From IMG/VR virus record IMGVR_UViG_3300020391_000003, positions 64,001 through 128,000 of that record: a DNA stretch of 64,000 nucleotides; one strand, written 5' to 3'. Numbering within the stretch: position 1 is the stretch's first letter; every line of letters starts with the position of its first letter. Of this stretch, positions 1 through 64,000 are shown one piece after another. The position numbers were made by a program, and so were the translations under genes. A model generated the notes under the pieces. It was not told the origin of the DNA, did not search any database, and saw only the letters and a list, made by a program, of their open reading frames with translations. Source of the DNA: a virus.

Positions 1-7
1 AACTTGG

Positions 8-355
8 ATGCAAACCAAGCAATACGATAGAGTTACAGATCGTATGAAAATGGTTAGAGCATATGATCTTAATTTAGTTGATCGAAGCGATTTTATTATT
101 GCTCACCTTGTTCCTGATGTTGCAAGCTGGGGCAGTGCAGAAGAAATTGTAACTGCTGTGCGAGAAAAGAAACCTGTGTTTGTTAGCATGGAAGGAGGAA
201 AAGCAAAAACTCCATTATGGATGCTTGGCATGTTTCCACATAAATATATTTATAATAATGTTGACGAAATCATTAAAATGCTGTATGCTATAGATAATGG
301 CAACAAACCGATTGATTCAGACAGATGGAGATTATTAAGAAAGGAATTTAGATGA
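8..355 (+). CDS. Nucleoside 2-deoxyribosyltransferase-like protein, probably 5'-truncated by the window edge
   Basis: DLNLVDRSDFIIAHL..SWGSAEEIVTAVREKKPV resembles the NDT-family D..D/G..E pattern; frame is open to the window start. Confidence 0.6.
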   Translation: MQTKQYDRVTDRMKMVRAYDLNLVDRSDFIIAHLVPDVASWGSAEEIVTAVREKKPVFVSMEGGKAKTPLWMLGMFPHKYIYNNVDEIIKMLYAIDNGNKPIDSDRWRLLRKEFR

Positions 356-454
356 TACAAGTATTAGCATCAAGTTATTTTGAGTTTTTTCCTGGAGACT
401 TTATAGTTTTTGGTATTTTAGGGGCAATTGTATGGATAAAGCAAGCAAAAGCAG

Positions 455-1435
455 ATGAAGACTTTAAGTAAAGCATATAAATATTCTGATATTTGCCTTG
501 TTCCAAACTACAGCGAGGTATACAGTCGAACAGACTGTGACACTTTTTGCGAACTGGGCGGTAAAAATTTCAAATTACCAATTATACCCGCAAACATGAA
601 ATCAGTTATAAACATGAGGCTTGCAAAATGGATGAGCCAAAATGATTATTTTTACATTATGCATCGATTTGATAATCATTTAGCTGATGATGTTGGGCTT
701 GCAAACTCGGAAGATTGGAAAACAATATCATTTAGTGTTGGAGTGAAAATGCCAGATAAAATTCATGTAATGAATATTGGGCAATTAAAAAATATTAGAG
801 TAGACTTTCTAACAATAGATATAGCTCATGGGCATTGTGCACGAATGAAAATGATGATTGAGCATATTAAAAAATGGCTACCTAATACAAAAATTATTGC
901 AGGAAATGTTGCTACACCCTCTGCTGTAAGAGATTTAGCTGCTTGGGGTGCAGATATAGTAAAAGTTGGCATCGGTCAAGGGTCTCCTTGTACCACAAAA
1001 GACAAAACAGGTTTTACTATGCCGATGTTTAGTTGCACAACATGGTGCTCAAATGTTTTTAAAGATGAAAACTCAGAAAAACCTATCCCAATCATTGCAG
1101 ATGGAGGAATAAAATGCAACGGAGATATCGCGAAAGCTATGGTTGCAGGAGCAAGTATGGTTATGGCAGGTGGACTTTTCGCGGCATGCACTGATAGCCC
1201 TGCAGTCTCAAGTACGGTTAACGATATTCCACATAAAGCTTATTTTGGTTCTGCTAGTGCAGAAAATAAAGGCCATAACAATAACATCGAAGGCAAGCTT
1301 ACCAACATAGTTTCTAATGGCATGACATACGAGTCCAAGTTAAACGAAATAAAGCAAGACATACAGAGTGCAATATCATATTCTGGAGGAGACGATCTTT
1401 CTTATCTAAAAAATTCAGACTATTTTCAAACATGA
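455..1435 (+). CDS. guaC: GMP reductase
   Basis: PIIPANM, IDIAHGH, GNVAT, KVGIGQGSPCTT (catalytic Cys), IIADGGI motifs; no CBS domains. Confidence 0.92.
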   Translation: MKTLSKAYKYSDICLVPNYSEVYSRTDCDTFCELGGKNFKLPIIPANMKSVINMRLAKWMSQNDYFYIMHRFDNHLADDVGLANSEDWKTISFSVGVKMPDKIHVMNIGQLKNIRVDFLTIDIAHGHCARMKMMIEHIKKWLPNTKIIAGNVATPSAVRDLAAWGADIVKVGIGQGSPCTTKDKTGFTMPMFSCTTWCSNVFKDENSEKPIPIIADGGIKCNGDIAKAMVAGASMVMAGGLFAACTDSPAVSSTVNDIPHKAYFGSASAENKGHNNNIEGKLTNIVSNGMTYESKLNEIKQDIQSAISYSGGDDLSYLKNSDYFQT

Positions 1436-1956
1436 TCAAAGAGATTAACGATATTCAACACTTAAACAAAACACTTTCTCAATGGAATTCTATCGAAAAT
1501 AAAACCTATTGGAAAAATTTATCTACATCTATTGACTCAGATCGATTTAATCCACTAATAATAGAAAATTTTATAAGAAATATTTTTCTTTCTACAAATG
1601 AATATCCTGAAGTTATGCCTTACATTAAGTTATGGTCATACGAAGTCAAAAATTTTAGTATAGCTGGGACAGTATTCATTGTAAAAGAAAACATTATGAC
1701 TGGCAAACCAATTCTAGAAGAATGTTTGTGGCAAGTAAATGGAGCTAGGGCAACAAGTTTTTTACAAAAAAAGATATTAATAAAATTATTAAAAACAGCA
1801 GAAGATTACGCAAGGTTAAAACGTATAGATACTATTTGTTTTAATAGAGGTTTAGACTTTCACAAATTATCAAAAGACGCCTCGCCTATAAATAATTATT
1901 ATACCAAAAATGGATTTCAGCCTTCTTCAGTAATGTATTACAAAAATTTAAAATAA
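1432..1956 (+). CDS. Hypothetical protein, possible GNAT-like fold
   Basis: 174 aa ORF overlapping guaC stop (ATGA); C-terminal YYTKNGF resembles GNAT Y.K.GF. Confidence 0.45.
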   Translation: MIKEINDIQHLNKTLSQWNSIENKTYWKNLSTSIDSDRFNPLIIENFIRNIFLSTNEYPEVMPYIKLWSYEVKNFSIAGTVFIVKENIMTGKPILEECLWQVNGARATSFLQKKILIKLLKTAEDYARLKRIDTICFNRGLDFHKLSKDASPINNYYTKNGFQPSSVMYYKNLK

Positions 1957-1961
1957 AAGAC

Positions 1962-1990
1962 TTGACATTACTTGAAATATATTATATAAT
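1962..1990 (+). promoter_or_regulatory. sigma70-type promoter
   Basis: TTGACA-17 nt-TATAAT; ATG follows at 1998. Confidence 0.85.
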
Positions 1991-1997
1991 CAAACTC

Positions 1998-2171
1998 ATG
2001 AACGCTACTAAAGCAAAACAAATTAGAAAAATTTTAAACTTTGATCCGAATTGTTCGGATGAAACTTCAAAAAGAGTATATTCTCGATTGAAGAAACAAT
2101 ACAGCAAACTTAGTAAAGGCGCCAAGCCTATTTTCTTGGCACAATTACAAAAATTACATCAATCAAATTAA
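1998..2171 (+). CDS. Small basic hypothetical protein (start corrected from 1962)
   Basis: Track start is the TTG of the -35 box; ATG at 1998 lies 7 nt after the -10 box. Confidence 0.65.
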   Translation: MNATKAKQIRKILNFDPNCSDETSKRVYSRLKKQYSKLSKGAKPIFLAQLQKLHQSN

Positions 2172-2173
2172 TT

Positions 2174-2503
2174 ATGGAAAATCAAACGCAAGAAAAGCAA
2201 CAGTCGGAATGGCGTAACAGAGAGCTTGGCGCTCTTTGGGTTCGCACGGGAAAGAGCCAAAAGTATCTTTCTGGAACTATTAATGTCGAGACCATGCCTG
2301 GAGTTACCGAACCTGTTAAGGTTGTGGTATTTACGAATAAGGGCAAGGAAAAGAACGAAAAGGCTCCAGATTACGTTATTTATCGTTCCGAAGAACTATC
2401 TCAAAAGAGTAACGTCGAAGAAGTAGCAAAAGAAGCCGCACAGGAAGTTAAGTCAACAGCTAAAGTTGCTGTAGATGAAGATATTCCAGAAGAGCTTTTT
2501 TAA
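2174..2503 (+). CDS. DUF736-like protein (OB-fold-like, acidic tail)
   Basis: ELGALW..YLSG..VVVFTNK..KAPDYVIY pattern; acidic C-terminus DEDIPEELF like SSB tails. Confidence 0.65.
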   Translation: MENQTQEKQQSEWRNRELGALWVRTGKSQKYLSGTINVETMPGVTEPVKVVVFTNKGKEKNEKAPDYVIYRSEELSQKSNVEEVAKEAAQEVKSTAKVAVDEDIPEELF

Positions 2504-2521
2504 TTAGTGTAACAAAATATT

Positions 2522-2704
2522 ATGGAAAAGAAATTTTGGCACAGTAAAAAGTTTTGGGCAGCAGTTTTTGCAGCAGCAACACCTCTGTTCAATCATTATT
2601 TTCATTTAGGCTTAACTCCGGAACTGACGATGCAAATCACAGGTCCGATATTGGCCTACATTCTTGGACAAGGTCTCGCAGATCTTGGTAAGAATAAATC
2701 ATAG
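2522..2704 (+). CDS. Small two-TM holin-like membrane protein
   Basis: SKKFWAAVFAA N-terminus, second hydrophobic helix, basic C-terminus. Confidence 0.55.
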   Translation: MEKKFWHSKKFWAAVFAAATPLFNHYFHLGLTPELTMQITGPILAYILGQGLADLGKNKS

Positions 2705-2714
2705 TTCTTTAAAA
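2704..2714 (+). promoter_or_regulatory. boxA-like antitermination element upstream of tmRNA
   Basis: GTTCTTTAAAA resembles rrn boxA (TGCTCTTTAACA), 6 nt before the tmRNA 5' end. Confidence 0.45.
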
Positions 2715-2720
2715 TTTTAT

Positions 2721-3082
2721 GGGCGTGTTCTGGATTCGATTTTTATTGGATTAGTTCACTGCAAGCCGAAGAGGTGCCTGGCTTCGATAAAAGGCACAAG
2801 CGAATAAATGCTAAAAACATTAATTCTGTTGAATCCTTCTCTCAAGAAGGGCTCGCTCTTGCAGCTTAAGTCTGCAACCTCTCCTCAATTGACGCAGATA
2901 AATTGAATGAGGGGTCATCCATCTGCAAAACAGATAAAAGTTTACTTGTTTCACAAACTGTAAATAATTGAGACAATTAGTTTGATGTTAATATCATAAC
3001 TATAAAAAAAATTAACTAAGCTTGTAGACGTGAATCTCTTGATGATAAAAAGACGCGGGTTCAACTCCCGCCACGTCCACCA
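2721..3082 (+). ncRNA. ssrA: tmRNA; tag peptide AKNINSVESFSQEGLALAA* (2810-2869)
   Basis: 5' GGGCGTG pairs with 3' CACGTCC-ACCA with G3:U wobble; GGATTCGA D-loop-like motif; T-arm GCGGG-TTCAACT-CCCGC; tag ORF ends LALAA. Confidence 0.95.
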
Positions 3083-3178
3083 TTTACATGATTAAAAATA
3101 AAAAGTTAATTAATTATAAAATCAAAAAGCTAGAAAATAAAATTGTTTTTTTACAAAAGAAAAAATCTACTTTAGTTC

Positions 3179-3598
3179 GTGAAAAGCGCAGAAGTAAATA
3201 TTTACATAGATGAAGCTTCTTTAGATTTCTATGAAAAACTAGATTTTTTTCACGAACATTTTATAGATAAAATGCTTATGTGTGGGGTTTCTGACAACGG
3301 AAGTCATGTTGAAGAAATACCATTTACAAAATGCGCTCGAGAATATACTTATGATTTTTATAAAGCTTTAGTTTTCTTAGTTCAAAAATTTAAACCATTC
3401 TGCATATCTAAATTGACTAACAAAAAAAGACTAGAGTTAGAGTGTATGTTTTTTGATTTTTCTGAGCCAGGTTTTAGCGATAATGTGTATATGATACAGA
3501 ACGTTATGGATTGGACATCGAAAAAGAATTTCTCTTGTCAGTTTTGGAAAGTGAAAGATAATATCAAACCTGATATGATACTAGAATTTTGGTTATAA
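3179..3598 (+). CDS. Hypothetical protein
   Basis: 139 aa ORF, GTG start, coupled to next gene. Confidence 0.6.
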   Translation: MKSAEVNIYIDEASLDFYEKLDFFHEHFIDKMLMCGVSDNGSHVEEIPFTKCAREYTYDFYKALVFLVQKFKPFCISKLTNKKRLELECMFFDFSEPGFSDNVYMIQNVMDWTSKKNFSCQFWKVKDNIKPDMILEFWL

Positions 3599-3786
3599 TG
3601 GAACCTCGCAAAGAAAGATCTGAACCATGGAAGCTACCTTATTCTCGAAGAAAAAAAACTTCAAGAAAATATAAAGATACTGAAAAACAAATTAAAGACT
3701 TTAGACTTTTAAAAGATTGGAGTGGCGTTAAAAAGCTGCAAAGACTTTTGCGAATGTGCTGGTGGGGCATCAAAAGATACAAATGA
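3598..3786 (+). CDS. Small basic hypothetical protein
   Basis: TAATG overlap with the upstream stop. Confidence 0.55.
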   Translation: MEPRKERSEPWKLPYSRRKKTSRKYKDTEKQIKDFRLLKDWSGVKKLQRLLRMCWWGIKRYK

Positions 3787-4088
3787 ATTTATTTAAGAAA
3801 ATTTCTAAGGTTTTCAAAAAAAACAAATCAAAACCAAAAGAATTACCTATGCACGTTGAGATATCTAATTTGTTAGAAAGCGGTATAGAAAAAAGAAAAT
3901 TAGATTTAAATAATAAACCCAAAGATCTTTCAAAAGCAGAATGGAATAATATTCTTGTTAAAATTCAATACGCTTTTCGGGCTAGAAAAGATATGCTTCC
4001 ATTTAAATCAAAAGCAAAAAGAATTAGAAGGCAGACAAAAATAGATCAAGGTTTCGAGTATTTAAAAAAATATTATAAGGAACTGTAA
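3783..4088 (+). CDS. Hypothetical protein
   Basis: ATG at 3783 overlaps the upstream stop; in frame with track ORF 3756. Confidence 0.55.
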   Translation: MNLFKKISKVFKKNKSKPKELPMHVEISNLLESGIEKRKLDLNNKPKDLSKAEWNNILVKIQYAFRARKDMLPFKSKAKRIRRQTKIDQGFEYLKKYYKEL

Positions 4089-4249
4089 TGGACGAAGAAG
4101 ATGAATATGAAATGGTTTTTGAACCTGACGAAGCTTTAATTTTAGCTTTAAATGAAATTAACGATTTAAAAGAACTTATAGAAGAACAAAATTCTTCTAT
4201 CGAAGCGCTTAAAGACCAGTTATCATCTGTAGAAAAGAAAATAAAGTAA
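4088..4249 (+). CDS. Small acidic coiled-coil protein (53 aa, not in track)
   Basis: TAATG coupling; MDEEDEYEMVFEPDEALILALNEINDLKELIEEQ.. Confidence 0.55.
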   Translation: MDEEDEYEMVFEPDEALILALNEINDLKELIEEQNSSIEALKDQLSSVEKKIK

Positions 4250-4287
4250 TATTTTCTTGACTTTATAAAGTATTTATGCGATAATAC

Positions 4288-4566
4288 TTGCATATGAAAA
4301 AATTGACATTAAACAAAGATGGTACTCCGCGCAGAAGGCGTAATTCTTCTGGTAAAGGCGGTACAGCTATTGTGACCTTGAGTGTTGACGAGATCATGGA
4401 ACTCGCTTCTCAGGACGTTTCTTCTATTCCCGTAAGTGAGGATTGGGTAAAGTCAAGACTCTACACAAATTACTTACAGAGCAAAAAGGTATCTGCTGAT
4501 TTCAGCGAAACGCAAAGCTCGGAAGACAAGATTGAATACGCAATTACATCTTTTGATAATGAATAA
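4288..4566 (+). CDS. Hypothetical protein
   Basis: 92 aa ORF directly upstream of ruvB-like gene. Confidence 0.6.
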   Translation: MHMKKLTLNKDGTPRRRRNSSGKGGTAIVTLSVDEIMELASQDVSSIPVSEDWVKSRLYTNYLQSKKVSADFSETQSSEDKIEYAITSFDNE

Positions 4567-5485
4567 TTATTTTGATCATCTTATAGGGCAAGACAATGTT
4601 AAGAAGAAGTTAAACTTCTACATTAAAGCTTATCACGCTACAAGTGTCTGCCCATTTTTGAATCTTGTTGGAGCAAAAGGACTAGGAAAAACTTTATTTG
4701 CGAAAGAGTTCGCCAAAAATCTTCACAATAAAGATGGAGGCAAAAGACCATTTATTGAGCTTAACTGCTCAACCATCAAGAATAACAGGCAATTCTTTGA
4801 GCAAATTTTCATTCCTTTGGTGATGAACAACGAGATTACTATTTTGTTTGACGAAGCTCATGCTTTGCCAAAAGATCTGACTATGGCTTTTCTTACTATT
4901 TTTAACACAGAAAAAACAAGCAAAAAAGAATTTATATTTGAAGAGCAAACTTTCGAATTTGATTTCACTAAGCAAACATTTATTTTTGCAACCACAGAAA
5001 GTGATAAATTGTTTCCTCCATTGAAAGACAGACTCAGTACAGTTGACTTTGAGCCATACTCAAAAGAGAATCTTGGAGAAATTATAAAACTAAATTGTGA
5101 TGGAATTAATTTTAGTGATGACGCTCTTTCTGCTTTATCTGAAACGGTTCGAGGCAACGCAAGAAATGCAGTGATGCGCTCAAAAGAAATTGTTCTTTAT
5201 TGCGAGTCAGAAAATCAAAACACTTTCGATATGCAAGATCATCTTAATCTTACAGATCTTCTTGGAATATTACCTCATGGTATTACTTGTACCGAGCGTC
5301 AAATCTTAGAGATTTTAGATCAAAGAGGTAGCTGTAAGCTACAAACTTTATCGGCAGTTACAGGCTTAAGCCCAACCAGTCTTAGAAGAGATCATGAGGT
5401 GTATCTTCTTAGAAAAAATTTCATGCAAATTGACGGAGAAAGAAAAATCACTAATTTCGGCAAAAACTTAATAAAATCAATATAA
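4559..5485 (+). CDS. ruvB: RuvB-like Holliday junction branch-migration AAA+ helicase
   Basis: FDHLIGQ, Walker A GAKGLGKT, Walker B LFDEAH, ATT, PLKDR, C-terminal HEVYLLRKNFMQ matching the RuvB winged-helix tail. Confidence 0.82.
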   Translation: MNNYFDHLIGQDNVKKKLNFYIKAYHATSVCPFLNLVGAKGLGKTLFAKEFAKNLHNKDGGKRPFIELNCSTIKNNRQFFEQIFIPLVMNNEITILFDEAHALPKDLTMAFLTIFNTEKTSKKEFIFEEQTFEFDFTKQTFIFATTESDKLFPPLKDRLSTVDFEPYSKENLGEIIKLNCDGINFSDDALSALSETVRGNARNAVMRSKEIVLYCESENQNTFDMQDHLNLTDLLGILPHGITCTERQILEILDQRGSCKLQTLSAVTGLSPTSLRRDHEVYLLRKNFMQIDGERKITNFGKNLIKSI

Positions 5486-5490
5486 TATAT

Positions 5491-5685
5491 ATGACCACAC
5501 AAAAACAAAAAACTGTATATGTAGTTACAAGAAACACAAGAAGAATTGAAGAACAAAATTATAATACCAAAGAAAAAGCTGAAGTTCGAGCGGCTCAGCT
5601 TGTAGAAGTTTTAAAAAAGTGGAGAGATCCTGATGTTAAGCGTGTAAGAGTTGTCGAAACAAATACTCCTCGAAAAATTAGATAA
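5491..5685 (+). CDS. Hypothetical protein
   Basis: 64 aa ORF in operon. Confidence 0.55.
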   Translation: MTTQKQKTVYVVTRNTRRIEEQNYNTKEKAEVRAAQLVEVLKKWRDPDVKRVRVVETNTPRKIR

Positions 5686-6175
5686 GTTGCAAAACGAAAA
5701 AAAACAGTCTTTATTTGAAAAAGCCGCAGAATCAAGGGGCTATTCTCCTCGCAAGCCAACTAGAGAAGAAAAGGCAGGATATCATGTTTCTCATATTCTT
5801 ACGGGCAAATCCTCATTAGGCAAAAAAGTTTGCATCAAAGTAGATCTTAAAAAAAATAAAAATAAAAAAAAGTTTGAAGATTGGCTTTGGATAGAATTTA
5901 AAAACTCAAAAGGAAAGCCAGGATGGATACATGGAGATGCGCACTTTTTGGTTTTTGAAAGATCAGAAGATTTTATTTTTGTTAATCGCAAAGAGCTTGT
6001 GGAGTGGTTAAGTAGCGCCAATAAAATTAGATACGATCTTCCATTTGTTGGCTTGGCAAAACAAGCAAAGTACAGAATATATAAGCGGGCAAACATGCCA
6101 GAAGAAATTACGCAAATTGCAGTTAAAGACATAAAATCGTTAAAATCTTTTCAAATTTGGCCAAAAAATGCCTGA
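5651..6175 (+). CDS. Hypothetical protein, possible PD-(D/E)XK nuclease-like
   Basis: WLWIEFKN..GWIHGDAHFLVFER pattern resembles phage nuclease-like proteins; catalytic residues not certain. Confidence 0.45.
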   Translation: MSKQILLEKLDKLQNEKKQSLFEKAAESRGYSPRKPTREEKAGYHVSHILTGKSSLGKKVCIKVDLKKNKNKKKFEDWLWIEFKNSKGKPGWIHGDAHFLVFERSEDFIFVNRKELVEWLSSANKIRYDLPFVGLAKQAKYRIYKRANMPEEITQIAVKDIKSLKSFQIWPKNA

Positions 6176-6620
6176 CGTAATATCTTTAGATAAAACTTAC
6201 CTTCGCATGGCAAGAGAGTGGTCAAAGCTGTCTAAAGCTCATCGCAAACAAGTAGGCTGTCTTATAGTCAAAGATGGCATGATTATTTCTGATGGCTACA
6301 ATGGCACACCAAGAGGCTTTGATAATAGATGTGAAGATTACATTGATTCTTATGCAATGCTTGCTTCTAGAGCGTATAAAATTGTAACCAAGCCTGAAGT
6401 TTTACATGCAGAAAGTAATGCAATCACAAAGCTTGCAAAGTCAACACAATCCAGCAAAGATTCCACTTTATATACCACAGTTTCTCCTTGTGTAGATTGC
6501 GCAAAACTTATTATACAGTCTGATATTTGTAGGGTTGTATATGGAGAATTATATAAAAATTCTGATGGAATTGATTTATTAAAAAAAGCTAAAATACAGG
6601 TTGAACACTGTGCAATTTAA
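6168..6620 (+). CDS. dCMP deaminase
   Basis: QVGCLIV, GYNG, HAESNAI, SPCVDC zinc motifs. Confidence 0.92.
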   Translation: MPDVISLDKTYLRMAREWSKLSKAHRKQVGCLIVKDGMIISDGYNGTPRGFDNRCEDYIDSYAMLASRAYKIVTKPEVLHAESNAITKLAKSTQSSKDSTLYTTVSPCVDCAKLIIQSDICRVVYGELYKNSDGIDLLKKAKIQVEHCAI

Positions 6621-6633
6621 ATTATAATCTCTC

Positions 6634-7173
6634 ATGTTAGAGGGAATATTTTTCGTTATAATTTTATGTCTTTTGTTTTATATAAAAGATCTTAAAAAAA
6701 GAGAAGATCCTAGAATTAGCGAGTTACAAGAAAAAGCTTGGACTTTAGAAGTTTCAGTTGAACAAGAGCGAGCCAATAAACAAGATTCAGAAAATCATGC
6801 AAAAATTAGCAGGCAATTTCTTGAAGACGAACGAGTTCACCGAAAGAATATCGAGAAACAACTTTTTGAAACTCAAGATAAATTAGAACAAGAAACAGAA
6901 CAGCGCAAAAAAGTTTTATCGCAAAAGAAAAGTGGCGAAGTTAGGCTAGGTCATATTGCTGAAACCTTAGCTCCATTTTTAGATCAGTTTGACTTTGATC
7001 CAGAAAATTGTTGCTTTATGGGCAAGCCCATAGATTATGTTTCTTTCGGGGATGATGAGATTACATTTATAGAGGTCAAGAGCGGTAATGCTCAACTTAG
7101 CAGCAAACAAAGACACATTAGAGATTTAGTTAAACAAAAATTAGTATCATGGAAAGAAGTAAGAATCAAGTAA
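6634..7173 (+). CDS. Holliday junction resolvase-like endonuclease with N-terminal TM and coiled coil
   Basis: GHIAETLAPF..GKPIDYVSF..FIEVKSG..QRHIRD pattern. Confidence 0.75.
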   Translation: MLEGIFFVIILCLLFYIKDLKKREDPRISELQEKAWTLEVSVEQERANKQDSENHAKISRQFLEDERVHRKNIEKQLFETQDKLEQETEQRKKVLSQKKSGEVRLGHIAETLAPFLDQFDFDPENCCFMGKPIDYVSFGDDEITFIEVKSGNAQLSSKQRHIRDLVKQKLVSWKEVRIK

Positions 7174-7589
7174 ACTTAAAAGTAAAAAAAATTTTTTCGA
7201 ACGCAGTAATTCCCACCTACACAAAACTTGGAGATGCGGGAATGGACTTAACAGCTATTTCGGTAGAAAAAAGTGGTGCATACTATGAATACGGTACAGG
7301 TTTAGCCATAGAGCTTCCATTAGGCTATGTAGGACTTGTTTTTCCTCGCTCTAGTATATCCAAGACAGATCATTATCTACGCAACTCTGTGGGCGTTATA
7401 GATGCTGGGTACAGAGGCGAAGTTAAAATCAGAATGAGCGTACCGCTTCTTGGTGCGACAGAATACAAAGAAGGCGACAGAGTTGCTCAGCTTGTTATAA
7501 TGAAACTTCCTTGGGTTAATATCGAACAAGTAGATGAGTTGTCGGAAACTGATCGAGGTAAAGGTGGATTTGGAAGCACAGGAAATTAA
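7149..7589 (+). CDS. dut: dUTP diphosphatase
   Basis: AGMDL, PRSS, GVIDAGYRGE, RVAQLV, RGKGGFGSTG (five trimeric dUTPase motifs). Confidence 0.95.
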   Translation: MERSKNQVNLKVKKIFSNAVIPTYTKLGDAGMDLTAISVEKSGAYYEYGTGLAIELPLGYVGLVFPRSSISKTDHYLRNSVGVIDAGYRGEVKIRMSVPLLGATEYKEGDRVAQLVIMKLPWVNIEQVDELSETDRGKGGFGSTGN

Positions 7590-7633
7590 ATTTAAGCCTT
7601 GACAATAGACTCAATATATGAGATAATACTAGC

Positions 7634-7882
7634 ATGTTCAATATTAAATCAAAGTTAAAAAATAAAGTTATGAAAAATGAAGATCAACGTTATTTCTTGG
7701 TTTACCAAAATCAAGAAAATGAAGTAAAGACCTACGAAATTGGTCGCCCAGACCTTAGTGAATCTTTTGGCAACAAGGGAGAAGAAAGAAACAATATTGG
7801 ATTCAAGGCTTACTGCTTTGGTCGTCAAGAAGTTCGTTCTTTTCGCCATGACCGAATCGTTTCCTTGACTCGCGCTTCGTGA
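7634..7882 (+). CDS. Stand-alone mini WYL-domain-like protein
   Basis: YFLVY..KAYCFGRQEVRSFRHDRIVSL matches the WYL R.FR.DRI motif; own promoter TTGACA(7599)-17-GATAAT. Confidence 0.6.
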   Translation: MFNIKSKLKNKVMKNEDQRYFLVYQNQENEVKTYEIGRPDLSESFGNKGEERNNIGFKAYCFGRQEVRSFRHDRIVSLTRAS

Positions 7883-8091
7883 ACTCAATGGTTTTAAACT
7901 ACGTAGCAAACAAGTTCGCACCCTTCTTGATTATAGGATTTCTTTTATTCTATAGTCTAGGGTACGAAACTTGGGAGCCGTATGTAGTTCTTGGGTTGAC
8001 AATCTTTATAGAAAGATTTAGTTTTAAAACAGGTTATGCAGTTTGCTATTGCGAACAAAAAGGTATAGAAATTGATTATGACAAAGGATGA
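7879..8091 (+). CDS. Small membrane protein
   Basis: Two hydrophobic stretches; overlaps upstream stop. Confidence 0.55.
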   Translation: MNSMVLNYVANKFAPFLIIGFLLFYSLGYETWEPYVVLGLTIFIERFSFKTGYAVCYCEQKGIEIDYDKG

Positions 8092-8489
8092 CCTCATTAA
8101 GCTTCGACAAGAAGTTTATGCAATGTGGTATTATTCTAAAAACAAAGACAAGAAAAAAACCTACAAAAAAATTCTCAAACTCATAGATTACGCAGGAGAT
8201 TTAAAATGTTCGCTCAAAAGTATATCTCGAATAGGACGATCACATCTATGAATTATCATAAGAAATTGAATTTAATTTACTAAAAAATATAATTTAATTA
8301 TGCACACAGATACCACACCAGAACATAAATATATTCTTATCAATTACGATAAACCCGCACCAATCATCAAACCAAAGCCAGTAACTTTAACCGAATACGA
8401 AGCTCATACACTCAATAGAGGGTTCGCATTTAATAAACTTACAAAAAGATATATAAAGAGCGAGGATTAGTCATAGTGTACAAGACTAT

Positions 8490-8726
8490 GTGCGAATATT
8501 ATTACTATTATATTTTCTTTCTGGTTGTACAGCGCAAAAATTGCCTCAACCTTCTGATACTGTATTTAAACCTGAAAATAGAAACTGGCTTTTAATATAT
8601 GAACTAGAGCTAGAAGCAGCATTAAAAAATGACGACACCGAAGCCTTCTATTTTTTTTGGTCAGAGTACATTAAAGAACTAGATAAACAAAAGCAAAATA
8701 GTGTAGATAATATCAATGAACTTTAA
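8490..8726 (+). CDS. Small lipoprotein-like protein
   Basis: Hydrophobic N-terminus with LSGC lipobox; paralog of 20818-21156. Confidence 0.55.
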   Translation: MRILLLLYFLSGCTAQKLPQPSDTVFKPENRNWLLIYELELEAALKNDDTEAFYFFWSEYIKELDKQKQNSVDNINEL

Positions 8727-10431
8727 GATATTTTTTATTAATTTAAAAGACAACCCTGAACCATGGATAAAAGCTCAAAATATTTTCTCCCTTTTACCTG
8801 ATACCCTCAAGGTTGAGCGAATTGATGCGGTAGATACTAGAAAAGATCTATCTGCATTAGAAAAATTTAATTTAAAACTAGATCCCGTTGGATTAGTAAA
8901 CAAGCTGTATTTCTCTGAAAGTCCAGGCGCCGCAGGTTATTACCTAAACCACTTTTCAGCGTGGCAGCAAATCATAGAACAAAAACTGGATTTTGCGTTG
9001 ATTCTTGAAGATGATGTAGTTTTAACTGATGTTGTTCAATTTTTGCTTGAAAATCCAGACTTACACGACGGAATTGAACTTATGCATCTTGCCAAAAAAA
9101 GTCGCGATAGACTTCATGCCTATATTTTGAGCTATAACGGGGCAGCCAAGTTAATTGAATTAACACTTGATCACAGTCCGCTATCTAAGATTGATCCGTC
9201 ACGCAGTTTATTTTTTAATGAAAAATTAAATTTAAAAAATATAATAAGCAAAAATACTGAATTTGACTGGTCAACTAAAAGAGCTATATCTTCGCCAGTT
9301 GATAAGTTTGTGATGTATTGCTGCTCAGAATTGGTAGATGATTGGCATAGGTTGAATCGTATAATGATGCCGATTATAGACTTGTGTTTAAGCTCTGCCA
9401 ATAATTATCCTGATGCCCCCAAAAAAGAAAATGAAATTATAAAATTGATGGATTCGTGGAGATTTGAGCATTGGAAGAAAAATCCTTCAATTACAGTTTG
9501 CATTTGTACATACAATAATTATGAACTTTTAGAACAAGCTTTCCTTTCTTGCCAAAATCAATTAGGTGATTACGAATATAAAATCATTATATTAGATAAT
9601 TCTCCACACGATCTCAGGGATAACTCTAAAATAATTAAACTTGTAGAAAATTATAATAAAAATTTTTGGCAAGAAAATATTTCTAAAAACCAATTAAGTC
9701 TCGCTAACTTTGGGGCAGAATATTATCATAAAATTACTCATGGCCTTTCTGGAGCTAGAAATGAATGCATAAAATTATGCACTACGGATTTAATCTACTT
9801 TATAGATGATGATGCTACATTGAAACCCAATGCTGTAGCAAACATGGTTTCCAAGTTTAAATCGCCTCAGATTGGGGTTGTTGGTGGAAAAGTTACTCCT
9901 GATTGGGGGGAGCTAATTCGCCCTAGCTGGCTTAGCGATCAAGAACTCGGCAATCTCTCAATGTGCGATTTTTCTGAAAAAGATTTATTCCTTGAAGATA
10001 GTGAATTTCCAATATGGCTTGTAGGTGCAAATATTTGCTTTAGAACTGAGTATGTGAGAGATGTTGGTGGATTTAATACTTCTCTTGGAAGAAAAGGTGG
10101 GGGCTCTAATCTATTAAGCGGTGAAGAAGATGATCTAGTCAGAAAAATTAGGCAAAATTATTATGCTCTTTATACCCCTGATTGTGAAATTTTACATAGG
10201 GTTGATGAATCCAGATTGAATCAAAGCTGGTTTGTTAAGCGAAATGCATGGCAGGCAGTATCAAATATGATTGGCGGGGTGCTATGGATAGATGAAAAAA
10301 AGGGCGTCAGCGAAATTGTTAAAAACAATATACATTTAATATTTGAAGAGCCAAAGTCTGACACTGATTTTGATTTAAAATGTAAAATTATTGCATACTT
10401 AACTCATCTGCTTCTCGATGGAGATATATAA
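8716..10431 (+). CDS. Glycosyltransferase fusion (GT25-like N-terminus + GT2 C-terminus)
   Basis: FFINL..ERIDAVD..LILEDDV (GT25); TVCICTYN, GLSGARN, YFIDDDA, VGANICFR, SGEE (GT2). Confidence 0.85.
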   Translation: MNFKIFFINLKDNPEPWIKAQNIFSLLPDTLKVERIDAVDTRKDLSALEKFNLKLDPVGLVNKLYFSESPGAAGYYLNHFSAWQQIIEQKLDFALILEDDVVLTDVVQFLLENPDLHDGIELMHLAKKSRDRLHAYILSYNGAAKLIELTLDHSPLSKIDPSRSLFFNEKLNLKNIISKNTEFDWSTKRAISSPVDKFVMYCCSELVDDWHRLNRIMMPIIDLCLSSANNYPDAPKKENEIIKLMDSWRFEHWKKNPSITVCICTYNNYELLEQAFLSCQNQLGDYEYKIIILDNSPHDLRDNSKIIKLVENYNKNFWQENISKNQLSLANFGAEYYHKITHGLSGARNECIKLCTTDLIYFIDDDATLKPNAVANMVSKFKSPQIGVVGGKVTPDWGELIRPSWLSDQELGNLSMCDFSEKDLFLEDSEFPIWLVGANICFRTEYVRDVGGFNTSLGRKGGGSNLLSGEEDDLVRKIRQNYYALYTPDCEILHRVDESRLNQSWFVKRNAWQAVSNMIGGVLWIDEKKGVSEIVKNNIHLIFEEPKSDTDFDLKCKIIAYLTHLLLDGDI

Positions 10432-11003
10432 TGATATGCGATAACAGAAATTTTATATTCGTTAGAGTTGCAAAGACTGGTTCTAGCAGTATCATTAAAG
10501 CACTTTTTCCAAAAAAAACTTGGCGGCAAAGAACAAAAGTCAATGATTGGGAAAAGTTTGATCCAAATCATTATCCTTTATTTAAAATTAAAGAAGTAAT
10601 TTCTAAAGAAAAATATGAATCATATTTTAAGTTTGCTTTTACTAGAAATCCATATGACAGATGCGTATCCGCATGGAAATATTCATTAAAAATGGGGTTT
10701 ACGAATCCAGAAAAAAAATTCCTGAATTACGTCAAGCAATTAAATCAAAATAATACGGACGCTAAGTATTTTAGCCAATATAAATTCGTGAAAGGATGCG
10801 ACTTTGTGGGCAAGCTTGAAAACCTTCAAGAAGACTTCGATATCATATGCGACAAAATTGGAATTCCACGTCAACAACTTCCACACGAAAATTCCACAAA
10901 ACACAAACACTACACCGAATACTACGATGGTGAAACTCGTAAGATTGTTGCGGAAAAATACGCAAAAGACATTGAGCATTTCAGATATGAATTTGGAGAG
11001 TAA
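10431..11003 (+). CDS. Sulfotransferase (Sulfotransfer_2-like)
   Basis: FVRVAKTGSSS 5'-PAPS loop, FAFTRNPYDRCVS 3'-phosphate motif, FVGKLENLQEDF. Confidence 0.85.
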   Translation: MICDNRNFIFVRVAKTGSSSIIKALFPKKTWRQRTKVNDWEKFDPNHYPLFKIKEVISKEKYESYFKFAFTRNPYDRCVSAWKYSLKMGFTNPEKKFLNYVKQLNQNNTDAKYFSQYKFVKGCDFVGKLENLQEDFDIICDKIGIPRQQLPHENSTKHKHYTEYYDGETRKIVAEKYAKDIEHFRYEFGE

Positions 11004-11013
11004 AGAACTAGTT

Positions 11014-11859
11014 ATGGGCTACAATTCAATATCTTTTGGAACAAGCTGCATGGGCAGATTAAATCATTTAAGCCAAACTTATATCCACAATATAGAAACT
11101 GCATTAAGCGTAGATCGTAATTCAAAATTTGTTTTGTTAAATTATAATTCTCAAGATGGAATGCATGAGTGGGTGCAAGAAAATTTATCTAGCTACATTC
11201 AAAAAGGGACGCTTAAATATTTGCGCACATCTACTCCGCAAGAATTTTCGCAGTCTCACACTAAAAATATAACAAGTAAGCATGCAGATGCAGATATTGT
11301 TTGCCTACTAGATGCAGATCATTTTTTAACCAAGCGCTATGTTCAGCAAAATTTACTTTTCTTTAACCAAGAGTTCGACTCACACAAAATATCTAGACCA
11401 AAAGCAGAAGGAGGAAAAGGAGGAAGAATTGCTTTTCAAAAAAAAGATTTTTTAGAAATTGGAGGATTTGACGAACGCATGAAATGCTGGGGACACGAAG
11501 ATACAGACTTTCATTATAGATTCACGCATTACTTTGATAATGTATCAGAAATTACACCCGATATAGAAGAAGAATCAATCATACAGCATGATGACGATTC
11601 TAGAAATTCAAACTCAAAACTTACTGCGGCTCCCGCGATTCATTCAAAAGAAGAGTTTCAAAAATTTTGCAATACAATGAAATGGCATAGAACAAAAGCT
11701 CAGACTTTAGGAATAGATTTTGAGGAATATTTTAAACTTCATGGGCCAAGAATTATCAACAGAGAGTTTTCTGTAAGAATAGAAGAAGAATTTAACAAAA
11801 CTAAAGATTTTTCACTTATGATATCGAACAAAAATTTAGATTGGGGCAACCTTTCATGA
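11014..11859 (+). CDS. Glycosyltransferase (GT2 / galactosyltransferase C-terminal-like)
   Basis: CLLDAD DxD motif, IGGFDERMKCWGHEDTDF; start moved to ATG after upstream stop. Confidence 0.8.
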   Translation: MGYNSISFGTSCMGRLNHLSQTYIHNIETALSVDRNSKFVLLNYNSQDGMHEWVQENLSSYIQKGTLKYLRTSTPQEFSQSHTKNITSKHADADIVCLLDADHFLTKRYVQQNLLFFNQEFDSHKISRPKAEGGKGGRIAFQKKDFLEIGGFDERMKCWGHEDTDFHYRFTHYFDNVSEITPDIEEESIIQHDDDSRNSNSKLTAAPAIHSKEEFQKFCNTMKWHRTKAQTLGIDFEEYFKLHGPRIINREFSVRIEEEFNKTKDFSLMISNKNLDWGNLS

Positions 11860-13568
11860 AAGAAAATTTAATTTTCAGTTCAATTGGAGATTTCGCCCAA
11901 CTGCCAAACTGGATTGGGTCAGATCAAAATTATGATATCTGGATAACTTATTATGGTGATGATGAAAACAAATACAATTACTATAAGCAGTATGTTCAGT
12001 TCATAAAAAAGTCCAAGGGCTCTAAGTTTCAGAATTTTAATCTCATATGGAAAGAGTTCCATTCAGAGTTAAACAAATATGAAAGATTTTTTATTTTAGA
12101 CGATGATATAATCTTTGATTCTTATAAAGATATTAATAAAATGTTTAATTTCGCCAAAGATCAGTCAACCTGGATTTGCGGCCCGACATTTAAATCTTCT
12201 GGAAAAATTTCACACAAAATCACCCAAACCGATGAAGGGGCATCTTTTAGATATGTAAATTTTGTTGAAATTAACACTCCTCTATTTTCTAATTTTGCTA
12301 TAAATAAATTTATGAAACACTATGATGACTCGCTTATTGGATGGGGCATAGATTTTTGCTACATTCAAATACTGGGTCACTCAGCCAAAAATAGATACGC
12401 TCTTGTTGATGAAGTTTCTGTAATAAATCCATTGCCCCAGAAAGCCTTAGATTTATGCAAGATTAATAATATAGACTTTTCATCTCAGGATTTTACGAGT
12501 AGCGAAAAGAGAATCGAACTTCAAGAATTCCTAGAGCAACCAACAGAGACAAGCGGAAGGGAACTCATGAATATAGAAGGCGCAGAAAACAGAAGCCTTA
12601 CATGGAAAAGTTTTTGTCAAAAAAATCAAATACGTCAACGTTTTGAATTAAAAAACTGGGAAGTAATTAAAAAAATAAAAAAAATCTTAATAACCAGAAT
12701 GCTCGGTAATGACCTGAGCGGACTTCATGGAGAAGAACAGACATTACGAAATTTAGAGTTTACCCTTAAAGAAGAACCGCATTTTGATAATGTAGATAAA
12801 CTTTTTATTTTAAACAGAATTGCCTGTAATTATAAAAAGCAAAAAATAATAAACCTGCTAAATGAATATGATGCAAGTTATGCGGAGATACCCTTTTGCT
12901 TTGAATCGTTTCAACAACTTACAAATGTAAGCTCAGAACTAAAACTAGAGCATTTTGACGAAAACAAAAACATAGACTTTATACTTCGACAACTTTTTGA
13001 GCATAATTTATATTTAGTCAACAATAATGCTTGTAGAAATTTCGCAATAGAATATGGAAAAAAAAGAGAATATGGCTGGACTTTTGTTTTAGACTCAAAT
13101 AATTTTTTTACAGAACAATTATTTAGCGATATTATAACAAATATCAATTTTAGCTCCGAGTATTTAGCGATACCACAAAAAAGACTTCAAGATGGTTATT
13201 TGCCAAATCAAATTTTACGTTGTGAAGGCTTTGAAAGATTGCTGGAATACCTACCCAATCAAGAGCCTCAGTTGGCATTTAAGCACACTTCAAATATCAC
13301 CTTTAATCAATTTATTCCTTACGGATTATCTCCAAAAGCAGAGCTTCTGAATGCGTTGAATATTCAAGGTAAATGGAATAATTGGCAAGAATATATTAGA
13401 CTTGGAATAAAACCAAGAAATTTTCCCGCAGCACGAACACAAACTCTTTCTTCGGTAATTAGACTTAATCCTCACTGCGAGGAAAACAATATTAATCAAA
13501 ATTGGATTTCTAGATGGAAAGGAATATATCTTTTATCTGAACAGTTAAGTAATAAGAAATATTTATAA
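11841..13568 (+). CDS. Glycosyltransferase-like fusion (DUF707-like N-terminus)
   Basis: FFILDDDII, NFVEINTPLFS, GWGID; second domain with NNACRNFA..FVLDSN. Confidence 0.65.
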   Translation: MGQPFMKENLIFSSIGDFAQLPNWIGSDQNYDIWITYYGDDENKYNYYKQYVQFIKKSKGSKFQNFNLIWKEFHSELNKYERFFILDDDIIFDSYKDINKMFNFAKDQSTWICGPTFKSSGKISHKITQTDEGASFRYVNFVEINTPLFSNFAINKFMKHYDDSLIGWGIDFCYIQILGHSAKNRYALVDEVSVINPLPQKALDLCKINNIDFSSQDFTSSEKRIELQEFLEQPTETSGRELMNIEGAENRSLTWKSFCQKNQIRQRFELKNWEVIKKIKKILITRMLGNDLSGLHGEEQTLRNLEFTLKEEPHFDNVDKLFILNRIACNYKKQKIINLLNEYDASYAEIPFCFESFQQLTNVSSELKLEHFDENKNIDFILRQLFEHNLYLVNNNACRNFAIEYGKKREYGWTFVLDSNNFFTEQLFSDIITNINFSSEYLAIPQKRLQDGYLPNQILRCEGFERLLEYLPNQEPQLAFKHTSNITFNQFIPYGLSPKAELLNALNIQGKWNNWQEYIRLGIKPRNFPAARTQTLSSVIRLNPHCEENNINQNWISRWKGIYLLSEQLSNKKYL

Positions 13569-13570
13569 TT

Positions 13571-14455
13571 ATGATATTATTAATTGGTGGTACTGGATAT
13601 GTCGGACTTAAATTTCAAGAGATTTTATCTTCACGCAATATTGAGTTTAGAAATCTTTCCCGTAATCAGGTGGATTATTATGATTTCAAAACATTGAACG
13701 ATGTTATTTCAAATGCAAAACCTGAGTTTGTATTAAACGCAGGCGGTTTTACAGGAAAACCAAACGTCGATCAATGTGAAATCAATAAAAGTGAAACAAT
13801 CATCGGAAACGTTCTTCTTCCTCAAATTCTTGGTCAAGTATGCGAACTTAACGATGTTCCATTGGTTCACGTATCAAGTGGTTGCATTTATGCAGGTGAC
13901 AAAGGAGAGAATACCGATGGAAGCAAAATCGGATTTACTGAAGAAGATACTCCGAACTTTTCATACGATCAACCTCCTTGTAGTTTTTATAGTGGAAGTA
14001 AAGCACTTGGCGAAGAAGTTTTAAGCAAGTTTGAAAAAGTATATACTTGCCGACTTCGTATTCCGTTTGACGAATTTGATTCAAACAGAAACTATCTTTC
14101 AAAGATTCAAAGATACGACAAAGTGTATAACGCAGTAAACTCAATTTCACATCGTGAAGAATTTGTAAATGCTTGTCTTGATTTACCATTGAATAAATGC
14201 GACTATGGAATCTACAATGTAACCAACGGAGGATATGTAACAACCAAGCAAGTAGTTGAGTGTATGAAGAAAAAATTTAAGTTGGAAAAAGAATTTGAGT
14301 ATTGGAAAGATGATTCAGAGTTTTATAGCAAAGGAGCAACTACACCAAGATCAAACTGCGTTATGGATAATAGCAAATTATTAAACACAGGAATCAAAAT
14401 ACGTTACTGCATGGATGCAATTGAAGATTCTTTTAACAAATGGAAGAAAGAGTAA
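13571..14455 (+). CDS. dTDP-4-dehydrorhamnose reductase-like / NDP-sugar epimerase-reductase (SDR)
   Basis: GGTGYVG Rossmann motif, GFTGKPNVDQCE, HVSSGCIY, YSGSK catalytic YxxxK. Confidence 0.85.
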   Translation: MILLIGGTGYVGLKFQEILSSRNIEFRNLSRNQVDYYDFKTLNDVISNAKPEFVLNAGGFTGKPNVDQCEINKSETIIGNVLLPQILGQVCELNDVPLVHVSSGCIYAGDKGENTDGSKIGFTEEDTPNFSYDQPPCSFYSGSKALGEEVLSKFEKVYTCRLRIPFDEFDSNRNYLSKIQRYDKVYNAVNSISHREEFVNACLDLPLNKCDYGIYNVTNGGYVTTKQVVECMKKKFKLEKEFEYWKDDSEFYSKGATTPRSNCVMDNSKLLNTGIKIRYCMDAIEDSFNKWKKE

Positions 14456-14490
14456 ATGCAAATCAACATAATTGATTATGAATTCGGAGA

Positions 14491-14670
14491 TTAATTTTTT
14501 ATTTTTTTATAAATCTTTTTTCTTTGTGAATCTGTAAGATTTTCGTATTGCATTTGAGCTTTTAATTTGGCAGTCATCTTTGCCCTGATTACAAATCGAT
14601 CTTTATTTTCTTGCATATATTTTTGGTACAAATAATCAAGCACGTCTTTACGCTCTTGTGGACTTAGCAT
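14491..14670 (-). CDS. Small basic hypothetical protein (start probably 14670)
   Basis: MLSPQERK start lies 9 nt after a GTGTA motif (14684-14680). Confidence 0.5.
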   Translation of the reverse strand: MLSPQERKDVLDYLYQKYMQENKDRFVIRAKMTAKLKAQMQYENLTDSQRKKIYKKIKN

Positions 14671-14745
14671 ATCATGATATACACTTTTTTGCAAAAATTT
14701 CATTTATTGCTTTACATTATAAGTAAAATATGTTAAGATCATAAA

Positions 14746-14997
14746 GTGTCAAAAATAACCAAAGAATTAAAAAACGCCACCTTTATCTATGACGAAGAAA
14801 AGAAAACGTTCACAATTATGGAAGCGGATGGATTCAATGGACATATTGAGTTAAACAAAGTTTACGCTTTTGCTTTTATGCGTTTTGTTGTTCGAATGGC
14901 TCAAAGAAATTGGCTTAGATCAAATAAAAGTATTTCCAAAATAATTGAAGAAGAAGAACTTGAAGAAAATGATTCAAATCAATTAAATTTATTTTAA
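14746..14997 (+). CDS. Hypothetical protein
   Basis: 83 aa ORF ending QLNLF (clamp-binding-like motif). Confidence 0.55.
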   Translation: MSKITKELKNATFIYDEEKKTFTIMEADGFNGHIELNKVYAFAFMRFVVRMAQRNWLRSNKSISKIIEEEELEENDSNQLNLF

Positions 14998-15216
14998 TGA
15001 GTAAATATACATTAGATGTTTCCAAAGAAGAAATCATAGAAATTTATGTCAAAGAATGGGTACTAAATTGGTGCAAAAAGAACCATCCAGAAGTTTTCGA
15101 TAAAGCTAAAGCTTATATCACAGAAAATTTGAAATAATATTTAAACTTGCGGCTAGTATTAATAAAGCCGAAATTTGTTTTATTGTTACACAATGAATCA
15201 TAAATTATTTTTATTT

Positions 15217-15807
15217 TTAGTTTTTTTTCTTTGCATGATATAAATCGTCCTTAATATCTTTAATAACTTTTTCAAGATAAGAAACTCTTTTATCTCTTGA
15301 TACAAAAGGAACAGACCAAAACTGACGAGTACGAAACCAAAGCCTCCAATTCCAGCCAAACACAAAAGAATATACTCCCATTATCAATCGCAACTTTACA
15401 GAGTTTGCATATAAAGTAAGAACTGGTAGCGCAGGAGCTCCGTGAGTTATATATGTTCTAACGATTCTATCTTTTAGCAGAGCGGATGGAAGCCCCATAG
15501 TCTTGGTGATAGACTTAAAATTATATGCAAATCCTGGAGTAAAAACTTCGTCAAAAAATACTTCAAGTTTTGGAGTGCAACGAAACCACCAAACAGGTGA
15601 TACAAAATAAATATGAGTTGACCAAGAAACATAATCTTTATATGTTTTTACTAAATCAGTATTCTCTCGCCTGAAATTTTCTTGGTACAATTCTATTGTT
15701 TTTATTTCAACTTTCTTGTTTTCCAAAATAGTTTTAATTGTTCTAAAAATTCCATCATAGCAGAAGGAATCTGTTTCGGGATGTCCGATTATTATTAGTG
15801 CTTTCAT
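15217..15807 (-). CDS. NAD(P)H-dependent quinone oxidoreductase-like flavoprotein (flavodoxin-2 fold)
   Basis: MKALIIIGHP..SF, SPVWW..PKLEVFFDEVFTPGFAY, THGAP. Confidence 0.85.
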   Translation of the reverse strand: MKALIIIGHPETDSFCYDGIFRTIKTILENKKVEIKTIELYQENFRRENTDLVKTYKDYVSWSTHIYFVSPVWWFRCTPKLEVFFDEVFTPGFAYNFKSITKTMGLPSALLKDRIVRTYITHGAPALPVLTLYANSVKLRLIMGVYSFVFGWNWRLWFRTRQFWSVPFVSRDKRVSYLEKVIKDIKDDLYHAKKKN

Positions 15808-15808
15808 A

Positions 15809-16513
15809 TTAAAAAAGGTTGTTGTTAAATACTTCAATTAAACCAAATTTTTGTGTGACAACTGCAATAGGAATAATTGCAAAGCCAATAAAAATAATAT
15901 AAGCATACGCATAAGAAACTATTTCAAGTTTTGGTCTCATTGCCTCGGTACGCAATCCAAGAGATTGAAACGTACTTGAAACTCCGTGAACAAGATGCTT
16001 GCAAAGCAAAAACATTGCGAGAACATAAAAAATGCTTATCCATTCTTTTTTGAATCCATAAATCATCATAGCATAAACATCGTGAATTTGCTCACCATTG
16101 GGTGATCCAACTGTTGTCATAAGGTTATCGTATTCAGGATAAATAATGCGAATAGTATAATGAAACAAATGAAAGAAAATGAAAGCAAAAATAATAGAAC
16201 CACTTAGACCCATACGCAATGAATGCCATTTGCTTTTTTTGGTAACTTCTATTTTATTTTTAATTGGTCTTGCTTTTTTGTTTTCACGAATTAATGCCAC
16301 TGCTACGACAATATGAATAAACACACTTGCAAACAATATTAAACGAGAACCCCATAATATAGGCATCGGTAGATTTTGCAAAAAGTATGCGTATGCGTTA
16401 ATGGCATCTTGACCAATAAAAATCTGAAGATTGCCTGTCATATGCACAAATACAAATCCTACGAGAACAAGACCAGTAAGTGCCATTAGATATTTTTTAA
16501 TTAATGAATTCAT
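15809..16513 (-). CDS. sdhC: Succinate dehydrogenase cytochrome b558 subunit
   Basis: KKYLMALTGL..VHMTGNL, IHIVVA, FHLFHY, KHLVHGVSSTFQSLG: five TM helices with heme-ligand His of the b558 SdhC family. Confidence 0.88.
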   Translation of the reverse strand: MNSLIKKYLMALTGLVLVGFVFVHMTGNLQIFIGQDAINAYAYFLQNLPMPILWGSRLILFASVFIHIVVAVALIRENKKARPIKNKIEVTKKSKWHSLRMGLSGSIIFAFIFFHLFHYTIRIIYPEYDNLMTTVGSPNGEQIHDVYAMMIYGFKKEWISIFYVLAMFLLCKHLVHGVSSTFQSLGLRTEAMRPKLEIVSYAYAYIIFIGFAIIPIAVVTQKFGLIEVFNNNLF

Positions 16514-17331
16514 TCTGGTCTTTTGCCCAAAGGCTTGCCGTCTTGACCAATCTCACCCTTTCTTATTTTAGTGGCAGAAACTTCTTGAAGCTCTTTGCTT
16601 AGTTCAAGCTGTTCTATATTATAACCAACACCTCTGCCGTAAAATACGTCAGTAATATTGGGTAATTCTACTACTTTTATTTTATTACCAAATTCCAAAC
16701 AAGCCGCATGAATTTCTTGTTTAACTTTTTCAAAATCATAAGGATTACTTTCATCAGTTCCAGCAACATCCCTTAGAGCTATACAGCATTGACCTGTTCT
16801 TTTAATTGCTTCTGCGACCAAAGTCTTGTGTCCGACATGAAATGGCTGATATCGACCGATTAATAATGCAGTGGGAGCTTGATTATCCCATTTTTCTGTT
16901 TCATAAATATTCTTCAAAGCCTTTTCGCACCACTCTTCAGGAGTCCCCTCTCTAAGAATCAAGTCTTGATCATCCCATCTTTTGTCTTTTGTTGGGTCTT
17001 CAAAAAGTTTGTTTGTATCTGCATATCTACCTTCTTTAATTCTATCAACCCATATTACAAAATCAGCATTAAATGCTTCTCTAGCTTCTTCTGTTGGACA
17101 ACAAAAATCCGAAACAACATATCCTCCACCAAGAGCCGCCCAATCTGCAAGTTTGCCCATTCTTCTTGCATGCTCTATACGATCTTCAGCAGAAAATCCA
17201 AGGTCTTTATGTATTTCTTGTCTGACTGCATCAGCGTTAAACCATACAGCATTTAGTCGTGGCACTAATTTTTCTGCTAAAGTTGTTTTTCCAGAACCTG
17301 GCAACCCCATAATTAAAATCTTTCTTTTCAT
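16510..17331 (-). CDS. cysC: Adenylylsulfate kinase fused to an HxGH nucleotidyltransferase domain
   Basis: GLPGSGKTT P-loop, NADAVR, DLGFSAEDRIEHARR (CysC); C-terminal GRYQPFHVGH..SATKIR. Confidence 0.8.
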   Translation of the reverse strand: MKRKILIMGLPGSGKTTLAEKLVPRLNAVWFNADAVRQEIHKDLGFSAEDRIEHARRMGKLADWAALGGGYVVSDFCCPTEEAREAFNADFVIWVDRIKEGRYADTNKLFEDPTKDKRWDDQDLILREGTPEEWCEKALKNIYETEKWDNQAPTALLIGRYQPFHVGHKTLVAEAIKRTGQCCIALRDVAGTDESNPYDFEKVKQEIHAACLEFGNKIKVVELPNITDVFYGRGVGYNIEQLELSKELQEVSATKIRKGEIGQDGKPLGKRPE

Positions 17332-17386
17332 TGACTATTTTACACTTTGTTGAATACATATTCAAATTTATTATTATAAATAATAT

Positions 17387-17462
17387 GCCACCTTAGCTCA
17401 GTTGGTAGAGCACCTCACTTGTAATGAGGATGTCGTCAGTTCGACTCTGACAGGTGGCTCCA
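17387..17462 (+). tRNA. tRNA-Thr(UGU)
   Basis: 76 nt cloverleaf GCCACCT/AGGTGGC, anticodon arm CCTCA-CTTGTAA-TGAGG, TTCGA T-loop, encoded CCA. Confidence 0.96.
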
Positions 17463-17468
17463 TTTTAC

Positions 17469-17981
17469 ATGAACTTATACAATATACCCATACATCAAAA
17501 ATCGCCAAATATAGTTAATGCTATCGTAGAAATACCAAAAGGTACTAGCGTCAAATATGAATACGATAAAGACTTTGGAGTTTTTAAATATGACAGAAGT
17601 CTTACTTCTGCAATGACATATCCATGTAGTTATGGATATATTCCAAGTACATTAGGAGAAGACGGTGATCCTCTTGATTTTTTGGTTTATAATTCTACTC
17701 CTATTGACCGAGCTACTTTAGTTGAATGCAAGGTAATTGGAATTCTTGATATGGAAGATGATGGAGAAAAAGACTATAAAATACTTGGAGTACCTACTTC
17801 TCATGTTCGCAGACATTACAGTTTAAAAAGTATTGATCCAATGTTTCTTAAAATAGCTTCAAACTTTTTTGCACACTATAAAGATTTAAGCAAAAAACAA
17901 GTTAAAGTTTTTGATTGGCATGAAAAAGATCATGCTCAAAAAATAATCAATGAAGCAATACAGAGAACACCCACCGATTAA
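17469..17981 (+). CDS. ppa: Soluble inorganic pyrophosphatase (family I)
   Basis: VEIPKG..KYEYD, YPCSYGYIP, DGDPLD, DDGEKDYK; start moved out of the tRNA. Confidence 0.93.
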   Translation: MNLYNIPIHQKSPNIVNAIVEIPKGTSVKYEYDKDFGVFKYDRSLTSAMTYPCSYGYIPSTLGEDGDPLDFLVYNSTPIDRATLVECKVIGILDMEDDGEKDYKILGVPTSHVRRHYSLKSIDPMFLKIASNFFAHYKDLSKKQVKVFDWHEKDHAQKIINEAIQRTPTD

Positions 17982-18118
17982 TCAACAAAATCGGGCAAGT
18001 GAAAAGTATCGTCCTCTTCTTCGTCTATTAAATATAAGCTCATACCAAGATATCGATACATTACACAATTTGGATCTTTATTCTTGACAAATATAACTTA
18101 TTCTGATAGACTATATCA

Positions 18119-18433
18119 ATGAGTAAAAAATCAGATCCATTTTACGATGAAGAGCTAGATAGTGTTTGCCCTATTACAAATAAAGAGGTAATAGATGATT
18201 GCCACATCACCATTGAGTTTGGATATGGAAGTGATTTAGACATGACCACATATAGCTTCTCTCCTGTTCACGATGAAGTTGGCAAGAAGGTTATTAAATA
18301 TATTGAATCTCTTATGCCAAAAGGTCATGTTGTACAAGAGTTTGCAACAAATGTGATGGATGACCTCTTTGATTCCGATTCAGCTTTTCGTTATTGGTCT
18401 GATGAAGATAAAAAAAATCATGGGCTTGAATGA
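18119..18433 (+). CDS. Hypothetical protein
   Basis: Own promoter TTGACA(18084)-17-TAGACT; ATG 6 nt downstream. Confidence 0.65.
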   Translation: MSKKSDPFYDEELDSVCPITNKEVIDDCHITIEFGYGSDLDMTTYSFSPVHDEVGKKVIKYIESLMPKGHVVQEFATNVMDDLFDSDSAFRYWSDEDKKNHGLE

Positions 18434-18615
18434 GACCTTGGAAGGATTGTAATACATTAGGAAAATGTATGATTATTTGCAGTGTAATAAATGTTATTGT
18501 TGCAATTAAATTAGCTACTATTCCAAGTTATTTTTCTATATTTAGTATTATTATGGGTGCTTATTGTGGAATGATGACATATTCCAAAAAATGCACCAAA
18601 GATGACAAAGCATAA
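18430..18615 (+). CDS. Small membrane protein
   Basis: ATGA overlap; two hydrophobic segments. Confidence 0.55.
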   Translation: MRPWKDCNTLGKCMIICSVINVIVAIKLATIPSYFSIFSIIMGAYCGMMTYSKKCTKDDKA

Positions 18616-19126
18616 TTCAAATACATTGTTCAGGGGTCATAGCATGATCAATGGCATGATTAAAGATATTCTTGCATACTTTCAATCTCCTGTTTGGACA
18701 GAAGAAGATGAAGATTTAAAGTTGGAAATATTTTCTTCAATTATTGTGCAAAATAAATGTTGGTATTGTGGGGTTGGAGAACTAAAAGATAATGATCATT
18801 TTATACCAACCAATGGGAGATTGTTTGATCCGCCAATGTTTGGGCTTGAGCATGAAGGAAATATCATACCATCTTGCAAAATATGCAATGCAAATAAAAG
18901 CAATAAGCATCCTTTGCTTTGGTTAAAGAAAGGGAGAGTCACAAAAGGTAAAGAATTTCAATTTCCTACCAAAAGAATAGAATGCTTTGAATTATTTTTT
19001 GATATTTTTAAGGATAAATTAATTGCAGATTCTGAATTAACAAATATAATAATAGAACAAGCAATACCAAAGTGTGAAAAACAAACAAAAGAATTAGCAA
19101 ATTTTGAAGAATGGATAAAATTATAA
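18602..19126 (+). CDS. HNH endonuclease
   Basis: CWYCG..DHFIP..NIIPSCKICNANK. Confidence 0.85.
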   Translation: MTKHNSNTLFRGHSMINGMIKDILAYFQSPVWTEEDEDLKLEIFSSIIVQNKCWYCGVGELKDNDHFIPTNGRLFDPPMFGLEHEGNIIPSCKICNANKSNKHPLLWLKKGRVTKGKEFQFPTKRIECFELFFDIFKDKLIADSELTNIIIEQAIPKCEKQTKELANFEEWIKL

Positions 19127-19127
19127 T

Positions 19128-19457
19128 ATGTGGAATTATAGAATAATCAAAAAAGATGAAGTTTACGAACTTCGTGAAGCATACTACAATGACAATAAAG
19201 AGATTTTCGCTATATGTGAATTTGCGGAAATTACAGGAGAAAGCCCTGAAGATATTATTGAATCTTTAAAATATATGCTTGATGATGCTGTGAAATATAA
19301 AGATATGGTTTTAGAAGATGGAAAAATTGAATTTGCTTCTATGTGTGATGATGAAGATTTAGAAGAAATAACTTTTGAAGAATTACAAGAGTCAATAAGT
19401 GGAATAAATATGCCTCCACTTGACTGGACTGATCCTGATGTTGAAGTCAACGACTGA
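19128..19457 (+). CDS. Acidic hypothetical phage protein
   Basis: MWNYRIIK..ELREAYY N-terminus; operonic spacing. Confidence 0.65.
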   Translation: MWNYRIIKKDEVYELREAYYNDNKEIFAICEFAEITGESPEDIIESLKYMLDDAVKYKDMVLEDGKIEFASMCDDEDLEEITFEELQESISGINMPPLDWTDPDVEVND

Positions 19458-19594
19458 GATAATCAAAAGCAAAAATTATTATACCTAAATAAAAGATCAT
19501 TTTTGCCATCTCCCATAATTCCACATAAAAATCCATTAGATTAACTTACACAAAAGACTTGACATCTTTTGTCTTTCGTGCTAAAATGAACTCT

Positions 19595-20632
19595 ATGAAC
19601 GAAACAATACTAGGCTTAACTTGCATCAGTGAACAACTGAAAGACAAAGACAAGAAAAAATACTCTTTTCAAACTATGACTCGCAAGAGATTTAACGATC
19701 TTTGTGTAAAAGAAAGCAGAGATGAAGCCATTGATCAACTTTCTGAAAGGATTATTCACAATATTCGCACGACTCAGTACATTTTGCGTCATTGCATTAC
19801 AAATAACATTGTTCACTATCGTCTTAGTTCTGCTTTGTTTCCTCTTCTTACTGATTCAACTCTCGATCTCTCTCTTGAGTCTTTGCCGAATTATTCCACG
19901 ATTAAACACGAACTAAGATTTGCGGGGCTTATTGCTTTTTCTTTTAAAATGTCTATCAGTATTCATCCCGATCAGTTTAATGTTCTTGCATCTACAAACG
20001 AAATGTCTGTTGCAAAAAGCATCAAAGAACTTAATTTTCAGTCTGATATTATGGACATGATGGGTCTACCTCAAGATCATACTGCCCCTATGAATATTCA
20101 TATCAATGGTACTCCTCCCGAAATAGAATCAAAAGATGATCCTGATGTAGTGAAAAATGTTAGAATAAAAGAAATGGCAGAAAGATTTTATAATAACCTT
20201 ATGCGTTGTCAGCCAGGAGTATTCAATCGCTTGACCATCGAAAATGAAGATAAAGGTTTTTGGAATGTAGACAACATTATTAAATTTAGTGAATATATTT
20301 TCAAAAAATATGGGTTTAACCTTCCAATCTGTTATGACAACTTACATGACTTTTGCAATCCGTCCGAAGAACTTAGCACTTCATTTCAAGCAGAAAGATG
20401 TGCGTATACATGGGTAAACCCACTCAAGCAAGATGACCACTTTGTTGCTCCTGTGTTTCATTGGTCAGAGGGTAAACCCGAAAAGCCAAGGGCACACGCA
20501 GATTATTTTGCACTAGGAAATTTTCCACCGCATATCGCTATTGATCCTAAAAAACCTGTTAAATGGGAATGCGAAGTTAAGCAAAAAGACAAAGCGATTT
20601 CATTGTTGAAAAAAAATTTACAAAAAGTATGA
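19595..20632 (+). CDS. uvsE: UV damage endonuclease
   Basis: YRLSSALFP, SIHPDQFNVLAS, NIHING, RLTIENEDK, CYDNLHD, FHWSE, AHAD, ECEVKQKD; start by promoter geometry. Confidence 0.9.
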   Translation: MNETILGLTCISEQLKDKDKKKYSFQTMTRKRFNDLCVKESRDEAIDQLSERIIHNIRTTQYILRHCITNNIVHYRLSSALFPLLTDSTLDLSLESLPNYSTIKHELRFAGLIAFSFKMSISIHPDQFNVLASTNEMSVAKSIKELNFQSDIMDMMGLPQDHTAPMNIHINGTPPEIESKDDPDVVKNVRIKEMAERFYNNLMRCQPGVFNRLTIENEDKGFWNVDNIIKFSEYIFKKYGFNLPICYDNLHDFCNPSEELSTSFQAERCAYTWVNPLKQDDHFVAPVFHWSEGKPEKPRAHADYFALGNFPPHIAIDPKKPVKWECEVKQKDKAISLLKKNLQKV

Positions 20633-20772
20633 GCAAAAAATCCTCAAATAATCAAAACGGAAAAGGTTCATCTCCTAGAAACAATAATTCTAAAAAATTT
20701 CAAGATAATTATTCCAAAATAAAATGGAGCAAAATAAAGAAAAAACTTGATAAAGCTAAAGATAACCCGTAA
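20629..20772 (+). CDS. Basic microprotein with GKGS motif (47 aa, not in track)
   Basis: MSKKSSNNQNGKGSSPRNNNSKKFQDNYSKIKW..; ATGA overlap with uvsE stop. Confidence 0.55.
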   Translation: MSKKSSNNQNGKGSSPRNNNSKKFQDNYSKIKWSKIKKKLDKAKDNP

Positions 20773-20817
20773 GATAATTAATTGCGTGTAAATTAAATAT
20801 CACAAACCCCTAAAACA

Positions 20818-21156
20818 ATGAAAAAAATAATAACCATAACATTCCTAGCATTATCGCTTTTTCCTTCCTGTTTGCAATCAAATAAAGATTTAAGCATAGA
20901 AACCGAAGAGCCTATTTCAACTCCCAGAAGTCCGCAACTACAAAAAGAAATAGACGAGCTTTTAGCAAAAGACGCAGAAAATAAAAAGCTAGAAAAAGAA
21001 TATTTAGAACAAATAAGAATCGCACAAGAAAATAATGATACAGAAGCGTTTGAATTTTTCTTTCAAGAATATATTGATGTTGAAAGATTATCCATCCCTG
21101 AAGAATTAAAAAAAGAACCAAATTATGTTGAAGGCGGTGTTAATTTAAAATATTAA
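20818..21156 (+). CDS. Lipoprotein-like protein
   Basis: Signal peptide ending FPSC; C-terminal NDTEAFEFFFQEY shared with 8490-8726. Confidence 0.6.
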   Translation: MKKIITITFLALSLFPSCLQSNKDLSIETEEPISTPRSPQLQKEIDELLAKDAENKKLEKEYLEQIRIAQENNDTEAFEFFFQEYIDVERLSIPEELKKEPNYVEGGVNLKY

Positions 21157-21698
21157 TGTCAAGAAAGAAGCACGAATTAAAAACCCAAATAATAACAGGT
21201 AAAATTTATAAAGATCATAAACAGGGTAAGGATAAATCTTTTTATGATCAGTTTTTCAATACCAAGCCAACAGAATATACAAGAAAAGATATAGGATTAT
21301 TTTTAGTTTGGATATGGGGCTTTATTCTTGGCTTTCCTTTCGGACTAGGCTTTTTCGCAAGCAAATCAACAGATACTCTTTCTACACTTTTATCAATCTT
21401 TGGAGTAAGCACCATGCTTTTTCTTTGGATTAGTTTGTGGATCATCGGCAAACAAAAACATTACTTTCAACAAATTTTTGATTCATTTGATTATACTTAT
21501 CATCCTTCTACTTTTGATAAGGTTGATGATTTAAGATTCTTTCAAATAGAAGAAAAAATGGCTATGGCTAGAGCAAATAACGACATTGAAAAAGTAACAG
21601 AATACAGATACAATATCAAACAAATTGCACTTAATGGTCAACTTTCAAAAGAAACTAGAGAATATATAAAAGAAAAATATTATTATTTAGTAAAATGA
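21156..21698 (+). CDS. Membrane hypothetical protein
   Basis: Two TM segments; TAATG coupling. Confidence 0.6.
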   Translation: MSRKKHELKTQIITGKIYKDHKQGKDKSFYDQFFNTKPTEYTRKDIGLFLVWIWGFILGFPFGLGFFASKSTDTLSTLLSIFGVSTMLFLWISLWIIGKQKHYFQQIFDSFDYTYHPSTFDKVDDLRFFQIEEKMAMARANNDIEKVTEYRYNIKQIALNGQLSKETREYIKEKYYYLVK

Positions 21699-21886
21699 AA
21701 AAACTTTGGTTGATATGGGCAAGAACTTTAGATCATCGTGTCGGAAAAAATGATGAAGACCAACCAGATATTCCCATCCTGACATTGAAACAAGCTCAGG
21801 TGAGTTTGTTAATTAGAACAATTATTGTCTTGACAAACATGGCAACCTGTGGTATGATTATGGCTAATATTATTAAAAACTGGTAA
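21695..21886 (+). CDS. Hypothetical protein
   Basis: ATGA overlap, C-terminal hydrophobic helix. Confidence 0.6.
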   Translation: MKKLWLIWARTLDHRVGKNDEDQPDIPILTLKQAQVSLLIRTIIVLTNMATCGMIMANIIKNW

Positions 21887-21888
21887 AT

Positions 21889-22140
21889 ATGCACGAAGCA
21901 ATGACAGAAGAAATTAATTATAACAAAGGTTATGATAAAGGTTGGGCAGATGCCCAAGAACATCTCTCAAAGAAATTTGAAAAGGCAATACTGAAAGCCA
22001 AATTAGATTCCTATGAAAAAGGTTATCGAGCAGGAGCAAATCAACTTTCAAACGATCCCTGCGTTTGTGGATTTTGGGGCAGAAGTCATTCAAATAAAAT
22101 AGTAAGCGATTGGTATGACGATTGCGAAAATGGAAAATGA
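21889..22140 (+). CDS. Hypothetical protein
   Basis: Repeated YxKGY motifs. Confidence 0.55.
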   Translation: MHEAMTEEINYNKGYDKGWADAQEHLSKKFEKAILKAKLDSYEKGYRAGANQLSNDPCVCGFWGRSHSNKIVSDWYDDCENGK

Positions 22141-22217
22141 TTAACCCCCGAATCAATTCTTGAAGATTTAATAAATTTCTCTTGACATCTCAAAGTTAAT
22201 TTGCTATAATGCTCGTC

Positions 22218-22604
22218 ATGGAATTATCAGATATATTGCAATTTATAGTTGGCTTTTCTATACTATGGGTATGGTTAATACGATCTCATGTAGCCACCAA
22301 TTATAGAGTTGGTGGAGCGACTACCCTGAGAGAAGAAGTTATAGAAGTGGGTTTTCCTAATTGGGTTTATGATGCTTTAAGAGTGGTGAAACCATTTTTT
22401 GCGTTTTTTCTTATGATAGGACTTCTTTATGATCCATTTACCCTGCCTTGTATGGCGGCGACTACACTTTTTATGTTAGGTGGGCTTGGTATGCACATTT
22501 ATGCTAAGGATAGTATAAAGAAAATGATTCCCGCTTTAATTTTATTATTATTTTGTTTTATAATTTTTACTTGTCCATCAAAGTGGGAGAACTTTAATAG
22601 CTGA
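22218..22604 (+). CDS. DoxX-like membrane protein
   Basis: Four hydrophobic helices, MHIYAKDSIKKMIPA; start 7 nt after TTGACA(22182)-17-TATAAT. Confidence 0.7.
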   Translation: MELSDILQFIVGFSILWVWLIRSHVATNYRVGGATTLREEVIEVGFPNWVYDALRVVKPFFAFFLMIGLLYDPFTLPCMAATTLFMLGGLGMHIYAKDSIKKMIPALILLLFCFIIFTCPSKWENFNS

Positions 22605-22629
22605 TCCCACTTGCTCTATACCTTTTGAT

Positions 22630-22863
22630 ATGAGAACATATATTAGCACAATTTTTTATTTCTTGGGAGACTTAACATCAAAACTTTTACAATATAGTAT
22701 AACAAGCGTAATTTTTTATCCGATATACAGAAGATTAATGTTAATCAGTATTAGTCTTGACAAAAATAATATTGTATGGGAGAATGCAGAAAAAAAAGAA
22801 AGTGCAAGAGTAGATTTTATTGCTAGATTAAAAAATGAAAATAGAATTAGGTATAAGAGGTAG
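22630..22863 (+). CDS. Hypothetical protein
   Basis: 77 aa ORF in run of + genes. Confidence 0.5.
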   Translation: MRTYISTIFYFLGDLTSKLLQYSITSVIFYPIYRRLMLISISLDKNNIVWENAEKKESARVDFIARLKNENRIRYKR

Positions 22864-23101
22864 TGAGGATGCAATAAATCATATACTACTTAGAGTAAAC
22901 AATGATTTTATTTTGCAGACTAAAGACAATTTATTTTTTGCGGGAGAAGAAGGTAGAGATAAAACAGGAAAAAATTTAGTTGAGTTATTAGAAACTTTAT
23001 CTAAAGATCACGAAATATCTGTTCGCAAAAATGTTGCGGAAGAAATTGAAAGAGAATTAAATTTAAATGGAGAAATAATTAAATATGAAAACATTACATA
23101 A
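22835..23101 (+). CDS. Hypothetical protein
   Basis: 88 aa ORF. Confidence 0.55.
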   Translation: MKIELGIRGSEDAINHILLRVNNDFILQTKDNLFFAGEEGRDKTGKNLVELLETLSKDHEISVRKNVAEEIERELNLNGEIIKYENIT

Positions 23102-23405
23102 TACTAAAAATTGCAATTACAGAAAATTATTGCATAAAAAATTAAAGCACGGCAAAATAAGTGGCAAGTTCTATAAGTTTCTTTGCAGAAACTTTCCTTA
23201 TCGAGTTACCGCAAGGGAAGTGCAAATTTGCGTCGCAATGGTTCTTGATGGCAGAATGACCGAAAATAAAGCCATTGCCACTTTGCAACGAGCAACTACT
23301 GAACTTAGAAGACAACAAGAGATGTATCAATCAAATATAGATTGCAGAAAGAAAATTTCAAAAACAACCACTCCATATACAAAACCTCTTTATACAAATA
23401 AATGA
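23085..23405 (+). CDS. Hypothetical protein
   Basis: 106 aa basic ORF. Confidence 0.55.
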   Translation: MKTLHNTKNCNYRKLLHKKLKHGKISGKFYKFLCRNFPYRVTAREVQICVAMVLDGRMTENKAIATLQRATTELRRQQEMYQSNIDCRKKISKTTTPYTKPLYTNK

Positions 23406-23498
23406 AAGAAAAAATTAATCAAATAAAAGAATTATTTGGAGCAATCGGGGTATTTTTTATCTTGACTTGCTTGCAAATATGGTATATAATAACAGGAA

Positions 23499-23717
23499 AT
23501 GAATAAAGAATTATACTTAATGTTAAAATCATCTGCCGAGTCGGATGTCGCAAAAGCCAAGTTGTCTTTAAAATTGCTTGGCAAACACGCAGTTGGAATT
23601 GGAGATCACTCTACCAATGATTTTTATAAAAATGCAGAAGAAGCACTCCATTTGCTTGATAATGCAAATAGTAGATTAGATACTTTGGAAAAATATATTG
23701 CCGAAATAAATGATTAA
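23499..23717 (+). CDS. Hypothetical phage protein
   Basis: VGIGDH motif; own promoter TTGACT(23462)-17-TATAAT. Confidence 0.65.
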   Translation: MNKELYLMLKSSAESDVAKAKLSLKLLGKHAVGIGDHSTNDFYKNAEEALHLLDNANSRLDTLEKYIAEIND

Positions 23718-23879
23718 TTTATTAGATATTGGAACTACATTTGGCGGTCTTAAAGACTTTGATGTAACAAATATAGTTAAACAATTATTGTGGAAAAATA
23801 ACGCACAAGAATTTACTTTAAAAATATCAAAAGATATTGACGATTATCACATTTATGTAAAAATAGAAGATGTAAAAAA

Positions 23880-24107
23880 ATGAACAGGTTTGATTTAGAA
23901 GAAGACATCAGCAATCTCAACCAAATAGGTGAAGATATAGAAACAATGATATATGCTATTGGGGACTCTGCAAATAAATATAGCGAAGATCAATTACTAA
24001 ATATGTTGATTGGCATAAAACAATTACATGATACTCGTTATGAAAAAATGTGGGCTACATTTGAACACTTAGTTAAAAACGGAACGATTTCAAATAATAA
24101 GGTATGA
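23880..24107 (+). CDS. Hypothetical protein
   Basis: MNRFDLEE..NMLIGIKQL helical protein. Confidence 0.6.
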   Translation: MNRFDLEEDISNLNQIGEDIETMIYAIGDSANKYSEDQLLNMLIGIKQLHDTRYEKMWATFEHLVKNGTISNNKV

Positions 24108-24442
24108 GAAAAAAATCTTGGTATCTCTCTTCAGTCAGAAAAGAACAATTGGATCAATTTAAACTTTTAGAAATAAAAGACTTTTTTACAAATAAAGGTA
24201 TTCAATTACGACACACAAAAAAACAAATAAGAAAAAGAATATCTTATAGATTTTGGAGACCGATTGTTGAGCAAGTAAGTTCAAATATCAAATCATCAGA
24301 ACGAAATAATGTTGTACAAAAAATATGGAGAGAGATGGATGATCGTTGTTGTTTTCACACATTAACTCAATCGATTTATGATCTAGAATCACTTGCACTA
24401 TGCACAGAAGATCACGACAATGGACATTGGAACGAGAAGTAA
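24104..24442 (+). CDS. Hypothetical protein
   Basis: ATGA overlap. Confidence 0.5.
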   Translation: MRKKSWYLSSVRKEQLDQFKLLEIKDFFTNKGIQLRHTKKQIRKRISYRFWRPIVEQVSSNIKSSERNNVVQKIWREMDDRCCFHTLTQSIYDLESLALCTEDHDNGHWNEK

Positions 24443-24647
24443 AAAATATGTTGAATATCATATGTTTAATACATTTCATCCAATCTACGAAACAAAAATA
24501 CAAGTTCATGGTTTATGGCATGAAGCAAATGGTGAAATAAGATACGAGTCTATTTTAGAAGAAGAACCCGACGGAACGCAAATAAGCTACCTGTTCCCCA
24601 TCTTTAATCCCGACTCTGATGAGTTTGACAATTACTCTCGTTTATAA
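24393..24647 (+). CDS. Hypothetical protein (start uncertain)
   Basis: ORF track; acidic C-terminus. Confidence 0.45.
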   Translation: MHYAQKITTMDIGTRSKKYVEYHMFNTFHPIYETKIQVHGLWHEANGEIRYESILEEEPDGTQISYLFPIFNPDSDEFDNYSRL

Positions 24648-24691
24648 TTTTCGGCTTGACAAATCAAAATATATATGATATACTCACGACT

Positions 24692-24862
24692 ATGAATCAA
24701 ATAATACTAGATACCTTGGAAGAGTTTCAAGACTCTCAAATTAATATTGCGAGTTTAACTGCACGACAAATTTTAGCAAATAAACTTGAGGAAAACCTAG
24801 AACAATATGTTACTGACTTGGTAGAAGAAGCAGTTTCAGTAATTGAAGGTTTATCAAAGTGA
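24692..24862 (+). CDS. Small acidic hypothetical protein (start corrected)
   Basis: TTGACA(24656)-17-TATACT, ATG 7 nt later. Confidence 0.6.
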   Translation: MNQIILDTLEEFQDSQINIASLTARQILANKLEENLEQYVTDLVEEAVSVIEGLSK

Positions 24863-25128
24863 ACGATATAGAAAACTTAATTGAATCACGAATGGAAGCA
24901 ATCAAAATAATGATGGAAAATCTTCAAGATGATTTGCTTATTCACGAATTAGAACATATTGCATCAAGACATAATGATTTAATCGCACAATCTAGATTTT
25001 GGCATAAACAAAATAATAAAGAAAGATACTTATATGATCTAACAGATTATGCACAATGGCTTTTCAAATATTTAGGTTGGCAAGACATAGAAATAGAAAA
25101 CAAATTAAATGAAAATAAATATGAATAG
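24859..25128 (+). CDS. Hypothetical protein
   Basis: GTGA overlap. Confidence 0.55.
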   Translation: MNDIENLIESRMEAIKIMMENLQDDLLIHELEHIASRHNDLIAQSRFWHKQNNKERYLYDLTDYAQWLFKYLGWQDIEIENKLNENKYE

Positions 25129-25290
25129 TTCACAAATAATTTTTGCTTCAGAAGTAGAAGAATTTTTTTGGGTTGAAGATGATATTTCTGTTCCTCAAGG
25201 TACTCCGATTGGATACGAAGTTGAGCGTGGAAATAATATAGACCTTGTGTTATTTGAAGATATATATTGGTCTGACCAAAACTTATAACA

Positions 25291-25560
25291 ATGAAAGACG
25301 AAGATAGAGTGTATGAATTTCGCTTGGAATATCTTAGTGGTAATTCTGTTGGTCACAACTATCATTACTATCTTGCACAAAATGCAGAAAAAGCATTATC
25401 TTATCAACTTGAAATGATGGATCACAAACATTGGAACATACAAATAATCAAATTAGAAAGAAAATGTCCATACGGAAATAAATGGATTGATGAAAGCGAA
25501 GTGCTTAAAAAAACTAATGAAATTAAAGATATGATTTCTAATCGAGAAAAAAACGCTTGA
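25291..25560 (+). CDS. Hypothetical protein
   Basis: 89 aa ORF. Confidence 0.6.
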   Translation: MKDEDRVYEFRLEYLSGNSVGHNYHYYLAQNAEKALSYQLEMMDHKHWNIQIIKLERKCPYGNKWIDESEVLKKTNEIKDMISNREKNA

Positions 25561-25591
25561 CAAACCCATTGCATTGTGTCATCATTTAAAA

Positions 25592-26005
25592 ATGAGCGGA
25601 GAAGCACATTCAGTATTTTTTAGAAGGACTAATAAAACAAAAGAGTCCAATAGTCAATTATGTAAAATTTTTGAAAGAATTATCTTGGCATCACCTGTCA
25701 AGAAGCACATGAAGTTCTATCCCGACCATCTAGGTCAAGTTGAACTCTACCAAAAAGGTGGAGAAAATGTACCTAAATGGATGGAAAAAGATTTGCGATT
25801 CAATGGAACTTTCGAGTTGCACATATCAACTTATGAGTCTTGGTATGAAGATGGAGACATCTACGAATCTTTTGATCGAGCAGATAGTTTTGTTTCTTTA
25901 GCCAAAAAATTTGCAGAACAATATAACCTAAATTATTATCCTAGAGGAGTTTACGACTTAGAAAAAGAATCAGAAAAAAAAGACTTGACACTTTTTCAGA
26001 AGTAG
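25592..26005 (+). CDS. Hypothetical protein (start corrected)
   Basis: TTGACA(25557)-17-CATCAT, ATG 6 nt later. Confidence 0.6.
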   Translation: MSGEAHSVFFRRTNKTKESNSQLCKIFERIILASPVKKHMKFYPDHLGQVELYQKGGENVPKWMEKDLRFNGTFELHISTYESWYEDGDIYESFDRADSFVSLAKKFAEQYNLNYYPRGVYDLEKESEKKDLTLFQK

Positions 26006-26019
26006 TTTAAGCTTATGGC

Positions 26020-26256
26020 ATGATTGATTTTATTGCAGACATGAACGCTTCGATTGCGAAGCATGAAAAAGAGTTGGCATCACAACCTCGCAAGGGTATG
26101 ATGGTCTATTTAGATAAAAGCACTCCAATTTTAGTGCAGTACGCTAGTGCGGAGAGTTTCAACAAGGCAAAGTCTATGACCTCAAGGAAAGGTCAATCGA
26201 GTTGCTTGCGTAATGTCTTGGATGGTAATGGAAGCCTACAAGCAAAAAAGTTTTAA
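26020..26256 (+). CDS. Hypothetical protein
   Basis: TTGACA(25985)-17-TAAGCT, ATG 6 nt later. Confidence 0.6.
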   Translation: MIDFIADMNASIAKHEKELASQPRKGMMVYLDKSTPILVQYASAESFNKAKSMTSRKGQSSCLRNVLDGNGSLQAKKF

Positions 26257-26323
26257 TTTTTTCTTGACAAACTAATTTTTTTATCGTAGAATATATTCTT
26301 ACTTAACAAAAACCCAAACTAAA

Positions 26324-28612
26324 ATGATTATTGCAGAAAACAAACAAAAGAAAGTTGTAAGCTCACATGACTTTGATTCGGTGAGTTGTACTATTGATGC
26401 AGAAGATATGCGTTATGTTGCATCTCTTCTCAGAAACAATTACTCTAATACGCAACTTGCGGTCATTAGAGAGATTAGTGCGAACGCACTAGACGCAAAC
26501 CTAGAGGCAAATTCAAAGCGTAAAATTGAAGTCTCTCTACCAACTCGTATGCAATCTAATTTTTGCGTTCGTGATTTTGGCGGTGGACTAAGCAAAGAAG
26601 ATGTCTTTGGATTGTACTCCAAGTATGGCAAGTCTACCAAAAGACAATCGAACAATTATATTGGTGCATTTGGAATCGGCAAATTTGCCCCTTTGTCTTA
26701 CGGAGAAAATTTCACTTGCGTTTCATATCATGGTGGAATGAAAACTTCCTACAACATTTTTGTCAACGAAGAAGATGACACTAAGATTGTCGAACTGCAT
26801 CAAGAACCTAGTGCTGAACCAACAGGTTTGTGCATCGAAGTTGCAATTTCTGATTCGGATATTGAAAAGTTTCGAGATACTTGCCAAAAGTTTTTCAAGT
26901 TCTTTCCCGAAAAAGATATGCCCAAGTTTCTTGGTGTTGAATCTAATTTTATAGAAAAACAAAAGATATTACTTTCTAGCAAGAAAGACGATTGGTTTTT
27001 CTTGGAAAGCTCAAATACTCGTTATTATGGATATGGAAATTCTAGTCGTTCTCATGTTATCATGGGCAGAGTTTCATATCCTCTCGATCCTAATGCGATT
27101 GATGTAAAGAATTATGTAAAAGATGATCGACAAATTAATATCATCGAATCTTTATTGCAAGAATCAAATTTTTATTTGCGAGTACCATTGGGTTGCGTAA
27201 AGTTGCATCATAGCAGAGAAGCATTGGAATACAACAAACCAACACAAAAGTTTATTGTGCAACTTATGCTAGAAGTGGTGCAAGAAATTCAAGCAATCGC
27301 AAAAGAAAAACTTGCCGATTCAGCAGATTTATTTCAAGCAAAAGCTAATTATGCTAAAATTATAAATTCTATGCCCGATTCTTTGCAAAGAGCATTTAGA
27401 AATTCTTTTGAATGGAACGGAATAAAGATTGATTCTTTTGGATTTAGTCGTCCATATGGAATGACAGATGATCTTGTTTTGACTCTAACCGAAAAGATTT
27501 CTGATCGTGATGCTCGTAATGGATTCAAAGTTAAAAGTCACAAAGTATCCAATATTAATTGCAGAGATAATGTTATTTTTCTTGTGCAAGATATTGAATC
27601 TTCTCATGGCAATAACCTTAGAGCAAGAACTCTGTTTAATCAAGATTCTAATTTACAAGATATATATTTTATTCATGCAAAAACCGATACTGCACAAAGT
27701 GTTATTGACAACGAATGGAATTTCAATTTGATTGACGATTCTCATATCAAGTATTGCTCTAATGTTGCCAAAGAAAAACCTCAAATTGGAGTCAGAAAAG
27801 GTAGTGGAAGTCGAGCAAACATTCCTTTGTTTGAAATGAAAGATGATAAAGGTGGATATGGTTATCGCAACATTGATTATTGGTCTAATGTTGCGGATGA
27901 TATTTCTGTCTTGCAGTCTCAAAAAAATCCCAAGGGATTGGTCAACGGAAAGTATATTTATGTTCCAATCAAGAATTACAAGATTGACCACAAGAGTTTG
28001 GACTTGGATGCAGTCTACAAAAGAGCAAGTGGTATTCGTAAACTTGCCCAAGATAAATCGCAAGAAAAATCTTTTCGATTATTTGGAGTTAGAAGTGGAG
28101 ATGTATCCAAGTTGGACAAAAGTCTTTGGTTATCATTCTTTGATTTCTATGCAGATTTTGCAAAGACCTATCTCAAGTTAAATTTGAAGTCTGCCAAGAC
28201 ATCTTATGGAAGCATTATGGCATCAAAAGATTCACAACTTCATACGCTTATGAATGAAGTCAGATATGATATTGGTGCAATTTTCAACAACAATAATGTA
28301 AAATTGGATTCTCTAGGTGAAGATCATCTTATATTTCAATCGAAGAAAAAATATAATACAATTATCCATGACAATGAATCTCCAACTTGCAGATCATACA
28401 TTGTATACTTGCTTGCAAACGGACATCAAGATTGGGTTGACTTCAACTTCAACGGATCATTTTCTGCCAAGCAAATGAAGAAAGATATTAATGCAATTAT
28501 TTCTACTTATCCGATGCTCACTTATGTTGGCTCAAGTGTAAATAATTACAGAGGAACTCCCAAGGTATACCAACAAATTATCGACTACATACAAATGGTA
28601 GACAAAAATTAA
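26324..28612 (+). CDS. rIIA: rIIA-like protein (N-terminal GHKL ATPase)
   Basis: YSNTQLAVIREISANALDA, VRDFGGGL, YGKSTKRQSN..IGAFGIGKFAPLSY. Confidence 0.88.
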   Translation: MIIAENKQKKVVSSHDFDSVSCTIDAEDMRYVASLLRNNYSNTQLAVIREISANALDANLEANSKRKIEVSLPTRMQSNFCVRDFGGGLSKEDVFGLYSKYGKSTKRQSNNYIGAFGIGKFAPLSYGENFTCVSYHGGMKTSYNIFVNEEDDTKIVELHQEPSAEPTGLCIEVAISDSDIEKFRDTCQKFFKFFPEKDMPKFLGVESNFIEKQKILLSSKKDDWFFLESSNTRYYGYGNSSRSHVIMGRVSYPLDPNAIDVKNYVKDDRQINIIESLLQESNFYLRVPLGCVKLHHSREALEYNKPTQKFIVQLMLEVVQEIQAIAKEKLADSADLFQAKANYAKIINSMPDSLQRAFRNSFEWNGIKIDSFGFSRPYGMTDDLVLTLTEKISDRDARNGFKVKSHKVSNINCRDNVIFLVQDIESSHGNNLRARTLFNQDSNLQDIYFIHAKTDTAQSVIDNEWNFNLIDDSHIKYCSNVAKEKPQIGVRKGSGSRANIPLFEMKDDKGGYGYRNIDYWSNVADDISVLQSQKNPKGLVNGKYIYVPIKNYKIDHKSLDLDAVYKRASGIRKLAQDKSQEKSFRLFGVRSGDVSKLDKSLWLSFFDFYADFAKTYLKLNLKSAKTSYGSIMASKDSQLHTLMNEVRYDIGAIFNNNNVKLDSLGEDHLIFQSKKKYNTIIHDNESPTCRSYIVYLLANGHQDWVDFNFNGSFSAKQMKKDINAIISTYPMLTYVGSSVNNYRGTPKVYQQIIDYIQMVDKN

Positions 28613-28648
28613 CTTGACAAACTATAAAAAATCAACTATACTATAATT

Positions 28649-29731
28649 ATGAAAAAAGTACCATATCAATTAAGCGAAAGTTCAATTACTATTTTTTGGG
28701 AAGGCAAACCTTATACCCTTCGCAAAGATCATCCTAATTTTGTGCTTGCTCGTCAAGCAATCTTTGATGCAAGGTATGAAGACCTTGGTAGTCTTCTTGA
28801 CATCAAGAAGTCAGTCGAAAACTTTATCGAAGGAGATATTGAAGTCAAAGATGAAGTTGTTTATTACAAAGGTCATCGTTTGCATGGAGTTGTTGTAGAC
28901 AAGCTCATAGAAATGCTTCGTCTTGGCATGAAAGATTCTGCTCCTTTGGTCAACTTTATTCAAAGGTTGCAGTCGAATCCATCTGCCAATTCAGTAAATG
29001 AACTTTATACTTTTCTAAGTTACAAGTCATTGCCTAATGATGAAGATGGCATGGTGTTGGGCTACAAAGGAGTACAAGGAAACTTTTGGAGTCAAACAGG
29101 AAATAGAGATACCATTGTTGTGCAAGGCAAGACCAATGAAAGACATCAAATCTATAACGGAGTTGGTGAAACCATCGAGGTTGCTCGTAGATGCGTAGAT
29201 GACAACAAAGACAATCATTGTTCCTTTGGACTTCATGTCGGCTCATACGATTATGCAAATAATTGGGCAGGAGAAGATGGAAAATTACTTGTTGTAAAAT
29301 TTGATCCTTCTGATGCAGTTAGTGTTCCTACTGATTGCGATTTTCAAAAGCTGAGAGTCAGCAAATACGAAGTAATCGCAGACATCACAGATAGTCGTAC
29401 AGAGCTTTTTAAACCTGTCTACGAGGCTAATAAGCCTATCTACGGATCAGACGATGATTACGATGCTTGTTGCGATGATAAAGATGAATATGGCGATTGC
29501 GATTGCGATGAAGAAGCTGATCTCGACTCTCTTGCTATTCGCAACTATGTTGAGAACAAACATGAGAATGAACAAAATCCTACTCTCAAGCAAATTCAAA
29601 GCAGAATGAAAGGTTCTGAACTGACTTGCGGAGAAATCCTTGACATTGTTAGAGATTTTGGATATTATGTATGTGAGAATTATGGTTCACCTAGATCATT
29701 GTGGATTGTCGAACCAAACCCTAATCAATAA
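28649..29731 (+). CDS. rIIB: rIIB-like protein
   Basis: Follows rIIA; NPSANSVNELYTFL, GYKGV, CSFGLHVGSYDY, VSVPTD..KLRVSKYEV. Confidence 0.88.
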   Translation: MKKVPYQLSESSITIFWEGKPYTLRKDHPNFVLARQAIFDARYEDLGSLLDIKKSVENFIEGDIEVKDEVVYYKGHRLHGVVVDKLIEMLRLGMKDSAPLVNFIQRLQSNPSANSVNELYTFLSYKSLPNDEDGMVLGYKGVQGNFWSQTGNRDTIVVQGKTNERHQIYNGVGETIEVARRCVDDNKDNHCSFGLHVGSYDYANNWAGEDGKLLVVKFDPSDAVSVPTDCDFQKLRVSKYEVIADITDSRTELFKPVYEANKPIYGSDDDYDACCDDKDEYGDCDCDEEADLDSLAIRNYVENKHENEQNPTLKQIQSRMKGSELTCGEILDIVRDFGYYVCENYGSPRSLWIVEPNPNQ

Positions 29732-29748
29732 TTTAATTACAAAATAAA

Positions 29749-30000
29749 ATGAATACAACTACAAACAATGCGGTGTTGCTTGATACAATCTCCCAAGCAA
29801 ATGAAGCTCAAGTAGATTCTATTTGGGCTATTCTAAAATACAAAGAAATTGGAATCTATCGAAAGATTGCTTGCATCTGCGAAGTATTAAACCTAGACTT
29901 TCAAGAAAGTCTTAATGATCTTCCTCAAGACGAAGAAGGTAGAATACTAGATTACAAAACAAGACATCTTATTCACGATACTCTTATTGGAGTTTCCTAA
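29749..30000 (+). CDS. Hypothetical protein
   Basis: 83 aa ORF. Confidence 0.6.
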   Translation: MNTTTNNAVLLDTISQANEAQVDSIWAILKYKEIGIYRKIACICEVLNLDFQESLNDLPQDEEGRILDYKTRHLIHDTLIGVS

Positions 30001-30413
30001 TGAGCCTAAAACGAAGTGAAGCCTTGAGCCTTTACTTTGAGTTAGAAAAAAATACCGAAAAATTTATTCAAGCAATACAAGAAAAAGGCTTTAGGCTAAT
30101 TGCGGTAGGAAGTTACAAATCAGTTTATTCAAAAAATAAATCAAGTTATGTTATAAAGGTTGCTACATCATTGAATGATGAAAATTCAGATGTTCCAAAT
30201 AATATAAAAGATTTTTATGTTAAACCATTTTTTATTGATGAACGAATTGTAATACAGAAAAAAGCTAAAACAAATACATCACAACTTAATTTTAAAAAAA
30301 TATGCAGTAAATTAGGAGACAAGGTTTGTCAGCACTTGGACATAACTCCACAAAATTGTGGATCAATTAAAGGCAGACCTGTTATTTTTGATTTTGCGGA
30401 AATGCCATGCTAA
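30000..30413 (+). CDS. Minimal protein-kinase-like protein
   Basis: GSYKSVY Gly-loop, VIKVA Lys, LDITPQN catalytic loop, VIFDF. Confidence 0.55.
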   Translation: MSLKRSEALSLYFELEKNTEKFIQAIQEKGFRLIAVGSYKSVYSKNKSSYVIKVATSLNDENSDVPNNIKDFYVKPFFIDERIVIQKKAKTNTSQLNFKKICSKLGDKVCQHLDITPQNCGSIKGRPVIFDFAEMPC

Positions 30414-30769
30414 TATCATTTGAAGACGAATCCGATGATTTCGGAGATAAGATGAGGAAATCGTTTGAACAACAAACTCTTCTTCACTTTCTTTATAAGA
30501 ATTTCTCTTTGTTTGAAAAAGCAATGGTCATTCACTCAAATAATCATAAAGGTTTATTGTATCACAAAATTCATGCGATTACTGAAGAAGACGATAATGT
30601 GTTAATTGAACTCAAAAATTCTTCCAATAAAGTTGTCGCAACCATCACACAAAATCAGCTTGCAAAAGCAAAACGAAGAGGCAAAGAAATGATTATTCCA
30701 CAATCTAGTGACAATCAACAACTTAAATTAAAATTACTTTTCTTAAAAAATATTCTTGACAATTCTTAA
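30407..30769 (+). CDS. Hypothetical protein
   Basis: 120 aa ORF. Confidence 0.55.
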   Translation: MLISFEDESDDFGDKMRKSFEQQTLLHFLYKNFSLFEKAMVIHSNNHKGLLYHKIHAITEEDDNVLIELKNSSNKVVATITQNQLAKAKRRGKEMIIPQSSDNQQLKLKLLFLKNILDNS

Positions 30770-30790
30770 AATCCTGTCATACTTATAACC

Positions 30791-31552
30791 ATGAACATTG
30801 CAAAAGATACATTGAAAGAATCCACACTCGATCTGATCGAGTCTATTAACCCTGTCAACAACCTTATGCGTAACGCAAGAGCAGTTGCCAAGGTAGATCG
30901 TTTTAGAGAGCTAGATCGTTTTTTTGATCGCTTGACTCTCAAGATTGTAAAAACCGAAACTGACTATTGGGATAGCCTAAAGGTTGACTCTCATGCAGAG
31001 TGCTTCAAGCGTTGGGTATTCGCAATCATGTCTGTTCATACCACTTGGGAATCGAATGTGCGTGGATATGAATACGCAACAAGAGATATGTCTTGGACTC
31101 TTGACAAAGATGTTTTAGCCAAGATGGTTACTGATGCAAGAGTTGGCATCAACAAGCGTAGGAACATTGGTCTTTGGCAACTTGTTGAAAAGTTTCGTGA
31201 AAATCCAAATCAGTTTTACAAACAAGATGATGAGACTTGGCAAGAATGTCGCAATCGCTTAATTGGATCAATTTATGGATTAGGTAACGCAAAGACTACT
31301 TATGCCATTTCATTATCAAATCCAACCGATTCGCAACTTTGTTGCTTGGATGTTCACTTGCTTCGCTTCATGGGTCACGATCTCAAGAAGGGTCATGCAA
31401 ACTCGCTTGAATCGTATCAGCAGATGGAAAACGAGTGGCTTGCTCGTTGCAACAAGTATGGAGTTGCTCCGAATGTTGCTAGAGAAATCTATTGGAACAA
31501 AGTTCAAGGCAGAAGAAATTCACGCTATTGGAGTTACTGCTTGGAAAGCTAA
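30791..31552 (+). CDS. HhH DNA glycosylase/lyase (8-oxoguanine glycosylase OGG2-like)
   Basis: FAIMSVHT, GLGNAK helix-hairpin-helix Lys, CCLDVHLLR catalytic Asp. Confidence 0.65.
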   Translation: MNIAKDTLKESTLDLIESINPVNNLMRNARAVAKVDRFRELDRFFDRLTLKIVKTETDYWDSLKVDSHAECFKRWVFAIMSVHTTWESNVRGYEYATRDMSWTLDKDVLAKMVTDARVGINKRRNIGLWQLVEKFRENPNQFYKQDDETWQECRNRLIGSIYGLGNAKTTYAISLSNPTDSQLCCLDVHLLRFMGHDLKKGHANSLESYQQMENEWLARCNKYGVAPNVAREIYWNKVQGRRNSRYWSYCLES

Positions 31553-31553
31553 T

Positions 31554-31712
31554 ATGAACAACAAAGAAAAATTGGCATTACAAGACTTGATTGATTGCAC
31601 AGAGCATTATTTGCTTATTGGTCATATACAAGATCAATATGATGATGCAGAGTTAAGATTAATCGAGTATCATGTAACTTTAATGAAAAGATTTTTAACT
31701 AAAATTAAATAA
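31554..31712 (+). CDS. Small hypothetical protein (start corrected from 31302)
   Basis: ATG 1 nt after upstream stop. Confidence 0.5.
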   Translation: MNNKEKLALQDLIDCTEHYLLIGHIQDQYDDAELRLIEYHVTLMKRFLTKIK

Positions 31713-31716
31713 TAAA

Positions 31717-31923
31717 ATGGAAACTCAATACAATATAAATCTTGGATTAACAGAAACAGACTTTCTTGAGATCAAAGATGGTGGAATAAAATTCCACTTT
31801 CTTCCTAATGAAAGCACCGACTACGATGAGAGAATCACCATTTCAATTAAAAGCGTTGAAGATGATACTCCTTTGGGTGATTGCATGAATTTAAGTGTTG
31901 ACAAGACTGAAGTTGTCGTATAG
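31717..31923 (+). CDS. Hypothetical protein
   Basis: 68 aa acidic ORF. Confidence 0.55.
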   Translation: METQYNINLGLTETDFLEIKDGGIKFHFLPNESTDYDERITISIKSVEDDTPLGDCMNLSVDKTEVVV

Positions 31924-31932
31924 TATATAAGC

Positions 31933-32307
31933 ATGATTGACAAAAACTTCATGGATGAATCTAAAAATTTATCAGATGATTGCTTTGAAGAAAAACTAAT
32001 ACATAACCTAATTAAAAATAAAATGGAATTAACACAAGAAGAATATATCTTAGATCAAGTCGCAGAAATTAATCCCGATGCGATTGTGCTTGAACCTCGA
32101 TCCACATTCAATCGTGCGATCATTGGAACTGATCCCGATGGTAGAATTGTTTATTCTGCTAACAAGATCATCAATGCGTTTATGGATGTAGATGGTATGA
32201 CCGAAGAGGAAGCTATTGAATATTTTGAATACAATACTCTTGGAACTATTCAACCTATGGGAAGTCCAAACAAACCATTCTTTGTCTATGATGAGTTTAT
32301 TTTCTAA
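31933..32307 (+). CDS. Hypothetical phage protein
   Basis: AIIG..VYS..GMTEEEAIEYFEYN pattern. Confidence 0.65.
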   Translation: MIDKNFMDESKNLSDDCFEEKLIHNLIKNKMELTQEEYILDQVAEINPDAIVLEPRSTFNRAIIGTDPDGRIVYSANKIINAFMDVDGMTEEEAIEYFEYNTLGTIQPMGSPNKPFFVYDEFIF

Positions 32308-32554
32308 ATTTTTTAGTTCGTTTAAAAAGACTCCCAAGTTATCGAAAGAGGAAATCGAAGCACTTATCGACAAGCATCAACCTATTCTTGAAAGATTGGG
32401 AGATGAAATGGATTATGATGGTATGGGTGATTACGGAAGATTTCCACCGATTAAAAAACAAAAAGAAATTATCGGAGACGATTATCCAACTTATGAGCAA
32501 TTAATCAAAGAATATGAATTACAAAATTCTAAGCAAAGTGCAAAAAGAAATTGA
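32288..32554 (+). CDS. Hypothetical protein
   Basis: DYDGMGDYGRFPP motif. Confidence 0.55.
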   Translation: MMSLFSKFFSSFKKTPKLSKEEIEALIDKHQPILERLGDEMDYDGMGDYGRFPPIKKQKEIIGDDYPTYEQLIKEYELQNSKQSAKRN

Positions 32555-32729
32555 TACAATTAAAGATATGCACAAGCATATTAAAGATTTGGAAATGGAA
32601 CTTGAGTTTTTGTACGCAAGAGAACCTAACGAAATTAATTATATTATTAGCGTAGAAAAACAAGTAGACGAACTATACGAAAAACTAGAAGAACTAGAAA
32701 AATATCAAGATGACAGACTCAAACAATAA
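32514..32729 (+). CDS. Coiled-coil hypothetical protein
   Basis: Heptad-rich 71 aa ORF. Confidence 0.55.
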   Translation: MNYKILSKVQKEIDTIKDMHKHIKDLEMELEFLYAREPNEINYIISVEKQVDELYEKLEELEKYQDDRLKQ

Positions 32730-32931
32730 GCAACGAAAGAATCCTTATCAAAGACCAAAGAGATTAACAGATATTGATGATATGAGATATGATTTAGCAG
32801 AAGCAGAAGCAATGAATATGAATACTGCTGATATTATAAATTTACTTATAGATGGATTTGAAGGATTAGATAATATTTCTGATCTTGAAATTGAAGAAGA
32901 ATGGAATAATTTATTTGGAGATAAAGCTTGA
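32710..32931 (+). CDS. Acidic hypothetical protein
   Basis: 73 aa ORF. Confidence 0.55.
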   Translation: MTDSNNKQRKNPYQRPKRLTDIDDMRYDLAEAEAMNMNTADIINLLIDGFEGLDNISDLEIEEEWNNLFGDKA

Positions 32932-32963
32932 CAAGATCAACAATCTAGTTCATACTTATAGCT

Positions 32964-33194
32964 ATGAAAATAACAAATCAATGGGACGAAAGTTTTGAAA
33001 TCGAGGTTGGCGATTGGGTTGGCTTTAAATGCGATATAGAACAAGAAGGCATTGTCAAGTCGATTCAAAGATCAAGACATACTTTAATTGTTGAAAACCC
33101 TCATGGTTTTCATGGAGATTATATTGGTGGAGATACAGAAGCATTACTTGCTTTTGATGATGTATGGGAAATCGCAGGATTTTTAGGTTCTTAA
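32964..33194 (+). CDS. Small SH3-like hypothetical protein
   Basis: EVGDWVGFK..GIVK pattern; own promoter TTGACA(32928)-17-CATACT. Confidence 0.6.
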   Translation: MKITNQWDESFEIEVGDWVGFKCDIEQEGIVKSIQRSRHTLIVENPHGFHGDYIGGDTEALLAFDDVWEIAGFLGS

Positions 33195-33195
33195 T

Positions 33196-33399
33196 ATGAA
33201 ATTAACGAAATATCAAAAAGATAGACTGCTTGAGCATGATTGGGATTTATATACAACCGATGATGGCGAGCAGAATTGTGCATGGATCAGCATTGCTCCC
33301 GAAGATGGTAGAATCTTTGGAGAAGTAGTCGAACAATTAGGCTTGACAGGAGAAGGTGAAGATGTTAAATTATTAATTGTTGCAACTGCTGAAGATTAA
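33196..33399 (+). CDS. Hypothetical protein
   Basis: 67 aa ORF. Confidence 0.55.
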   Translation: MKLTKYQKDRLLEHDWDLYTTDDGEQNCAWISIAPEDGRIFGEVVEQLGLTGEGEDVKLLIVATAED

Positions 33400-33713
33400 T
33401 GAAATTAAGAAATGCTATTGACATTGTTTTAAATGAAGCAGAATCTTCTGCTCTTGGAGAGAACAATCAAGAGACAATCAAAGCAGTAACTTTATTGCAT
33501 GATTTTTTAGAGTGGGTTGCAGATGACATCAAGATTTGGGATGAAATGACAAACGATGGATTTATTCTTGAACACTTTTATAATGACGCTAATAAAATGA
33601 AAGATTTTGAGTTATTAAGCAAAGAAGAATTTTTAAAGCAACATCCTTTTGTAAAAGAAAAAGAATATAATTTAACTAGATTGAAACAAAAAGAACAAGG
33701 AGATATAAAATGA
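33399..33713 (+). CDS. Hypothetical protein
   Basis: TAATG coupling. Confidence 0.55.
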   Translation: MKLRNAIDIVLNEAESSALGENNQETIKAVTLLHDFLEWVADDIKIWDEMTNDGFILEHFYNDANKMKDFELLSKEEFLKQHPFVKEKEYNLTRLKQKEQGDIK

Positions 33714-34303
33714 ATAATTATTTTAATAACGCACAAGTAAATTGGAATACATGGACTCCACAAGATATTATTTTCAAAAGCAATAATATTGTAAAGCAGT
33801 TAATTCCACAAGAAAATGTATTAAGTTACAAGAGTAAGAGTGATCGTGATGTGCAAATGTGCAAACTCACTAATGGCAAAGCATATCACAATAACTATTC
33901 AAACGCAACATATTATAGTCGTGACAACTATCGTGCAGTTCATGTATGGCTTAAAGATGTTAAGTCAGAGTATCCAACTGCCAATGTTGATTTTATTGAT
34001 TACACAAATAGAACAGATAGCGTTGGTAATGCAAAAGCTTGTATTGATGTCTTGATATACATTCAATCTTTTCATCAACCTTGGGAATGGAAACGAGATC
34101 AAAACGGCAATTACATCAAAGTAAACAATGCTAATCCTAGTCCACTTGAAGAAGGTTACAGAATTTGTTATGGTGGACAAGGAGACTCAAACCCTCTTAG
34201 TCATTCCGAGTTTCAAGAAGTCTTGGATATAACTGAATCGGTTCGTAGATTTCTATTTGAAATGCTGATTCCATATCGCAACGGAGAACTGCTTGTAGCA
34301 TGA
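33710..34303 (+). CDS. Hypothetical protein
   Basis: 197 aa ORF. Confidence 0.7.
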   Translation: MNNYFNNAQVNWNTWTPQDIIFKSNNIVKQLIPQENVLSYKSKSDRDVQMCKLTNGKAYHNNYSNATYYSRDNYRAVHVWLKDVKSEYPTANVDFIDYTNRTDSVGNAKACIDVLIYIQSFHQPWEWKRDQNGNYIKVNNANPSPLEEGYRICYGGQGDSNPLSHSEFQEVLDITESVRRFLFEMLIPYRNGELLVA

Positions 34304-34585
34304 TCGAGGTATTTAATATTATAAATCTTTTGCTTGGATTAACTATGTGCGTTGTTGCATTTGGATTCGTGATTGTTTACTTGAGCGAAGAAGAATAAGC
34401 CTTGACACATTGAAAAAATTTCAGTATAATATATCTTATCAATTAGGAGAAGAGAATAAAGAAATTGGATTTCATTCAAAAGCAAACATGATTGACTACT
34501 TAAATAAAAACAAAAATTATTTAAATAAACTAAATCATGTATATTTGAACTTTAAAACTATCAAACTATCAATTAAACAATCAAC

Positions 34586-34807
34586 ATGGAAAACAAAATA
34601 ACTAAAGAAGAATTATTGTTGAATCAAATTATTGATTCTTGTAATCAGATTATTGATAATCTTTCGTTGGGTGCAAGAACAACTCAAGCAGATTACAATT
34701 CTCTTGGATATATTTATAGCGGAATTACCGCATTGCAAAATAGAATTTATACTGACTTGGATAATCAAATTACTCAAGATGTACAGAACTCAAAGTACAA
34801 TGTTTAA
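34586..34807 (+). CDS. Hypothetical protein
   Basis: 73 aa ORF. Confidence 0.55.
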   Translation: MENKITKEELLLNQIIDSCNQIIDNLSLGARTTQADYNSLGYIYSGITALQNRIYTDLDNQITQDVQNSKYNV

Positions 34808-35118
34808 TAAATTATTTTTTTTGATTACTACATTATTACCTTTCGGATGCTCTAGCAAGCAGTTTGCTTTCAACGATTGCTATTGCGTAGAAACATCCAT
34901 CAACTGCGAAATCTGCAAACCCATAAACTAAATGCAAGAAATAATAAATAAAATATACGAAAGAATGGAATTTTGTGCAAATGCACATACAAACGATCAA
35001 GCCGAAGAACAAGCATATATTCTTGAAATAACTTGCTTGAACGAAATCTTAGATCAAATAGAAACTTTTCCTTGGGAAAGCGAAGAAGTTAATTGAATCA
35101 AAAAAACTATAAAATAAC

Positions 35119-35301
35119 ATGAGCAAGAAGGCAACAAAAAAAGGAGTAACAACCAAAGAACAAAGCTACAAACTTCACATGGTTTGCAAGAAGACATCTC
35201 ACACAGGAGCAAAACCACTTGTACCTCACATTAGCAATCCTAATGTTATGGTAACACAAAAGGTTCGGGATGCACAAGAACGCAACAGAAAAACGCAATA
35301 A
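35119..35301 (+). CDS. Small basic hypothetical protein
   Basis: 60 aa ORF. Confidence 0.55.
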   Translation: MSKKATKKGVTTKEQSYKLHMVCKKTSHTGAKPLVPHISNPNVMVTQKVRDAQERNRKTQ

Positions 35302-35473
35302 TTTTTTTCTGCAATTAACAGAGCGTTGGCAAGATGGTCAGTATTTGGAAGTTGCAGATTATGTTGCTCATCACGAAATATTTAGCGAACGATCTAACCT
35401 CATAGATTTTTGCGTTTACTTATCTAAGCATCTAGGACTCAAAGAGTTAAGAGTGCTACAAAAATTAATTTAA
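35270..35473 (+). CDS. Hypothetical protein
   Basis: 67 aa ORF. Confidence 0.5.
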   Translation: MHKNATEKRNNFFLQLTERWQDGQYLEVADYVAHHEIFSERSNLIDFCVYLSKHLGLKELRVLQKLI

Positions 35474-35515
35474 AAAAGCCTTGACAGGCAATCCAAAATT
35501 TAGTATTATATACTT

Positions 35516-36709
35516 ATGACGAAAAAATTGCAAACACTCTACAAAGTAGATACCAAAGGAAAACTGCGTGAATGGACTATGCACATTGATGGCAATTCAT
35601 TTTATGCAGTCAAGGGTCTTGTCGATGGCAAGAAAACTCAAGACAAAGCTACAACCACAATCGCTAAGAATGTTGGGCGAAGCAATGAAACTACTCCCGA
35701 AGCTCAAGCAGAGTTACAAGCTCAAGCCAAGTTCCAAAAGAAATTGGATAGTGGATATGCTCTTAACGAGATAGATGCACAAGAAAAAAAGTTTTATGAG
35801 CCTATGCTTGCACACAACTTTAAAGATCGTAAGCACGAATTGAAGTATCCTATTTACTCGCAACCAAAACTAGATGGTATTCGTTGCATCGTTCGCAAAG
35901 AAGGTGATACGCTTGTAGGAAGAACTCGCAATGGTAAAGAGATAGAATGTATTCCTCACATTCTTTCAAGCCTAAATAGCTTTTTTCTCGCTCATCCAAA
36001 GGCTATTCTCGATGGAGAATTGTACAACCATGATCTAAGAGACAACTTCAATAAAATTACTTCACTTGTTCGCAAGCAAAAACCTGTTAAATCAGATAAG
36101 ATGACAGACAATGCTTATGCAAAAAAAGTAAAAGAATATCAAGAAAGACTCGCAGAAGCAGAAGAGACAATTCAATATCATGTATATGATGTTCCTTATC
36201 TTCACGATTCATGCACAGAAAAAACTTCATTCGATATGCGTTTTACTGAACTAAAAAATTCATTGAATATTGGTATTGTTATTCACCGCAATGTAACATT
36301 AGTTGAAACTAGTGAAGTGTTTAATGAAAGTGATCTTGACAATTTGTATGGTCAGTATCTTGATCTAGGATACGAAGGTCAAATGGTTCGCAAAGATGAA
36401 GCATACGAAAACAAACGAAGCACAACTTTGCTCAAGCGTAAAGAGTTTATTGATTCCGAATATCGAGTGATTGACATTGATGTAGGCAATGGTAATCGTA
36501 GTGGTACTGCAAAGCATCTTGTATGCTACTGCGACAAGACCAAGCAAACATTCAATTCAAACATCAAAGGTTCATTTGATTACCTCAAAGAAGTTTATGA
36601 TAATCGCAAAGATTATATTGGTCAGTTGGCTACAATCAAGTATTTCCAACTTACTCCCGATGGAATTCCACGCTTTCCGTATGCAATAAGTTTCAGAAAC
36701 TACGAGTAA
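35516..36709 (+). CDS. lig: ATP-dependent DNA ligase
   Basis: PMLA, motif I SQPKLDGIRC, LDGELY, YHVYD, EGQMVR, LLKRK, TPDGIPRFP. Confidence 0.93.
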   Translation: MTKKLQTLYKVDTKGKLREWTMHIDGNSFYAVKGLVDGKKTQDKATTTIAKNVGRSNETTPEAQAELQAQAKFQKKLDSGYALNEIDAQEKKFYEPMLAHNFKDRKHELKYPIYSQPKLDGIRCIVRKEGDTLVGRTRNGKEIECIPHILSSLNSFFLAHPKAILDGELYNHDLRDNFNKITSLVRKQKPVKSDKMTDNAYAKKVKEYQERLAEAEETIQYHVYDVPYLHDSCTEKTSFDMRFTELKNSLNIGIVIHRNVTLVETSEVFNESDLDNLYGQYLDLGYEGQMVRKDEAYENKRSTTLLKRKEFIDSEYRVIDIDVGNGNRSGTAKHLVCYCDKTKQTFNSNIKGSFDYLKEVYDNRKDYIGQLATIKYFQLTPDGIPRFPYAISFRNYE

Positions 36710-37434
36710 ACATATACTCTAACATACAACACAACATATTAATATCTTTATATTCACTATACAAGACAATACAAAGCAAAATATAAGTAATAACATTGTT
36801 TTCTGTAATAATAAATAAAATATTGTGTGGTTTAATGTGGGTTAAAATGGTGAATAGTGGAGTGCGAGACTTAAATATATAAAATAATTGATTAGATTAT
36901 AAATTAAAAACAAATAATATTTCGAGCTTGAAAATAAAAAAAAATTAAATAAAATAAATAATAAGCACTAATTAAATGAAAAAATTACTAAAGTTATCGA
37001 CACAAATAACAAGACAATTACAAAAAATTTATTATAAAATACGGCGAATTACAAAAGTTTTTTTGTCAAATAAAAGCGAAAATAAACAAATTGAATTTGA
37101 GTTTAATGAGCATGGTCGAGATTCTTACGGATTTCCAAACTTTTTCAAAAGAAAATAAAATAAGTCAATTCTTTACATTAATTTACAAAATTTTTAAGTT
37201 TTTTTAATTTATTCTTGACATCGTGTTTAATGTATTGTATACTATGTAACATATTATGAGTGAAGAAACACAACAAAATCAAGAAAGCGTATCTGTTCCA
37301 CCGCCACTAACAGACGAACAGAAGATAGAAATGCTTAAAAACATGATCGAAACTGCTCCAAGCGAGGAGATTCGCAAGCAAGTAGAAAAAGCTTTACAAC
37401 AACAACAACAAAATAATACTTGATACAATAAAAA

Positions 37435-37635
37435 ATGGATGAATTGCAAAAAATAAGTGCCGAAATAATAAATATATTTAATAATAAGGTAGAATCACTA
37501 TCAGAAGAACAAGCAGAAGTATTAAATTTGCACAATAATAGTATGAATTTTTATATTCAATTGGGTGATCGACAAAAAGCCATGTGGGAAGCACAACAAA
37601 CACTAAAATATTTAATCCAAATAACTCATGATTGA
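37435..37635 (+). CDS. Hypothetical protein
   Basis: 66 aa ORF. Confidence 0.5.
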   Translation: MDELQKISAEIINIFNNKVESLSEEQAEVLNLHNNSMNFYIQLGDRQKAMWEAQQTLKYLIQITHD

Positions 37636-37849
37636 TGATCTTGATCCTAGTGCCGAAGAAGTATTACAACTTACTCTTGAAATATTACATTTAATTGAAA
37701 CTAAAGCTAGTTTGATTAGTGATGATGAGATGAATGAAGTGCTTATGTCTAATGAATCAATACAATTCTTTATTGAACAAGATGATACCGACAGGGCACT
37801 GCTTGAAGCCCGCAATCTAAAAAAATATTTAATGCGATTAGGCACATAA
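37628..37849 (+). CDS. Acidic hypothetical protein
   Basis: 73 aa ORF. Confidence 0.55.
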   Translation: MIDDLDPSAEEVLQLTLEILHLIETKASLISDDEMNEVLMSNESIQFFIEQDDTDRALLEARNLKKYLMRLGT

Positions 37850-37984
37850 TAATATTGCATCATATAAAAAGCAATAATACAATCTTTTATCTTATACAAT
37901 ACATAATACTAAATAAACAATCTAATTGCAGGATATAAAAAGCAAAATATATCAATTCAAATAAACATTTAATTATAAAAAATT

Positions 37985-38134
37985 ATGAAGCAAATAAACA
38001 CAAATAAGTATTTGGTTGGCAAAAAGAAGTTGGGCAAAGGCAAAGTCGGAGCTAGAGGTGGAGTTGGTGTTCCAACAGGAGCTTTCGGAGGAAAATCCAA
38101 GTTCAACAAGAAAAAGCTTGACAAGTCTGAGTAA
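37985..38134 (+). CDS. Lys/Gly-rich microprotein (49 aa, not in track)
   Basis: MKQINTNKYLVGKKKLGKGKVGARGGVGVPTGAFGGKSKFNKKKLDKSE; explains two antisense shadow ORFs. Confidence 0.6.
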   Translation: MKQINTNKYLVGKKKLGKGKVGARGGVGVPTGAFGGKSKFNKKKLDKSE

Positions 38135-38183
38135 TCTGTCATAATAGAGTACATCAACCATTAATTGCTAACGAAAGGAAATT

Positions 38184-38405
38184 ATGAGCATTGCAAAAAA
38201 CGCACGAGCAAGTCAAGTTATGAACGACATACAGAGTGGCAAACACACGCCCATCAATAAAAGAGGTAAGTTTGCAAATTTCGGTTCAATCGCAGAAGAT
38301 AGTATTTATTATCACACAATGCTTGCAGATCAAGCTGATGCAAAACAAAAAGCTAAAGCTCAACAAGCTAAAGCAAGACTTAGATTAAAAGGAATTATTG
38401 TTTAA
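38184..38405 (+). CDS. Hypothetical protein
   Basis: 73 aa ORF behind a TTGACA promoter. Confidence 0.6.
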   Translation: MSIAKNARASQVMNDIQSGKHTPINKRGKFANFGSIAEDSIYYHTMLADQADAKQKAKAQQAKARLRLKGIIV

Positions 38406-38407
38406 TT

Positions 38408-38680
38408 ATGCACCCAAAAGTAGAACAACCTGTTGGTTCGTATACCGAATTTGAAAAGCTTGCCTGGATAAGCACCAAAGCAATTCCTGCCATAGGAAGT
38501 AAGCTGAATGTAAAAATTAATGGAATTGGCGAATCTATTGTTAAGAAGTATTTCGTAGAGTATGGCTTTATTGGGATGCTTGTTACTCCTCAGAATCCAC
38601 CTGCTTGGTACATCAAGCAAAACGGAAAAGGTGCTGATTGCCATGTTTATCCTGCTGAATGTGAAGAGCTAAGAGGATGA
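38408..38680 (+). CDS. Hypothetical protein
   Basis: 90 aa ORF. Confidence 0.6.
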   Translation: MHPKVEQPVGSYTEFEKLAWISTKAIPAIGSKLNVKINGIGESIVKKYFVEYGFIGMLVTPQNPPAWYIKQNGKGADCHVYPAECEELRG

Positions 38681-38686
38681 TTAACA

Positions 38687-38893
38687 ATGGACTGGATAGT
38701 TAGAACATACGACGAGCAAGACAATCAAATCTCGTCCTTTATTATACAGAATAGAACAGAGTCTCAGGCAGAGCGTGAGGCGATGCACGATACAGAAGTT
38801 AGATCCGCCGAAGATTGGAGTATGGAGGAATACAATGGAATGATTAACCCATCAGATAAAAGCAAAATAAATAAAAAAACTCTTGACAAATAA
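38687..38893 (+). CDS. Hypothetical protein
   Basis: 68 aa ORF. Confidence 0.55.
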   Translation: MDWIVRTYDEQDNQISSFIIQNRTESQAEREAMHDTEVRSAEDWSMEEYNGMINPSDKSKINKKTLDK

Positions 38894-38911
38894 TAAATAA
38901 TAGAGTATAAT
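38883..38911 (+). promoter_or_regulatory. Consensus sigma70 promoter driving a non-coding transcript
   Basis: TTGACA-17-TATAAT with no protein-coding gene before the terminator at 39214-39257. Confidence 0.85.
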
Positions 38912-38917
38912 AGATAC

Positions 38918-39257
38918 ATAAATTTGAGAACAAAACTCAAATAAATAAAATAAATTGATCTTTAACATTTTAAACACTTTGGAAGGGCTTATAATCCTTC
39001 CTGTGGGTGACTGAGCAAGCCTGTGATGAGCGGGCTAAGGTACGCAGATTCCTTGTGGTGAGGTAGCAGAGTCCAATCGGATGAGCTGATGACGAATACC
39101 AAGTCTAATTTGTGGTGCGAAGTAGGAAACACTTGAACTGATGTTCATCCCGAAAAGTCGAGGGTATACAGTAATCCCTTCCCACACTAATTTTCTTAAT
39201 CATACAATCCCTAACCCTGTCCAAGACAAAGAAGAACCTCTTGGATGGGGTTTTTTT
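38918..39257 (+). ncRNA. Candidate structured ncRNA of unknown family (GC-richer core about 38981-39186)
   Basis: Promoter, leader hairpin ATTTGAG/CTCAAAT, boxA-like TGATCTTTAACA, ends of core complementary (GGAAGGG/CCCTTCC), internal hairpins, terminator. Confidence 0.65.
39214..39257 (+). terminator. Rho-independent terminator
   Basis: 13-bp stem ACCCTGTCCAAGA/TCTTGGATGGGGT (two G:U), 12-nt loop, T-run. Confidence 0.75.
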
Positions 39258-39295
39258 GTTTGACAGTCGCATCAAAACCTGGCATAATTATAATC

Positions 39296-39550
39296 ATGAA
39301 CACATTATTACAAATCTTCACGAATTGGGGTTACATTACCGATTCACAACTCAAAGAACTTGTTGAATACTTTCCGCACACGAAAGTGGTTATTCAATGG
39401 GGCAGAATGAAACGCGAGCGTCTTCCAGCATGGGAAGCAATTGAACGCATGGAAAAAGTAGAAGCAGAGGACATTGATTATGTTCGTTCTGTCTTTTTTA
39501 CTTCTCAGGACATGGACAAGCTCAGAGAAGTATTTCACATTGTTCATTAA
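39296..39550 (+). CDS. Hypothetical protein (start corrected)
   Basis: TTGACA(39260)-17-CATAAT, ATG 7 nt later. Confidence 0.65.
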   Translation: MNTLLQIFTNWGYITDSQLKELVEYFPHTKVVIQWGRMKRERLPAWEAIERMEKVEAEDIDYVRSVFFTSQDMDKLREVFHIVH

Positions 39551-39724
39551 TGGAAATCTCAATCATAATAATAATCAGTTTTACAATAGGTATGATAAGA
39601 GCAATAACAGATAATAAACAATAAAATAATAAAAGACAAATACTTAAATACTAAATAATCAAGTTCAAATAATTAAATAAAAATTTAAAGTAAATTGCGT
39701 TCAATAGAATAAGTTAATTGAACG

Positions 39725-39769
39725 AAAAGTTTTGTGCAGCTCGGCCCCCCCTGCAATCGTATTGTGCAA
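39725..39769 (+). repeat. GC-palindrome/ATTGTGCAA element, copy E1
   Basis: AAAAGTT..GGCCCCCCC..TGCAATCGTATTGTGCAA, then TTGACA at 39791. Confidence 0.7.
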
Positions 39770-39824
39770 GAAATTAAATGAATTGTTTTCTTGACATTCA
39801 CATCAATTCTGTCATAATGAAGTA

Positions 39825-40262
39825 ATGATTAAGCGAGACTCCCGATACAAGATAAACTTCAACAAAAAAGTCTTTGTTTACAAAAACCTTCACAAAAACT
39901 GTTGGAGCGTAAAGCAAAGCGGATTAGTCAAAGCTCACGCTCTCGAATTGAATCTTTATGATTGCGTTCTCAAGGTCAGCAAAGCGGGTCAGCAAAGAGT
40001 GCGTAATGAAAAGTGTAAAAATGTTCATGCAGGTGTTAGCGGTTATCTTGAACCATACCACTTAGGATTGTCACACGAAGCAGAACTGAATGATGAAGCA
40101 AGAACATTTCAACGAGCTTGGGAAGGTTTACCAAATTCGCAGATGAGAGAGATTACTTACAATCCTTACAAGTATGACTCATTCGTTCATGCAGATGATC
40201 AAACTCCTCGTTGGTTTGGGTCTTTTGTAAGATTATTAGAAAATCAAGTATTTATTGCTTGA
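39825..40262 (+). CDS. Hypothetical phage protein
   Basis: VFVYKNLHKNCWSVK..KNVHAGVSG pattern. Confidence 0.7.
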   Translation: MIKRDSRYKINFNKKVFVYKNLHKNCWSVKQSGLVKAHALELNLYDCVLKVSKAGQQRVRNEKCKNVHAGVSGYLEPYHLGLSHEAELNDEARTFQRAWEGLPNSQMREITYNPYKYDSFVHADDQTPRWFGSFVRLLENQVFIA

Positions 40263-40293
40263 CTCAAACACCCCCAAATGATAGGATACATTT

Positions 40294-40527
40294 ATGACAC
40301 AATCACAAATTAGAGAAATGATTATTCAACTCACGAAGGGTAATCTCGCATGGGCAGATCCAATGTCTAAAGTTTGCCTTGATCAACACGAACTTCATCC
40401 CAAAAAGTTTCCGCTTGGCAGTACTTTTCAGTCAGCAGAAGAAGTTTTGGATGACATCATTTCAGACTTGACATCTTTCAGAGATGAGCTTAGAATAGAA
40501 TCATCTTTTCAATCAGCACAATTGTAA
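40294..40527 (+). CDS. Hypothetical protein
   Basis: 77 aa ORF. Confidence 0.6.
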   Translation: MTQSQIREMIIQLTKGNLAWADPMSKVCLDQHELHPKKFPLGSTFQSAEEVLDDIISDLTSFRDELRIESSFQSAQL

Positions 40528-40543
40528 ACAAAAGGAAAAAATT

Positions 40544-40954
40544 ATGGGATTAGATCAATACGGATACGCAGTTCCCAAAGAGGAATCTGAAGCTAGAAAC
40601 GAATTAGCTTATTGGCGAAAGCACAACAGGCTACAAGGTTGGATGGAACAACTTTGGAATGACAAAGGCAGACCAAATGCACAAACAGATGGTAATGCCA
40701 TGGGCGACTTTAATTGTGTTGACCTAGAGCTAGATGCCGATGACATTGATGCTTTGGAAGAAGCAATTGAAAATTTCGCTTTGCCCGAAACACAAGGTTT
40801 CTTTTTTGGAGATGATTCCTACCTATGGGAAAGTGAAGATGGCAATCCTTCTTCGGCAAATTATTTTCACAAAGAGCAGGACTTGCAATTCGTTGAAGAA
40901 GCAAGAAAAGCTCTTGACAAAGGCGACAAAGTTGTTTATCATTGTTGGTATTGA
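40544..40954 (+). CDS. Hypothetical phage protein
   Basis: MGLDQY..YWRKHNRLQGWM..FNCV pattern. Confidence 0.7.
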   Translation: MGLDQYGYAVPKEESEARNELAYWRKHNRLQGWMEQLWNDKGRPNAQTDGNAMGDFNCVDLELDADDIDALEEAIENFALPETQGFFFGDDSYLWESEDGNPSSANYFHKEQDLQFVEEARKALDKGDKVVYHCWY

Positions 40955-40956
40955 TT

Positions 40957-41157
40957 ATGAAAGAACTACAAGACATTATTAACGATCTGCAAGCTAGACT
41001 AGCAATAGTTGGTGGAGGCAGAATTATTATTACTAGCGATGATGTTTCAATTAGCTTGGGAGAAGAACACGAAAACTTTGAGGTTCAAGAAAAAAGTAGT
41101 TGTGATTCTCTGACCAATCCCGATGTTGAAATGTACAACCAAATGTGGGGACAATAA
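40957..41157 (+). CDS. Hypothetical protein
   Basis: ATG 2 nt after upstream stop. Confidence 0.5.
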   Translation: MKELQDIINDLQARLAIVGGGRIIITSDDVSISLGEEHENFEVQEKSSCDSLTNPDVEMYNQMWGQ

Positions 41158-41158
41158 A

Positions 41159-41374
41159 ATGAACAATTACATTGATGCAATTTGCGAAGGACAACCTCTT
41201 GAGTTACCATCTTATGATCAAGACTCCGACATGTGGAGCCTTTGGTTTGAAGAATCAGATACTCCTTGGCATCCTTACTTTCAAAAAGATTTAATCGAGG
41301 TTCATTTCGAATCTCAAGCGGAAGCAGAAAGTGCTTATCACCATTACTCACAACCTAACGAAGGGATTTCATGA
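41159..41374 (+). CDS. Acidic hypothetical protein
   Basis: ATG 1 nt after upstream stop. Confidence 0.55.
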   Translation: MNNYIDAICEGQPLELPSYDQDSDMWSLWFEESDTPWHPYFQKDLIEVHFESQAEAESAYHHYSQPNEGIS

Positions 41375-41533
41375 ACAAGTCTAGAATCGAAAGATTAAGA
41401 ATGCAAGTTCGCGAAATAGGCCACAAGCTAGCAATCACTGAGAAACGTGGACTGCAAGGCAAGGACCATTTCGCTCAAAAAATTGCGCACGGTTTATTAT
41501 TGGACCAATTGTACAAGTTGGAAAAAAGAGTCT

Positions 41534-41593
41534 AAAAGTTGACCTATTCGCGGGCGGGGGCCCCCCGCTAACCTATCCGGTTTTATTGTTGCA
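41534..41593 (+). repeat. GC-palindrome element, copy E2
   Basis: AAAAGTTGACC..GCGGGGGCCCCCCGC..ATTGTTGCA, then TTGACA at 41620. Confidence 0.75.
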
Positions 41594-41655
41594 TAATTCA
41601 ACTAAATGCAAAAAAGGTGTTGACAGGATCGCTCTTTTACTTCATAATTATACTT

Positions 41656-41832
41656 ATGAAAACAATTGATTGCACACCAACATGGAAAACAGCAGTAAGA
41701 ATTTTGACCGAAGTTCTTAAAAACCCAAAAGCCGGACACGCAGACAAGTCCAATGCCACAAACGAATTGCTTAGGCTTGCAGAGATTGTGGACAAACAAA
41801 ATGCACTTAATCGCAAAAAAAAGCTTGACTAA
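41656..41832 (+). CDS. Small hypothetical protein (start corrected)
   Basis: TTGACA(41620)-17-CATAAT, ATG 7 nt later. Confidence 0.6.
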   Translation: MKTIDCTPTWKTAVRILTEVLKNPKAGHADKSNATNELLRLAEIVDKQNALNRKKKLD

Positions 41833-41892
41833 CACTAAAAAATTTCGTATAATTAAAGCTTCAAAGACAATAACTCAAACCTTAAAAAAAGT

Positions 41893-42645
41893 ATGAATAA
41901 CAGAATTAATCTCTCAGTATGTGCCACAAAAGAATCTTCTTTCGAGGATGTCAAAGCAGTTGCCACTCCTCAAGCAACAGATTCATGGCAACCAATCAGT
42001 CACTCGTTTCTTGTGGATCGAGTTCAAAACCAAATGCAAGACAATGGTTGGGAAATCGTTAACACTTATCATTCTCTTCATCGTTATGGTCAGCGTTACT
42101 TTGGCTTGTTCCATGTTAAGAACACAGGCGTTGACAATGACGAGCGTGGAACTATTGTAGGACTTCGCAACTCGCATGACAAATGCTTTCCTGCAGGTCT
42201 TTGCATGGGCAATGCTCCATTTGTTTGCTCAAACCTTATTTTCACAAACGAGGTTGTTCTTGCTCGCAGACACACCAAAAACATTTTGAATGACTTGTCT
42301 CAAGTTATTGCTCGCACTCTTGGCAAAATGACTGAGACTTGGGCAAGCGATGAGCAACGCATTCAAGCTTACAAGCAGTACGAGCTTGGCAACGAGCAAG
42401 CTCATGACCTTGTGATTCGTGCGTATCAAAATGGTGCAATCAGCAAAGCTAAGATTGCAGATGTTGTTGAGCAATGGCACAAGCCCGAACACGATGACTT
42501 CTCTGAGAGAACCATGCACTCTCTTTACAATGGTTTCACTCACATTCTCAAAGGTGGTATTACCGCATTGCCAAATCGTTCTGTCGCACTTCATGGAGTT
42601 CTTGACTCCGAAGTTGGCTTGACCTCGCAAGTATCAGTTTCTTAA
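41893..42645 (+). CDS. DUF932-like protein
   Basis: WQPISH, IVGLRNSHDK, PFVCSNLIF, RRHT, LYNGFT pattern. Confidence 0.7.
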   Translation: MNNRINLSVCATKESSFEDVKAVATPQATDSWQPISHSFLVDRVQNQMQDNGWEIVNTYHSLHRYGQRYFGLFHVKNTGVDNDERGTIVGLRNSHDKCFPAGLCMGNAPFVCSNLIFTNEVVLARRHTKNILNDLSQVIARTLGKMTETWASDEQRIQAYKQYELGNEQAHDLVIRAYQNGAISKAKIADVVEQWHKPEHDDFSERTMHSLYNGFTHILKGGITALPNRSVALHGVLDSEVGLTSQVSVS

Positions 42646-42676
42646 TCTCAAACCTAAACCTAAACTTAAAATTATT

Positions 42677-42907
42677 ATGAGCATAGAACCAAAACTCCAA
42701 AATGTAGTTGACTCTCTCAAGGGTCGTTTCGTTTCCCTTCTTGTCAAAAAAGGCGAGCAAAGGAAAGTGTATTCCGCTAAGGTCATTAATGTCACACCTC
42801 GCAATGTGATGTTTCAAGACACCAATGGTGGAAATCGTCGGATCAATCGTCGCCATGTGCTTCGAGCCACTTGCTCAAACAAGACTTTCAAAAGGTCGGT
42901 GAGTTAA
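42677..42907 (+). CDS. Hypothetical protein
   Basis: 76 aa beta-rich ORF. Confidence 0.6.
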   Translation: MSIEPKLQNVVDSLKGRFVSLLVKKGEQRKVYSAKVINVTPRNVMFQDTNGGNRRINRRHVLRATCSNKTFKRSVS

Positions 42908-42911
42908 TTGG

Positions 42912-42960
42912 TTGCTCCAAATATGGAGTAAATTGCTCCAAATACGGAGCCAAATATGAG
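42912..42960 (+). repeat. Tandem mini-hairpin repeat TTGCTCCAAATAYGGAG x2 plus a partial third copy
   Basis: Copies at 42912-42928 and 42933-42949, each CTCC/GGAG. Confidence 0.75.
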
Positions 42961-42984
42961 CCTCCCTTCGGGGAGGCTTTTTTT
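42959..42984 (+). terminator. Rho-independent terminator
   Basis: AGCCTCCC-TTCG-GGGAGGCT followed by T-run. Confidence 0.92.
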
Positions 42985-43020
42985 GCGGACATCAACTGAC
43001 TGATTCAATTGCATTATAGC

Positions 43021-43060
43021 ACTATCAGGGCAGGGGGCCCCCGGCGATAGAATTGTGCAA
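43021..43060 (+). repeat. GC-palindrome/ATTGTGCAA element, copy E3
   Basis: CTATC..GGGGGCCCCC..GATAG-AATTGTGCAA, then TTGACT at 43082. Confidence 0.75.
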
Positions 43061-43116
43061 AAACTTAGTTGAATTTTAGACTTGACTTTGCAAGTTAATC
43101 TGTCATAATTGTAACC

Positions 43117-43857
43117 ATGATTAAGACAACTCTACTCACATCAGGTAATCAAAAAATTCTCAAAGGCGAGAAGATGGGTTACATCACCAAAGGAATTCAT
43201 CTTGCACCAGCAAATCTTGCAGGCTACGAAGTTTGCCAATGGCGTTCCAAAGGATGCACGGCATCTTGTCTCAACACAGCAGGTCGTGGACAAATGAATT
43301 CTGTTCAGCAATCACGCATTGCCAAGACAAAGTTATTTTTTGAAGAACGCAAAGAGTTTATGATTAAGCTTTGTAAAGAGATTGCAAGCACCATCAAGTC
43401 GGCACAGAAAAAGCGTATGCAAGCTGTTTTTCGTCTTAACCTTACGAGCGACATTAAATGGGAAGATGTGTTCATGAAAGATCCGGATTACAACATTTTC
43501 GAGTATTTTTACGCAATTCAATTTTACGATTACACCAAGTCTTTCAAAAGAATGTGTGCTTTTCTAGACAAGCCTTTTGCCAAGGATGAACCAAAATTTC
43601 CTTCCAATTATCATTTAACTTTTTCTCGCTCAGAACACAACGACAAAAAGTGTGAGATGGTTCTTGCAATGGGTGGTAATGTTGCGGTAGTATTTCGTAA
43701 TCAGTTGCCCAAAACTTGGAAAGGTTACGAAGTTGTTAATGGTGATGAAACTGATTTACGCTTCCTTGACAAGCGTGGCGTTGTTGTCGGGCTTATCGAA
43801 AAAGGCATGGCAAAGAAAGATCAAACAGGTTTTGTTCAGGAAGGAATTGACTCTTGA
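43117..43857 (+). CDS. Gp88-like phage protein (Cys-rich)
   Basis: LAPA..VC..GC..CLNTAGRG, RLNLTSDI, FYDYTK, YHLTFSRSE, GDETDLRFLD..VVGL. Confidence 0.7.
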   Translation: MIKTTLLTSGNQKILKGEKMGYITKGIHLAPANLAGYEVCQWRSKGCTASCLNTAGRGQMNSVQQSRIAKTKLFFEERKEFMIKLCKEIASTIKSAQKKRMQAVFRLNLTSDIKWEDVFMKDPDYNIFEYFYAIQFYDYTKSFKRMCAFLDKPFAKDEPKFPSNYHLTFSRSEHNDKKCEMVLAMGGNVAVVFRNQLPKTWKGYEVVNGDETDLRFLDKRGVVVGLIEKGMAKKDQTGFVQEGIDS

Positions 43858-43888
43858 CATTTGAATTAAACTCAACTATTATTAAAAC

Positions 43889-44050
43889 ATGGATTATTAC
43901 GAATCAGCCGAAGGAGAAATCATTTCAAAAGCTCGTGCCTTGAAAGAATTAGAAGATCATTGTTGCGAAGACATCGAGCAATTTTTTGATGATTTAGGAG
44001 ATCACGAAGAGTATGATGCCCAAAAAGTTTTGGCATGGTTGGGTTATTAA
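43889..44050 (+). CDS. Small acidic protein (53 aa, not in track)
   Basis: TTGACA(43854)-17-TATTAT, ATG 6 nt later. Confidence 0.6.
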   Translation: MDYYESAEGEIISKARALKELEDHCCEDIEQFFDDLGDHEEYDAQKVLAWLGY

Positions 44051-44098
44051 TTTTAATTTAAGTGTTGACAAACAAACTCAATCTGTCATAATTAAATC

Positions 44099-44221
44099 AT
44101 GAAAGCAACCAAAGTCAAAGTAAGAATCCCGATGATTTTTACCAAGTCAAGACCTCACAAAGTCAAAGCTAGAACTTTGCACCGAAAACTAAAACACAAG
44201 GAAAAACTATGCGATTACTAG
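44099..44221 (+). CDS. Basic microprotein (40 aa, not in track)
   Basis: MKATKVKVRIPMIFTKSRPHKVKARTLHRKLKHKEKLCDY; own promoter. Confidence 0.6.
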   Translation: MKATKVKVRIPMIFTKSRPHKVKARTLHRKLKHKEKLCDY

Positions 44222-44451
44222 AAAACGAAAGCCTCGGCAAGCCCGAACAAAATGCTGATACGATTATGCAAATTTGCCTTGATCTTATTCACGATGTTTT
44301 GATTGCTCCTGCAAGAGCAAACGATACTCTTAGCCAAGAGCAAGAAGAAATTTTGAATGAAACTAGAAGCGTTCTTCTGATCATCGCAGACAAGGCAAGA
44401 ACTTACGAAAGAATATTTGAGGAAGGAGACAATGCAAGCCTCAAAAACTAA
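44209..44451 (+). CDS. Hypothetical protein
   Basis: 80 aa ORF. Confidence 0.55.
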   Translation: MRLLENESLGKPEQNADTIMQICLDLIHDVLIAPARANDTLSQEQEEILNETRSVLLIIADKARTYERIFEEGDNASLKN

Positions 44452-44641
44452 TAAATTCCTTATCACAAAAAGCAAAGACGGATGCGTAGTCGCAATCTCA
44501 GCAGACAAAAAGACTAGTCCGACAGATGTTTTTATTGGACAAACAACCATGCAAAAGAACATCAAGAATGGCACATTCGTCAAGCACTCAACCTTAACCT
44601 TTAACGACAAACCTCTTTATGTTTATTCTCAAGACCTTTAA
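44432..44641 (+). CDS. Hypothetical protein
   Basis: AGGAG upstream of ATG 44432. Confidence 0.5.
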   Translation: MQASKTNKFLITKSKDGCVVAISADKKTSPTDVFIGQTTMQKNIKNGTFVKHSTLTFNDKPLYVYSQDL

Positions 44642-44963
44642 TGATTTAAATTTTCAGCCTCACGCTCACGCAAAAGACATGGGCGTTCAAGCATCCATGA
44701 CTTTCGACAATGGGTATTCTATTAGTGTTGTCGCAAATGACGAAGGAGGCGATTGCTTTTACGGCAATCATCCCGACACTTACGAAGTTGCCGTCTTCAA
44801 TCAGCGTGGTGATTTTGTGCCATTACAACCTCACGATGATGTTCTGGGCTGGCAAGACTCTTTGCAAGTATCCAAGTTGATGTCTCAATTTCAGCAAGAT
44901 GGACTGCAACAAGAAAAACTTTTGCGTTCAATTAAAGATGAGGAGCAAAAGTCTCTGTTTTAA
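44619..44963 (+). CDS. Hypothetical phage protein
   Basis: FDNGYSISVV..YEVAV..DVLGW pattern. Confidence 0.65.
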   Translation: MFILKTFNDLNFQPHAHAKDMGVQASMTFDNGYSISVVANDEGGDCFYGNHPDTYEVAVFNQRGDFVPLQPHDDVLGWQDSLQVSKLMSQFQQDGLQQEKLLRSIKDEEQKSLF

Positions 44964-45007
44964 ATACAATAGTCAAATACAATTGCCAAATACACAAATA
45001 CAAATAC
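44962..45007 (+). repeat. Five AAATAC copies at the point where transcription converges
   Basis: Copies at 44962, 44975, 44988, 44996, 45002. Confidence 0.6.
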
Positions 45008-45040
45008 AGTTATTGACAGCTGTATAATTGACCAATTTTA

Positions 45041-45089
45041 TTGCACAATCCGTCTGCGGGGGGCCCCCCGATCAGATCGGTCAACTTTT
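45041..45089 (-). repeat. GC-palindrome/ATTGTGCAA element, copy E4
   Basis: TTGCACAAT 45041, perfect palindrome CGGGGGGCCCCCCG 45057-45070, AACTTTT 45083. Confidence 0.8.
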
Positions 45090-45256
45090 TGATCGTTTAG
45101 TTAAAAAAGCGGAGCGAGTGCCAAGAACATTAAGGTAGGCGGTAGTATTATGCAACTTATTTCGAAGATTGTCATTGACTTATTCTCCTTTATCTGTGAC
45201 CGCTCTGATCATGCCGATTGTGAACGATACAACTAAGATTATGGTTAATTCCACAA

Positions 45257-45547
45257 TTATTGATCTTCGAAGATTTCACGCATCGAACCACTTATGCAAT
45301 TCATGTCTGTGAGGTTTTCGTCATTGTCGAAGTCTTCATCTTCTTCAGCTTCGACTGCATCGAGAGAAACGAATTCGTCCTCGACATCGTTTTGATTTGC
45401 TTCGAGCAAACCATGTTCAATGACCAAGTCCTCGGCAAGCTTTTCAGCTTTGAGGTCTTCCATGTAATTTGCAAGTCTTGGATCGAGCTTGTTGTCGCTT
45501 TGAGCGACTGCGTTTGCGATGATTGCGAGTCTTTGTGATTCTGTCAT
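45257..45547 (-). CDS. Acidic hypothetical protein
   Basis: Own minus-strand promoter TTGACA-16-TATAAT, ATG 7 nt later. Confidence 0.65.
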   Translation of the reverse strand: MTESQRLAIIANAVAQSDNKLDPRLANYMEDLKAEKLAEDLVIEHGLLEANQNDVEDEFVSLDAVEAEEDEDFDNDENLTDMNCISGSMREIFEDQ

Positions 45548-45783
45548 GGTGTTAATTATAAGGATTTTAAGTAATGTGTCAAGCTTTAAGATTGAGAAAC
45601 TAGATCGAAAAGCATTTGAGCTTTTTGATTCTCGACAATTTCATCGAGTTCAATTTGAGCAGAGATTACAAGCTGTTGGCTTGAAATGCAACCTGCTTCG
45701 GCAAGTGGAGTGTGAAGGCGAATTATTTCTTTGAGTTCTGTGATTTTTTCCATGATTCTATTCTAAGGATTAAAGGTTAAAGG

Positions 45784-45996
45784 TCAAGAAAAAAGATAAG
45801 GAAATTCTTCTTCATCAAAAAGCCCCAAAGCCTCAAAATCGTGTCTTTGAATCTCTTGCGTGAGCTTTGCGATCTCGTCTTGCAAGTGTTGCACATGAGC
45901 GGCACGAATCGAGCGAGTCGATTCCTTGCGTGAGCGATTGAGTTTATCTTGCCACCAAGCAAGATCTTTTTGGAGTTTTTCTAATTTCTTAATCAT
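45784..45996 (-). CDS. Coiled-coil hypothetical protein
   Basis: 70 aa ORF. Confidence 0.55.
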   Translation of the reverse strand: MIKKLEKLQKDLAWWQDKLNRSRKESTRSIRAAHVQHLQDEIAKLTQEIQRHDFEALGLFDEEEFPYLFS

Positions 45997-46015
45997 ATCT
46001 ACAAAAGGTTAAAGG

Positions 46016-46198
46016 TTAAGCAAAAAAAGGATGGATCTCAATTTGCCAAGGCATGAAGTTAAACCGATATTGAGAGCGGTACAACCTGCAAGTAATTAAC
46101 TTGCCAAGGCTATCTTTGCGGGCAAAGCCCACGACTTGAAAGGTTTTACCCTTGTGAACGCCATACTTGACGCGAACGACATCTTTTAATTTGAACAT
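46016..46198 (-). CDS. Small KOW/SH3-like protein
   Basis: FKLKDVVRVKYGVHKGKTFQVVG pattern. Confidence 0.55.
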   Translation of the reverse strand: MFKLKDVVRVKYGVHKGKTFQVVGFARKDSLGKLITCRLYRSQYRFNFMPWQIEIHPFFA

Positions 46199-46233
46199 AA
46201 TTTAAAGTAACATAGTTAAAGAGAAAAAGCAAA

Positions 46234-46422
46234 TTATTTTTTGCAGTTATTTATCATTGCCAAGCTGTCTTGAGCTTTCCATTCGTCAAGCCAAGCTTTA
46301 TTCTTTGCCAAAAGATCCCGGGCAATGCTGACCATTTCGGAATCGGTATCGTAGGCGATGATCTCCCGAAGGATTACCATCTCGGCTTTAACTTTTGAAG
46401 TGAGGCTAACTGATTTATTCAT
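46234..46422 (-). CDS. Hypothetical protein
   Basis: 62 aa ORF. Confidence 0.55.
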   Translation of the reverse strand: MNKSVSLTSKVKAEMVILREIIAYDTDSEMVSIARDLLAKNKAWLDEWKAQDSLAMINNCKK

Positions 46423-46540
46423 AAGTATAACATAGCAAAAAAAACCGAAAAAAGCGAGAAAAAAAACGCTATTATTTGCGTTTGTAGCGTAGCTTATAAG
46501 CTTATAAGCCGGACTTAAGATGTACTATTCGATTGCCTTA

Positions 46541-46589
46541 TTGCACAATCCGGCCTCCGGGGGGCCCCCGATAGAATCGGGTAACTTTT
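46541..46589 (-). repeat. GC-palindrome/ATTGTGCAA element, copy E5
   Basis: TTGCACAAT 46541, CGGGGGGCCCCCG, AACTTTT 46583. Confidence 0.8.
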
Positions 46590-47205
46590 AAGCTATTTGA
46601 GGCAATTCAGACATTCTGGCTCTTAACGAAACTTGTCTTGCCTCCTTCTGCCATCTTTGTTTACTATTGCTCCATCTTTTTTCTCTTGAAGTATTGTTTA
46701 ATGAAAAAGTGCCATGGTGCATTTTATTAATCGAACTGCAAAGCTCTCTCGTTTCGCCTAGTGAAAAGGCTCTATTTTTAACATACTGAGATGCTTGACT
46801 CCAAATTGTTTTCATTTTTTGAATTTCTTTATTTACTTTTATTTTGAAAAATTGAACATCAACCAAATTGTTTGGATCGCCATCATGAAAACCAACAACA
46901 ACAACCAATCCTTTTTTGAAGGATTTTAATTTTCTTTCTACATCTCCAAGACTAATGAAAGCGTTTTTAATGTTGTAGTATTTTACTTCCCAATTTCCTT
47001 GCAGTTCTTCGGGAACATTGCCTTGAGCCACAATCTCGGCAGGAAAATCAACTTCTGCATTATGTTGTTCGTACTTTGGAAAATTGAATTGTTCGGCAAG
47101 GAAGTTCTCGAAAGCTTTTCCGTGCTTACCTTTTTGCTTATTGTGAGCTTTTATATTTCTGATATGTTTTCTGATCTTTGAGTAGTTTTTTTGAAGCAAT
47201 TTCAT
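46588..47205 (-). CDS. Restriction-endonuclease-like PD-(D/E)XK protein
   Basis: GKAFE..EVDF..WEVKY arrangement. Confidence 0.5.
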   Translation of the reverse strand: MKLLQKNYSKIRKHIRNIKAHNKQKGKHGKAFENFLAEQFNFPKYEQHNAEVDFPAEIVAQGNVPEELQGNWEVKYYNIKNAFISLGDVERKLKSFKKGLVVVVGFHDGDPNNLVDVQFFKIKVNKEIQKMKTIWSQASQYVKNRAFSLGETRELCSSINKMHHGTFSLNNTSREKRWSNSKQRWQKEARQVSLRARMSELPQIA

Positions 47206-47376
47206 AATTTTTTAGTTTTAGCAATTTTGATTTATAGTTTATAGATTAAATATTTTTTACATAATGTCAATAGTTTTCTTCAGAAAAGATTGATTTCCAC
47301 ATGATGTAAAAAACAAAAGACCAAGGCAGTACAAGAAACAGGATATCATAATTCATGATTTATTTTGGTTGAGTTA

Positions 47377-47637
47377 TTAGTAAACGAATTGCTCGGTTGA
47401 GTCAACAAAGGAATGCTCGACGGAAACCTCTTCGGTGTTCCATGCGTTGCCTTCTAGGCGACGAGCTTCAGACAAAGCCCAAAAGTGATCAAGGTCTTGG
47501 TCAAGATGAGCCGAAACCTTGGTATTGAAAACTCTCGTTTCGGTTGGGTCTTCGACTGAAGACTGCACGATGCGAAGAGTGACATTGAGAAACTCGACTC
47601 TGCGAGTGGGAACATTTCTATTTGAAGTATTTAACAT
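47377..47637 (-). CDS. Hypothetical protein
   Basis: Own TTGACT promoter, ATG 6 nt after -10. Confidence 0.6.
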   Translation of the reverse strand: MLNTSNRNVPTRRVEFLNVTLRIVQSSVEDPTETRVFNTKVSAHLDQDLDHFWALSEARRLEGNAWNTEEVSVEHSFVDSTEQFVY

Positions 47638-47684
47638 AATTTTAATCTAACGAATTTTTTTGTGAAAGTCAAGAAAAAAGTTTA

Positions 47685-48146
47685 TTATTTTAATTCCCAA
47701 AGTTCGGGATGAGAAGCCCAATGAAAAACGAATCGACCTTGATTTTGTTGGGCAAATTCAATTTCAAACTGAGAAGGCTCCACACCATAACGCAAACGAA
47801 AGTTTGCCTCAGATGCAGAAATGCCAAGCTCTTTTTTAAGCTTAACAACTTCACCCATGCGTGGACGAGCAAGTTTGTTCTTGAAAGTTTTTTCAAGCTT
47901 TGGAGCTTTTGGAGCAAAGGTTGAGGAATCAACTTGAAAACGCTCGGGAGCGGATTCATTCCAAAGGGTAGCAACTTCGGCAGGGTCTTTGCCGTTTACA
48001 ACAAGGTTGTGAGCCATTGACTCAAGAGATTTGCGAGCATCTCTGCCACGACTCCAAACTGAGTGATCATCAGCAAAGTTGAAGAACCAATCATGAGATT
48101 CTAAAGCGTTTATAAAGTTTGTTAGAGCATTATCAATCTTAATCAT
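47685..48146 (-). CDS. Hypothetical protein
   Basis: LESHDWFFNFADDHSVWSRG motif; own promoter. Confidence 0.65.
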   Translation of the reverse strand: MIKIDNALTNFINALESHDWFFNFADDHSVWSRGRDARKSLESMAHNLVVNGKDPAEVATLWNESAPERFQVDSSTFAPKAPKLEKTFKNKLARPRMGEVVKLKKELGISASEANFRLRYGVEPSQFEIEFAQQNQGRFVFHWASHPELWELK

Positions 48147-48194
48147 AATTACAATGTAGCATAAAAAGTGTTAAAAGTCAAGAAAAAAATGAAT

Positions 48195-48341
48195 TTATTT
48201 TAGGGCTTCCACGATCATCTCAAGAGTCCAAAGGTGACCACCTGGGCATTCCCAAAGATCAAAAGCCTCAGACATCGGGCTTACTTGAATGCGAACAAGA
48301 TCATTATCTTGTATGAATTGTACTATTTCTTTATCTAACAT
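48195..48341 (-). CDS. Small hypothetical protein (48 aa, not in track)
   Basis: MLDKEIVQFIQDNDLVRIQVSPMSEAFDLWECPGGHLWTLEMIVEALK; directly behind the E6 promoter. Confidence 0.55.
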   Translation of the reverse strand: MLDKEIVQFIQDNDLVRIQVSPMSEAFDLWECPGGHLWTLEMIVEALK

Positions 48342-48367
48342 ACCTACAAACTAAACCATAAAACCCG

Positions 48368-48446
48368 AAAAGTCAAGAAAAACTTTCAACTATTTTATTG
48401 CACAATCCTGTTGCGGGGGGGCCCTCCAGAGGATAAGATAACTTTT
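48368..48446 (-). repeat. Element copy E6, including a 39-bp promoter-containing repeat
   Basis: 39-mer AAAAGTCAAGAAAAACTTTCAACTATTTTATTGCACAAT at 48368-48406, GGGGGGGCCCTCC, AACTTTT 48440. Confidence 0.85.
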
Positions 48447-48451
48447 TAAAG

Positions 48452-48661
48452 CTATCCGTTATACTTGTATTTTTTGTCTTGCTCGTAGGCTTCTGCCCAC
48501 ATTGCAGCTTCGTGATCATCTGCGATCTCGACAATTTCAGCGTCATCGCCATAAGACTTGAGTCTTTCGCTTTTGAATTCTTCGATGTTTGCAATTCCAC
48601 CGAGTTCGAAGATTCTTTCTTTATCTCCGAGATAGTATTTGATTTTAACTTTCTTAAACAT
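48452..48661 (-). CDS. Acidic hypothetical protein
   Basis: TTGACT-17-TAGGTT, ATG 6 nt later. Confidence 0.6.
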   Translation of the reverse strand: MFKKVKIKYYLGDKERIFELGGIANIEEFKSERLKSYGDDAEIVEIADDHEAAMWAEAYEQDKKYKYNG

Positions 48662-48687
48662 ACCTATAACCTAGCACAAGAACTGCA

Positions 48688-48726
48688 AAAAGTCAAGAAA
48701 AACTTTCAACTATTTTTTTGCACTAT
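48688..48726 (-). repeat. Second copy of the 39-bp promoter repeat (2 mismatches)
   Basis: AAAAGTCAAGAAAAACTTTCAACTATTTTTTTGCACTAT. Confidence 0.85.
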
Positions 48727-49046
48727 TCAACTGGAGGAAGAACTTGCCTTGTAGTATTGGGTTCGTGAGTCTTAACGAACCAAGCGGATGGGTCAATGAT
48801 TTGACCGTTTAGGCAAGCCTCAAAGTCAACTTGATGAAAGCCTAATCCTGTTATTCCGTTGACTCTTTCTCTTGTGGTTGGTGTATTCCAACCTGCAAGC
48901 GTAGCCATCACCAAACCGCTAGGATCACGGGTTACAATCTTGTTGCCATGCAACCAAACGCTTTCTCCGTCGGTGTGAGTATTGCCAACGGTTTTCGCTT
49001 GGCGGTTTTCAAATGCTTGTTTTATTTGTTCTGTGACTTTTCGCAT
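48723..49046 (-). CDS. Hypothetical phage protein (start corrected)
   Basis: MRKVTEQIKQAF..LHGNKI..AGWNTPTTRERVN. Confidence 0.65.
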   Translation of the reverse strand: MRKVTEQIKQAFENRQAKTVGNTHTDGESVWLHGNKIVTRDPSGLVMATLAGWNTPTTRERVNGITGLGFHQVDFEACLNGQIIDPSAWFVKTHEPNTTRQVLPPVE

Positions 49047-49048
49047 AA

Positions 49049-49291
49049 TTATTTTTTGTGTGTTAATTCTATTTGAAGATTTGTTGCTTGTTGCACAAAG
49101 TTGAGAGCATCTAGGATCGCTTGACCCTGAGTAATTGAGCCTTGCCAATCAGAAGAACTTGAGACTTCAGCGAGGAACTGCAGGTTACCTTGAGCTTTGG
49201 AAAGTAGTTGCACAATGTCAAGCTGTTTGGAAGCACGATTGCCGAGCTTGGTCATTGAAAGAATTTTTTCGCGTTCGGTTAAGTTTTGCAT
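49049..49291 (-). CDS. Hypothetical protein
   Basis: Own promoter TTGACA..TAGAAT, ATG 6 nt later. Confidence 0.6.
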   Translation of the reverse strand: MQNLTEREKILSMTKLGNRASKQLDIVQLLSKAQGNLQFLAEVSSSSDWQGSITQGQAILDALNFVQQATNLQIELTHKK

Positions 49292-49331
49292 GATTCTATT
49301 CTAGTGATTTGGTTGCTTGTGTCAAGCTTTA

Positions 49332-49532
49332 TTATTGAAAAACGACATTAAAACGAAACTGATTGAGACCTTCGTCTCGCATTATTCGATTGAGATGAGA
49401 TTGACTTGAAGCAGTGCGAACGCGTGGGCGTTCGTTGCCTTCTGCATCGACTCCTTGGTCGAAGATTTTGACAGCCCAATGGGTTGACCATCTTTTAATT
49501 CTTACTTGTATTGTTTTATTATTCTTAATCAT
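49332..49532 (-). CDS. Small basic hypothetical protein
   Basis: 66 aa ORF. Confidence 0.55.
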   Translation of the reverse strand: MIKNNKTIQVRIKRWSTHWAVKIFDQGVDAEGNERPRVRTASSQSHLNRIMRDEGLNQFRFNVVFQ

Positions 49533-49584
49533 ATTTTTAATCTAATCTATTTTTTACTAAAAGTCAAGCTTTTTTTTAATTATT

Positions 49585-49770
49585 TTACTCCCATTCGGAG
49601 TGATGACCAAAGTCGATGTCCTCGACTTCTTGGAAGTCAAGGAGTGCAACCTTGTCCTGAAGGTCGCCGATTTCGTTGCGAATTGCAACAAGGTCAGCGG
49701 AAGTGAGAACGGAGTCCGCGAGGACTTCGCGAAGGAGAGAGATTTTGTTGAGCATTTCGGACTTAGTCAT
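49585..49770 (-). CDS. Coiled-coil hypothetical protein
   Basis: 61 aa ORF. Confidence 0.55.
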   Translation of the reverse strand: MTKSEMLNKISLLREVLADSVLTSADLVAIRNEIGDLQDKVALLDFQEVEDIDFGHHSEWE

Positions 49771-49846
49771 AATTTTTTTTGCGTTAGGTTTTCTTAATGT
49801 TATATTTACAATCTATCAGATGAATCGGTAAAAGTCAAGTTTTTTT

Positions 49847-49909
49847 TTACTTTTTTTTAATTATTTTAGTGAGGATAAGAATTTTTTCTCTTTCGGTCAA
49901 GTTTGTCAT
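49847..49909 (-). pseudogene. 20-codon remnant paralogous to the N-terminus of 49049-49291
   Basis: MTNLTEREKILILTK vs MQNLTEREKILSMTK. Confidence 0.55.
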
Positions 49910-49967
49910 TTTTATATTTGTTATATTGTTTATCTTATTATGTATATAACATAGCACAGAAACGCAC

Positions 49968-50006
49968 AAAAGTCAAGAAAAACTTTCAACTATTTTATTG
50001 CACAAT
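49968..50006 (-). repeat. Third copy of the 39-bp promoter repeat (identical to 48368-48406); element E7
   Basis: Exact match 1600 bp downstream of the first copy. Confidence 0.9.
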
Positions 50007-50126
50007 GCTGCTACCCCACCTACCTAACCCTACCCATTAAATGAATTAATTTTGCAATCGTATTGTGCAGCAACCGCCGGGGGTGGTTTTTTTCAATATG
50101 AAATTCATTTTATAATTTTTATTACA

Positions 50127-50195
50127 TATCTTGAATTAAAAAAATACCAGGCTATACAAAACCAATCTGCGCTATTATCTTGAATTAAAAAAATA
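50127..50195 (+). repeat. 20-bp direct repeat TATCTTGAATTAAAAAAATA x2
   Basis: Copies at 50127-50146 and 50176-50195. Confidence 0.85.
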
Positions 50196-50228
50196 ATTTG
50201 TGTACTTTATTTTATATTATTCTATATC

Positions 50229-50969
50229 ATGCCTCGACGCAAGAAAAAACCCGAGATCGTGGACGAAGCACAGATCGCAAAGATTAAGGCTTCTCTGACC
50301 AAAACTAACATCAAGCTAAAAAAACTAAAGCTCACAGACAAACAGTTAGAATTATTAAAAATTATATTTGACAAAGATTCAAAAATAATATTTATAAGTG
50401 GACCCGCAGGAACCAGCAAAACATTTGTCGCAATATATGGTGCTCTGCAGTTATTCAACATGAACAATGAGCGCAGCATAACATATGTTCGAACTATTGC
50501 CGAAAGCGGCGAAAAGAGTTTAGGCGCACTTCCTGGAGAAATGGCAGAAAAAATTAATCCGTACATGATGCCCATGAACGAAAAGCTCGAAGAACTTTTG
50601 TTGGCTGGACAAGCTCGAACTGTAAAAGAAGAAGATATAATAAAAGGCATGCCAATTAATTATTTACGCGGAGCAAGTTGGAGAAATGAAATTGTAATTG
50701 CTGATGAATCACAAAATTTTACATTCAAAGAATTAACTACTTTAATGACGCGATTAGGAGAAAACAGTAAATTAATTATTTGTGGTGATCCTATGCAAAG
50801 TGATATCAATGGAAAAAGTGGATTTTCAGATATGTATACATTATTTAATGATACTGAAAGCAAAAACAAAGGCGTTCATACATTTTGCTTTGGGCCTGAA
50901 GATATCAAGCGCAGCGAAATACTAAAATTTATCATCGAAAAGCTCAGAACCACAAAACGACAAAAATAG
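50229..50969 (+). CDS. phoH: PhoH-family ATPase
   Basis: GPAGTSKT, YLRGASW, IADESQN, LMTRLGENSKLIICGDPMQSDI, DIKRS. Confidence 0.92.
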   Translation: MPRRKKKPEIVDEAQIAKIKASLTKTNIKLKKLKLTDKQLELLKIIFDKDSKIIFISGPAGTSKTFVAIYGALQLFNMNNERSITYVRTIAESGEKSLGALPGEMAEKINPYMMPMNEKLEELLLAGQARTVKEEDIIKGMPINYLRGASWRNEIVIADESQNFTFKELTTLMTRLGENSKLIICGDPMQSDINGKSGFSDMYTLFNDTESKNKGVHTFCFGPEDIKRSEILKFIIEKLRTTKRQK

Positions 50970-50983
50970 TGTAGTATATACAT

Positions 50984-53446
50984 ATGAGCGAGATAACACC
51001 CCCAAGCCCAATTATTTCTCTAAATCTTGGGCCCCAAAATCCAGGCAACACTCCAGTGCGTTATTTTTTCGCGCAATTTATGCCTGATTGGGGTGGGCCG
51101 TCTCGCGATTTTGTAATAAATTTTCCATACTACAAACTGCAGTCTGGTCAACGAGTGTTTGATAATAGAATTGCTTTTACCAAAGAATCTTTAACTGCTG
51201 AGTACAGAAGAGTGAATGGTTTGGCCTCTGTGGCATCGGTATCAGATTCTGACCTGCAAACATATTGGAATTCGGTTACAAAAATTAAAGTTAAATTTGC
51301 TTACTTCGGTCATCGAGGTCAGGCATTAGGTACGTCTGGTAGTTATAGTAGCTGGATAGCAAGTTCAAAAACCTATGACCGTACTCCAATAACAGGAACC
51401 ATAACAATTGAGGGAACAAATACAAACGTAAGTGCCCAAGATTTGATCAACGGAAGTACCGCATGGCCTACAGAATCAGAATTCAACGCGATTCAGACGC
51501 ATTTCCGAAAATTTGCAGCGGCGCTTTTTACAGATAATGTTGAGTATGAAATCAATGTGCCTGATGGAGCAAGTGATAATTTTTGGCTAGATGTAGATGC
51601 GGGTGACCCTCGTAATCTTGTAGGCGCTGCAGGTAGTACGCCGCTTGATGGACCATGGAAAGGCGTGATTATGGGAGGCCTAAATATCGATTTTCCTGAA
51701 GCGCGAGGATACGCGTTAATGTCAAACGAAGAAGATTACGAAATCTCTACAGAACAATTTGTACCAATATTGGTTTCATATACTACCCCAATGGCCAGCG
51801 CATCAGCATCTGGGCCAGTTGATGTTATAGTCAGAGGTATGGATGCAAGCCACAATACGCTTGCGACAGATACTGAAGCAACCACATTCGATTCAAGCAA
51901 ATATTATCGAGTAAATGTAAATGCCATCGGAGTTGATCACTGGGGTTGGCGCATCGACAAATATGCGGGTGAAAATAGCACAGAAACCATGATGCCTGCA
52001 GGTTCAACATATTTTACAATAAATGGTGTTGATTATCAAGCAAGTGGCGGCACAACATCTTCAAGTAGTGGTGGAAGTACTAGCGTTCCTTTAGCATATA
52101 CTACAGCTCAACAAGCTTGCGACCCTAATGCGAACTTAGATGGATACCTATATGATGAAAACCATTACGTGATTAGATATGCAGCGGTTCAACGTTTTGG
52201 GTCATTTACTGCCCGCGGTCAGGTTTATGAGTTTTATTGTTATGGTTCTGCCAGCTCGTTTGTAACAAATGCCCCGGATTTTACCCCATTTTATACACTT
52301 CAAGCTGAGACATTAAGTTTATTCAACACATCAATCTGTGTTGGATGGGCCGCTTGGCAATATTCGGCTCAGATTAATACGGAAATGGCAGCATTTGGGC
52401 TTGTATATGACGGGGCGAAGAATTCTATTTTACAACATACTCTCGACACCCCGTATGTAGCCGGTTCTAATTTGGCCTCCTCCCAGAATTATAGAGAATA
52501 CATACATCCCCAGAATTGTTCAACATCAAATAATCTAGACGGTTATGACACGAACTCAGCTGCATCTGGTGGTAATGGGGTTGTTGTTATAAATAACGGA
52601 GGACTAACTTCACATATAGAAGCATTGCAGGTCACTGCTGGTACTGATCTAGAACAAATTAGCATTTACCCAATTAAAAAAATTACATCTTCAACACCTT
52701 CAACATTTGATACCTCAGATCGATCCCTATGGGGTGGCACAAATTATCCAAAATTAGATATATTTTATGCCCACGGTCACGGTGGAACTTACAACGGATA
52801 TGGAACTGGCTATACCAAGACATTTATCAATTGGAAACAGGGTTACGGACCGCACTCAGGACAATTGGATCAATGGTCCTGGATGTGGACTCATACGGGG
52901 CATACGGGGTATATATATGGTTCTCGAAAAATAAAAGGAAGATGGCTTGGCGATGCGGGTGGATCCGGTGACGATGATGGCACTCCAGTCTATCCTGGAT
53001 ACAATTTTGGATATTGGGCGCAGCCTTTTGTGAGCCCTCCGGCAGATGGAATATATCCAGACGGATCAACTCGCCCTCATCCTAATAATATTAGTTCCAG
53101 TTCTCACGCAAACATAACATACGGTTACGACTTATCAAATTACGGGAACCCCGCACCCGTTACAGATAGCAATGGAGTTATGACGTGGGAGCGAGCAATG
53201 ATGGGCCCAATTTCAGATATTATGGAATATGATGTAACAATTGGTAGCCAAACCGTAGCTGGGTACCGTTCTGAATTTCGCGGAATAACTTTCGCTGAAA
53301 ATGTAGGGTTCGGACTAAGAAGCACAAGTTGGGACGAGGGTTCAGACGGAGAAACAGCGGGCACCACGTTTAAGGGCGCGGCATTTTTAGTTGTTGGATT
53401 CCAAGATGATGCAGGAGTCTGGCATTACAAAGACGAATACCTTTAA
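50984..53446 (+). CDS. Large Gly/Ser/Thr-rich protein, probable virion structural protein
   Basis: 820 aa, G/S/T/Y-rich composition, located in the structural block. Confidence 0.6.
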   Translation: MSEITPPSPIISLNLGPQNPGNTPVRYFFAQFMPDWGGPSRDFVINFPYYKLQSGQRVFDNRIAFTKESLTAEYRRVNGLASVASVSDSDLQTYWNSVTKIKVKFAYFGHRGQALGTSGSYSSWIASSKTYDRTPITGTITIEGTNTNVSAQDLINGSTAWPTESEFNAIQTHFRKFAAALFTDNVEYEINVPDGASDNFWLDVDAGDPRNLVGAAGSTPLDGPWKGVIMGGLNIDFPEARGYALMSNEEDYEISTEQFVPILVSYTTPMASASASGPVDVIVRGMDASHNTLATDTEATTFDSSKYYRVNVNAIGVDHWGWRIDKYAGENSTETMMPAGSTYFTINGVDYQASGGTTSSSSGGSTSVPLAYTTAQQACDPNANLDGYLYDENHYVIRYAAVQRFGSFTARGQVYEFYCYGSASSFVTNAPDFTPFYTLQAETLSLFNTSICVGWAAWQYSAQINTEMAAFGLVYDGAKNSILQHTLDTPYVAGSNLASSQNYREYIHPQNCSTSNNLDGYDTNSAASGGNGVVVINNGGLTSHIEALQVTAGTDLEQISIYPIKKITSSTPSTFDTSDRSLWGGTNYPKLDIFYAHGHGGTYNGYGTGYTKTFINWKQGYGPHSGQLDQWSWMWTHTGHTGYIYGSRKIKGRWLGDAGGSGDDDGTPVYPGYNFGYWAQPFVSPPADGIYPDGSTRPHPNNISSSSHANITYGYDLSNYGNPAPVTDSNGVMTWERAMMGPISDIMEYDVTIGSQTVAGYRSEFRGITFAENVGFGLRSTSWDEGSDGETAGTTFKGAAFLVVGFQDDAGVWHYKDEYL

Positions 53447-53451
53447 TAAAA

Positions 53452-54012
53452 ATGATACAAAAAAATAATAGTTTAATACCGCAAATTCAGACCGAACTTG
53501 ATGACATCCTCGCAAGCTGGGACCAACTCACTATAAAAAAAGAAACAAACGATTCAATAGATTTTTCATCCCAAGATTCACTCGCTAATGCAATAAATGA
53601 TCGCAAAAGATACAGTAAAATGATCAGTTATGAATTTGGACAAAAACAAAAAGATCTTGCTTTAAAAATTGAAGATATTATTGAAGAACCTGTTCTAGCT
53701 AGGGGTTGCAGTAAATATCCTGCGGGCGGAGGTTTGGTTTGGCATGATAATTTGGAATGTGTTGGAAAAAGATTGTATCTAAGTTTTGCGGTAGAGTCCG
53801 AAAAGAGTTTTTTTAGATATCAAGACTGGGAAACCAAAGAAATAGTTACTTTATATGATCAAGGAGTTTGGGAAGCAAGAGAATTCGAGGTAACATTTGA
53901 AAAGCCCGTTTGGCACTGTGTTGAAAGTGAAACAGAAAGATACAGCTTGGGGTTTTTTGTTGGAGAAAAAGGGTTAAACTTGATGGAAAGGCAGGCTATC
54001 GGTTTATTATGA
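53452..54012 (+). CDS. 2OG-Fe(II) oxygenase-like (DSBH) protein
   Basis: GGLVWHDN (HxD), distal WHCV, RYSLGF. Confidence 0.6.
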   Translation: MIQKNNSLIPQIQTELDDILASWDQLTIKKETNDSIDFSSQDSLANAINDRKRYSKMISYEFGQKQKDLALKIEDIIEEPVLARGCSKYPAGGGLVWHDNLECVGKRLYLSFAVESEKSFFRYQDWETKEIVTLYDQGVWEAREFEVTFEKPVWHCVESETERYSLGFFVGEKGLNLMERQAIGLL

Positions 54013-54383
54013 TAAAAGGTTGGCACGTTTTGGATGGGGATTGGGCCATCGAGGGATTTGAGGATTTAAAGGTAAGTCCTGCTAAATTTGTTAAAGATGA
54101 TATGCGCATTGTTAAATTTGCAGACTTTTGCCACAAGCCTCTTCCGGATATGAATTGTCCTAATTTTAACGTAAATAGGTATCAGAATGCAGATCCAAGA
54201 TTTCCAGGTATTCTTGCCGAAGGTGTACCAAATCCTGAAAATAAAAAATACAGAATGTGCGATGGCAGATATAGATTATTAAAAATGAAAAATAGTGGAA
54301 TAAAAGAAGCGTTATTTATAATAATAAATAAAAAAACATTTATGAACGCTGCCAAACTACAATTTGAAGAGAATTTAACATGA
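54009..54383 (+). CDS. ParB/Srx N-terminal-like protein
   Basis: ADPRFPGIL..YRMCDGRYRL. Confidence 0.5.
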   Translation: MIKGWHVLDGDWAIEGFEDLKVSPAKFVKDDMRIVKFADFCHKPLPDMNCPNFNVNRYQNADPRFPGILAEGVPNPENKKYRMCDGRYRLLKMKNSGIKEALFIIINKKTFMNAAKLQFEENLT

Positions 54384-55519
54384 GCAGAAGATACATGCAG
54401 TCAAGTGGCCCAATCAGCCTAAAGAATATAAAGACATTTATAGACCGAGATTATTATCATCCTGGAGCGGTGGCAGTAAACGGATATTATCCGTTATACA
54501 CTAGCGCTTCTGCTGCAAATGCAAATCAATCCGGAGACGGATCTTCTCATACTCATGTATTCGGGTCAACAACATACTATATGCCCAACGGCCTGACCAT
54601 GGGCACAAATCAATTTCATGGAGATCTTCCCACGGTTAGCTATTCGAATATCAGCCTAGCAACGCTTTTTACTGAAGCTCAAAATACTAGTCCTTCTGCT
54701 GCAGTACTTCCAAATGGTAATTTTACTGCTCCTCACTCGATGAGCGAGTTTCATGATGCATATATACAAATGAGCAGCATTCAAATCACAAGTATCGAAG
54801 AACTTCTTTGGGATTTGGTTATAAATGTAAATGCTCCTGCAGGATCTGCAACAGTTGCATCTGGCGCTGGATCGTATGCGCCAGGAACAGTTGTTAATAT
54901 TTCCGTAAGTTTTGATGCTTCGAGTGAACATTTTACAAATTGGACTGGCGGAACTGTTGCAGATTCAAGTTCATCATCAACCACAGTAACCATGGATGGA
55001 GACAAAACTTTAACCGCAAATCTAGCAGAGCACACTGGACCGTCTCAACCACCCGATGCTGTTGGCCCAACTTGTCGTCAGGTTACAATGCTAAATACAG
55101 GCATGGGATTCACAAGCATTGCGGACATTCAGGCTTTGTTTGGTACAAACATATACTGGATAGACTCGGGCAACCATAAATACAGCAGTCGGACAAGTTT
55201 CGGTGGCGGCAACAGCGGGCTTCCTTATGGTACCGCAGGCGAACTAGATTCTGAGGGCAGAATCACCAAGTGGTGCGCAGGTAATTTTAGCTTTGATGTA
55301 GACGAAGATGATGATGGCCCAGACCCACATACAGTTTACATTCTTCAAGATCCTCTCGAACTCTGGGTTCAAGCACCGAATGGGCGATGGAATAAAGGTT
55401 GGACTAGTAATGGCTGGGGCAATAACAACAATCCCAACCCCAACGGAGTTCCTGATTTTACAAACAGAATTTATGCGAAGTGGACGCAAACACCTTACTT
55501 CTCTTATCAATCGGATTAA
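54380..55519 (+). CDS. Probable virion/tail-associated protein with a divergent InlB B-repeat-like domain
   Basis: SGPISL N-terminus; GAGSY..V..FTNWTG..TVTMDGDKTLTAN repeat. Confidence 0.6.
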   Translation: MSRRYMQSSGPISLKNIKTFIDRDYYHPGAVAVNGYYPLYTSASAANANQSGDGSSHTHVFGSTTYYMPNGLTMGTNQFHGDLPTVSYSNISLATLFTEAQNTSPSAAVLPNGNFTAPHSMSEFHDAYIQMSSIQITSIEELLWDLVINVNAPAGSATVASGAGSYAPGTVVNISVSFDASSEHFTNWTGGTVADSSSSSTTVTMDGDKTLTANLAEHTGPSQPPDAVGPTCRQVTMLNTGMGFTSIADIQALFGTNIYWIDSGNHKYSSRTSFGGGNSGLPYGTAGELDSEGRITKWCAGNFSFDVDEDDDGPDPHTVYILQDPLELWVQAPNGRWNKGWTSNGWGNNNNPNPNGVPDFTNRIYAKWTQTPYFSYQSD

Positions 55520-55522
55520 AAA

Positions 55523-56085
55523 ATATGAAAAATTACGTTTCACTAGAACAGTTCATCGAAGAATTCGAGCAATCGATAAACAACATAATCGAAGATATGC
55601 CTTCTGTGCAAGCAACAAAAGAAGAGCTTGAACAAGCGCTCTCCAAAGAAAACTTGATGAATATAATTGATCAAAAAGAAGATCTATGTCACGCACGATT
55701 GATCGACGACAATGATTCAAGAATTATCTATCGAAAAGTAAGCGGAGATGCTTCGCAGTATCCAAATTTGCGCCCCGAAATTGCAGATCTAAGAATTGAG
55801 GGATACAAGCGTAGTGGATTTTTTGCTTATCCTGAAAATACTTTCTGCGGATGGCACACAAATAGCAATAATACAGGAGAAAGGCTTTACATTGTTTACG
55901 CAGATCAAGACGAAAAAAGTTTTTTTAGATATTACGATTCAGAAAAAGACGCAGTCGTCACCAAGTGGGAGAAAAAGGGAATCAATATAAACAAGTTTAC
56001 GTGCTCGCAAGAAAATTTATTCTGGCACTGCGCGGGCAGCTACTGCAACAGAATTAGCGTAGGGTTCAATAAAATCGAAGACTAA
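55523..56085 (+). CDS. 2OG-Fe(II) oxygenase-like protein, paralog of 53452-54012
   Basis: FCGWHTN, SFFRY, FWHCAG, RISVGF; start at MKNYVSL. Confidence 0.6.
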
Positions 56086-56221
56086 ATCTATACAAGTATA
56101 TTATATAAACTAATTTATAGACACTTTTAAATTAAGCTCTAATCTTGCGTGTATTTATTTCTATGGAAATGCAAGAAATATTGCGAACAGATATAGTTAG
56201 ATTATTAGAAAAATTGGAAAA

Positions 56222-56533
56222 ATGAAATTAATCATCGATTCCTATCTTACTGAGCCACCCAGCGAAATTACTTGTTTTCGCGATATTACATTGTACGCAA
56301 AAACTTTTTGTTTTGAAGATATTTTATTGGAATGTCCTCCAGGTACTCGTAGCATGTACTGGAATTGGCTCAAAAGATACGGCGCGCATGATTTTGTTAG
56401 TTATTTAATTAAGTCCACAGAAATTGAAAGTGGATATACTATAAAAACAACTAAACCTGCCAATATAGTAATCGACAAGTTTGATAACGATAATTTAAAT
56501 TATCTTGTTACTCGCTTTGAGTTTCTTCGCTAG
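56222..56533 (+). CDS. Hypothetical protein
   Basis: 103 aa ORF. Confidence 0.6.
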   Translation: MKLIIDSYLTEPPSEITCFRDITLYAKTFCFEDILLECPPGTRSMYWNWLKRYGAHDFVSYLIKSTEIESGYTIKTTKPANIVIDKFDNDNLNYLVTRFEFLR

Positions 56534-56804
56534 GCTGCTCTTTGGGTTTAAGAGCTTCTTCAAGAATTTTCTGGAAATCTTCTTCGCTTAAATTTTTAAC
56601 CGTTTCTTTTGCGCGGCTCAAAGCTTGATTTTGTACGATTTGAACTAATGTATCCATAGGAACCGCAGATAATGCGTCTACGAGAGTTGATCTTGCTAAA
56701 AAGTCATTTGCAATGTATTGCGTAACTTTTTGCGTTTCTTCCTCTGAAGGAGCGTTAGATTCTTGAGTTTCCTCAGCGTTTTTTTCTAGAGTTGCATCTG
56801 TCAT
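56508..56804 (-). CDS. Acidic hypothetical protein
   Basis: 98 aa ORF. Confidence 0.65.
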   Translation of the reverse strand: MTDATLEKNAEETQESNAPSEEETQKVTQYIANDFLARSTLVDALSAVPMDTLVQIVQNQALSRAKETVKNLSEEDFQKILEEALKPKEQPSEETQSE

Positions 56805-56842
56805 ATATATATGATATAATTATTAAAGATAAATTAAAGTGA

Positions 56843-57040
56843 TTAATGTATATTATATAAACCACCTTTTCGCGGTGTATTTATAATCATATTTTGCATC
56901 ATGTTTTGAATTACTATTTGTTGTTTTAATTCTTGTATTTGTAGATTTTGTTTTTGAATTACTTTGTGTTGATCCCACGCAAACCACGACAAGAAAAAGA
57001 TGAGCAACAGCAAACTTATTGTTCCTAAATGATCATTCAC
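56843..57040 (-). CDS. Small membrane-anchored coiled-coil protein
   Basis: N-terminal TM helix followed by Gln-rich coil. Confidence 0.55.
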   Translation of the reverse strand: MNDHLGTISLLLLIFFLSWFAWDQHKVIQKQNLQIQELKQQIVIQNMMQNMIINTPRKGGLYNIH

Positions 57041-57322
57041 ATCTTATTGTAGTAACTTTGTTTTATTTTTTCTATAGCCAATTCAAGATCGTAATTGTTT
57101 TCCTTTGCGTATCTTTGAAAAGTTTTAAATTCTATACCTTTATGAATATCATTAAATTCACTTTTTTTGATATAAAATTCATAATACCATGCTGAAATTA
57201 ATTCTGAAGTATTCATTTTATTGTATTTGAATATACAATATACACATTTAATATAAGAATATAATGTGTGCAGAAAGAATCTGCAAACAACTTTAAAGTC
57301 TAAAATAGTGTATATAAATTAG

Positions 57323-58705
57323 ATGGCAAGTTTACCAAAATTTCAATTCACTATGGGGTTGCATGCTCAGGTTGGGGTTAGCCCCAATATATATGTAAAC
57401 ATTTGGACCATAACTAATGTAGAAATGATCGATGCCGGAAGCGGAATTCAAAACAGCGCTTTTGTTCAGCTTGAAAACTTGAGCACTGTGTATCACGCTC
57501 CCGGTACGGGTGGTAGCGCTCAAGTAGGATATCCTAATAATTTTAATTTCAGAAGACCAATCATTGGACAAACAAGTTTAAGTCATTTAACTGGCACCGG
57601 AAGAAACGGAGGCGTTTTTTCTAATTCATTAAAAGATGCCACATTCAATATAACTGTAGATCCATCTACTCAGGCGGTAAGTGGAATATCTCTTCAGAAT
57701 GGAGGATTTTATTATGGAATTGGGCAGTCAAATCAAAGTATTACCACTGACTGGCGCTCTTGGGTCGGAAGGAGCGCTGGAAACTTAAACACAACATTGA
57801 GTGCAGATGGAGGATACTTTCTGGGGCTGCCCGCAGAGCTTAAGATTAATGATGTTGAAACAAGACAAGCTAGCAGCAAACAATCAAGGCCAAATAACCC
57901 TGTCTATGAAAATGTTAGCGATATTTTTACATATAGTTTTCTAGGCAAAGACGCAACAGGTAAAATCAGAAGAGGTGTTGAGCCTTATTATGCGCCTAAA
58001 AACCCAACTCAACTTGGTGGATATACTTTTACAGCAGACTATAATTTACATACCGCAACTGTTTTTGCTGATGCGGGTAGTACCACTACCGAAGGAGTAA
58101 TTCAGGCTAGATTTAACAGTCCCAACGCAACAGTATACGGAATTACAGCTCCAATTTTAGGTTTAAATTCTAGCTCAAAAAATTCTATGTTTGCTCAACC
58201 CTCTGATCCAACCCCGGATCCAGATAAAGGTTTGAAAATCTATGAATTGCCCGAAACAAATGCTGAAGAATTTGACAAAACAAATAGATTTGTAATAGTT
58301 CAACAGCCTAGCGGTGAATTATTTAAAATGAGTGCGTTTCCTTTTTCTTCTGCTCAAGGGGTAGATGGAATAGAATTTTTTGACGAAGAAATTGTGGTTG
58401 AGAACATGAGAATTAATACCTCACAAGTAAAAGAAATAGATATCCCGGCACATGATTTAAGGGGATTTGTGCCAGATTCAGCAAATTTTGTTATTATAAC
58501 AATAGAATTTGGCACCGCATTATATCCGTTTCTATCGTGTACGCTTGGAAACTGCTTTACATATATGGTTTCAAGGGGTGATGGGGACAATGCTCCAAGA
58601 TCAAATCAAGTTTTTGTTCCGATTGTTAATGGAAGATTATTGATAACAAATGTTGAGGTTAGGGCAAGTGGATTTTTAATAATTAAACTTCATGGCTACG
58701 GATAA
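57323..58705 (+). CDS. Probable tail fibre/baseplate-associated protein
   Basis: G/T/N-rich; C-terminal module repeated in the next two genes. Confidence 0.6.
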   Translation: MASLPKFQFTMGLHAQVGVSPNIYVNIWTITNVEMIDAGSGIQNSAFVQLENLSTVYHAPGTGGSAQVGYPNNFNFRRPIIGQTSLSHLTGTGRNGGVFSNSLKDATFNITVDPSTQAVSGISLQNGGFYYGIGQSNQSITTDWRSWVGRSAGNLNTTLSADGGYFLGLPAELKINDVETRQASSKQSRPNNPVYENVSDIFTYSFLGKDATGKIRRGVEPYYAPKNPTQLGGYTFTADYNLHTATVFADAGSTTTEGVIQARFNSPNATVYGITAPILGLNSSSKNSMFAQPSDPTPDPDKGLKIYELPETNAEEFDKTNRFVIVQQPSGELFKMSAFPFSSAQGVDGIEFFDEEIVVENMRINTSQVKEIDIPAHDLRGFVPDSANFVIITIEFGTALYPFLSCTLGNCFTYMVSRGDGDNAPRSNQVFVPIVNGRLLITNVEVRASGFLIIKLHGYG

Positions 58706-59273
58706 AGAAATTAAAGACTTTCCGATTATCATCGGTTCGGAATTTGACACATCAAAAGATTTATTTTTGTTGCCAGGAGATGGATCTGTTCATCCGACAA
58801 GCACTGTTGTTGCTGACGCAGTATTAGACAATTTAAAAAAACAGCAAGGTTTAGTTAACCATAAGCAAATTAAAAGTCTAAATTTATTTTCCGAGTGGGA
58901 CGGATTTAAGCTGAGCGCTGCATCTACAAATATAGTAGATGAATGGGCGGGTCTTAGGCAGGAATCGAGTATTAGAACCTATGATTTAAGTAACCTTGGT
59001 ATTCCTGATAATACTAAAGCGGTTTACGTAAAAATATTCATTCATGGAAGTTATCCCGCATTGCATATGACTTACTATAAAAGCTCCACCGCTACCTCTG
59101 GTCATACTATGAATAATCTGCAAAAAGGGAAATCTAGGGGAGCAGCAGAAGCGTGGCAACTGTGGATGCCGGTGAATGAAAAAAAAATATTCATAAAATG
59201 GAGATATACTAGAGCCACCGGAGTGGATGGGGCTCAATCTATCGTACAATTAATGGTATCATCATATATATAA
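58692..59273 (+). CDS. Tail-associated module paralog 2
   Basis: IKDFP..EFDTSKDLFLL / DLSNLGIPDNTKAV / QLWMPV. Confidence 0.55.
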   Translation: MATDKEIKDFPIIIGSEFDTSKDLFLLPGDGSVHPTSTVVADAVLDNLKKQQGLVNHKQIKSLNLFSEWDGFKLSAASTNIVDEWAGLRQESSIRTYDLSNLGIPDNTKAVYVKIFIHGSYPALHMTYYKSSTATSGHTMNNLQKGKSRGAAEAWQLWMPVNEKKIFIKWRYTRATGVDGAQSIVQLMVSSYI

Positions 59274-59878
59274 TGAACAAAAATATAGAAACCTTACCAA
59301 TTTTAAATACAGACGACTTTGATTCTAGTCAAGATTTGCTTTTATTACAAAAGACTCAAGTCGGAGGGGTGGGTGAGCCTTCGATTTTTAGTTTAACAGG
59401 AGATTTAGCTAGTAACCAAGTAGCTATTCGTAATGCAAGCATAAGATTTTTACCGCAAGAGATGCATATTGATAAATTTTTTTATTCTGAAGGAGATCGC
59501 AATAAACAAGAATACGCTCAAAATGTATTTAGATCTCAAAACTTAACATCTTACGGAGTTCCTTCAAGTGCAAACCATGTCTTACTTAGCGTAGTTGATT
59601 CGACTCGAGCGGGGGGAAATGCAGGAAGAACATTTCATATAAGATTTTTTTATGGAAAATATCCAGAAGCGCTTAATGTCAACAATTATCTATTCCAGGA
59701 TTTTGTTAGACATTATACAAGCAAACAATCTCAGGACGAGGGATATCCAATTATGCACACAGATCAGTTTTGGCTTCCTGTTTTCGAAAATACCGGAGAC
59801 GATTCCAAAAAATTAATCTATCATAAAGCTAATTTAGTAAATGTAGACTTAGATTTTTATATTATAGCTTATTCATAA
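59273..59878 (+). CDS. Tail-associated module paralog 3
   Basis: IETLP..DFDSSQDLLLL / NLTSYGVPSSANHV / QFWLPV. Confidence 0.55.
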   Translation: MNKNIETLPILNTDDFDSSQDLLLLQKTQVGGVGEPSIFSLTGDLASNQVAIRNASIRFLPQEMHIDKFFYSEGDRNKQEYAQNVFRSQNLTSYGVPSSANHVLLSVVDSTRAGGNAGRTFHIRFFYGKYPEALNVNNYLFQDFVRHYTSKQSQDEGYPIMHTDQFWLPVFENTGDDSKKLIYHKANLVNVDLDFYIIAYS

Positions 59879-60036
59879 TGCCATTACCAAAACCAAATAA
59901 AAACGAAAAAAACAGCAAGTTTATGACGCGCTGTATTTCTCAATTAGAATCCAAAAAAGAATTCAAAGATAACAAGCAAAGAATTGCTGTTTGTTACAGC
60001 CAATTGGCTAGAAACAAAAGCAAAAAAAAGTCTTGA
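59878..60036 (+). CDS. Small basic phage protein (52 aa, not in track)
   Basis: MPLPKPNKNEKNSKFMTRCISQLESKKEFKDNKQRIAVCYSQ; TAATG coupling. Confidence 0.65.
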   Translation: MPLPKPNKNEKNSKFMTRCISQLESKKEFKDNKQRIAVCYSQLARNKSKKKS

Positions 60037-60067
60037 CATTTTAGCACAAATTTGAGATAATTCCAGT

Positions 60068-61477
60068 ATGAAATATTGGATATTATTTTTAATTAGTTTT
60101 ACTTTATGTGCGAATACCTATGATGAAGTTTTTATCAGTGGAAATTCAGATAATCGATTGGACATTGTTTTTGCTCAGCCAGAAAATGAAAATCCAAATT
60201 TAATACCAGATGTATCGAAAATGTGGAATGATGCCTGCGACTACTATCCATTTTACAAAAGATACAAAAACTTTTTCAATGTTCATGTAATCAGTAGAAA
60301 TGATTTTTTAATGCACGATGAATTATGGAATAGCGGCTATTACCAAAGAAATAATTTTAAATTAATTGATGCTAATTTTTCAAAACGCGATCTGGGTTTT
60401 ATGATGAGATTTCCTTTATCTAATAATGGGTGGGCTGCAGACTCATACTTGGAAGAAGGGCGGCTTGGGGCAATGATGGGCACAAATTTCAAAATTTTCG
60501 CCCACGAAATGGGGCATATGTTGGGAGACTTATATGACACCTATTTAAATTACATAGATAGTCATACTCATTATCCTCAAAACATAATTGTGCCAGAAAA
60601 TCACCCTATTTTTCTTGCAAAATGGTTTTATCCCAAGCTTAAGCCAGGGTTTGATAAATGGAGTAGATGGCAAGATTATGAAGATCCAATTACAGGCATC
60701 AAAATAGATGGCCCTTTTATGGAGCATACAGAGCCTCATTCTAGTGAAGACATTTTTAATTATTGGAGAACAACAAGTGATACCACATTAATGAGATCAT
60801 GGAATGCAGAGGGAGCCTTTTTGTGCCCAGTAGAGCGAGAGCATATGGTTTTGTCTCTTCATAAATACATCGACCCACTAGATTCATATTCAGACAATAA
60901 TTTATCGATCAATGATTTTGATGTTTTAGAAGCAAATGTGGTGGATAAAGATGTGATTGATGTTTTGTGGAGCGTAAATGGAGAGCCCATTTCAAATCAG
61001 CATTTTCTTGCGATCAAAGATTTAAATTTAACTCAAGATACCAACATCACACTCACTGCATGGGACAACACACTCAATCACGATTACGAAACTGACAATC
61101 GTGGCGGCTGGGTACGAACAGAAGATTTTTTAACAACTTATTCTACTGGCCCTGAGGGTGTAATTTCAGAAAGAGACGAAAGCAATAAGCTCACACAAAT
61201 TATTGATTATAATTATGCCAAAAACTCTGAAATTAAAAAATGGCATGATTTGATTCCAAATGTTGTTGGTAATTGGAAGCAATCAAACTGGTTTGGGGTG
61301 TTTGGCGTTTTTCAAAATGATTGGATTTATCACGAAAAATTAGCTTGGATTTATGTTCATCAGGCAGAGAGAGGCTTATGGTTGTATCTTGAGGGTGCAG
61401 GATGGCATTGGACAAATACAACCTCTTATCCTTACCTTTACTCGCAAACCAAAAGCGAGTGGATTTGGGTGTATTAA
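60068..61477 (+). CDS. Secreted zinc metallopeptidase (M64-like) with Trp/Gly-rich C-terminal domain
   Basis: Signal peptide; FAHEMGH..LYDTY HExxH; LMRS..FLCPVERE; C-terminal WFG..WIYHEKLAWIYV. Confidence 0.7.
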   Translation: MKYWILFLISFTLCANTYDEVFISGNSDNRLDIVFAQPENENPNLIPDVSKMWNDACDYYPFYKRYKNFFNVHVISRNDFLMHDELWNSGYYQRNNFKLIDANFSKRDLGFMMRFPLSNNGWAADSYLEEGRLGAMMGTNFKIFAHEMGHMLGDLYDTYLNYIDSHTHYPQNIIVPENHPIFLAKWFYPKLKPGFDKWSRWQDYEDPITGIKIDGPFMEHTEPHSSEDIFNYWRTTSDTTLMRSWNAEGAFLCPVEREHMVLSLHKYIDPLDSYSDNNLSINDFDVLEANVVDKDVIDVLWSVNGEPISNQHFLAIKDLNLTQDTNITLTAWDNTLNHDYETDNRGGWVRTEDFLTTYSTGPEGVISERDESNKLTQIIDYNYAKNSEIKKWHDLIPNVVGNWKQSNWFGVFGVFQNDWIYHEKLAWIYVHQAERGLWLYLEGAGWHWTNTTSYPYLYSQTKSEWIWVY

Positions 61478-61516
61478 TCCCTCTTTTTTCCTTTAATTCT
61501 TTTGATTTCGTCGGGC
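61464..61516 (+). repeat. 53-bp perfect direct repeat, left copy
   Basis: TTTGGGTGTATTAATCCCTC...GATTTCGTCGGGC, identical to 63100-63152. Confidence 0.95.
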
Positions 61517-61538
61517 CCTATATCATTTAAAAATATAT

Positions 61539-62540
61539 TTATAAAAAATAACCAACAGATGGTTCTGGTTTAACATAAAAATATCCGTATTTTTTCATAA
61601 AAATATCCAATTTTATTTTCAAATCGTGTTTATTAATTTCAGAATCTTTTAAACCATATTGTTTAAATACTTTTACATATGTAGATGATATTTTTGGTTT
61701 ATGTATAACAGCATGATAAATCAAACTATATAAATGCATTTCATTGTTTGGAATATAAAAACCATTCGGATGTTTTATCCTTGTATCTAAGATATCTTTT
61801 TGGAGTTTTTTATCATAATAATTATCACCTATCGATCTAAAATCAAATAAAACTTTTTTATTATTTATAATAACATAATTGAGTATTCTGTGTTTCCCAT
61901 CTTCATATCTATCATTTATTGCAGAAGTACCATCTAGAATATTTTTTACTAAATAATAATCACTAACCAATAAATCTACGTCTAAATGATCATCTATAAT
62001 AATATTATTAGGCATACCTTCAAAATTACGCATAACAACCCATTTAAGTTTAGGATGTTTGTTTAATTCCTGAAAAACTTCTTCTAATGATGAAAACTCT
62101 TTATGTTTATAAAATGTTTTATAAAGACCTAATGACTTTAAATTATCTTTTGTTTCTTGTATGTTATCTGTTGCATGTATCTTACATCCTCCAGTAATTT
62201 TACGTAATGATATTTTTAAATCAAATAAATTAATATTTACTTTACGATTGCCTTTTGATGTTTTTCTATAATCATAAATAGGATTACTATCTTTAATTAT
62301 ATATATATTGAACATAGTGCTTCCACGAAAGTCATCTACAGAAACGTTATAAAATTTTGAAATGATTTCTTTTTTTTGTTTTAATTTTTTATGTGTTATT
62401 TTTTTTATAATATGAAGTGAATCCGTTAATTTATTTTCTAATTCATTAAAATGACACGTCCAATCAATTAATATATGTAATTCCGATATATTATCCATTA
62501 ATTTTAACCTTTTTAAATTTGTTTTATCACTTGATGCCAT
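61539..62540 (-). CDS. Hypothetical protein, possible nucleotidyltransferase-like C-terminal half
   Basis: WVVMRN..DVDLLV DxD pattern; YSLIYHAVIHK. Confidence 0.55.
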   Translation of the reverse strand: MASSDKTNLKRLKLMDNISELHILIDWTCHFNELENKLTDSLHIIKKITHKKLKQKKEIISKFYNVSVDDFRGSTMFNIYIIKDSNPIYDYRKTSKGNRKVNINLFDLKISLRKITGGCKIHATDNIQETKDNLKSLGLYKTFYKHKEFSSLEEVFQELNKHPKLKWVVMRNFEGMPNNIIIDDHLDVDLLVSDYYLVKNILDGTSAINDRYEDGKHRILNYVIINNKKVLFDFRSIGDNYYDKKLQKDILDTRIKHPNGFYIPNNEMHLYSLIYHAVIHKPKISSTYVKVFKQYGLKDSEINKHDLKIKLDIFMKKYGYFYVKPEPSVGYFL

Positions 62541-62568
62541 TTATATAATAATATAAATAATATTTTAA

Positions 62569-63075
62569 TTAAATTAAATGTAATCTTTCTAATGCGTTTT
62601 TATCTTGATTATACCCTCCTGGTTTATCTTTATTTTTACAATTCCACAGATCAATACCACAATCTAATTGTTTATTTATGGAGCCCCAACCAAAATCACA
62701 TAAATATATTTTATCATTAATATCAATTAAAATCTCTCCAATTTTAATATCATTATGTTGAACATTAACACTTTTCATATCACTAAGTATTTTGTTAAAT
62801 TGTTCTTTTAAATTCTTAGGTTTATTTTTTCTAGTTACTGGAACACCTACATTACTATATACTAAAAACTTATTGATATCATCTGAATAAAGTAGTTTTG
62901 GGAACCAGTCAAAATCCTTTAAAATTGATGCTAGGTATTTTTCTCTTTCATAAATATTATACTCTTTGTATTTTATCACATATTTAATAAATAAAAAAGG
63001 GCTTGTGAATGATGCACTGGTGGCTCCTTCATCTATGATGTTAATATCATTTTTAAGATTTATATTAGATTTCAT
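62569..63075 (-). CDS. Kinase-like (RIO/Kdo/APH-type) phosphotransferase
   Basis: VIKY, REKY, FPKLL, QHNDIK..ILI..YLCDFGW. Confidence 0.7.
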   Translation of the reverse strand: MKSNINLKNDINIIDEGATSASFTSPFLFIKYVIKYKEYNIYEREKYLASILKDFDWFPKLLYSDDINKFLVYSNVGVPVTRKNKPKNLKEQFNKILSDMKSVNVQHNDIKIGEILIDINDKIYLCDFGWGSINKQLDCGIDLWNCKNKDKPGGYNQDKNALERLHLI

Positions 63076-63099
63076 TATAAAGTACTAATATAAATTATG

Positions 63100-63152
63100 T
63101 TTGGGTGTATTAATCCCTCTTTTTTCCTTTAATTCTTTTGATTTCGTCGGGC
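63100..63152 (+). repeat. 53-bp perfect direct repeat, right copy
   Basis: Contains the last 13 codons and stop of the 63110-63304 gene. Confidence 0.95.
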
Positions 63153-63304
63153 AATATTTTTACAACCTTATCGGTTTTATTTTCCATCATAAGTTCTGCT
63201 GGAGTAGAGCCGTTTAGTCTGGCGTTTTCTGTTTTAAGCCAAGACGTCGATTGATAAGAATTTAAATTTTTGCTAAGAGTTTCAAGTATAGACTTTTGCG
63301 ACAT
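63110..63304 (-). CDS. Xre/MbcA/ParS antitoxin C-terminal-domain-like protein
   Basis: SWLKTENARLNGSTPAELM matches the WL..PN..L.G..P..L pattern. Confidence 0.65.
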   Translation of the reverse strand: MSQKSILETLSKNLNSYQSTSWLKTENARLNGSTPAELMMENKTDKVVKILPDEIKRIKGKKRD

Positions 63305-63356
63305 ATTATATATTACACATAAATATATATATTTAAAATAAGTGTATACATATACA

Positions 63357-64000
63357 TGAGCAAAAAAACGTTTCTACCCGAGATAACAGAAAATAAGAAG
63401 CTTGCGGTTTTAAGCCAGGTGATAGATTGGGGCTTAGATCAAGCGAATGTGCCTGAAACATGGAAAACAACACAGGGAGAAGGAATTACTATTCTGGTGA
63501 TTGACACAGGATTTCCTACTCACGATGATATAGGTGATAATGCAATTAAAGGAAAAAATTGTATTCCCACAGAGCCTTTAGAAGATGAAAATGGTCACCA
63601 AAGTCACTGCGTGGGAATAATTTGTGCTAAAAACAATAACCAGGGAATGGTAGGTGTTGCGCCGAAAGCTAAAGCTCTTTGCGTAAAAGCTCTATCAAAA
63701 TTTGGATCTGGAACCTATGCGCAGTTAGCAGAAGCCTTGCAATATGCAATCGAAACAAAACCAGATATAGTTTCTATGAGTCTTGGAGGCAACTCTTACG
63801 ATGCAGATATGCATGAAAAGATAAAGCAATTATATAAAATGAATATTCCAGTAATTTGTGCTGCAGGAAATACCGGAAGAGGAGGAGTAAACTGGCCTGC
63901 TGCATATCCCCAAACAATTGCGGTAGCAGCTCATGATAAACATGGTAAAATAGCTCGGTTTTCTTCTAGAGGAGAAAGAGTAGAATGGGCTGCACCAGGA
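63357..64000 (+). CDS. Subtilisin-like S8 serine protease, 3'-truncated by the window edge (not in track)
   Basis: Manual translation: VIDTG (Asp), NGHQSHCVG (His), GVAPKA, SMSLG, CAAGN, FSSRG..AAPG. Confidence 0.9.

Follow-up and report, generated by a model that had tools for sequence, protein, structure and literature searches.

A manA RNA with an rrn-type leader in an uncultured large phage: a probable stand-alone gene for a stable non-coding RNA

The locus and its carrier

The window analyzed here, 64,000 nucleotides in length, comprises positions 64,001 to 128,000 of the IMG/VR virus record IMGVR_UViG_3300020391_000003, and all coordinates refer to it. The carrier is an uncultured 184-kb phage with rIIA, an ATP-dependent DNA ligase and a tmRNA. 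The best matches of the ligase and rIIA reach distant phages only, at 24-41% identity, and blastn searches of GenBank phages with the locus and with the RNA core gave no matches. Such comparisons leave the phage without a close cultured relative; its kinship to cultured phages with T4-type genes is a distant one.

At the locus a promoter, a leader hairpin and a boxA-like element precede a structured RNA core, which is followed by a short linker, an intrinsic terminator and, under a further promoter, a small protein gene (Table 1). The overall layout is common to 17 related IMG/VR phage contigs, and 15 distinct members of this clade, the window and its relatives, are behind most of the alignments and counts given below. 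The original prediction, in which the phage encodes a structured non-coding RNA as a separate transcription unit, is supported, and the related contigs share this architecture.

Table 1. Features of the manA RNA locus in the window
Feature	Position	Strand	Remarks
Promoter of the RNA gene	38883-38911	+	Sigma-70-type; TTGACA 38883-38888, 17-nt spacer, TATAAT 38906-38911; 12/12
Leader hairpin in boxB-like position	38922-38942	+	7-bp stem, ATTTGAG 38922-38928/CTCAAAT 38936-38942; 7-nt loop
boxA-like element TGATCTTTAACATTTTA	38956-38972	+	Shares 15/17 positions with E. coli rrnB boxA plus flank
manA RNA core	38981-39190	+	RF01745 match; P1, long-range closing helix and six further hairpins/helices
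P1 hairpin	38981-39001	+	From model alignment; compensatory change in 4/7 pairs in the clade
Long-range closing helix GUGGG/CCCAC	39003-39007 with 39181-39185	+	Aligned to the closing helix of the model
Hairpin loop GUGGUG	39055-39060	+	Invariant in the clade; complementary to the ACCA loop; mapped to L5
Hairpin loop ACCA	39098-39101	+	Conserved; mapped to L7
UGAAC/GUUCA hairpin, CUG at its loop	39138-39140	+	Complementary to CAG of the next loop; mapped to L8
3' hairpin GGGUAUACAGUAAUCCC	39162-39178	+	Invariant in the clade; loop CAG 39169-39171 mapped to L9
Linker UUUCUUAAUCAU	39192-39203	+	Joins core to terminator; unpaired in the predicted fold; shared by several relatives
Intrinsic terminator	39213-39257	+	39213-39226 pairs with 39239-39252; 12-nt loop; T7 39251-39257; -19.6 kcal/mol
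Promoter of the next gene	39260-39288	+	TTGACA, 17 nt, TG-n-CATAAT; 11/12 with extended -10
Conserved small gene, 84 aa	39296-39550	+	ATG 7 nt after the -10 box, no Shine-Dalgarno; context gene

Identity and fold of the RNA

A cmscan search of the whole window identified the core as Rfam RF01745 (manA RNA), with a score of 74.0 bits (gathering threshold 55.2), an E value of 6e-17 and coverage of model positions 1-192 of 192. No other Rfam family matched here at E ≤ 1, and a search of the whole genome gave the same result, with a single manA copy in the phage. The RNAs of 14 distinct relatives score 71-88 bits, all above the gathering score. The flagged RNA is hence a full-length member of a catalogued family and no new RNA class. 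The original prediction had described the RNA as unrecognized, had proposed a cmscan search against Rfam and had named a confident match to a known family as the outcome that removes the novelty; that is the outcome obtained, and the claim of novelty falls away.

Covariation within the clade supports the family fold. Across the 15 members, the 56 base pairs of the core are kept at 97.2%, with compensatory change at 16 of them; none of 500 shuffled controls did as well, and controls with the pairing slid along the alignment were 38-52% paired with at most six compensatory pairs. Folding energy did not differ significantly from that of shuffled sequence (z scores: whole unit -1.79, core -0.98), so the evidence for structure is the covariance model together with the covariation. 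The long-range closing helix is invariant in the clade and thus uninformative for covariation there. The junction and loop sequences typical of the family (GUGACUGA, UAAGGU, GUGGUG, ACCA and the GGGUA...A..AAUCC hairpin, here GGGUAUACAGUAAUCCC) are all present and aligned to the manA consensus, and they are invariant or nearly so in the 15 relatives. The 7-bp outer helix of the penultimate arm in the RF01745 model is reduced here: five pairs are non-standard in the cmscan alignment, and the clade keeps only a 2-bp helix at this arm (columns 142-143 with 183-184 of alignment A1) that covaries, C-G and G-C being exchanged 8 to 7. Peripheral helices of manA RNAs are reported to differ between subgroups (bioRxiv 10.64898/2026.07.01.735769).

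Several statements of the original prediction on the fold could be compared with this conserved structure. An end-to-end helix, GGAAGGG with CCCTTCC, had been proposed to close the RNA into a rod; the complementary 7-mers do exist, but their pairing is not conserved, being 73% paired in the relatives, without compensatory change and no better than a one-column slide. The pairing put forward as its alternative, GGAAGG/CCUUCC locally and GUGGG/CCCAC at long range, is in fact the consensus fold of the family; closed rod and fold switch were both rejected, given that the end-to-end helix shows no conservation. Among the internal hairpins listed, UGAAC/GUUCA is present and carries CUG at its loop, and TACCA/TGGTG and CCCGA-AAAG-TCG lie outside the conserved fold.

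The G+C content is 0.42-0.54 in the core, 0.18-0.22 in the leader and 0.31-0.46 in the flanking genes, in line with the earlier remark that the core is richer in G+C than its surroundings. Its non-coding nature is also upheld: only short overlapping open reading frames occur in the core and none is kept in the relatives, which differ from one another by indels of 1-2 nt and whose variable columns are spread evenly over the three codon positions (30/35/33).

As a side observation, most of the matches to the family pattern in bacterial genomes were due to chance; two of the 120 listed looked real, and they gave no clue to the host.

Promoter and rrn-type leader

The promoter of the RNA gene is the best site between 37500 and 40500 (consensus score 12/12), its -35 box overlapping the end of an upstream 68-aa ORF whose stop codon lies at 38891-38893, and promoters scoring 12/12 or 11/12 occupy this place in 13 of the 15 distinct clade relatives. 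The TTGAG/CTCAA stem of the leader hairpin is kept in 14 of the 15 with variable loops, and in the remaining one (L105) both sides are changed, to TTAAG/CTTAA. The boxA-like element is present in all 15. Promoter, hairpin and boxA-like element stand where the original prediction had placed them.

The order of hairpin and then boxA is that of rrn leaders. As with the E. coli rrn leader, a strong promoter is followed by a hairpin, a boxA-like element and then a structured RNA that does not code for protein; the E. coli leader, with its boxB hairpin and NusB/NusE-dependent boxA, precedes rRNA, whereas the present one is phage-encoded and precedes a 210-nt RNA. The segment TGATCTTTAACAT at 38956-38968 matches boxA TGCTCTTTAACAA at 11 of 13 positions, and at 15 of 17 with the flank, the reference being E. 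coli rrnB boxA plus flank, TGCTCTTTAACAATTTA, taken from a primer (PMC2176067). The function as a boxA is putative and based on similarity to the E. coli sequence.

The same boxA-like element had also been said to stand before the tmRNA of the window. A similar element is indeed found there, although the two are not identical (TCTTTAAAATTTT at 2706-2718 on the tmRNA side, TCTTTAACATTTT at 38959-38971 on the manA side). Matches to TCTTTWAHATTTT in the window are limited to these two, with 0.35 expected by chance, and in both cases the 5' end of a structured RNA is no more than about 10 nt away. In one relative, L123, the tmRNA is likewise preceded by a promoter plus GTTCTTTAACAGTTTA. The near-exact boxA suggests that these phages may use host rRNA antitermination for their own stable RNAs, namely manA and probably the tmRNA. 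A scan of viral contigs with the boxA-like 16-mer gave mostly chance matches in AT-rich DNA and recovered the same clade only.

Terminator and downstream gene

The terminator stem comprises 12 pairs in its G+C-rich core and up to 14 in all, and is followed by seven T, in keeping with the 13-bp terminator of the original prediction; a consensus terminator scanner missed it only because its loop exceeds 8 nt. Strong terminators (-20 to -29 kcal/mol) occur at the same place in 13 of the 15 distinct members, that is, the window and 12 relatives, with stem sequences unrelated between clade members.

In the window the promoter of the next gene begins 3 nt after the T-run. Counted from the start of the T-run, TTGACA follows at 5-16 nt, in the window as well as in all but one of the 12 relatives with strong terminators; in the exception, L033, the locus ends before the position of TTGACA. 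The relatives also have the downstream ATG 6-7 nt after the -10 box, likewise without a Shine-Dalgarno sequence. Judging from this spacing, the 84-aa gene is probably expressed as a leaderless mRNA from its own promoter. Its product gave no match in GenBank phages (tblastn) and no family match, and Pfam and PHROGs searches with the neighboring small proteins gave no informative matches.

Comparison with the wider manA family

The RNA of the window shares with the manA family the full-length match, the P1 hairpin, the long-range closing helix and the junction and loop sequences, and the family is, like it, mostly phage-borne and environmental. Members of the cyanophage type scored 142-185 bits in our search, in contrast to the 71-88 bits of the divergent subgroup to which the window belongs. 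Transcriptional context differs as well. None of 105 wider-family loci has a hairpin-plus-boxA leader, whereas the clade of the window has one of 68-183 nt; in 48 of the 105, the -10 box of a promoter ends 1-11 nt before the core. A terminator-like hairpin follows the RNA in approximately 28% of the wider-family loci, and in most of the remainder an ORF begins 10-100 nt further on. In the clade of the window, by contrast, manA stops at a strong terminator of its own instead of running on into a gene. The position in the 5' UTR of a protein gene, an annotation that underlies the Cis-reg label and no structural trait of the family, is not found here, since the RNA has its own terminator and a promoter follows at 39260, and the arrangement of terminator and then promoter holds in 13 of the 15 clade members.

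Large phage- and prophage-associated non-coding RNAs, ROOL and GOLLD, reportedly form RNA-only multimeric cages. They resemble the manA RNAs in being phage-borne, sometimes beside tRNA genes, non-coding, elaborately folded and reported to form homo-oligomers, and differ from the present RNA in being much larger (hundreds of nucleotides) and unrelated in sequence and fold; cmscan found no ROOL or GOLLD match here.

Function of the RNA gene

Given this organization, the locus is probably a free-standing manA RNA gene that yields a stable non-coding RNA and no 5'-UTR switch, with a role as a particle suggested by analogy. Host RNA polymerase would start near 38918 and make a transcript of about 340 nt that ends at 39257. 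The boxA leader would be expected to recruit the NusB/NusE-type rrn antitermination machinery of the host; the untranslated transcript could then evade Rho and, like rRNA, fold while it is being made, and the intrinsic terminator, which the antitermination complex would not override, would end the RNA. The predicted product would be a stable and probably abundant non-coding RNA, its transcript, ends and abundance all being deduced from the arrangement of the locus. An own promoter, an rrn-type leader and a terminator that the complex would not override point to a stable RNA and not to a switch of the neighboring gene.

The principal alternative is the original proposal for the family, in which manA is a ligand-sensing aptamer, with the terminator hairpin as its expression platform and read-through tuning the 84-aa gene. 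Weinberg et al. (2010; PMC2864571) rated manA a probable riboswitch that is common in 5' UTRs, and Rfam types RF01745 as Cis-reg. Promoter, structured domain, terminator and gene do follow one another in the classic order of a transcriptional riboswitch, most relatives keep the small gene as the downstream neighbor of manA, and L123, which has no terminator and runs into an ORF, has a 5'-UTR-like layout. Nevertheless, we consider a riboswitch unlikely at this locus. The near-consensus promoter that follows the terminator in nearly all relatives with strong terminators gives the gene a start of its own, and with the ATG so close to the -10 box and no Shine-Dalgarno sequence the gene seems built for leaderless translation, so that a read-through RNA would be a poor template for it. 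The terminator stems are self-complete and vary without constraint from one relative to another, in contrast to the invariant 3' strand of the core; the minimum-energy fold forms core and terminator together, and no conserved competing (antiterminator) pairing was seen by eye. The rrn-type leader is typical of stable RNAs, and the literature consulted on the family reports no ligand for manA since 2010. Moreover, some family members lie directly before tRNAs, within 5 nt in L012 and L044, an arrangement more in keeping with a processed stable RNA than with a switch of a protein gene.

Two further readings assign the RNA another task, and both appear much less probable still. The RNA could be a base-pairing small RNA, in which the core is a stabilizing scaffold and the linker is the seed for a target mRNA. 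The linker, single-stranded in the predicted fold and retained by several relatives, lies just upstream of the terminator hairpin and U-tail, the usual place of the seed in Hfq-type small RNAs. Its complement ATGATTAAGAAA, allowing at most one mismatch, is not enriched in the phage genome over the reversed control (3 + 6 occurrences vs. 4 + 7), L060, L124 and L125-L129 have other sequence in place of the linker, and a seed would leave the conserved, branched core of 200 nt unexplained; we therefore give this reading very little credence. Even less can be said for the 6S-like decoy of RNA polymerase suggested in the original prediction, which we regard as scarcely credible. A size of about 200 nt is 6S-like and a phage could gain by redirecting the polymerase of its host, yet cmscan found no 6S match at E ≤ 1, what is conserved is a branched domain of several hairpins under a 5-bp closing helix and no long rod with a central open-promoter-like bubble, and the end-to-end helix that would form such a rod is not conserved.

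A stand-alone gene for a stable manA RNA thus remains the favored interpretation. It would place a divergent manA subgroup of uncultured large phages in a self-contained RNA gene and thereby give context to an orphan family that has had no assigned function since 2010. The layout argues against the label of a riboswitch in a 5' UTR, at least for this subgroup, and fits the recent report of RNA-only manA oligomers.

Loops and possible self-assembly

Five other manA RNAs were found by cryo-EM to form decamers, octamers and a 60-mer, with intermolecular kissing loops L5-L7' and L8-L9' (bioRxiv 10.64898/2026.07.01.735769). These assemblies were seen in vitro at 10 mM Mg2+ and with other members of the family (bioRxiv 10.64898/2026.07.01.735769), the RNA of the window not being among the five sequences studied. 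We infer that four loops of the present RNA correspond to L5, L7, L8 and L9 of the preprint. The pairs of loops that make the contacts are complementary in this member of the family too, GUGGUG with ACCA and CUG with CAG. Across the family, TGGT occurs together with ACCA in 116 of 123 members, and the L8/L9 combinations are CUG/CAG in 96, AUG/CAU in 21, UUG/CAA in one and mismatched in one. The L8/L9 loop pair therefore covaries family-wide, a pattern that intramolecular and intermolecular pairing would produce alike; in 2010 a pairing of the last two hairpins was marked 'pseudoknot?' (Weinberg et al., 2010; PMC2864571).

Purely by analogy, the manA RNA of this phage would probably act as a self-assembling particle, a pentamer-based closed oligomer held together by these loop-loop contacts. 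Close variants of the studied RNAs differ in having 8, 10 or 60 subunits, so the state of the present RNA is not predictable from them. A bolder proposal, which we put forward tentatively and regard as rather doubtful, is that stable manA RNA, made in bulk behind a borrowed rRNA antitermination leader, might self-assemble in the infected cell into closed RNA-only particles, with no part in switching a gene. If true, it would be a phage-encoded RNA nanostructure, possible jobs of which include the sequestering of a host factor or the shielding of cargo, and the variable extra hairpins that relatives carry after the leader and ahead of the core would serve this particle as add-on modules. Either 38918-39257 or 38981-39190 would make a simple construct for expression and assembly experiments.

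Identity of the RNA and its relatives

The segment first described as an unrecognised stable RNA is a bona fide manA RNA with the family fold, set in a conserved promoter-leader-core-terminator unit, and the neighbouring gene has a separate promoter. An Rfam scan of the whole window returned three RNAs, the other two being a tmRNA and a tRNA-Thr. The manA match (74.0 bits, E 6e-17) clears the 55.2-bit gathering score and is full-length, running from position 1 to position 192 of the 192-position model. Rescanning 38800-39400 with permissive settings gave no other Rfam family at E <= 1. As the original prediction had specified, this confident match removes the novelty of the RNA as such; the manA family has been on record since 2010, with an entry in Rfam. 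The window covers bases 64001-128000 of a record (184,324 bp, rated complete by CheckV) that holds a single manA copy and belongs to an uncultured phage to which cultured phages are only distantly related.

A degenerate pattern from two conserved family motifs recovered >120 viral contigs, five of them closely resembling the window (core identity 76-98%), and a clade-specific pattern enlarged the close set to 17 contigs representing 15 distinct cores, window included. Against RF01745 the 14 distinct relatives all fall at 71-88 bits, and the four cyanophage-type members that were scored reach 142-185 bits, so the clade is a divergent subgroup of the manA family. What is new relative to Rfam, the S-CREM1 paper (2023) and the 2026 preprint (10.64898/2026.07.01.735769), all of which still label manA cis-regulatory, is that this subgroup organises manA as a stand-alone gene behind a boxA-like leader.

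Features of the manA locus and associated RNAs (window coordinates, except for the last row)
Feature	Position	Strand	Remark
boxA-like GTTCTTTAAAATTTTA	2706-2718	+	precedes tmRNA; overlaps stop codon of upstream ORF
tmRNA	2721-3082		Rfam scan
tRNA-Thr	17387-17459		Rfam scan
Promoter TTGACA-17-TATAAT	38883-38911	+	12/12 match
Leader hairpin ATTTGAG/CTCAAAT	38922-38942	+	from sequence
boxA-like element TGATCTTTAACATTTTA	38956-38972	+	from sequence
manA RNA (RF01745)	38981-39190	+	Rfam scan; coincides exactly with the core as first flagged
Loop GUGGUG	39055-39060	+	conserved; complementary to ACCA loop
Loop ACCA	39098-39101	+	conserved; complementary to GUGGUG loop
Loop CUG	39138-39140	+	complementary to CAG
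Loop CAG	39169-39171	+	complementary to CUG
Terminator hairpin	39213-39226 with 39239-39252	+	<=14 pairs, 12-nt loop, -19.6 kcal/mol, then seven T
manA, tRNA and PhotoRC-II RNAs of contig L312	279-473, 3040-3112, 7029-7122		contig coordinates

Conserved fold and loop contacts

The fold was tested on an alignment of the 15 clade sequences, using an RNAalifold consensus and two helices from the Rfam alignment. The consensus comprises 56 pairs in 12 helices, with standard pairs in 97.2% of cells (56 pairs, 15 sequences) and both-sided changes in 16 of the 56 pairs. None of 500 shuffles reached the observed pairing or covariation score, and sliding the partners by 1-3 columns gave 38-52% pairing and at most six pairs with both-sided changes; the claim of a structured RNA is borne out in this alignment. 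Folding energy is no better than that of shuffled sequence (z -1.79 for the whole unit and -0.98 for the core), and the evidence for structure is the covariance model and covariation, not energy. Only short ORFs overlap the core, none is conserved among the clade relatives, which differ by 1-2-nt indels, and variable core columns are spread 30/35/33 over the three codon positions, which supports the non-coding call.

The original prediction offered two folds, and the one presented as the alternative is the real structure, because its GGAAGG/CCUUCC local hairpin and long-range GUGGG/CCCAC helix form the consensus fold in the Rfam alignment. The end-to-end helix GGAAGGG/CCCTTCC (the "closed rod") is not conserved: it is 73% paired with no compensatory change, a one-column slide does equally well, and it is poorly kept because P1, the 5' hairpin of the core, changes freely between relatives opposite an invariant 3' strand. 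The suggested 6S-like polymerase decoy was rejected on the non-conservation of this rod-closing helix and on the lack of a 6S match in the permissive rescan.

Cryo-EM of five manA RNAs revealed octamers, decamers and a 60-mer cage made of pentamers, the pentamers being held by kissing loops L5-L7' and L8-L9' (or L3-L8') (10.64898/2026.07.01.735769). The window loops can be tentatively assigned to these loop numbers, and the kissing pairs so mapped are complementary in the window. TGGT and ACCA occur together in 116 of 123 distinct family sequences, and across the same set the CUG/CAG loop pair covaries almost perfectly (CUG/CAG 96, AUG/CAU 21, UUG/CAA 1, mismatched 1); these are counts of sequences rather than of independent events, and are consistent with a contact within one molecule or between molecules.

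Transcription unit and its conservation

The predicted promoter, leader hairpin, boxA-like element, GC-richer core (0.42-0.54, against 0.18-0.22 in the leader) and terminator are all present in the window, the 39213-39252 hairpin having been missed by a simple terminator scan with a loop limit of 8 nt. Within the clade, the promoter is near-consensus (12/12 or 11/12) in 13 of 15 members and the leader hairpin TTGAG-loop-CTCAA recurs in 14, with TTAAG/CTTAA instead in L105 (L-numbers denote contigs or loci from the pattern scans). All 15 then have an A-rich spacer leading to a boxA-like element, (T/C)GATCTTT(A/T)ACATTTT or TTGTTCTTTAAT. The gap from this element to the core is either 9-11 nt or an inserted segment of 64-120 nt, the latter in six relatives (L032, at 1704-1777, L033, L124, L105, L060 and L127). 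These inserts differ in sequence, gave no Rfam match and, by eye, each seem to have their own closing helix (e.g., GAGAGU.../...ACUCUC in L033 and L124); they may be modules added to the same RNA.

A short linker separates core from terminator, which is strong and followed by a T-run (-20 to -29 kcal/mol) in 13/15 members, with stem sequences that vary by contig. TTGACA stands 5-16 nt past the first T of the run, both in the window itself and in 11 of its 12 strong-terminator relatives; the remaining locus, L033, ends earlier. The terminator of L126 is weaker, T-poor and further downstream, and L123 (core 2003-2203(-)) is the sole clade member without one: an ORF (MFYIKKDEES...) begins about 21 nt past its core, a 5'-UTR-like layout inside an otherwise stand-alone clade.

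In rrn leaders a hairpin comes first and boxA follows, and the window has the same order of hairpin and boxA-like element. A primer described as carrying "the boxA sequence of rrnB" includes TGCTCTTTAACAATTTA (PMC2176067), with which TGATCTTTAACATTTTA is identical at 15/17 positions. The pattern TCTTTWAHATTTT occurs twice in the 64-kb window, both times on the + strand, against 0.35 expected (at least two in 6/100 shuffles); the gap from each copy to the RNA downstream of it is 9 nt for the manA core and 2 nt for the tmRNA, whose tag is AKNINSVESFSQEGLALAA. The proposed link between manA and tmRNA is thus sound, with elements that are similar rather than identical. The tmRNA of L123 (11375-11420(-) region) likewise has a TTGACT-17-TATACT promoter and then GTTCTTTAACAGTTTA upstream. 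Among 105 wider-family loci, none has a comparable boxA-like element within 160 nt upstream, and 48 have a promoter of at least 10/12 whose -10 box stops 1-11 nt short of the core.

In three relatives (L126:947-1005, L127:8371-8431(-) and L129:8038-8098(-)) the leader-hairpin loop is complementary to the segment just before the boxA-like element, through a different pairing in each (gggc/gccc, ggat/atcc and gaggc/gcctc). The pattern resembles a covarying pseudoknot within the leader; such pairing is absent from the window.

Neighbouring genes and possible function

The RNA gene is followed by a small conserved gene (84 aa; 39260-39550 with its own promoter), whose product has no match in Pfam, PHROG or GenBank phages. 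Since its ATG (39296) lies 7 nt past the -10 box CATAAT (39283-39288) in the window and 6-7 nt past CATACT in five relatives (L032, L105, L128, L133 and L134), in each case without a Shine-Dalgarno sequence, the gene's own promoter seems to yield a leaderless mRNA. On that reading, transcripts running on from the RNA gene would carry this AUG in their interior, without a ribosome-binding site. TTGACA promoters close to consensus (11/12; with an extended -10 TG in several) lie at 38118, 39260, 39791 and 40468 and stand before almost every small gene of this block, forming a dense host-polymerase array typical of an early region.

We infer that host polymerase would transcribe about 340 nt, that the boxA leader would protect the transcript from Rho in a Nus-factor-dependent way and assist its folding, and that the RNA would be released as a stable, probably abundant product; by analogy only with the cryo-EM structures, it may then self-assemble into closed oligomers. 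The leading alternative, a riboswitch that uses the terminator as its platform, is less probable: a promoter immediately follows the terminator, the gene downstream seems to be leaderless, the terminator arms vary freely beside a core 3' strand that is invariant, the leader is of rrn type, and some family members adjoin tRNAs. A base-pairing small RNA acting through the conserved linker UUUCUUAAUCAU found no support in a target search within the phage genome.

In the wider family, a terminator-like hairpin lies within 160 nt downstream at 33 of 119 viral loci, and most of the others have an ORF start 10-100 nt downstream, the 5'-UTR picture of manA in Weinberg et al. (2010). On two cyanophage-type contigs, L012 (695-972(-)) and L044 (2482-2776(+)), where manA scores 152-164 bits, a tRNA starts 5 nt after it, so that tRNA processing would set the manA 3' end there. 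In L044 the 5' end of manA comes a few nt after a consensus promoter, and to judge by this arrangement manA and tRNA look co-transcribed.

The combination of manA, tRNA and PhotoRC-II RNAs is typical of cyanophage DNA. It also occurs on L312, a bacterial-assembly contig (NZ_RMVE01000006.1, titled Nonlabens xiamenensis, a Flavobacteriia assembly; manA 141.7 bits), which may for that reason be phage-derived or a contaminant.

Follow-up and report, generated by a model that had tools for sequence, protein, structure and literature searches.

A block of small genes in this phage is punctuated by units made of a GC palindrome, the box ATTGTGCAA and a promoter, and the question is whether these are real elements and, if so, whether they make a cassette system of a new kind. 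The source phage is uncultured and marine, with a genome of 184,324 bp, 34% GC and a completeness rating of 100%; no close isolate was found, and a gp23-type capsid had no match in the genome. We analysed a 64-kb stretch of it (64,000 nucleotides, the window) together with the whole genome and related marine contigs (L numbers). The units between the small early genes are real elements, and the block of small ORFans that carries them is a hyperplastic region. With a probability of about 0.7, we regard them as a variant, particular to this lineage, of the PeSL (promoter-early stem-loop) modules known from earlier work and not as a new kind of system.

PeSLs of the T4-type coliphages RB49 and phi1 are conserved modules of about 100 bp between the small ORFans of hyperplastic regions, and contain an upstream stop codon, an AT-rich region, near-consensus sigma70 -35 and -10 hexamers and a stem-loop which is often polyG-polyC (Arbiol et al. 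2010, PMC2839356). Lineage-specific PeSL/PmSL variants were described in PST/T4 and nt-1/KVP40 (Comeau et al. 2014, PMC4122927). The features of the window are as follows.

39725..39833, + strand: E1 (nhmmer E 5e-9); AAAAGTT 39725-39731, C7 tract with no G run 39742-39751, box ATTGTGCAA 39761-39769, 21-nt AT-rich gap, -35 TTGACA 39791-39796, -10 CATAAT 39813-39818, ATG 39825; the gene behind encodes 145 aa and is L5 gp82-like (Pfam)
41534..41658, + strand: E2 (nhmmer E 5e-8), with orthologous copies in L084-L087 and L100; AAAAGTT 41534-41540, overlapped by the stop TAA 41533-41535, G5C6 41556-41566, box variant ATTGTTGCA (1-nt insertion) 41585-41593, gap of 26 nt, -35 41620-41625, -10 41643-41648, ATG 41656
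42958..42984, + strand (sense): canonical intrinsic terminator just upstream of E3, 9-bp stem and T7
43022..43119, + strand: E3 (nhmmer E 6e-10); inverted repeat CTATC...GATAG flanking G5C5 43022-43050, AAAAGTT absent, box 43052-43060, -35 43082-43087, -10 43104-43109, ATG 43117; the gene behind encodes 246 aa (phrog_1617)
45041..45090, - strand: E4 (nhmmer E 3e-15), at the convergence point of the + and - gene blocks; box 45041-45049, G6C6 45058-45069, AAAAAGTT 45083-45090, no promoter behind; on the + strand the hairpins are followed by CAACTTTTT
46459..46483, - strand: canonical sense-strand terminator downstream of E5, before the promoter of the next gene
46541..46589, - strand: E5 (nhmmer E 4e-13), with an orthologue in L084; AAAAGTT 46583-46589 with the stop codon abutting, G5C6 (sense strand) 46559-46569, box 46541-46549, with no promoter at the expected 21 nt
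48339..48447, - strand: E6 (nhmmer E 4e-13); AAAAAGTT 48440-48447, G3C7 (sense strand) 48415-48424, box 48398-48406, 21-nt UP-like gap, -35 48371-48376, -10 48348-48353, ATG 48341 (48-aa gene)
48659..48726, - strand: extra coreless module copy; box variant ATAGTGCAA 48718-48726, which shares bases with the stop codon of the gene upstream, -35 48691-48696, -10 48668-48673, ATG 48661
49847..49918, - strand: truncated gene-start duplicate, copying the start of the gene 49049-49291 (MxNLTEREKIL...)
49948..50035, - strand: E7, the same junction being conserved in relatives; G-rich tract 50014-50035 replacing the palindrome, box 49998-50006, -35 49971-49976, -10 49948-49953

GGGGSCCC matched 17 times at five sites in the 64-kb window (41556, 43033, 45059, 46560 and 48417) against 0.32 expected, and G5-7C3-6 runs are restricted to these window sites in the whole 184,324-bp genome, which agrees with the remark of the initial annotation that such runs are unusual in this AT-rich genome. 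There are 14 exact copies of ATTGTGCAA in the genome, six of them in elements; the others are intragenic with no promoter behind. A nhmmer profile of the core matched E1-E6 only (E 3e-15 to 5e-8), all six in the small-gene block, and the module is present in about 130 related marine contigs, confined to that block. E1-E3 lie on the + strand and E4-E7 on the - strand, following the genes and converging at E4, so the mirror arrangement around 45.0 kb was read correctly. The seven elements first listed are present far above chance, but six of them are profile cores and E7 is a box with a promoter only. Their consensus of AAAAGTT plus G/C palindrome needs exceptions for E1 (C7 without a G run), E3 (no AAAAGTT) and E7 (G-rich tract), and E4 and E5 depart from the claim that most are followed by a TTGAC promoter, since neither has one at standard spacing. 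The 39-bp promoter repeat in three copies was confirmed: the near-identical 39-nt core lies at 48318, 48638 and 49918, and the total repeat is about 93 nt long. The truncated gene start behind one copy was also confirmed; it has 81% identity over 42 nt (49877-49918 against 49259-49300), codes for about 20 aa only, and is a recombination relic.

In gene direction, the full unit consists of an upstream stop codon fused to AAAAGTTG(A/C)CCGAT, the palindrome G3-7 C3-8, the box GGAT(T/C)GTGCAAT, a 21-nt UP-like AT-rich stretch, a near-consensus -35, a (TG-extended) -10 and the ATG. E4, E5 and E6 share a gap of 33 nt from AAAGTT to the box with a varying interior, as had been noticed (as 42 nt, counted between motif starts), and in unique copies of the relatives this gap is 32 nt (n=23), 33 nt (n=5), 31 nt (n=1) or 34 nt (n=1). 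The gap from the box to the -35 is exactly 21 nt in five promoters (E1, E3, E6, E7 and the extra copy at 48718) and in 79/104 instances among relatives, and in promoters with this gap the box centre lies near -60.5. The information content of the box in relatives equals that of the -35. A G3+C3+ run lies at most 45 nt upstream in 43% of box promoters versus 2% of other promoters, and a box comes after 63% of the clade's unique G/C runs. The left and right boxes are mutually complementary (77.5% of cells pair, against 27-40% with a slid partner). Conserved blocks at fixed distance alternate with saturated variable stretches; this suggests sequence-specific recognition, which the plain PeSL model leaves unexplained. 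Genome-wide, the commonest distances from the -10 to the ATG are 6 nt (19 promoters) and 7 nt (12), and because the ATG is this close, the mRNA would begin on the start codon (leaderless).

In sigma70 promoters, the class I activator CRP binds at -61.5 and the UP element spans -38 to -59. The 21-nt stretch of the marine modules is A/T-rich in the UP-element pattern, and the quasi-palindromic box near -60.5 is on the same helical face as a class I site; unlike such sites, it has no known binding factor, and no catalogued bacterial motif was found to match it. The box is absent from the other early promoters of the phage, tightly packed promoters of the same family can dispense with it, and between the window and L084 two of six boxes have changed, with no extra conservation.

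The predicted hairpins gave RNA folding energies of -8.6 to -19.1 kcal/mol with z of -1.8 to +0.7 against dinucleotide shuffles, so stability above shuffled sequence was not found and the proposed extrudable hairpin is weak; E4 (z -1.8) is the sole copy whose fold pairs both boxes. RNAalifold returned no consensus structure for the elements, no covariation was found, and on the sense strand the hairpin has no U-run after it. Like Rho-independent terminators, the units have a GC-rich inverted repeat positioned after a gene, but they differ in the missing sense U-tract, in the offset antisense run of 4-5 U and in shuffle-level stability, and the genuine terminators of the phage look different and co-occur with the cores, adjoining E3 and E5. 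Judged from these features, the hairpins are not canonical terminators, and the reading as ordinary terminators was not supported. Because of this folding behaviour, the missing U-run and the neighbouring canonical terminators, an insulator or terminator role would rest on analogy with PeSLs.

The block is highly mosaic in its gene content, with 181 non-redundant indels or replacements among relatives which are 88-99% identical. Indel junctions of close relatives lie within modules, spanning the G/C run to the -10, and often carry direct repeats of 9-145 bp; among 25 clean indels with such repeats, the -35 is inside the repeat in 14, and one has a 97-bp repeat from the G/C run through to ATGATTAAG. 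In L061 a 237-aa gene stands between two elements, and in L064 one hybrid element takes this place, its crossover lying within the UP-like stretch. An HNH-like gene is bounded by 24-bp promoter repeats, and gene indels between L039 and L040 have repeats at the -35 and -10 on their flanks. Differences between the element at L039 13123 and its orthologue at L040 9117 are confined to the left half of the core, which matches L039's own paralogues, a pattern that reads as gene conversion between copies. L084, with 93-97% nucleotide identity to the window, carries an additional 72-aa gene between the E3 promoter and the 246-aa gene. The two also differ by a 401-nt cassette (element and tRNA-like RNA) inserted directly past the stop codon at 44050. 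L084 lacks three genes that come after E5, one of them (70 aa) standing behind an E6-like element elsewhere; the right half of E6 (about 62 nt, from the G/C run to the promoter spacer) is common to L084 while both flanks are unrelated; and the gene upstream of the extra copy near 48718 is followed in L084 by a full core. Close relatives have therefore had genes inserted, deleted, replaced or relocated by in-module crossovers, and breakpoints of gene gain, loss and movement lie within the elements as the shuffling idea held. Junctions fall in promoter modules only 1.8-fold above the modules' 26% share of sequence, computed with a permissive module definition, and selection for intact genes alone would already put surviving breakpoints between genes.

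Crossover points are dispersed across the module (G/C run, UP-like region, -35, spacer and -10). A RecA-family gene is encoded, while no tyrosine or serine recombinase was found in the genome rated 100% complete. The dispersed crossovers and the missing recombinase point to homologous recombination between repeats and away from site-specific exchange at the hairpin. The hairpin immediately past each cassette's stop codon and the cassette-level gene turnover do recall integron attC sites. An integron-like system, in which a dedicated site-specific recombinase exchanges cassettes at a folded hairpin, is nevertheless rejected as having practically no chance of being correct, because no such integrase was found in the phage, every cassette has its own promoter, and crossovers are scattered over about 100 bp with long direct repeats.

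The likeness to the RB49 and phi1 PeSLs covers the module size, the hyperplastic ORFan setting, the stop, AT-rich, sigma70 and stem-loop parts, the indels and replacements of close relatives with in-module crossovers, and the degraded 'half' copies. The marine modules differ in having no Shine-Dalgarno sequence before the leaderless ATG (6-7 nt past the -10), in keeping the stem-loop at a constant position ahead of the promoter and not between or over the -35 and -10, and in adding the conserved boxes AAAAGTTGaCCGAT and GGATyGTGCAAT at fixed spacing; the phage also lacks the gp23-type capsid match and the close isolate. Promoter activity, terminator activity and mini-circles belong to the RB49/phi1 PeSLs, whereas the marine modules are known here from sequence alone. 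As in the PeSL/PmSL variants (PMC4122927), stem-loop and promoter consensus differ from lineage to lineage, modules cluster at gene-content differences, and degraded copies keep part of the module; however, the stems there are A3-4G3...C3T3-4 or AGNA...TCNT, mRNAs of those phages are SD-led, and a -60 box is not described there. The idea of a distinct cassette system was thus not borne out, since the units match published PeSLs, whose stem-loops are often polyG-polyC too.

It is possible, though doubtful, that the core of about 48 bp is chiefly a protein-binding site, where a dimeric phage or host factor would hold two inverted half-sites (TTGnnCRATCC) on either side of the G/C tract, spaced by 41-42 bp or about four helical turns. 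The core would then serve promoters of this class as an operator or activator site, or would help recombination, and in box-only promoters one half-site would be used, at -60.5, where class I activators sit. The complementary boxes, their spacing of 32-33 nt in 28/30 unique copies around varying sequence, and a box conserved as strongly as the -35 at a fixed 21 nt agree with this; folding at shuffle level argues for conservation of sequence, not structure, and the PeSL authors speculated likewise on protein binding to GGGG...CCCC (PMC2839356). However, none of the block's ORFans was recognised as a candidate DNA-binding protein, literature matches to the box were only primers and eukaryotic C/EBP sites, promoters without the box are the rule outside this family and occur within it, and the constant length may be mere inheritance. 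Related lineages swap the G/C tract for unrelated AT-richer inverted repeats, which is a better fit to 'any hairpin'.

We consider it rather unlikely that the cores are direction-specific terminators against transcription entering the block from the wrong side, with E4 stopping the + block, E5 and E6 as back-ups, and E1 and E2 stopping read-through from the - block. The strand opposite the genes does have CAACTTTT(T) after the hairpins, a consensus scan gave + strand terminator-like sites in E4 (45068-45080, 45078-45095) and E5 (46567-46581), the sense-side A-run is conserved in the alignment, and both the mirrored arrangement and the canonical sense-strand terminators beside E3 and E5 would suit it. 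But the T-run, no longer than 4-5 nt, begins about 5 nt past a weak stem of 5-6 bp, whereas clear terminators of the phage have T7-8 immediately after the stem; E3 and the relatives' AT-rich variants (TAAGTTAC type) have no T-run on either strand, and on the antisense strand A-C mismatches take the place of the G-U pairs of the sense fold. Mobile GC clusters are known in the AT-rich yeast mitochondrial DNA, and by comparison core and box could be a selfish GC-rich palindromic insertion element, entering the UP-like sequence of early promoters and duplicating about 10 bp, with shuffling as a by-product. The units are GC-rich within a 34% GC genome, the near-repeats TAAAAAGTTG and TAAAATAGTTG flank the core, same-family promoters without core and box exist with the upstream stop codon directly before AAAATAGTTGAAAG, and the closest relatives by protein identity (L033-L036) have no cores while L084 has them. 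This is improbable even so: no filled and empty site pair differing by the element alone was found, all indels seen carrying genes too, box-only copies and AT-rich hairpin variants misfit one discrete mobile unit, and no transposase or recombinase is encoded.

On the preferred reading as PeSL-type modules, the promoter part would be a strong early promoter for host RNA polymerase and the -60 box an upstream promoter or regulatory element, while the GC stem-loop may insulate adjacent units by attenuating read-through or protecting the upstream mRNA 3' end. Since near-identical stretches of 60-100 bp recur in direct orientation every few hundred bases, they would be a substrate for the phage's own RecA-family recombination system, or for template switching. 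The elements are thus probably intergenic joints in an array of single-gene early cassettes, and recombination between their copies would shuffle self-expressing cassettes and keep the copies homogenised.

The seven intergenic elements E1-E7 appear, from their sequence, to be promoter-early stem-loop cassettes (PeSLs), an already known kind of module, in a clade outside the T4-type isolates studied so far, because they show every sequence-level feature of that class except a Shine-Dalgarno (SD) sequence. The class is defined by conserved modules, each about 100 bp long, that lie in hyperplastic regions and comprise the stop codon of the upstream gene within AT-rich sequence, an early promoter of sigma70 type, a neighbouring stem-loop, often polyG then polyC, that stops or weakens transcription, and an SD with start codon; promoter and terminator activity, within-module crossovers and mini-circles were shown for them (Arbiol et al. 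2010, PMC2839356; Comeau et al. 2014, PMC4122927).

The IMG/VR record, of which the window is bases 64001-128000, has 184,324 bp and is rated 100% complete, and the GC content of the phage DNA is about 34%. Genes for RIIA-like protein, PhoH, DNA ligase and UvdE were identified. By megablast, the block had no DNA-level match among isolated phages, and tblastn with RIIA against isolates found distant homologues only, the best with 24-33% amino acid identity. T4 Gp23-type capsid (PF07068) had no match in the phage, by a search that was not validated by control genomes. Homologues of the phage DUF1501 protein were all on phage contigs among the 120 listed, and a scan of genome contigs with the M64 protease yielded a Runella fragment only. 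The window also carries a tmRNA at 2721-3082 with tag peptide AKNINSVESFSQEGLALAA and a tRNA-Thr(UGU) at 17387-17462, both called by ARAGORN.

There were about 27 small genes or ORFs between 39.7 and 50.1 kb. The genes as far as 44963 read on the + strand and those between 45257 and 50.0 kb on the - strand, which bears out the convergence at about 45.0 kb proposed in the initial annotation. The block proteins are nearly all ORFans, with a family match in only five of the proteins tested, and the block is hyperplastic, with gene order and content different in every relative compared. The elements thus resemble PeSLs in lying between small, mostly ORFan genes of a hyperplastic region with variable content among relatives. 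Just 5' of the block is a manA RNA (RF01745, 74 bits; 38981-39190) preceded by a consensus promoter at 38883; in this region the related contig L084 has a 95-nt insertion and the window about 176 nt extra at 38679-38854. From the last + gene to E4 (44964-45012), at the convergence point, there are five near-tandem AAATACA copies (TGTATTT on the - strand), and a similar TGTATTT-rich tract also follows the equivalent element in L061, L064 and L084.

The full unit, in gene orientation, starts with a stop codon fused to AAAAGTTG, followed by CCGAT and the G/C palindrome; its 3' part is GGATTGTGCAAT, 21 nt of AT-rich sequence, the -35, a 17-nt spacer, the -10, 6-7 nt and the ATG. The right box, ATTGTGCAA, lies between the G/C tract and the promoter and contains a quasi-palindrome ATTGnnCAAT centred near -60.5 (taking the -35 as -35 to -30). 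Such lineage-specific boxes are also added in each PeSL lineage. The palindromes had been singled out as unusual, and GGGGSCCC, with 0.32 expected, is indeed found at five sites, each of them within a reported element. G5-7C3-6 runs were found at element sites only in the whole genome, as palindromes in E2-E6. Of the 14 exact copies of ATTGTGCAA in the 184 kb, six belong to elements, and the remaining ones are intragenic, without a promoter behind. The nhmmer profile from elements and relatives matched only E1-E6 in the genome.

The fixed spacing of left and right box was confirmed, with an AAAGTT-to-box gap of 33 nt in E4, E5 and E6; unique copies in relatives had gaps of 32 nt (23 copies), 33 nt (5), 31 nt (1) and 34 nt (1). 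Exactly 21 nt separate the box from the -35 in five promoters: E1, E3, E6, E7 and the additional copy at 48718. The promoter repeat was present in its three copies, as described, and so was the truncated second copy of a gene start. The common consensus for seven elements held in part: the units are real, but E1 has no G run, E3 has no AAAAGTT, E2 has a 1-nt insertion in the box and a 26-nt gap to the -35, and E7 has the box and promoter but lacks the remaining features. A promoter following most elements was likewise partly right. E1, E2, E3, E6, E7 and the 48718 copy have one that is sigma70-like by sequence (-35, about 17 nt, -10, AT-rich upstream), as in PeSLs, but E4 and E5 have none and correspond to the published "degraded" copies.

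The divergence point beside phoH (50014-50095) combines a G-rich tract on the - strand with a canonical terminator and a second, inverted box (50062-50070), an arrangement kept in L048, L059 and L061; E1 and this site have the 17-mer TGCAATCGTATTGTGCA in common. A strand-asymmetry rule for G-run versus C-run length was rejected, being broken by E1 and several + block copies. G- and C-run lengths differ by one base between the window and L084 in E1, E2, E4 and E5, which could be homopolymer slippage or assembly error.

Genome-wide, the distance from the -10 hexamer of sigma70-type promoters to the ATG opening an ORF is 6 nt at 19 promoters and 7 nt at 12, and this short distance is a trait of all promoters of the phage, not of the modules only. 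Examples in the window are as follows.

39813-39827, -10/ATG pair
43104-43119, -10/ATG pair
45555-45547, -10/ATG pair

It means that the early mRNAs should be leaderless, starting on the start codon itself. Each gene would then need its own promoter, which would account for the one-promoter-per-gene layout of the block. No SD was found in the modules, where the start codon is present, since a -10 only 6-7 nt from the ATG leaves no room for it; this differs from the published modules, which have an SD. Genes behind box promoters very often open with ATGATTAAG (Met-Ile-Lys), for example at 39825, 43117 and 48146, so the conserved module reaches into the first codons. This start may be part of the recombining unit, or be of use in leaderless translation.

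About 130 related marine contigs were collected with one pattern scan and two scans anchored on proteins, and comparisons with relatives rest on loci of up to 20 kb. The module of box, UP-like stretch and -35 was present in most relatives having at least 70% identity in the 246-aa protein. The 21-nt gap between box and -35 was kept in 79 of 104 instances, and the box has the same information content as the -35. The GC core is confined to a subset of relatives, yet it is closely tied to the box. A G3+C3+ run lies upstream of 43% of box promoters versus 2% of other promoters, and of the unique G/C runs, 63% have the box behind them. In some lineages the left box is of the AAGTT(G/A)C type and an AT-richer, unrelated inverted repeat separates it from the right box, and the same promoter family also occurs without box and core, the upstream gene ending directly at the UP-like stretch. 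In some relatives the element promoter directly drives a tRNA-like RNA of about 100 nt (L084:11056-11156; L039, about 11215-11320; L078, about 470) with a GGTTCGA T-arm, a long variable region and a weak tRNA-Sec-like Rfam match (19.8 bits), but no ARAGORN call; this cassette is missing from the window at 44050/44051.

Gene content in the block is extremely mosaic, with 181 non-redundant indels or replacements between contig pairs 88-99% identical. The proposal that gene gain and loss breakpoints coincide with the elements was upheld by junctions that were read base by base and lie inside the modules. PeSLs show the same indel and replacement crossovers inside the module. Two elements enclose a 237-aa gene in L061; at this place L064 has a single hybrid element whose crossover maps to GAAAGTTTTT, between box and -35. 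A second gene of L061, missing from L064, has a 24-bp repeat of the promoter -35 region on both sides:

L061:13208-13771, - strand, HNH-like gene, 187 aa (PF01844 weak, E 0.002, below cut-off)

L039 and L040 differ in gene cassettes whose boundary repeats lie at the -35 and the -10, and one such cassette is a promoter driving a tRNA-like RNA. In clean indels with junction repeats of 9-145 bp, the -35 was inside the repeat in 14 of 25, and one 97-bp repeat spans from the G/C run to ATGATTAAG.

L084 is 93-97% identical to and collinear with the window, with orthologues of E1-E5. Compared with the window, it carries an inserted gene of 72 aa at the E3 promoter, with the repeated -10 region on its flanks, and a 401-nt cassette (full element plus tRNA-like RNA) placed exactly after the stop codon at window 44050. 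Three window genes after E5 are missing from L084, and one of them (70 aa) was found elsewhere in it, behind an E6-like element. The right half of E6 (about 62 nt, from G/C run to promoter spacer) is common to both, with both flanks unrelated. The 48718 copy is a derived junction, its box joined directly to a gene's stop codon; in L084 a complete core follows that gene. In the orthologous core at L039 13123 and L040 9117, the left half alone differs and in L039 has the sequence of its own paralogues, which indicates gene conversion between copies. The crossovers are thus distributed along the entire module.

As mechanism, homologous recombination between the dispersed direct repeats, or template switching between them, has the best support and would shuffle the cassettes. 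It is favoured by the dispersed crossovers, by the lack of a tyrosine or serine recombinase (PF00589, PF00239) in the complete genome, and by an encoded RecA-family protein:

G000:C1:164899-165498, - strand, RecA-family recombinase gene (PF00154, E 1.4e-17), outside the window

Integron attC cassettes are promoterless and moved by the tyrosine recombinase IntI, which works on the hairpin, whereas here each cassette has its own promoter and neither recombinase family was found. Global enrichment of junctions in promoter modules was only 1.8-fold under a permissive definition, and selection for intact genes alone would already leave surviving breakpoints between genes. Stronger evidence comes from the direct repeats found at the junctions.

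The elements share with PeSLs an adjacent stem-loop of the frequent polyG-polyC type, the folds here being modest and not above shuffles. Folding energies of six cores on either strand were at shuffled level (z -1.8 to +0.7), RNAalifold found no consensus structure in 24 aligned cores, and only the E4 fold gave a long hairpin pairing both boxes. Intrinsic terminators have a stable GC stem and, right behind it on the transcribed strand, a U-tract. The sense strand showed no U-run 3' of the hairpin, and the antisense strand has CAACTTTT(T) after the cores, a weak, offset T4-5 tract which several variants lack; canonical terminators (stem then T7-8 directly) are found immediately ahead of E3 and behind E5. 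Hence the cores are no canonical terminators, and the reading as stable hairpin or terminator was rejected on z-scores near 0 and the terminator scan. Rfam 15 gave no match to the elements at E <= 1, the manA RNA being the sole match over gathering score in 38.5-50.5 kb. What is conserved is sequence blocks at fixed distance plus the capacity for some GC-rich stem.

The two boxes are mutually complementary (TTG-C with G-CAA, CGATCC with GGATyG). Hand-drawn box-box pairing was satisfied in 77.5% of cells, versus 27-40% with the partner slid, but covariation in it did not exceed that of shuffles. A left-box TTGAC acting as -35, set in register by cruciform extrusion, was judged too speculative. 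Another reading takes left box, G/C tract and right box as one recognition site of about 48 bp for a dedicated phage or host protein, which would co-regulate the leaderless early-promoter sub-class from -60 and might target or stimulate cassette recombination. We regard this full scheme as unlikely, and a protein reading the two boxes as hardly less doubtful. The PeSL authors speculated that GGGG...CCCC may bind a protein (PMC2839356); searching the literature with the box motif gave only primers and eukaryotic C/EBP sites. If true, the box-reading protein would be the interesting part of the finding, and under the full scheme shuffling would be protein-guided, not a passive by-product of repeats.

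With the elements taken as PeSLs, promoter/stem-loop cassette shuffling, known from T4-type phages of enterobacteria and vibrios, would extend to an abundant uncultured marine phage clade. Every early gene of this clade would be a self-contained leaderless unit, which gives an annotation rule: one promoter per gene, with the transcript from the ATG. Module shuffling would also account for the extreme ORFan turnover in the block.
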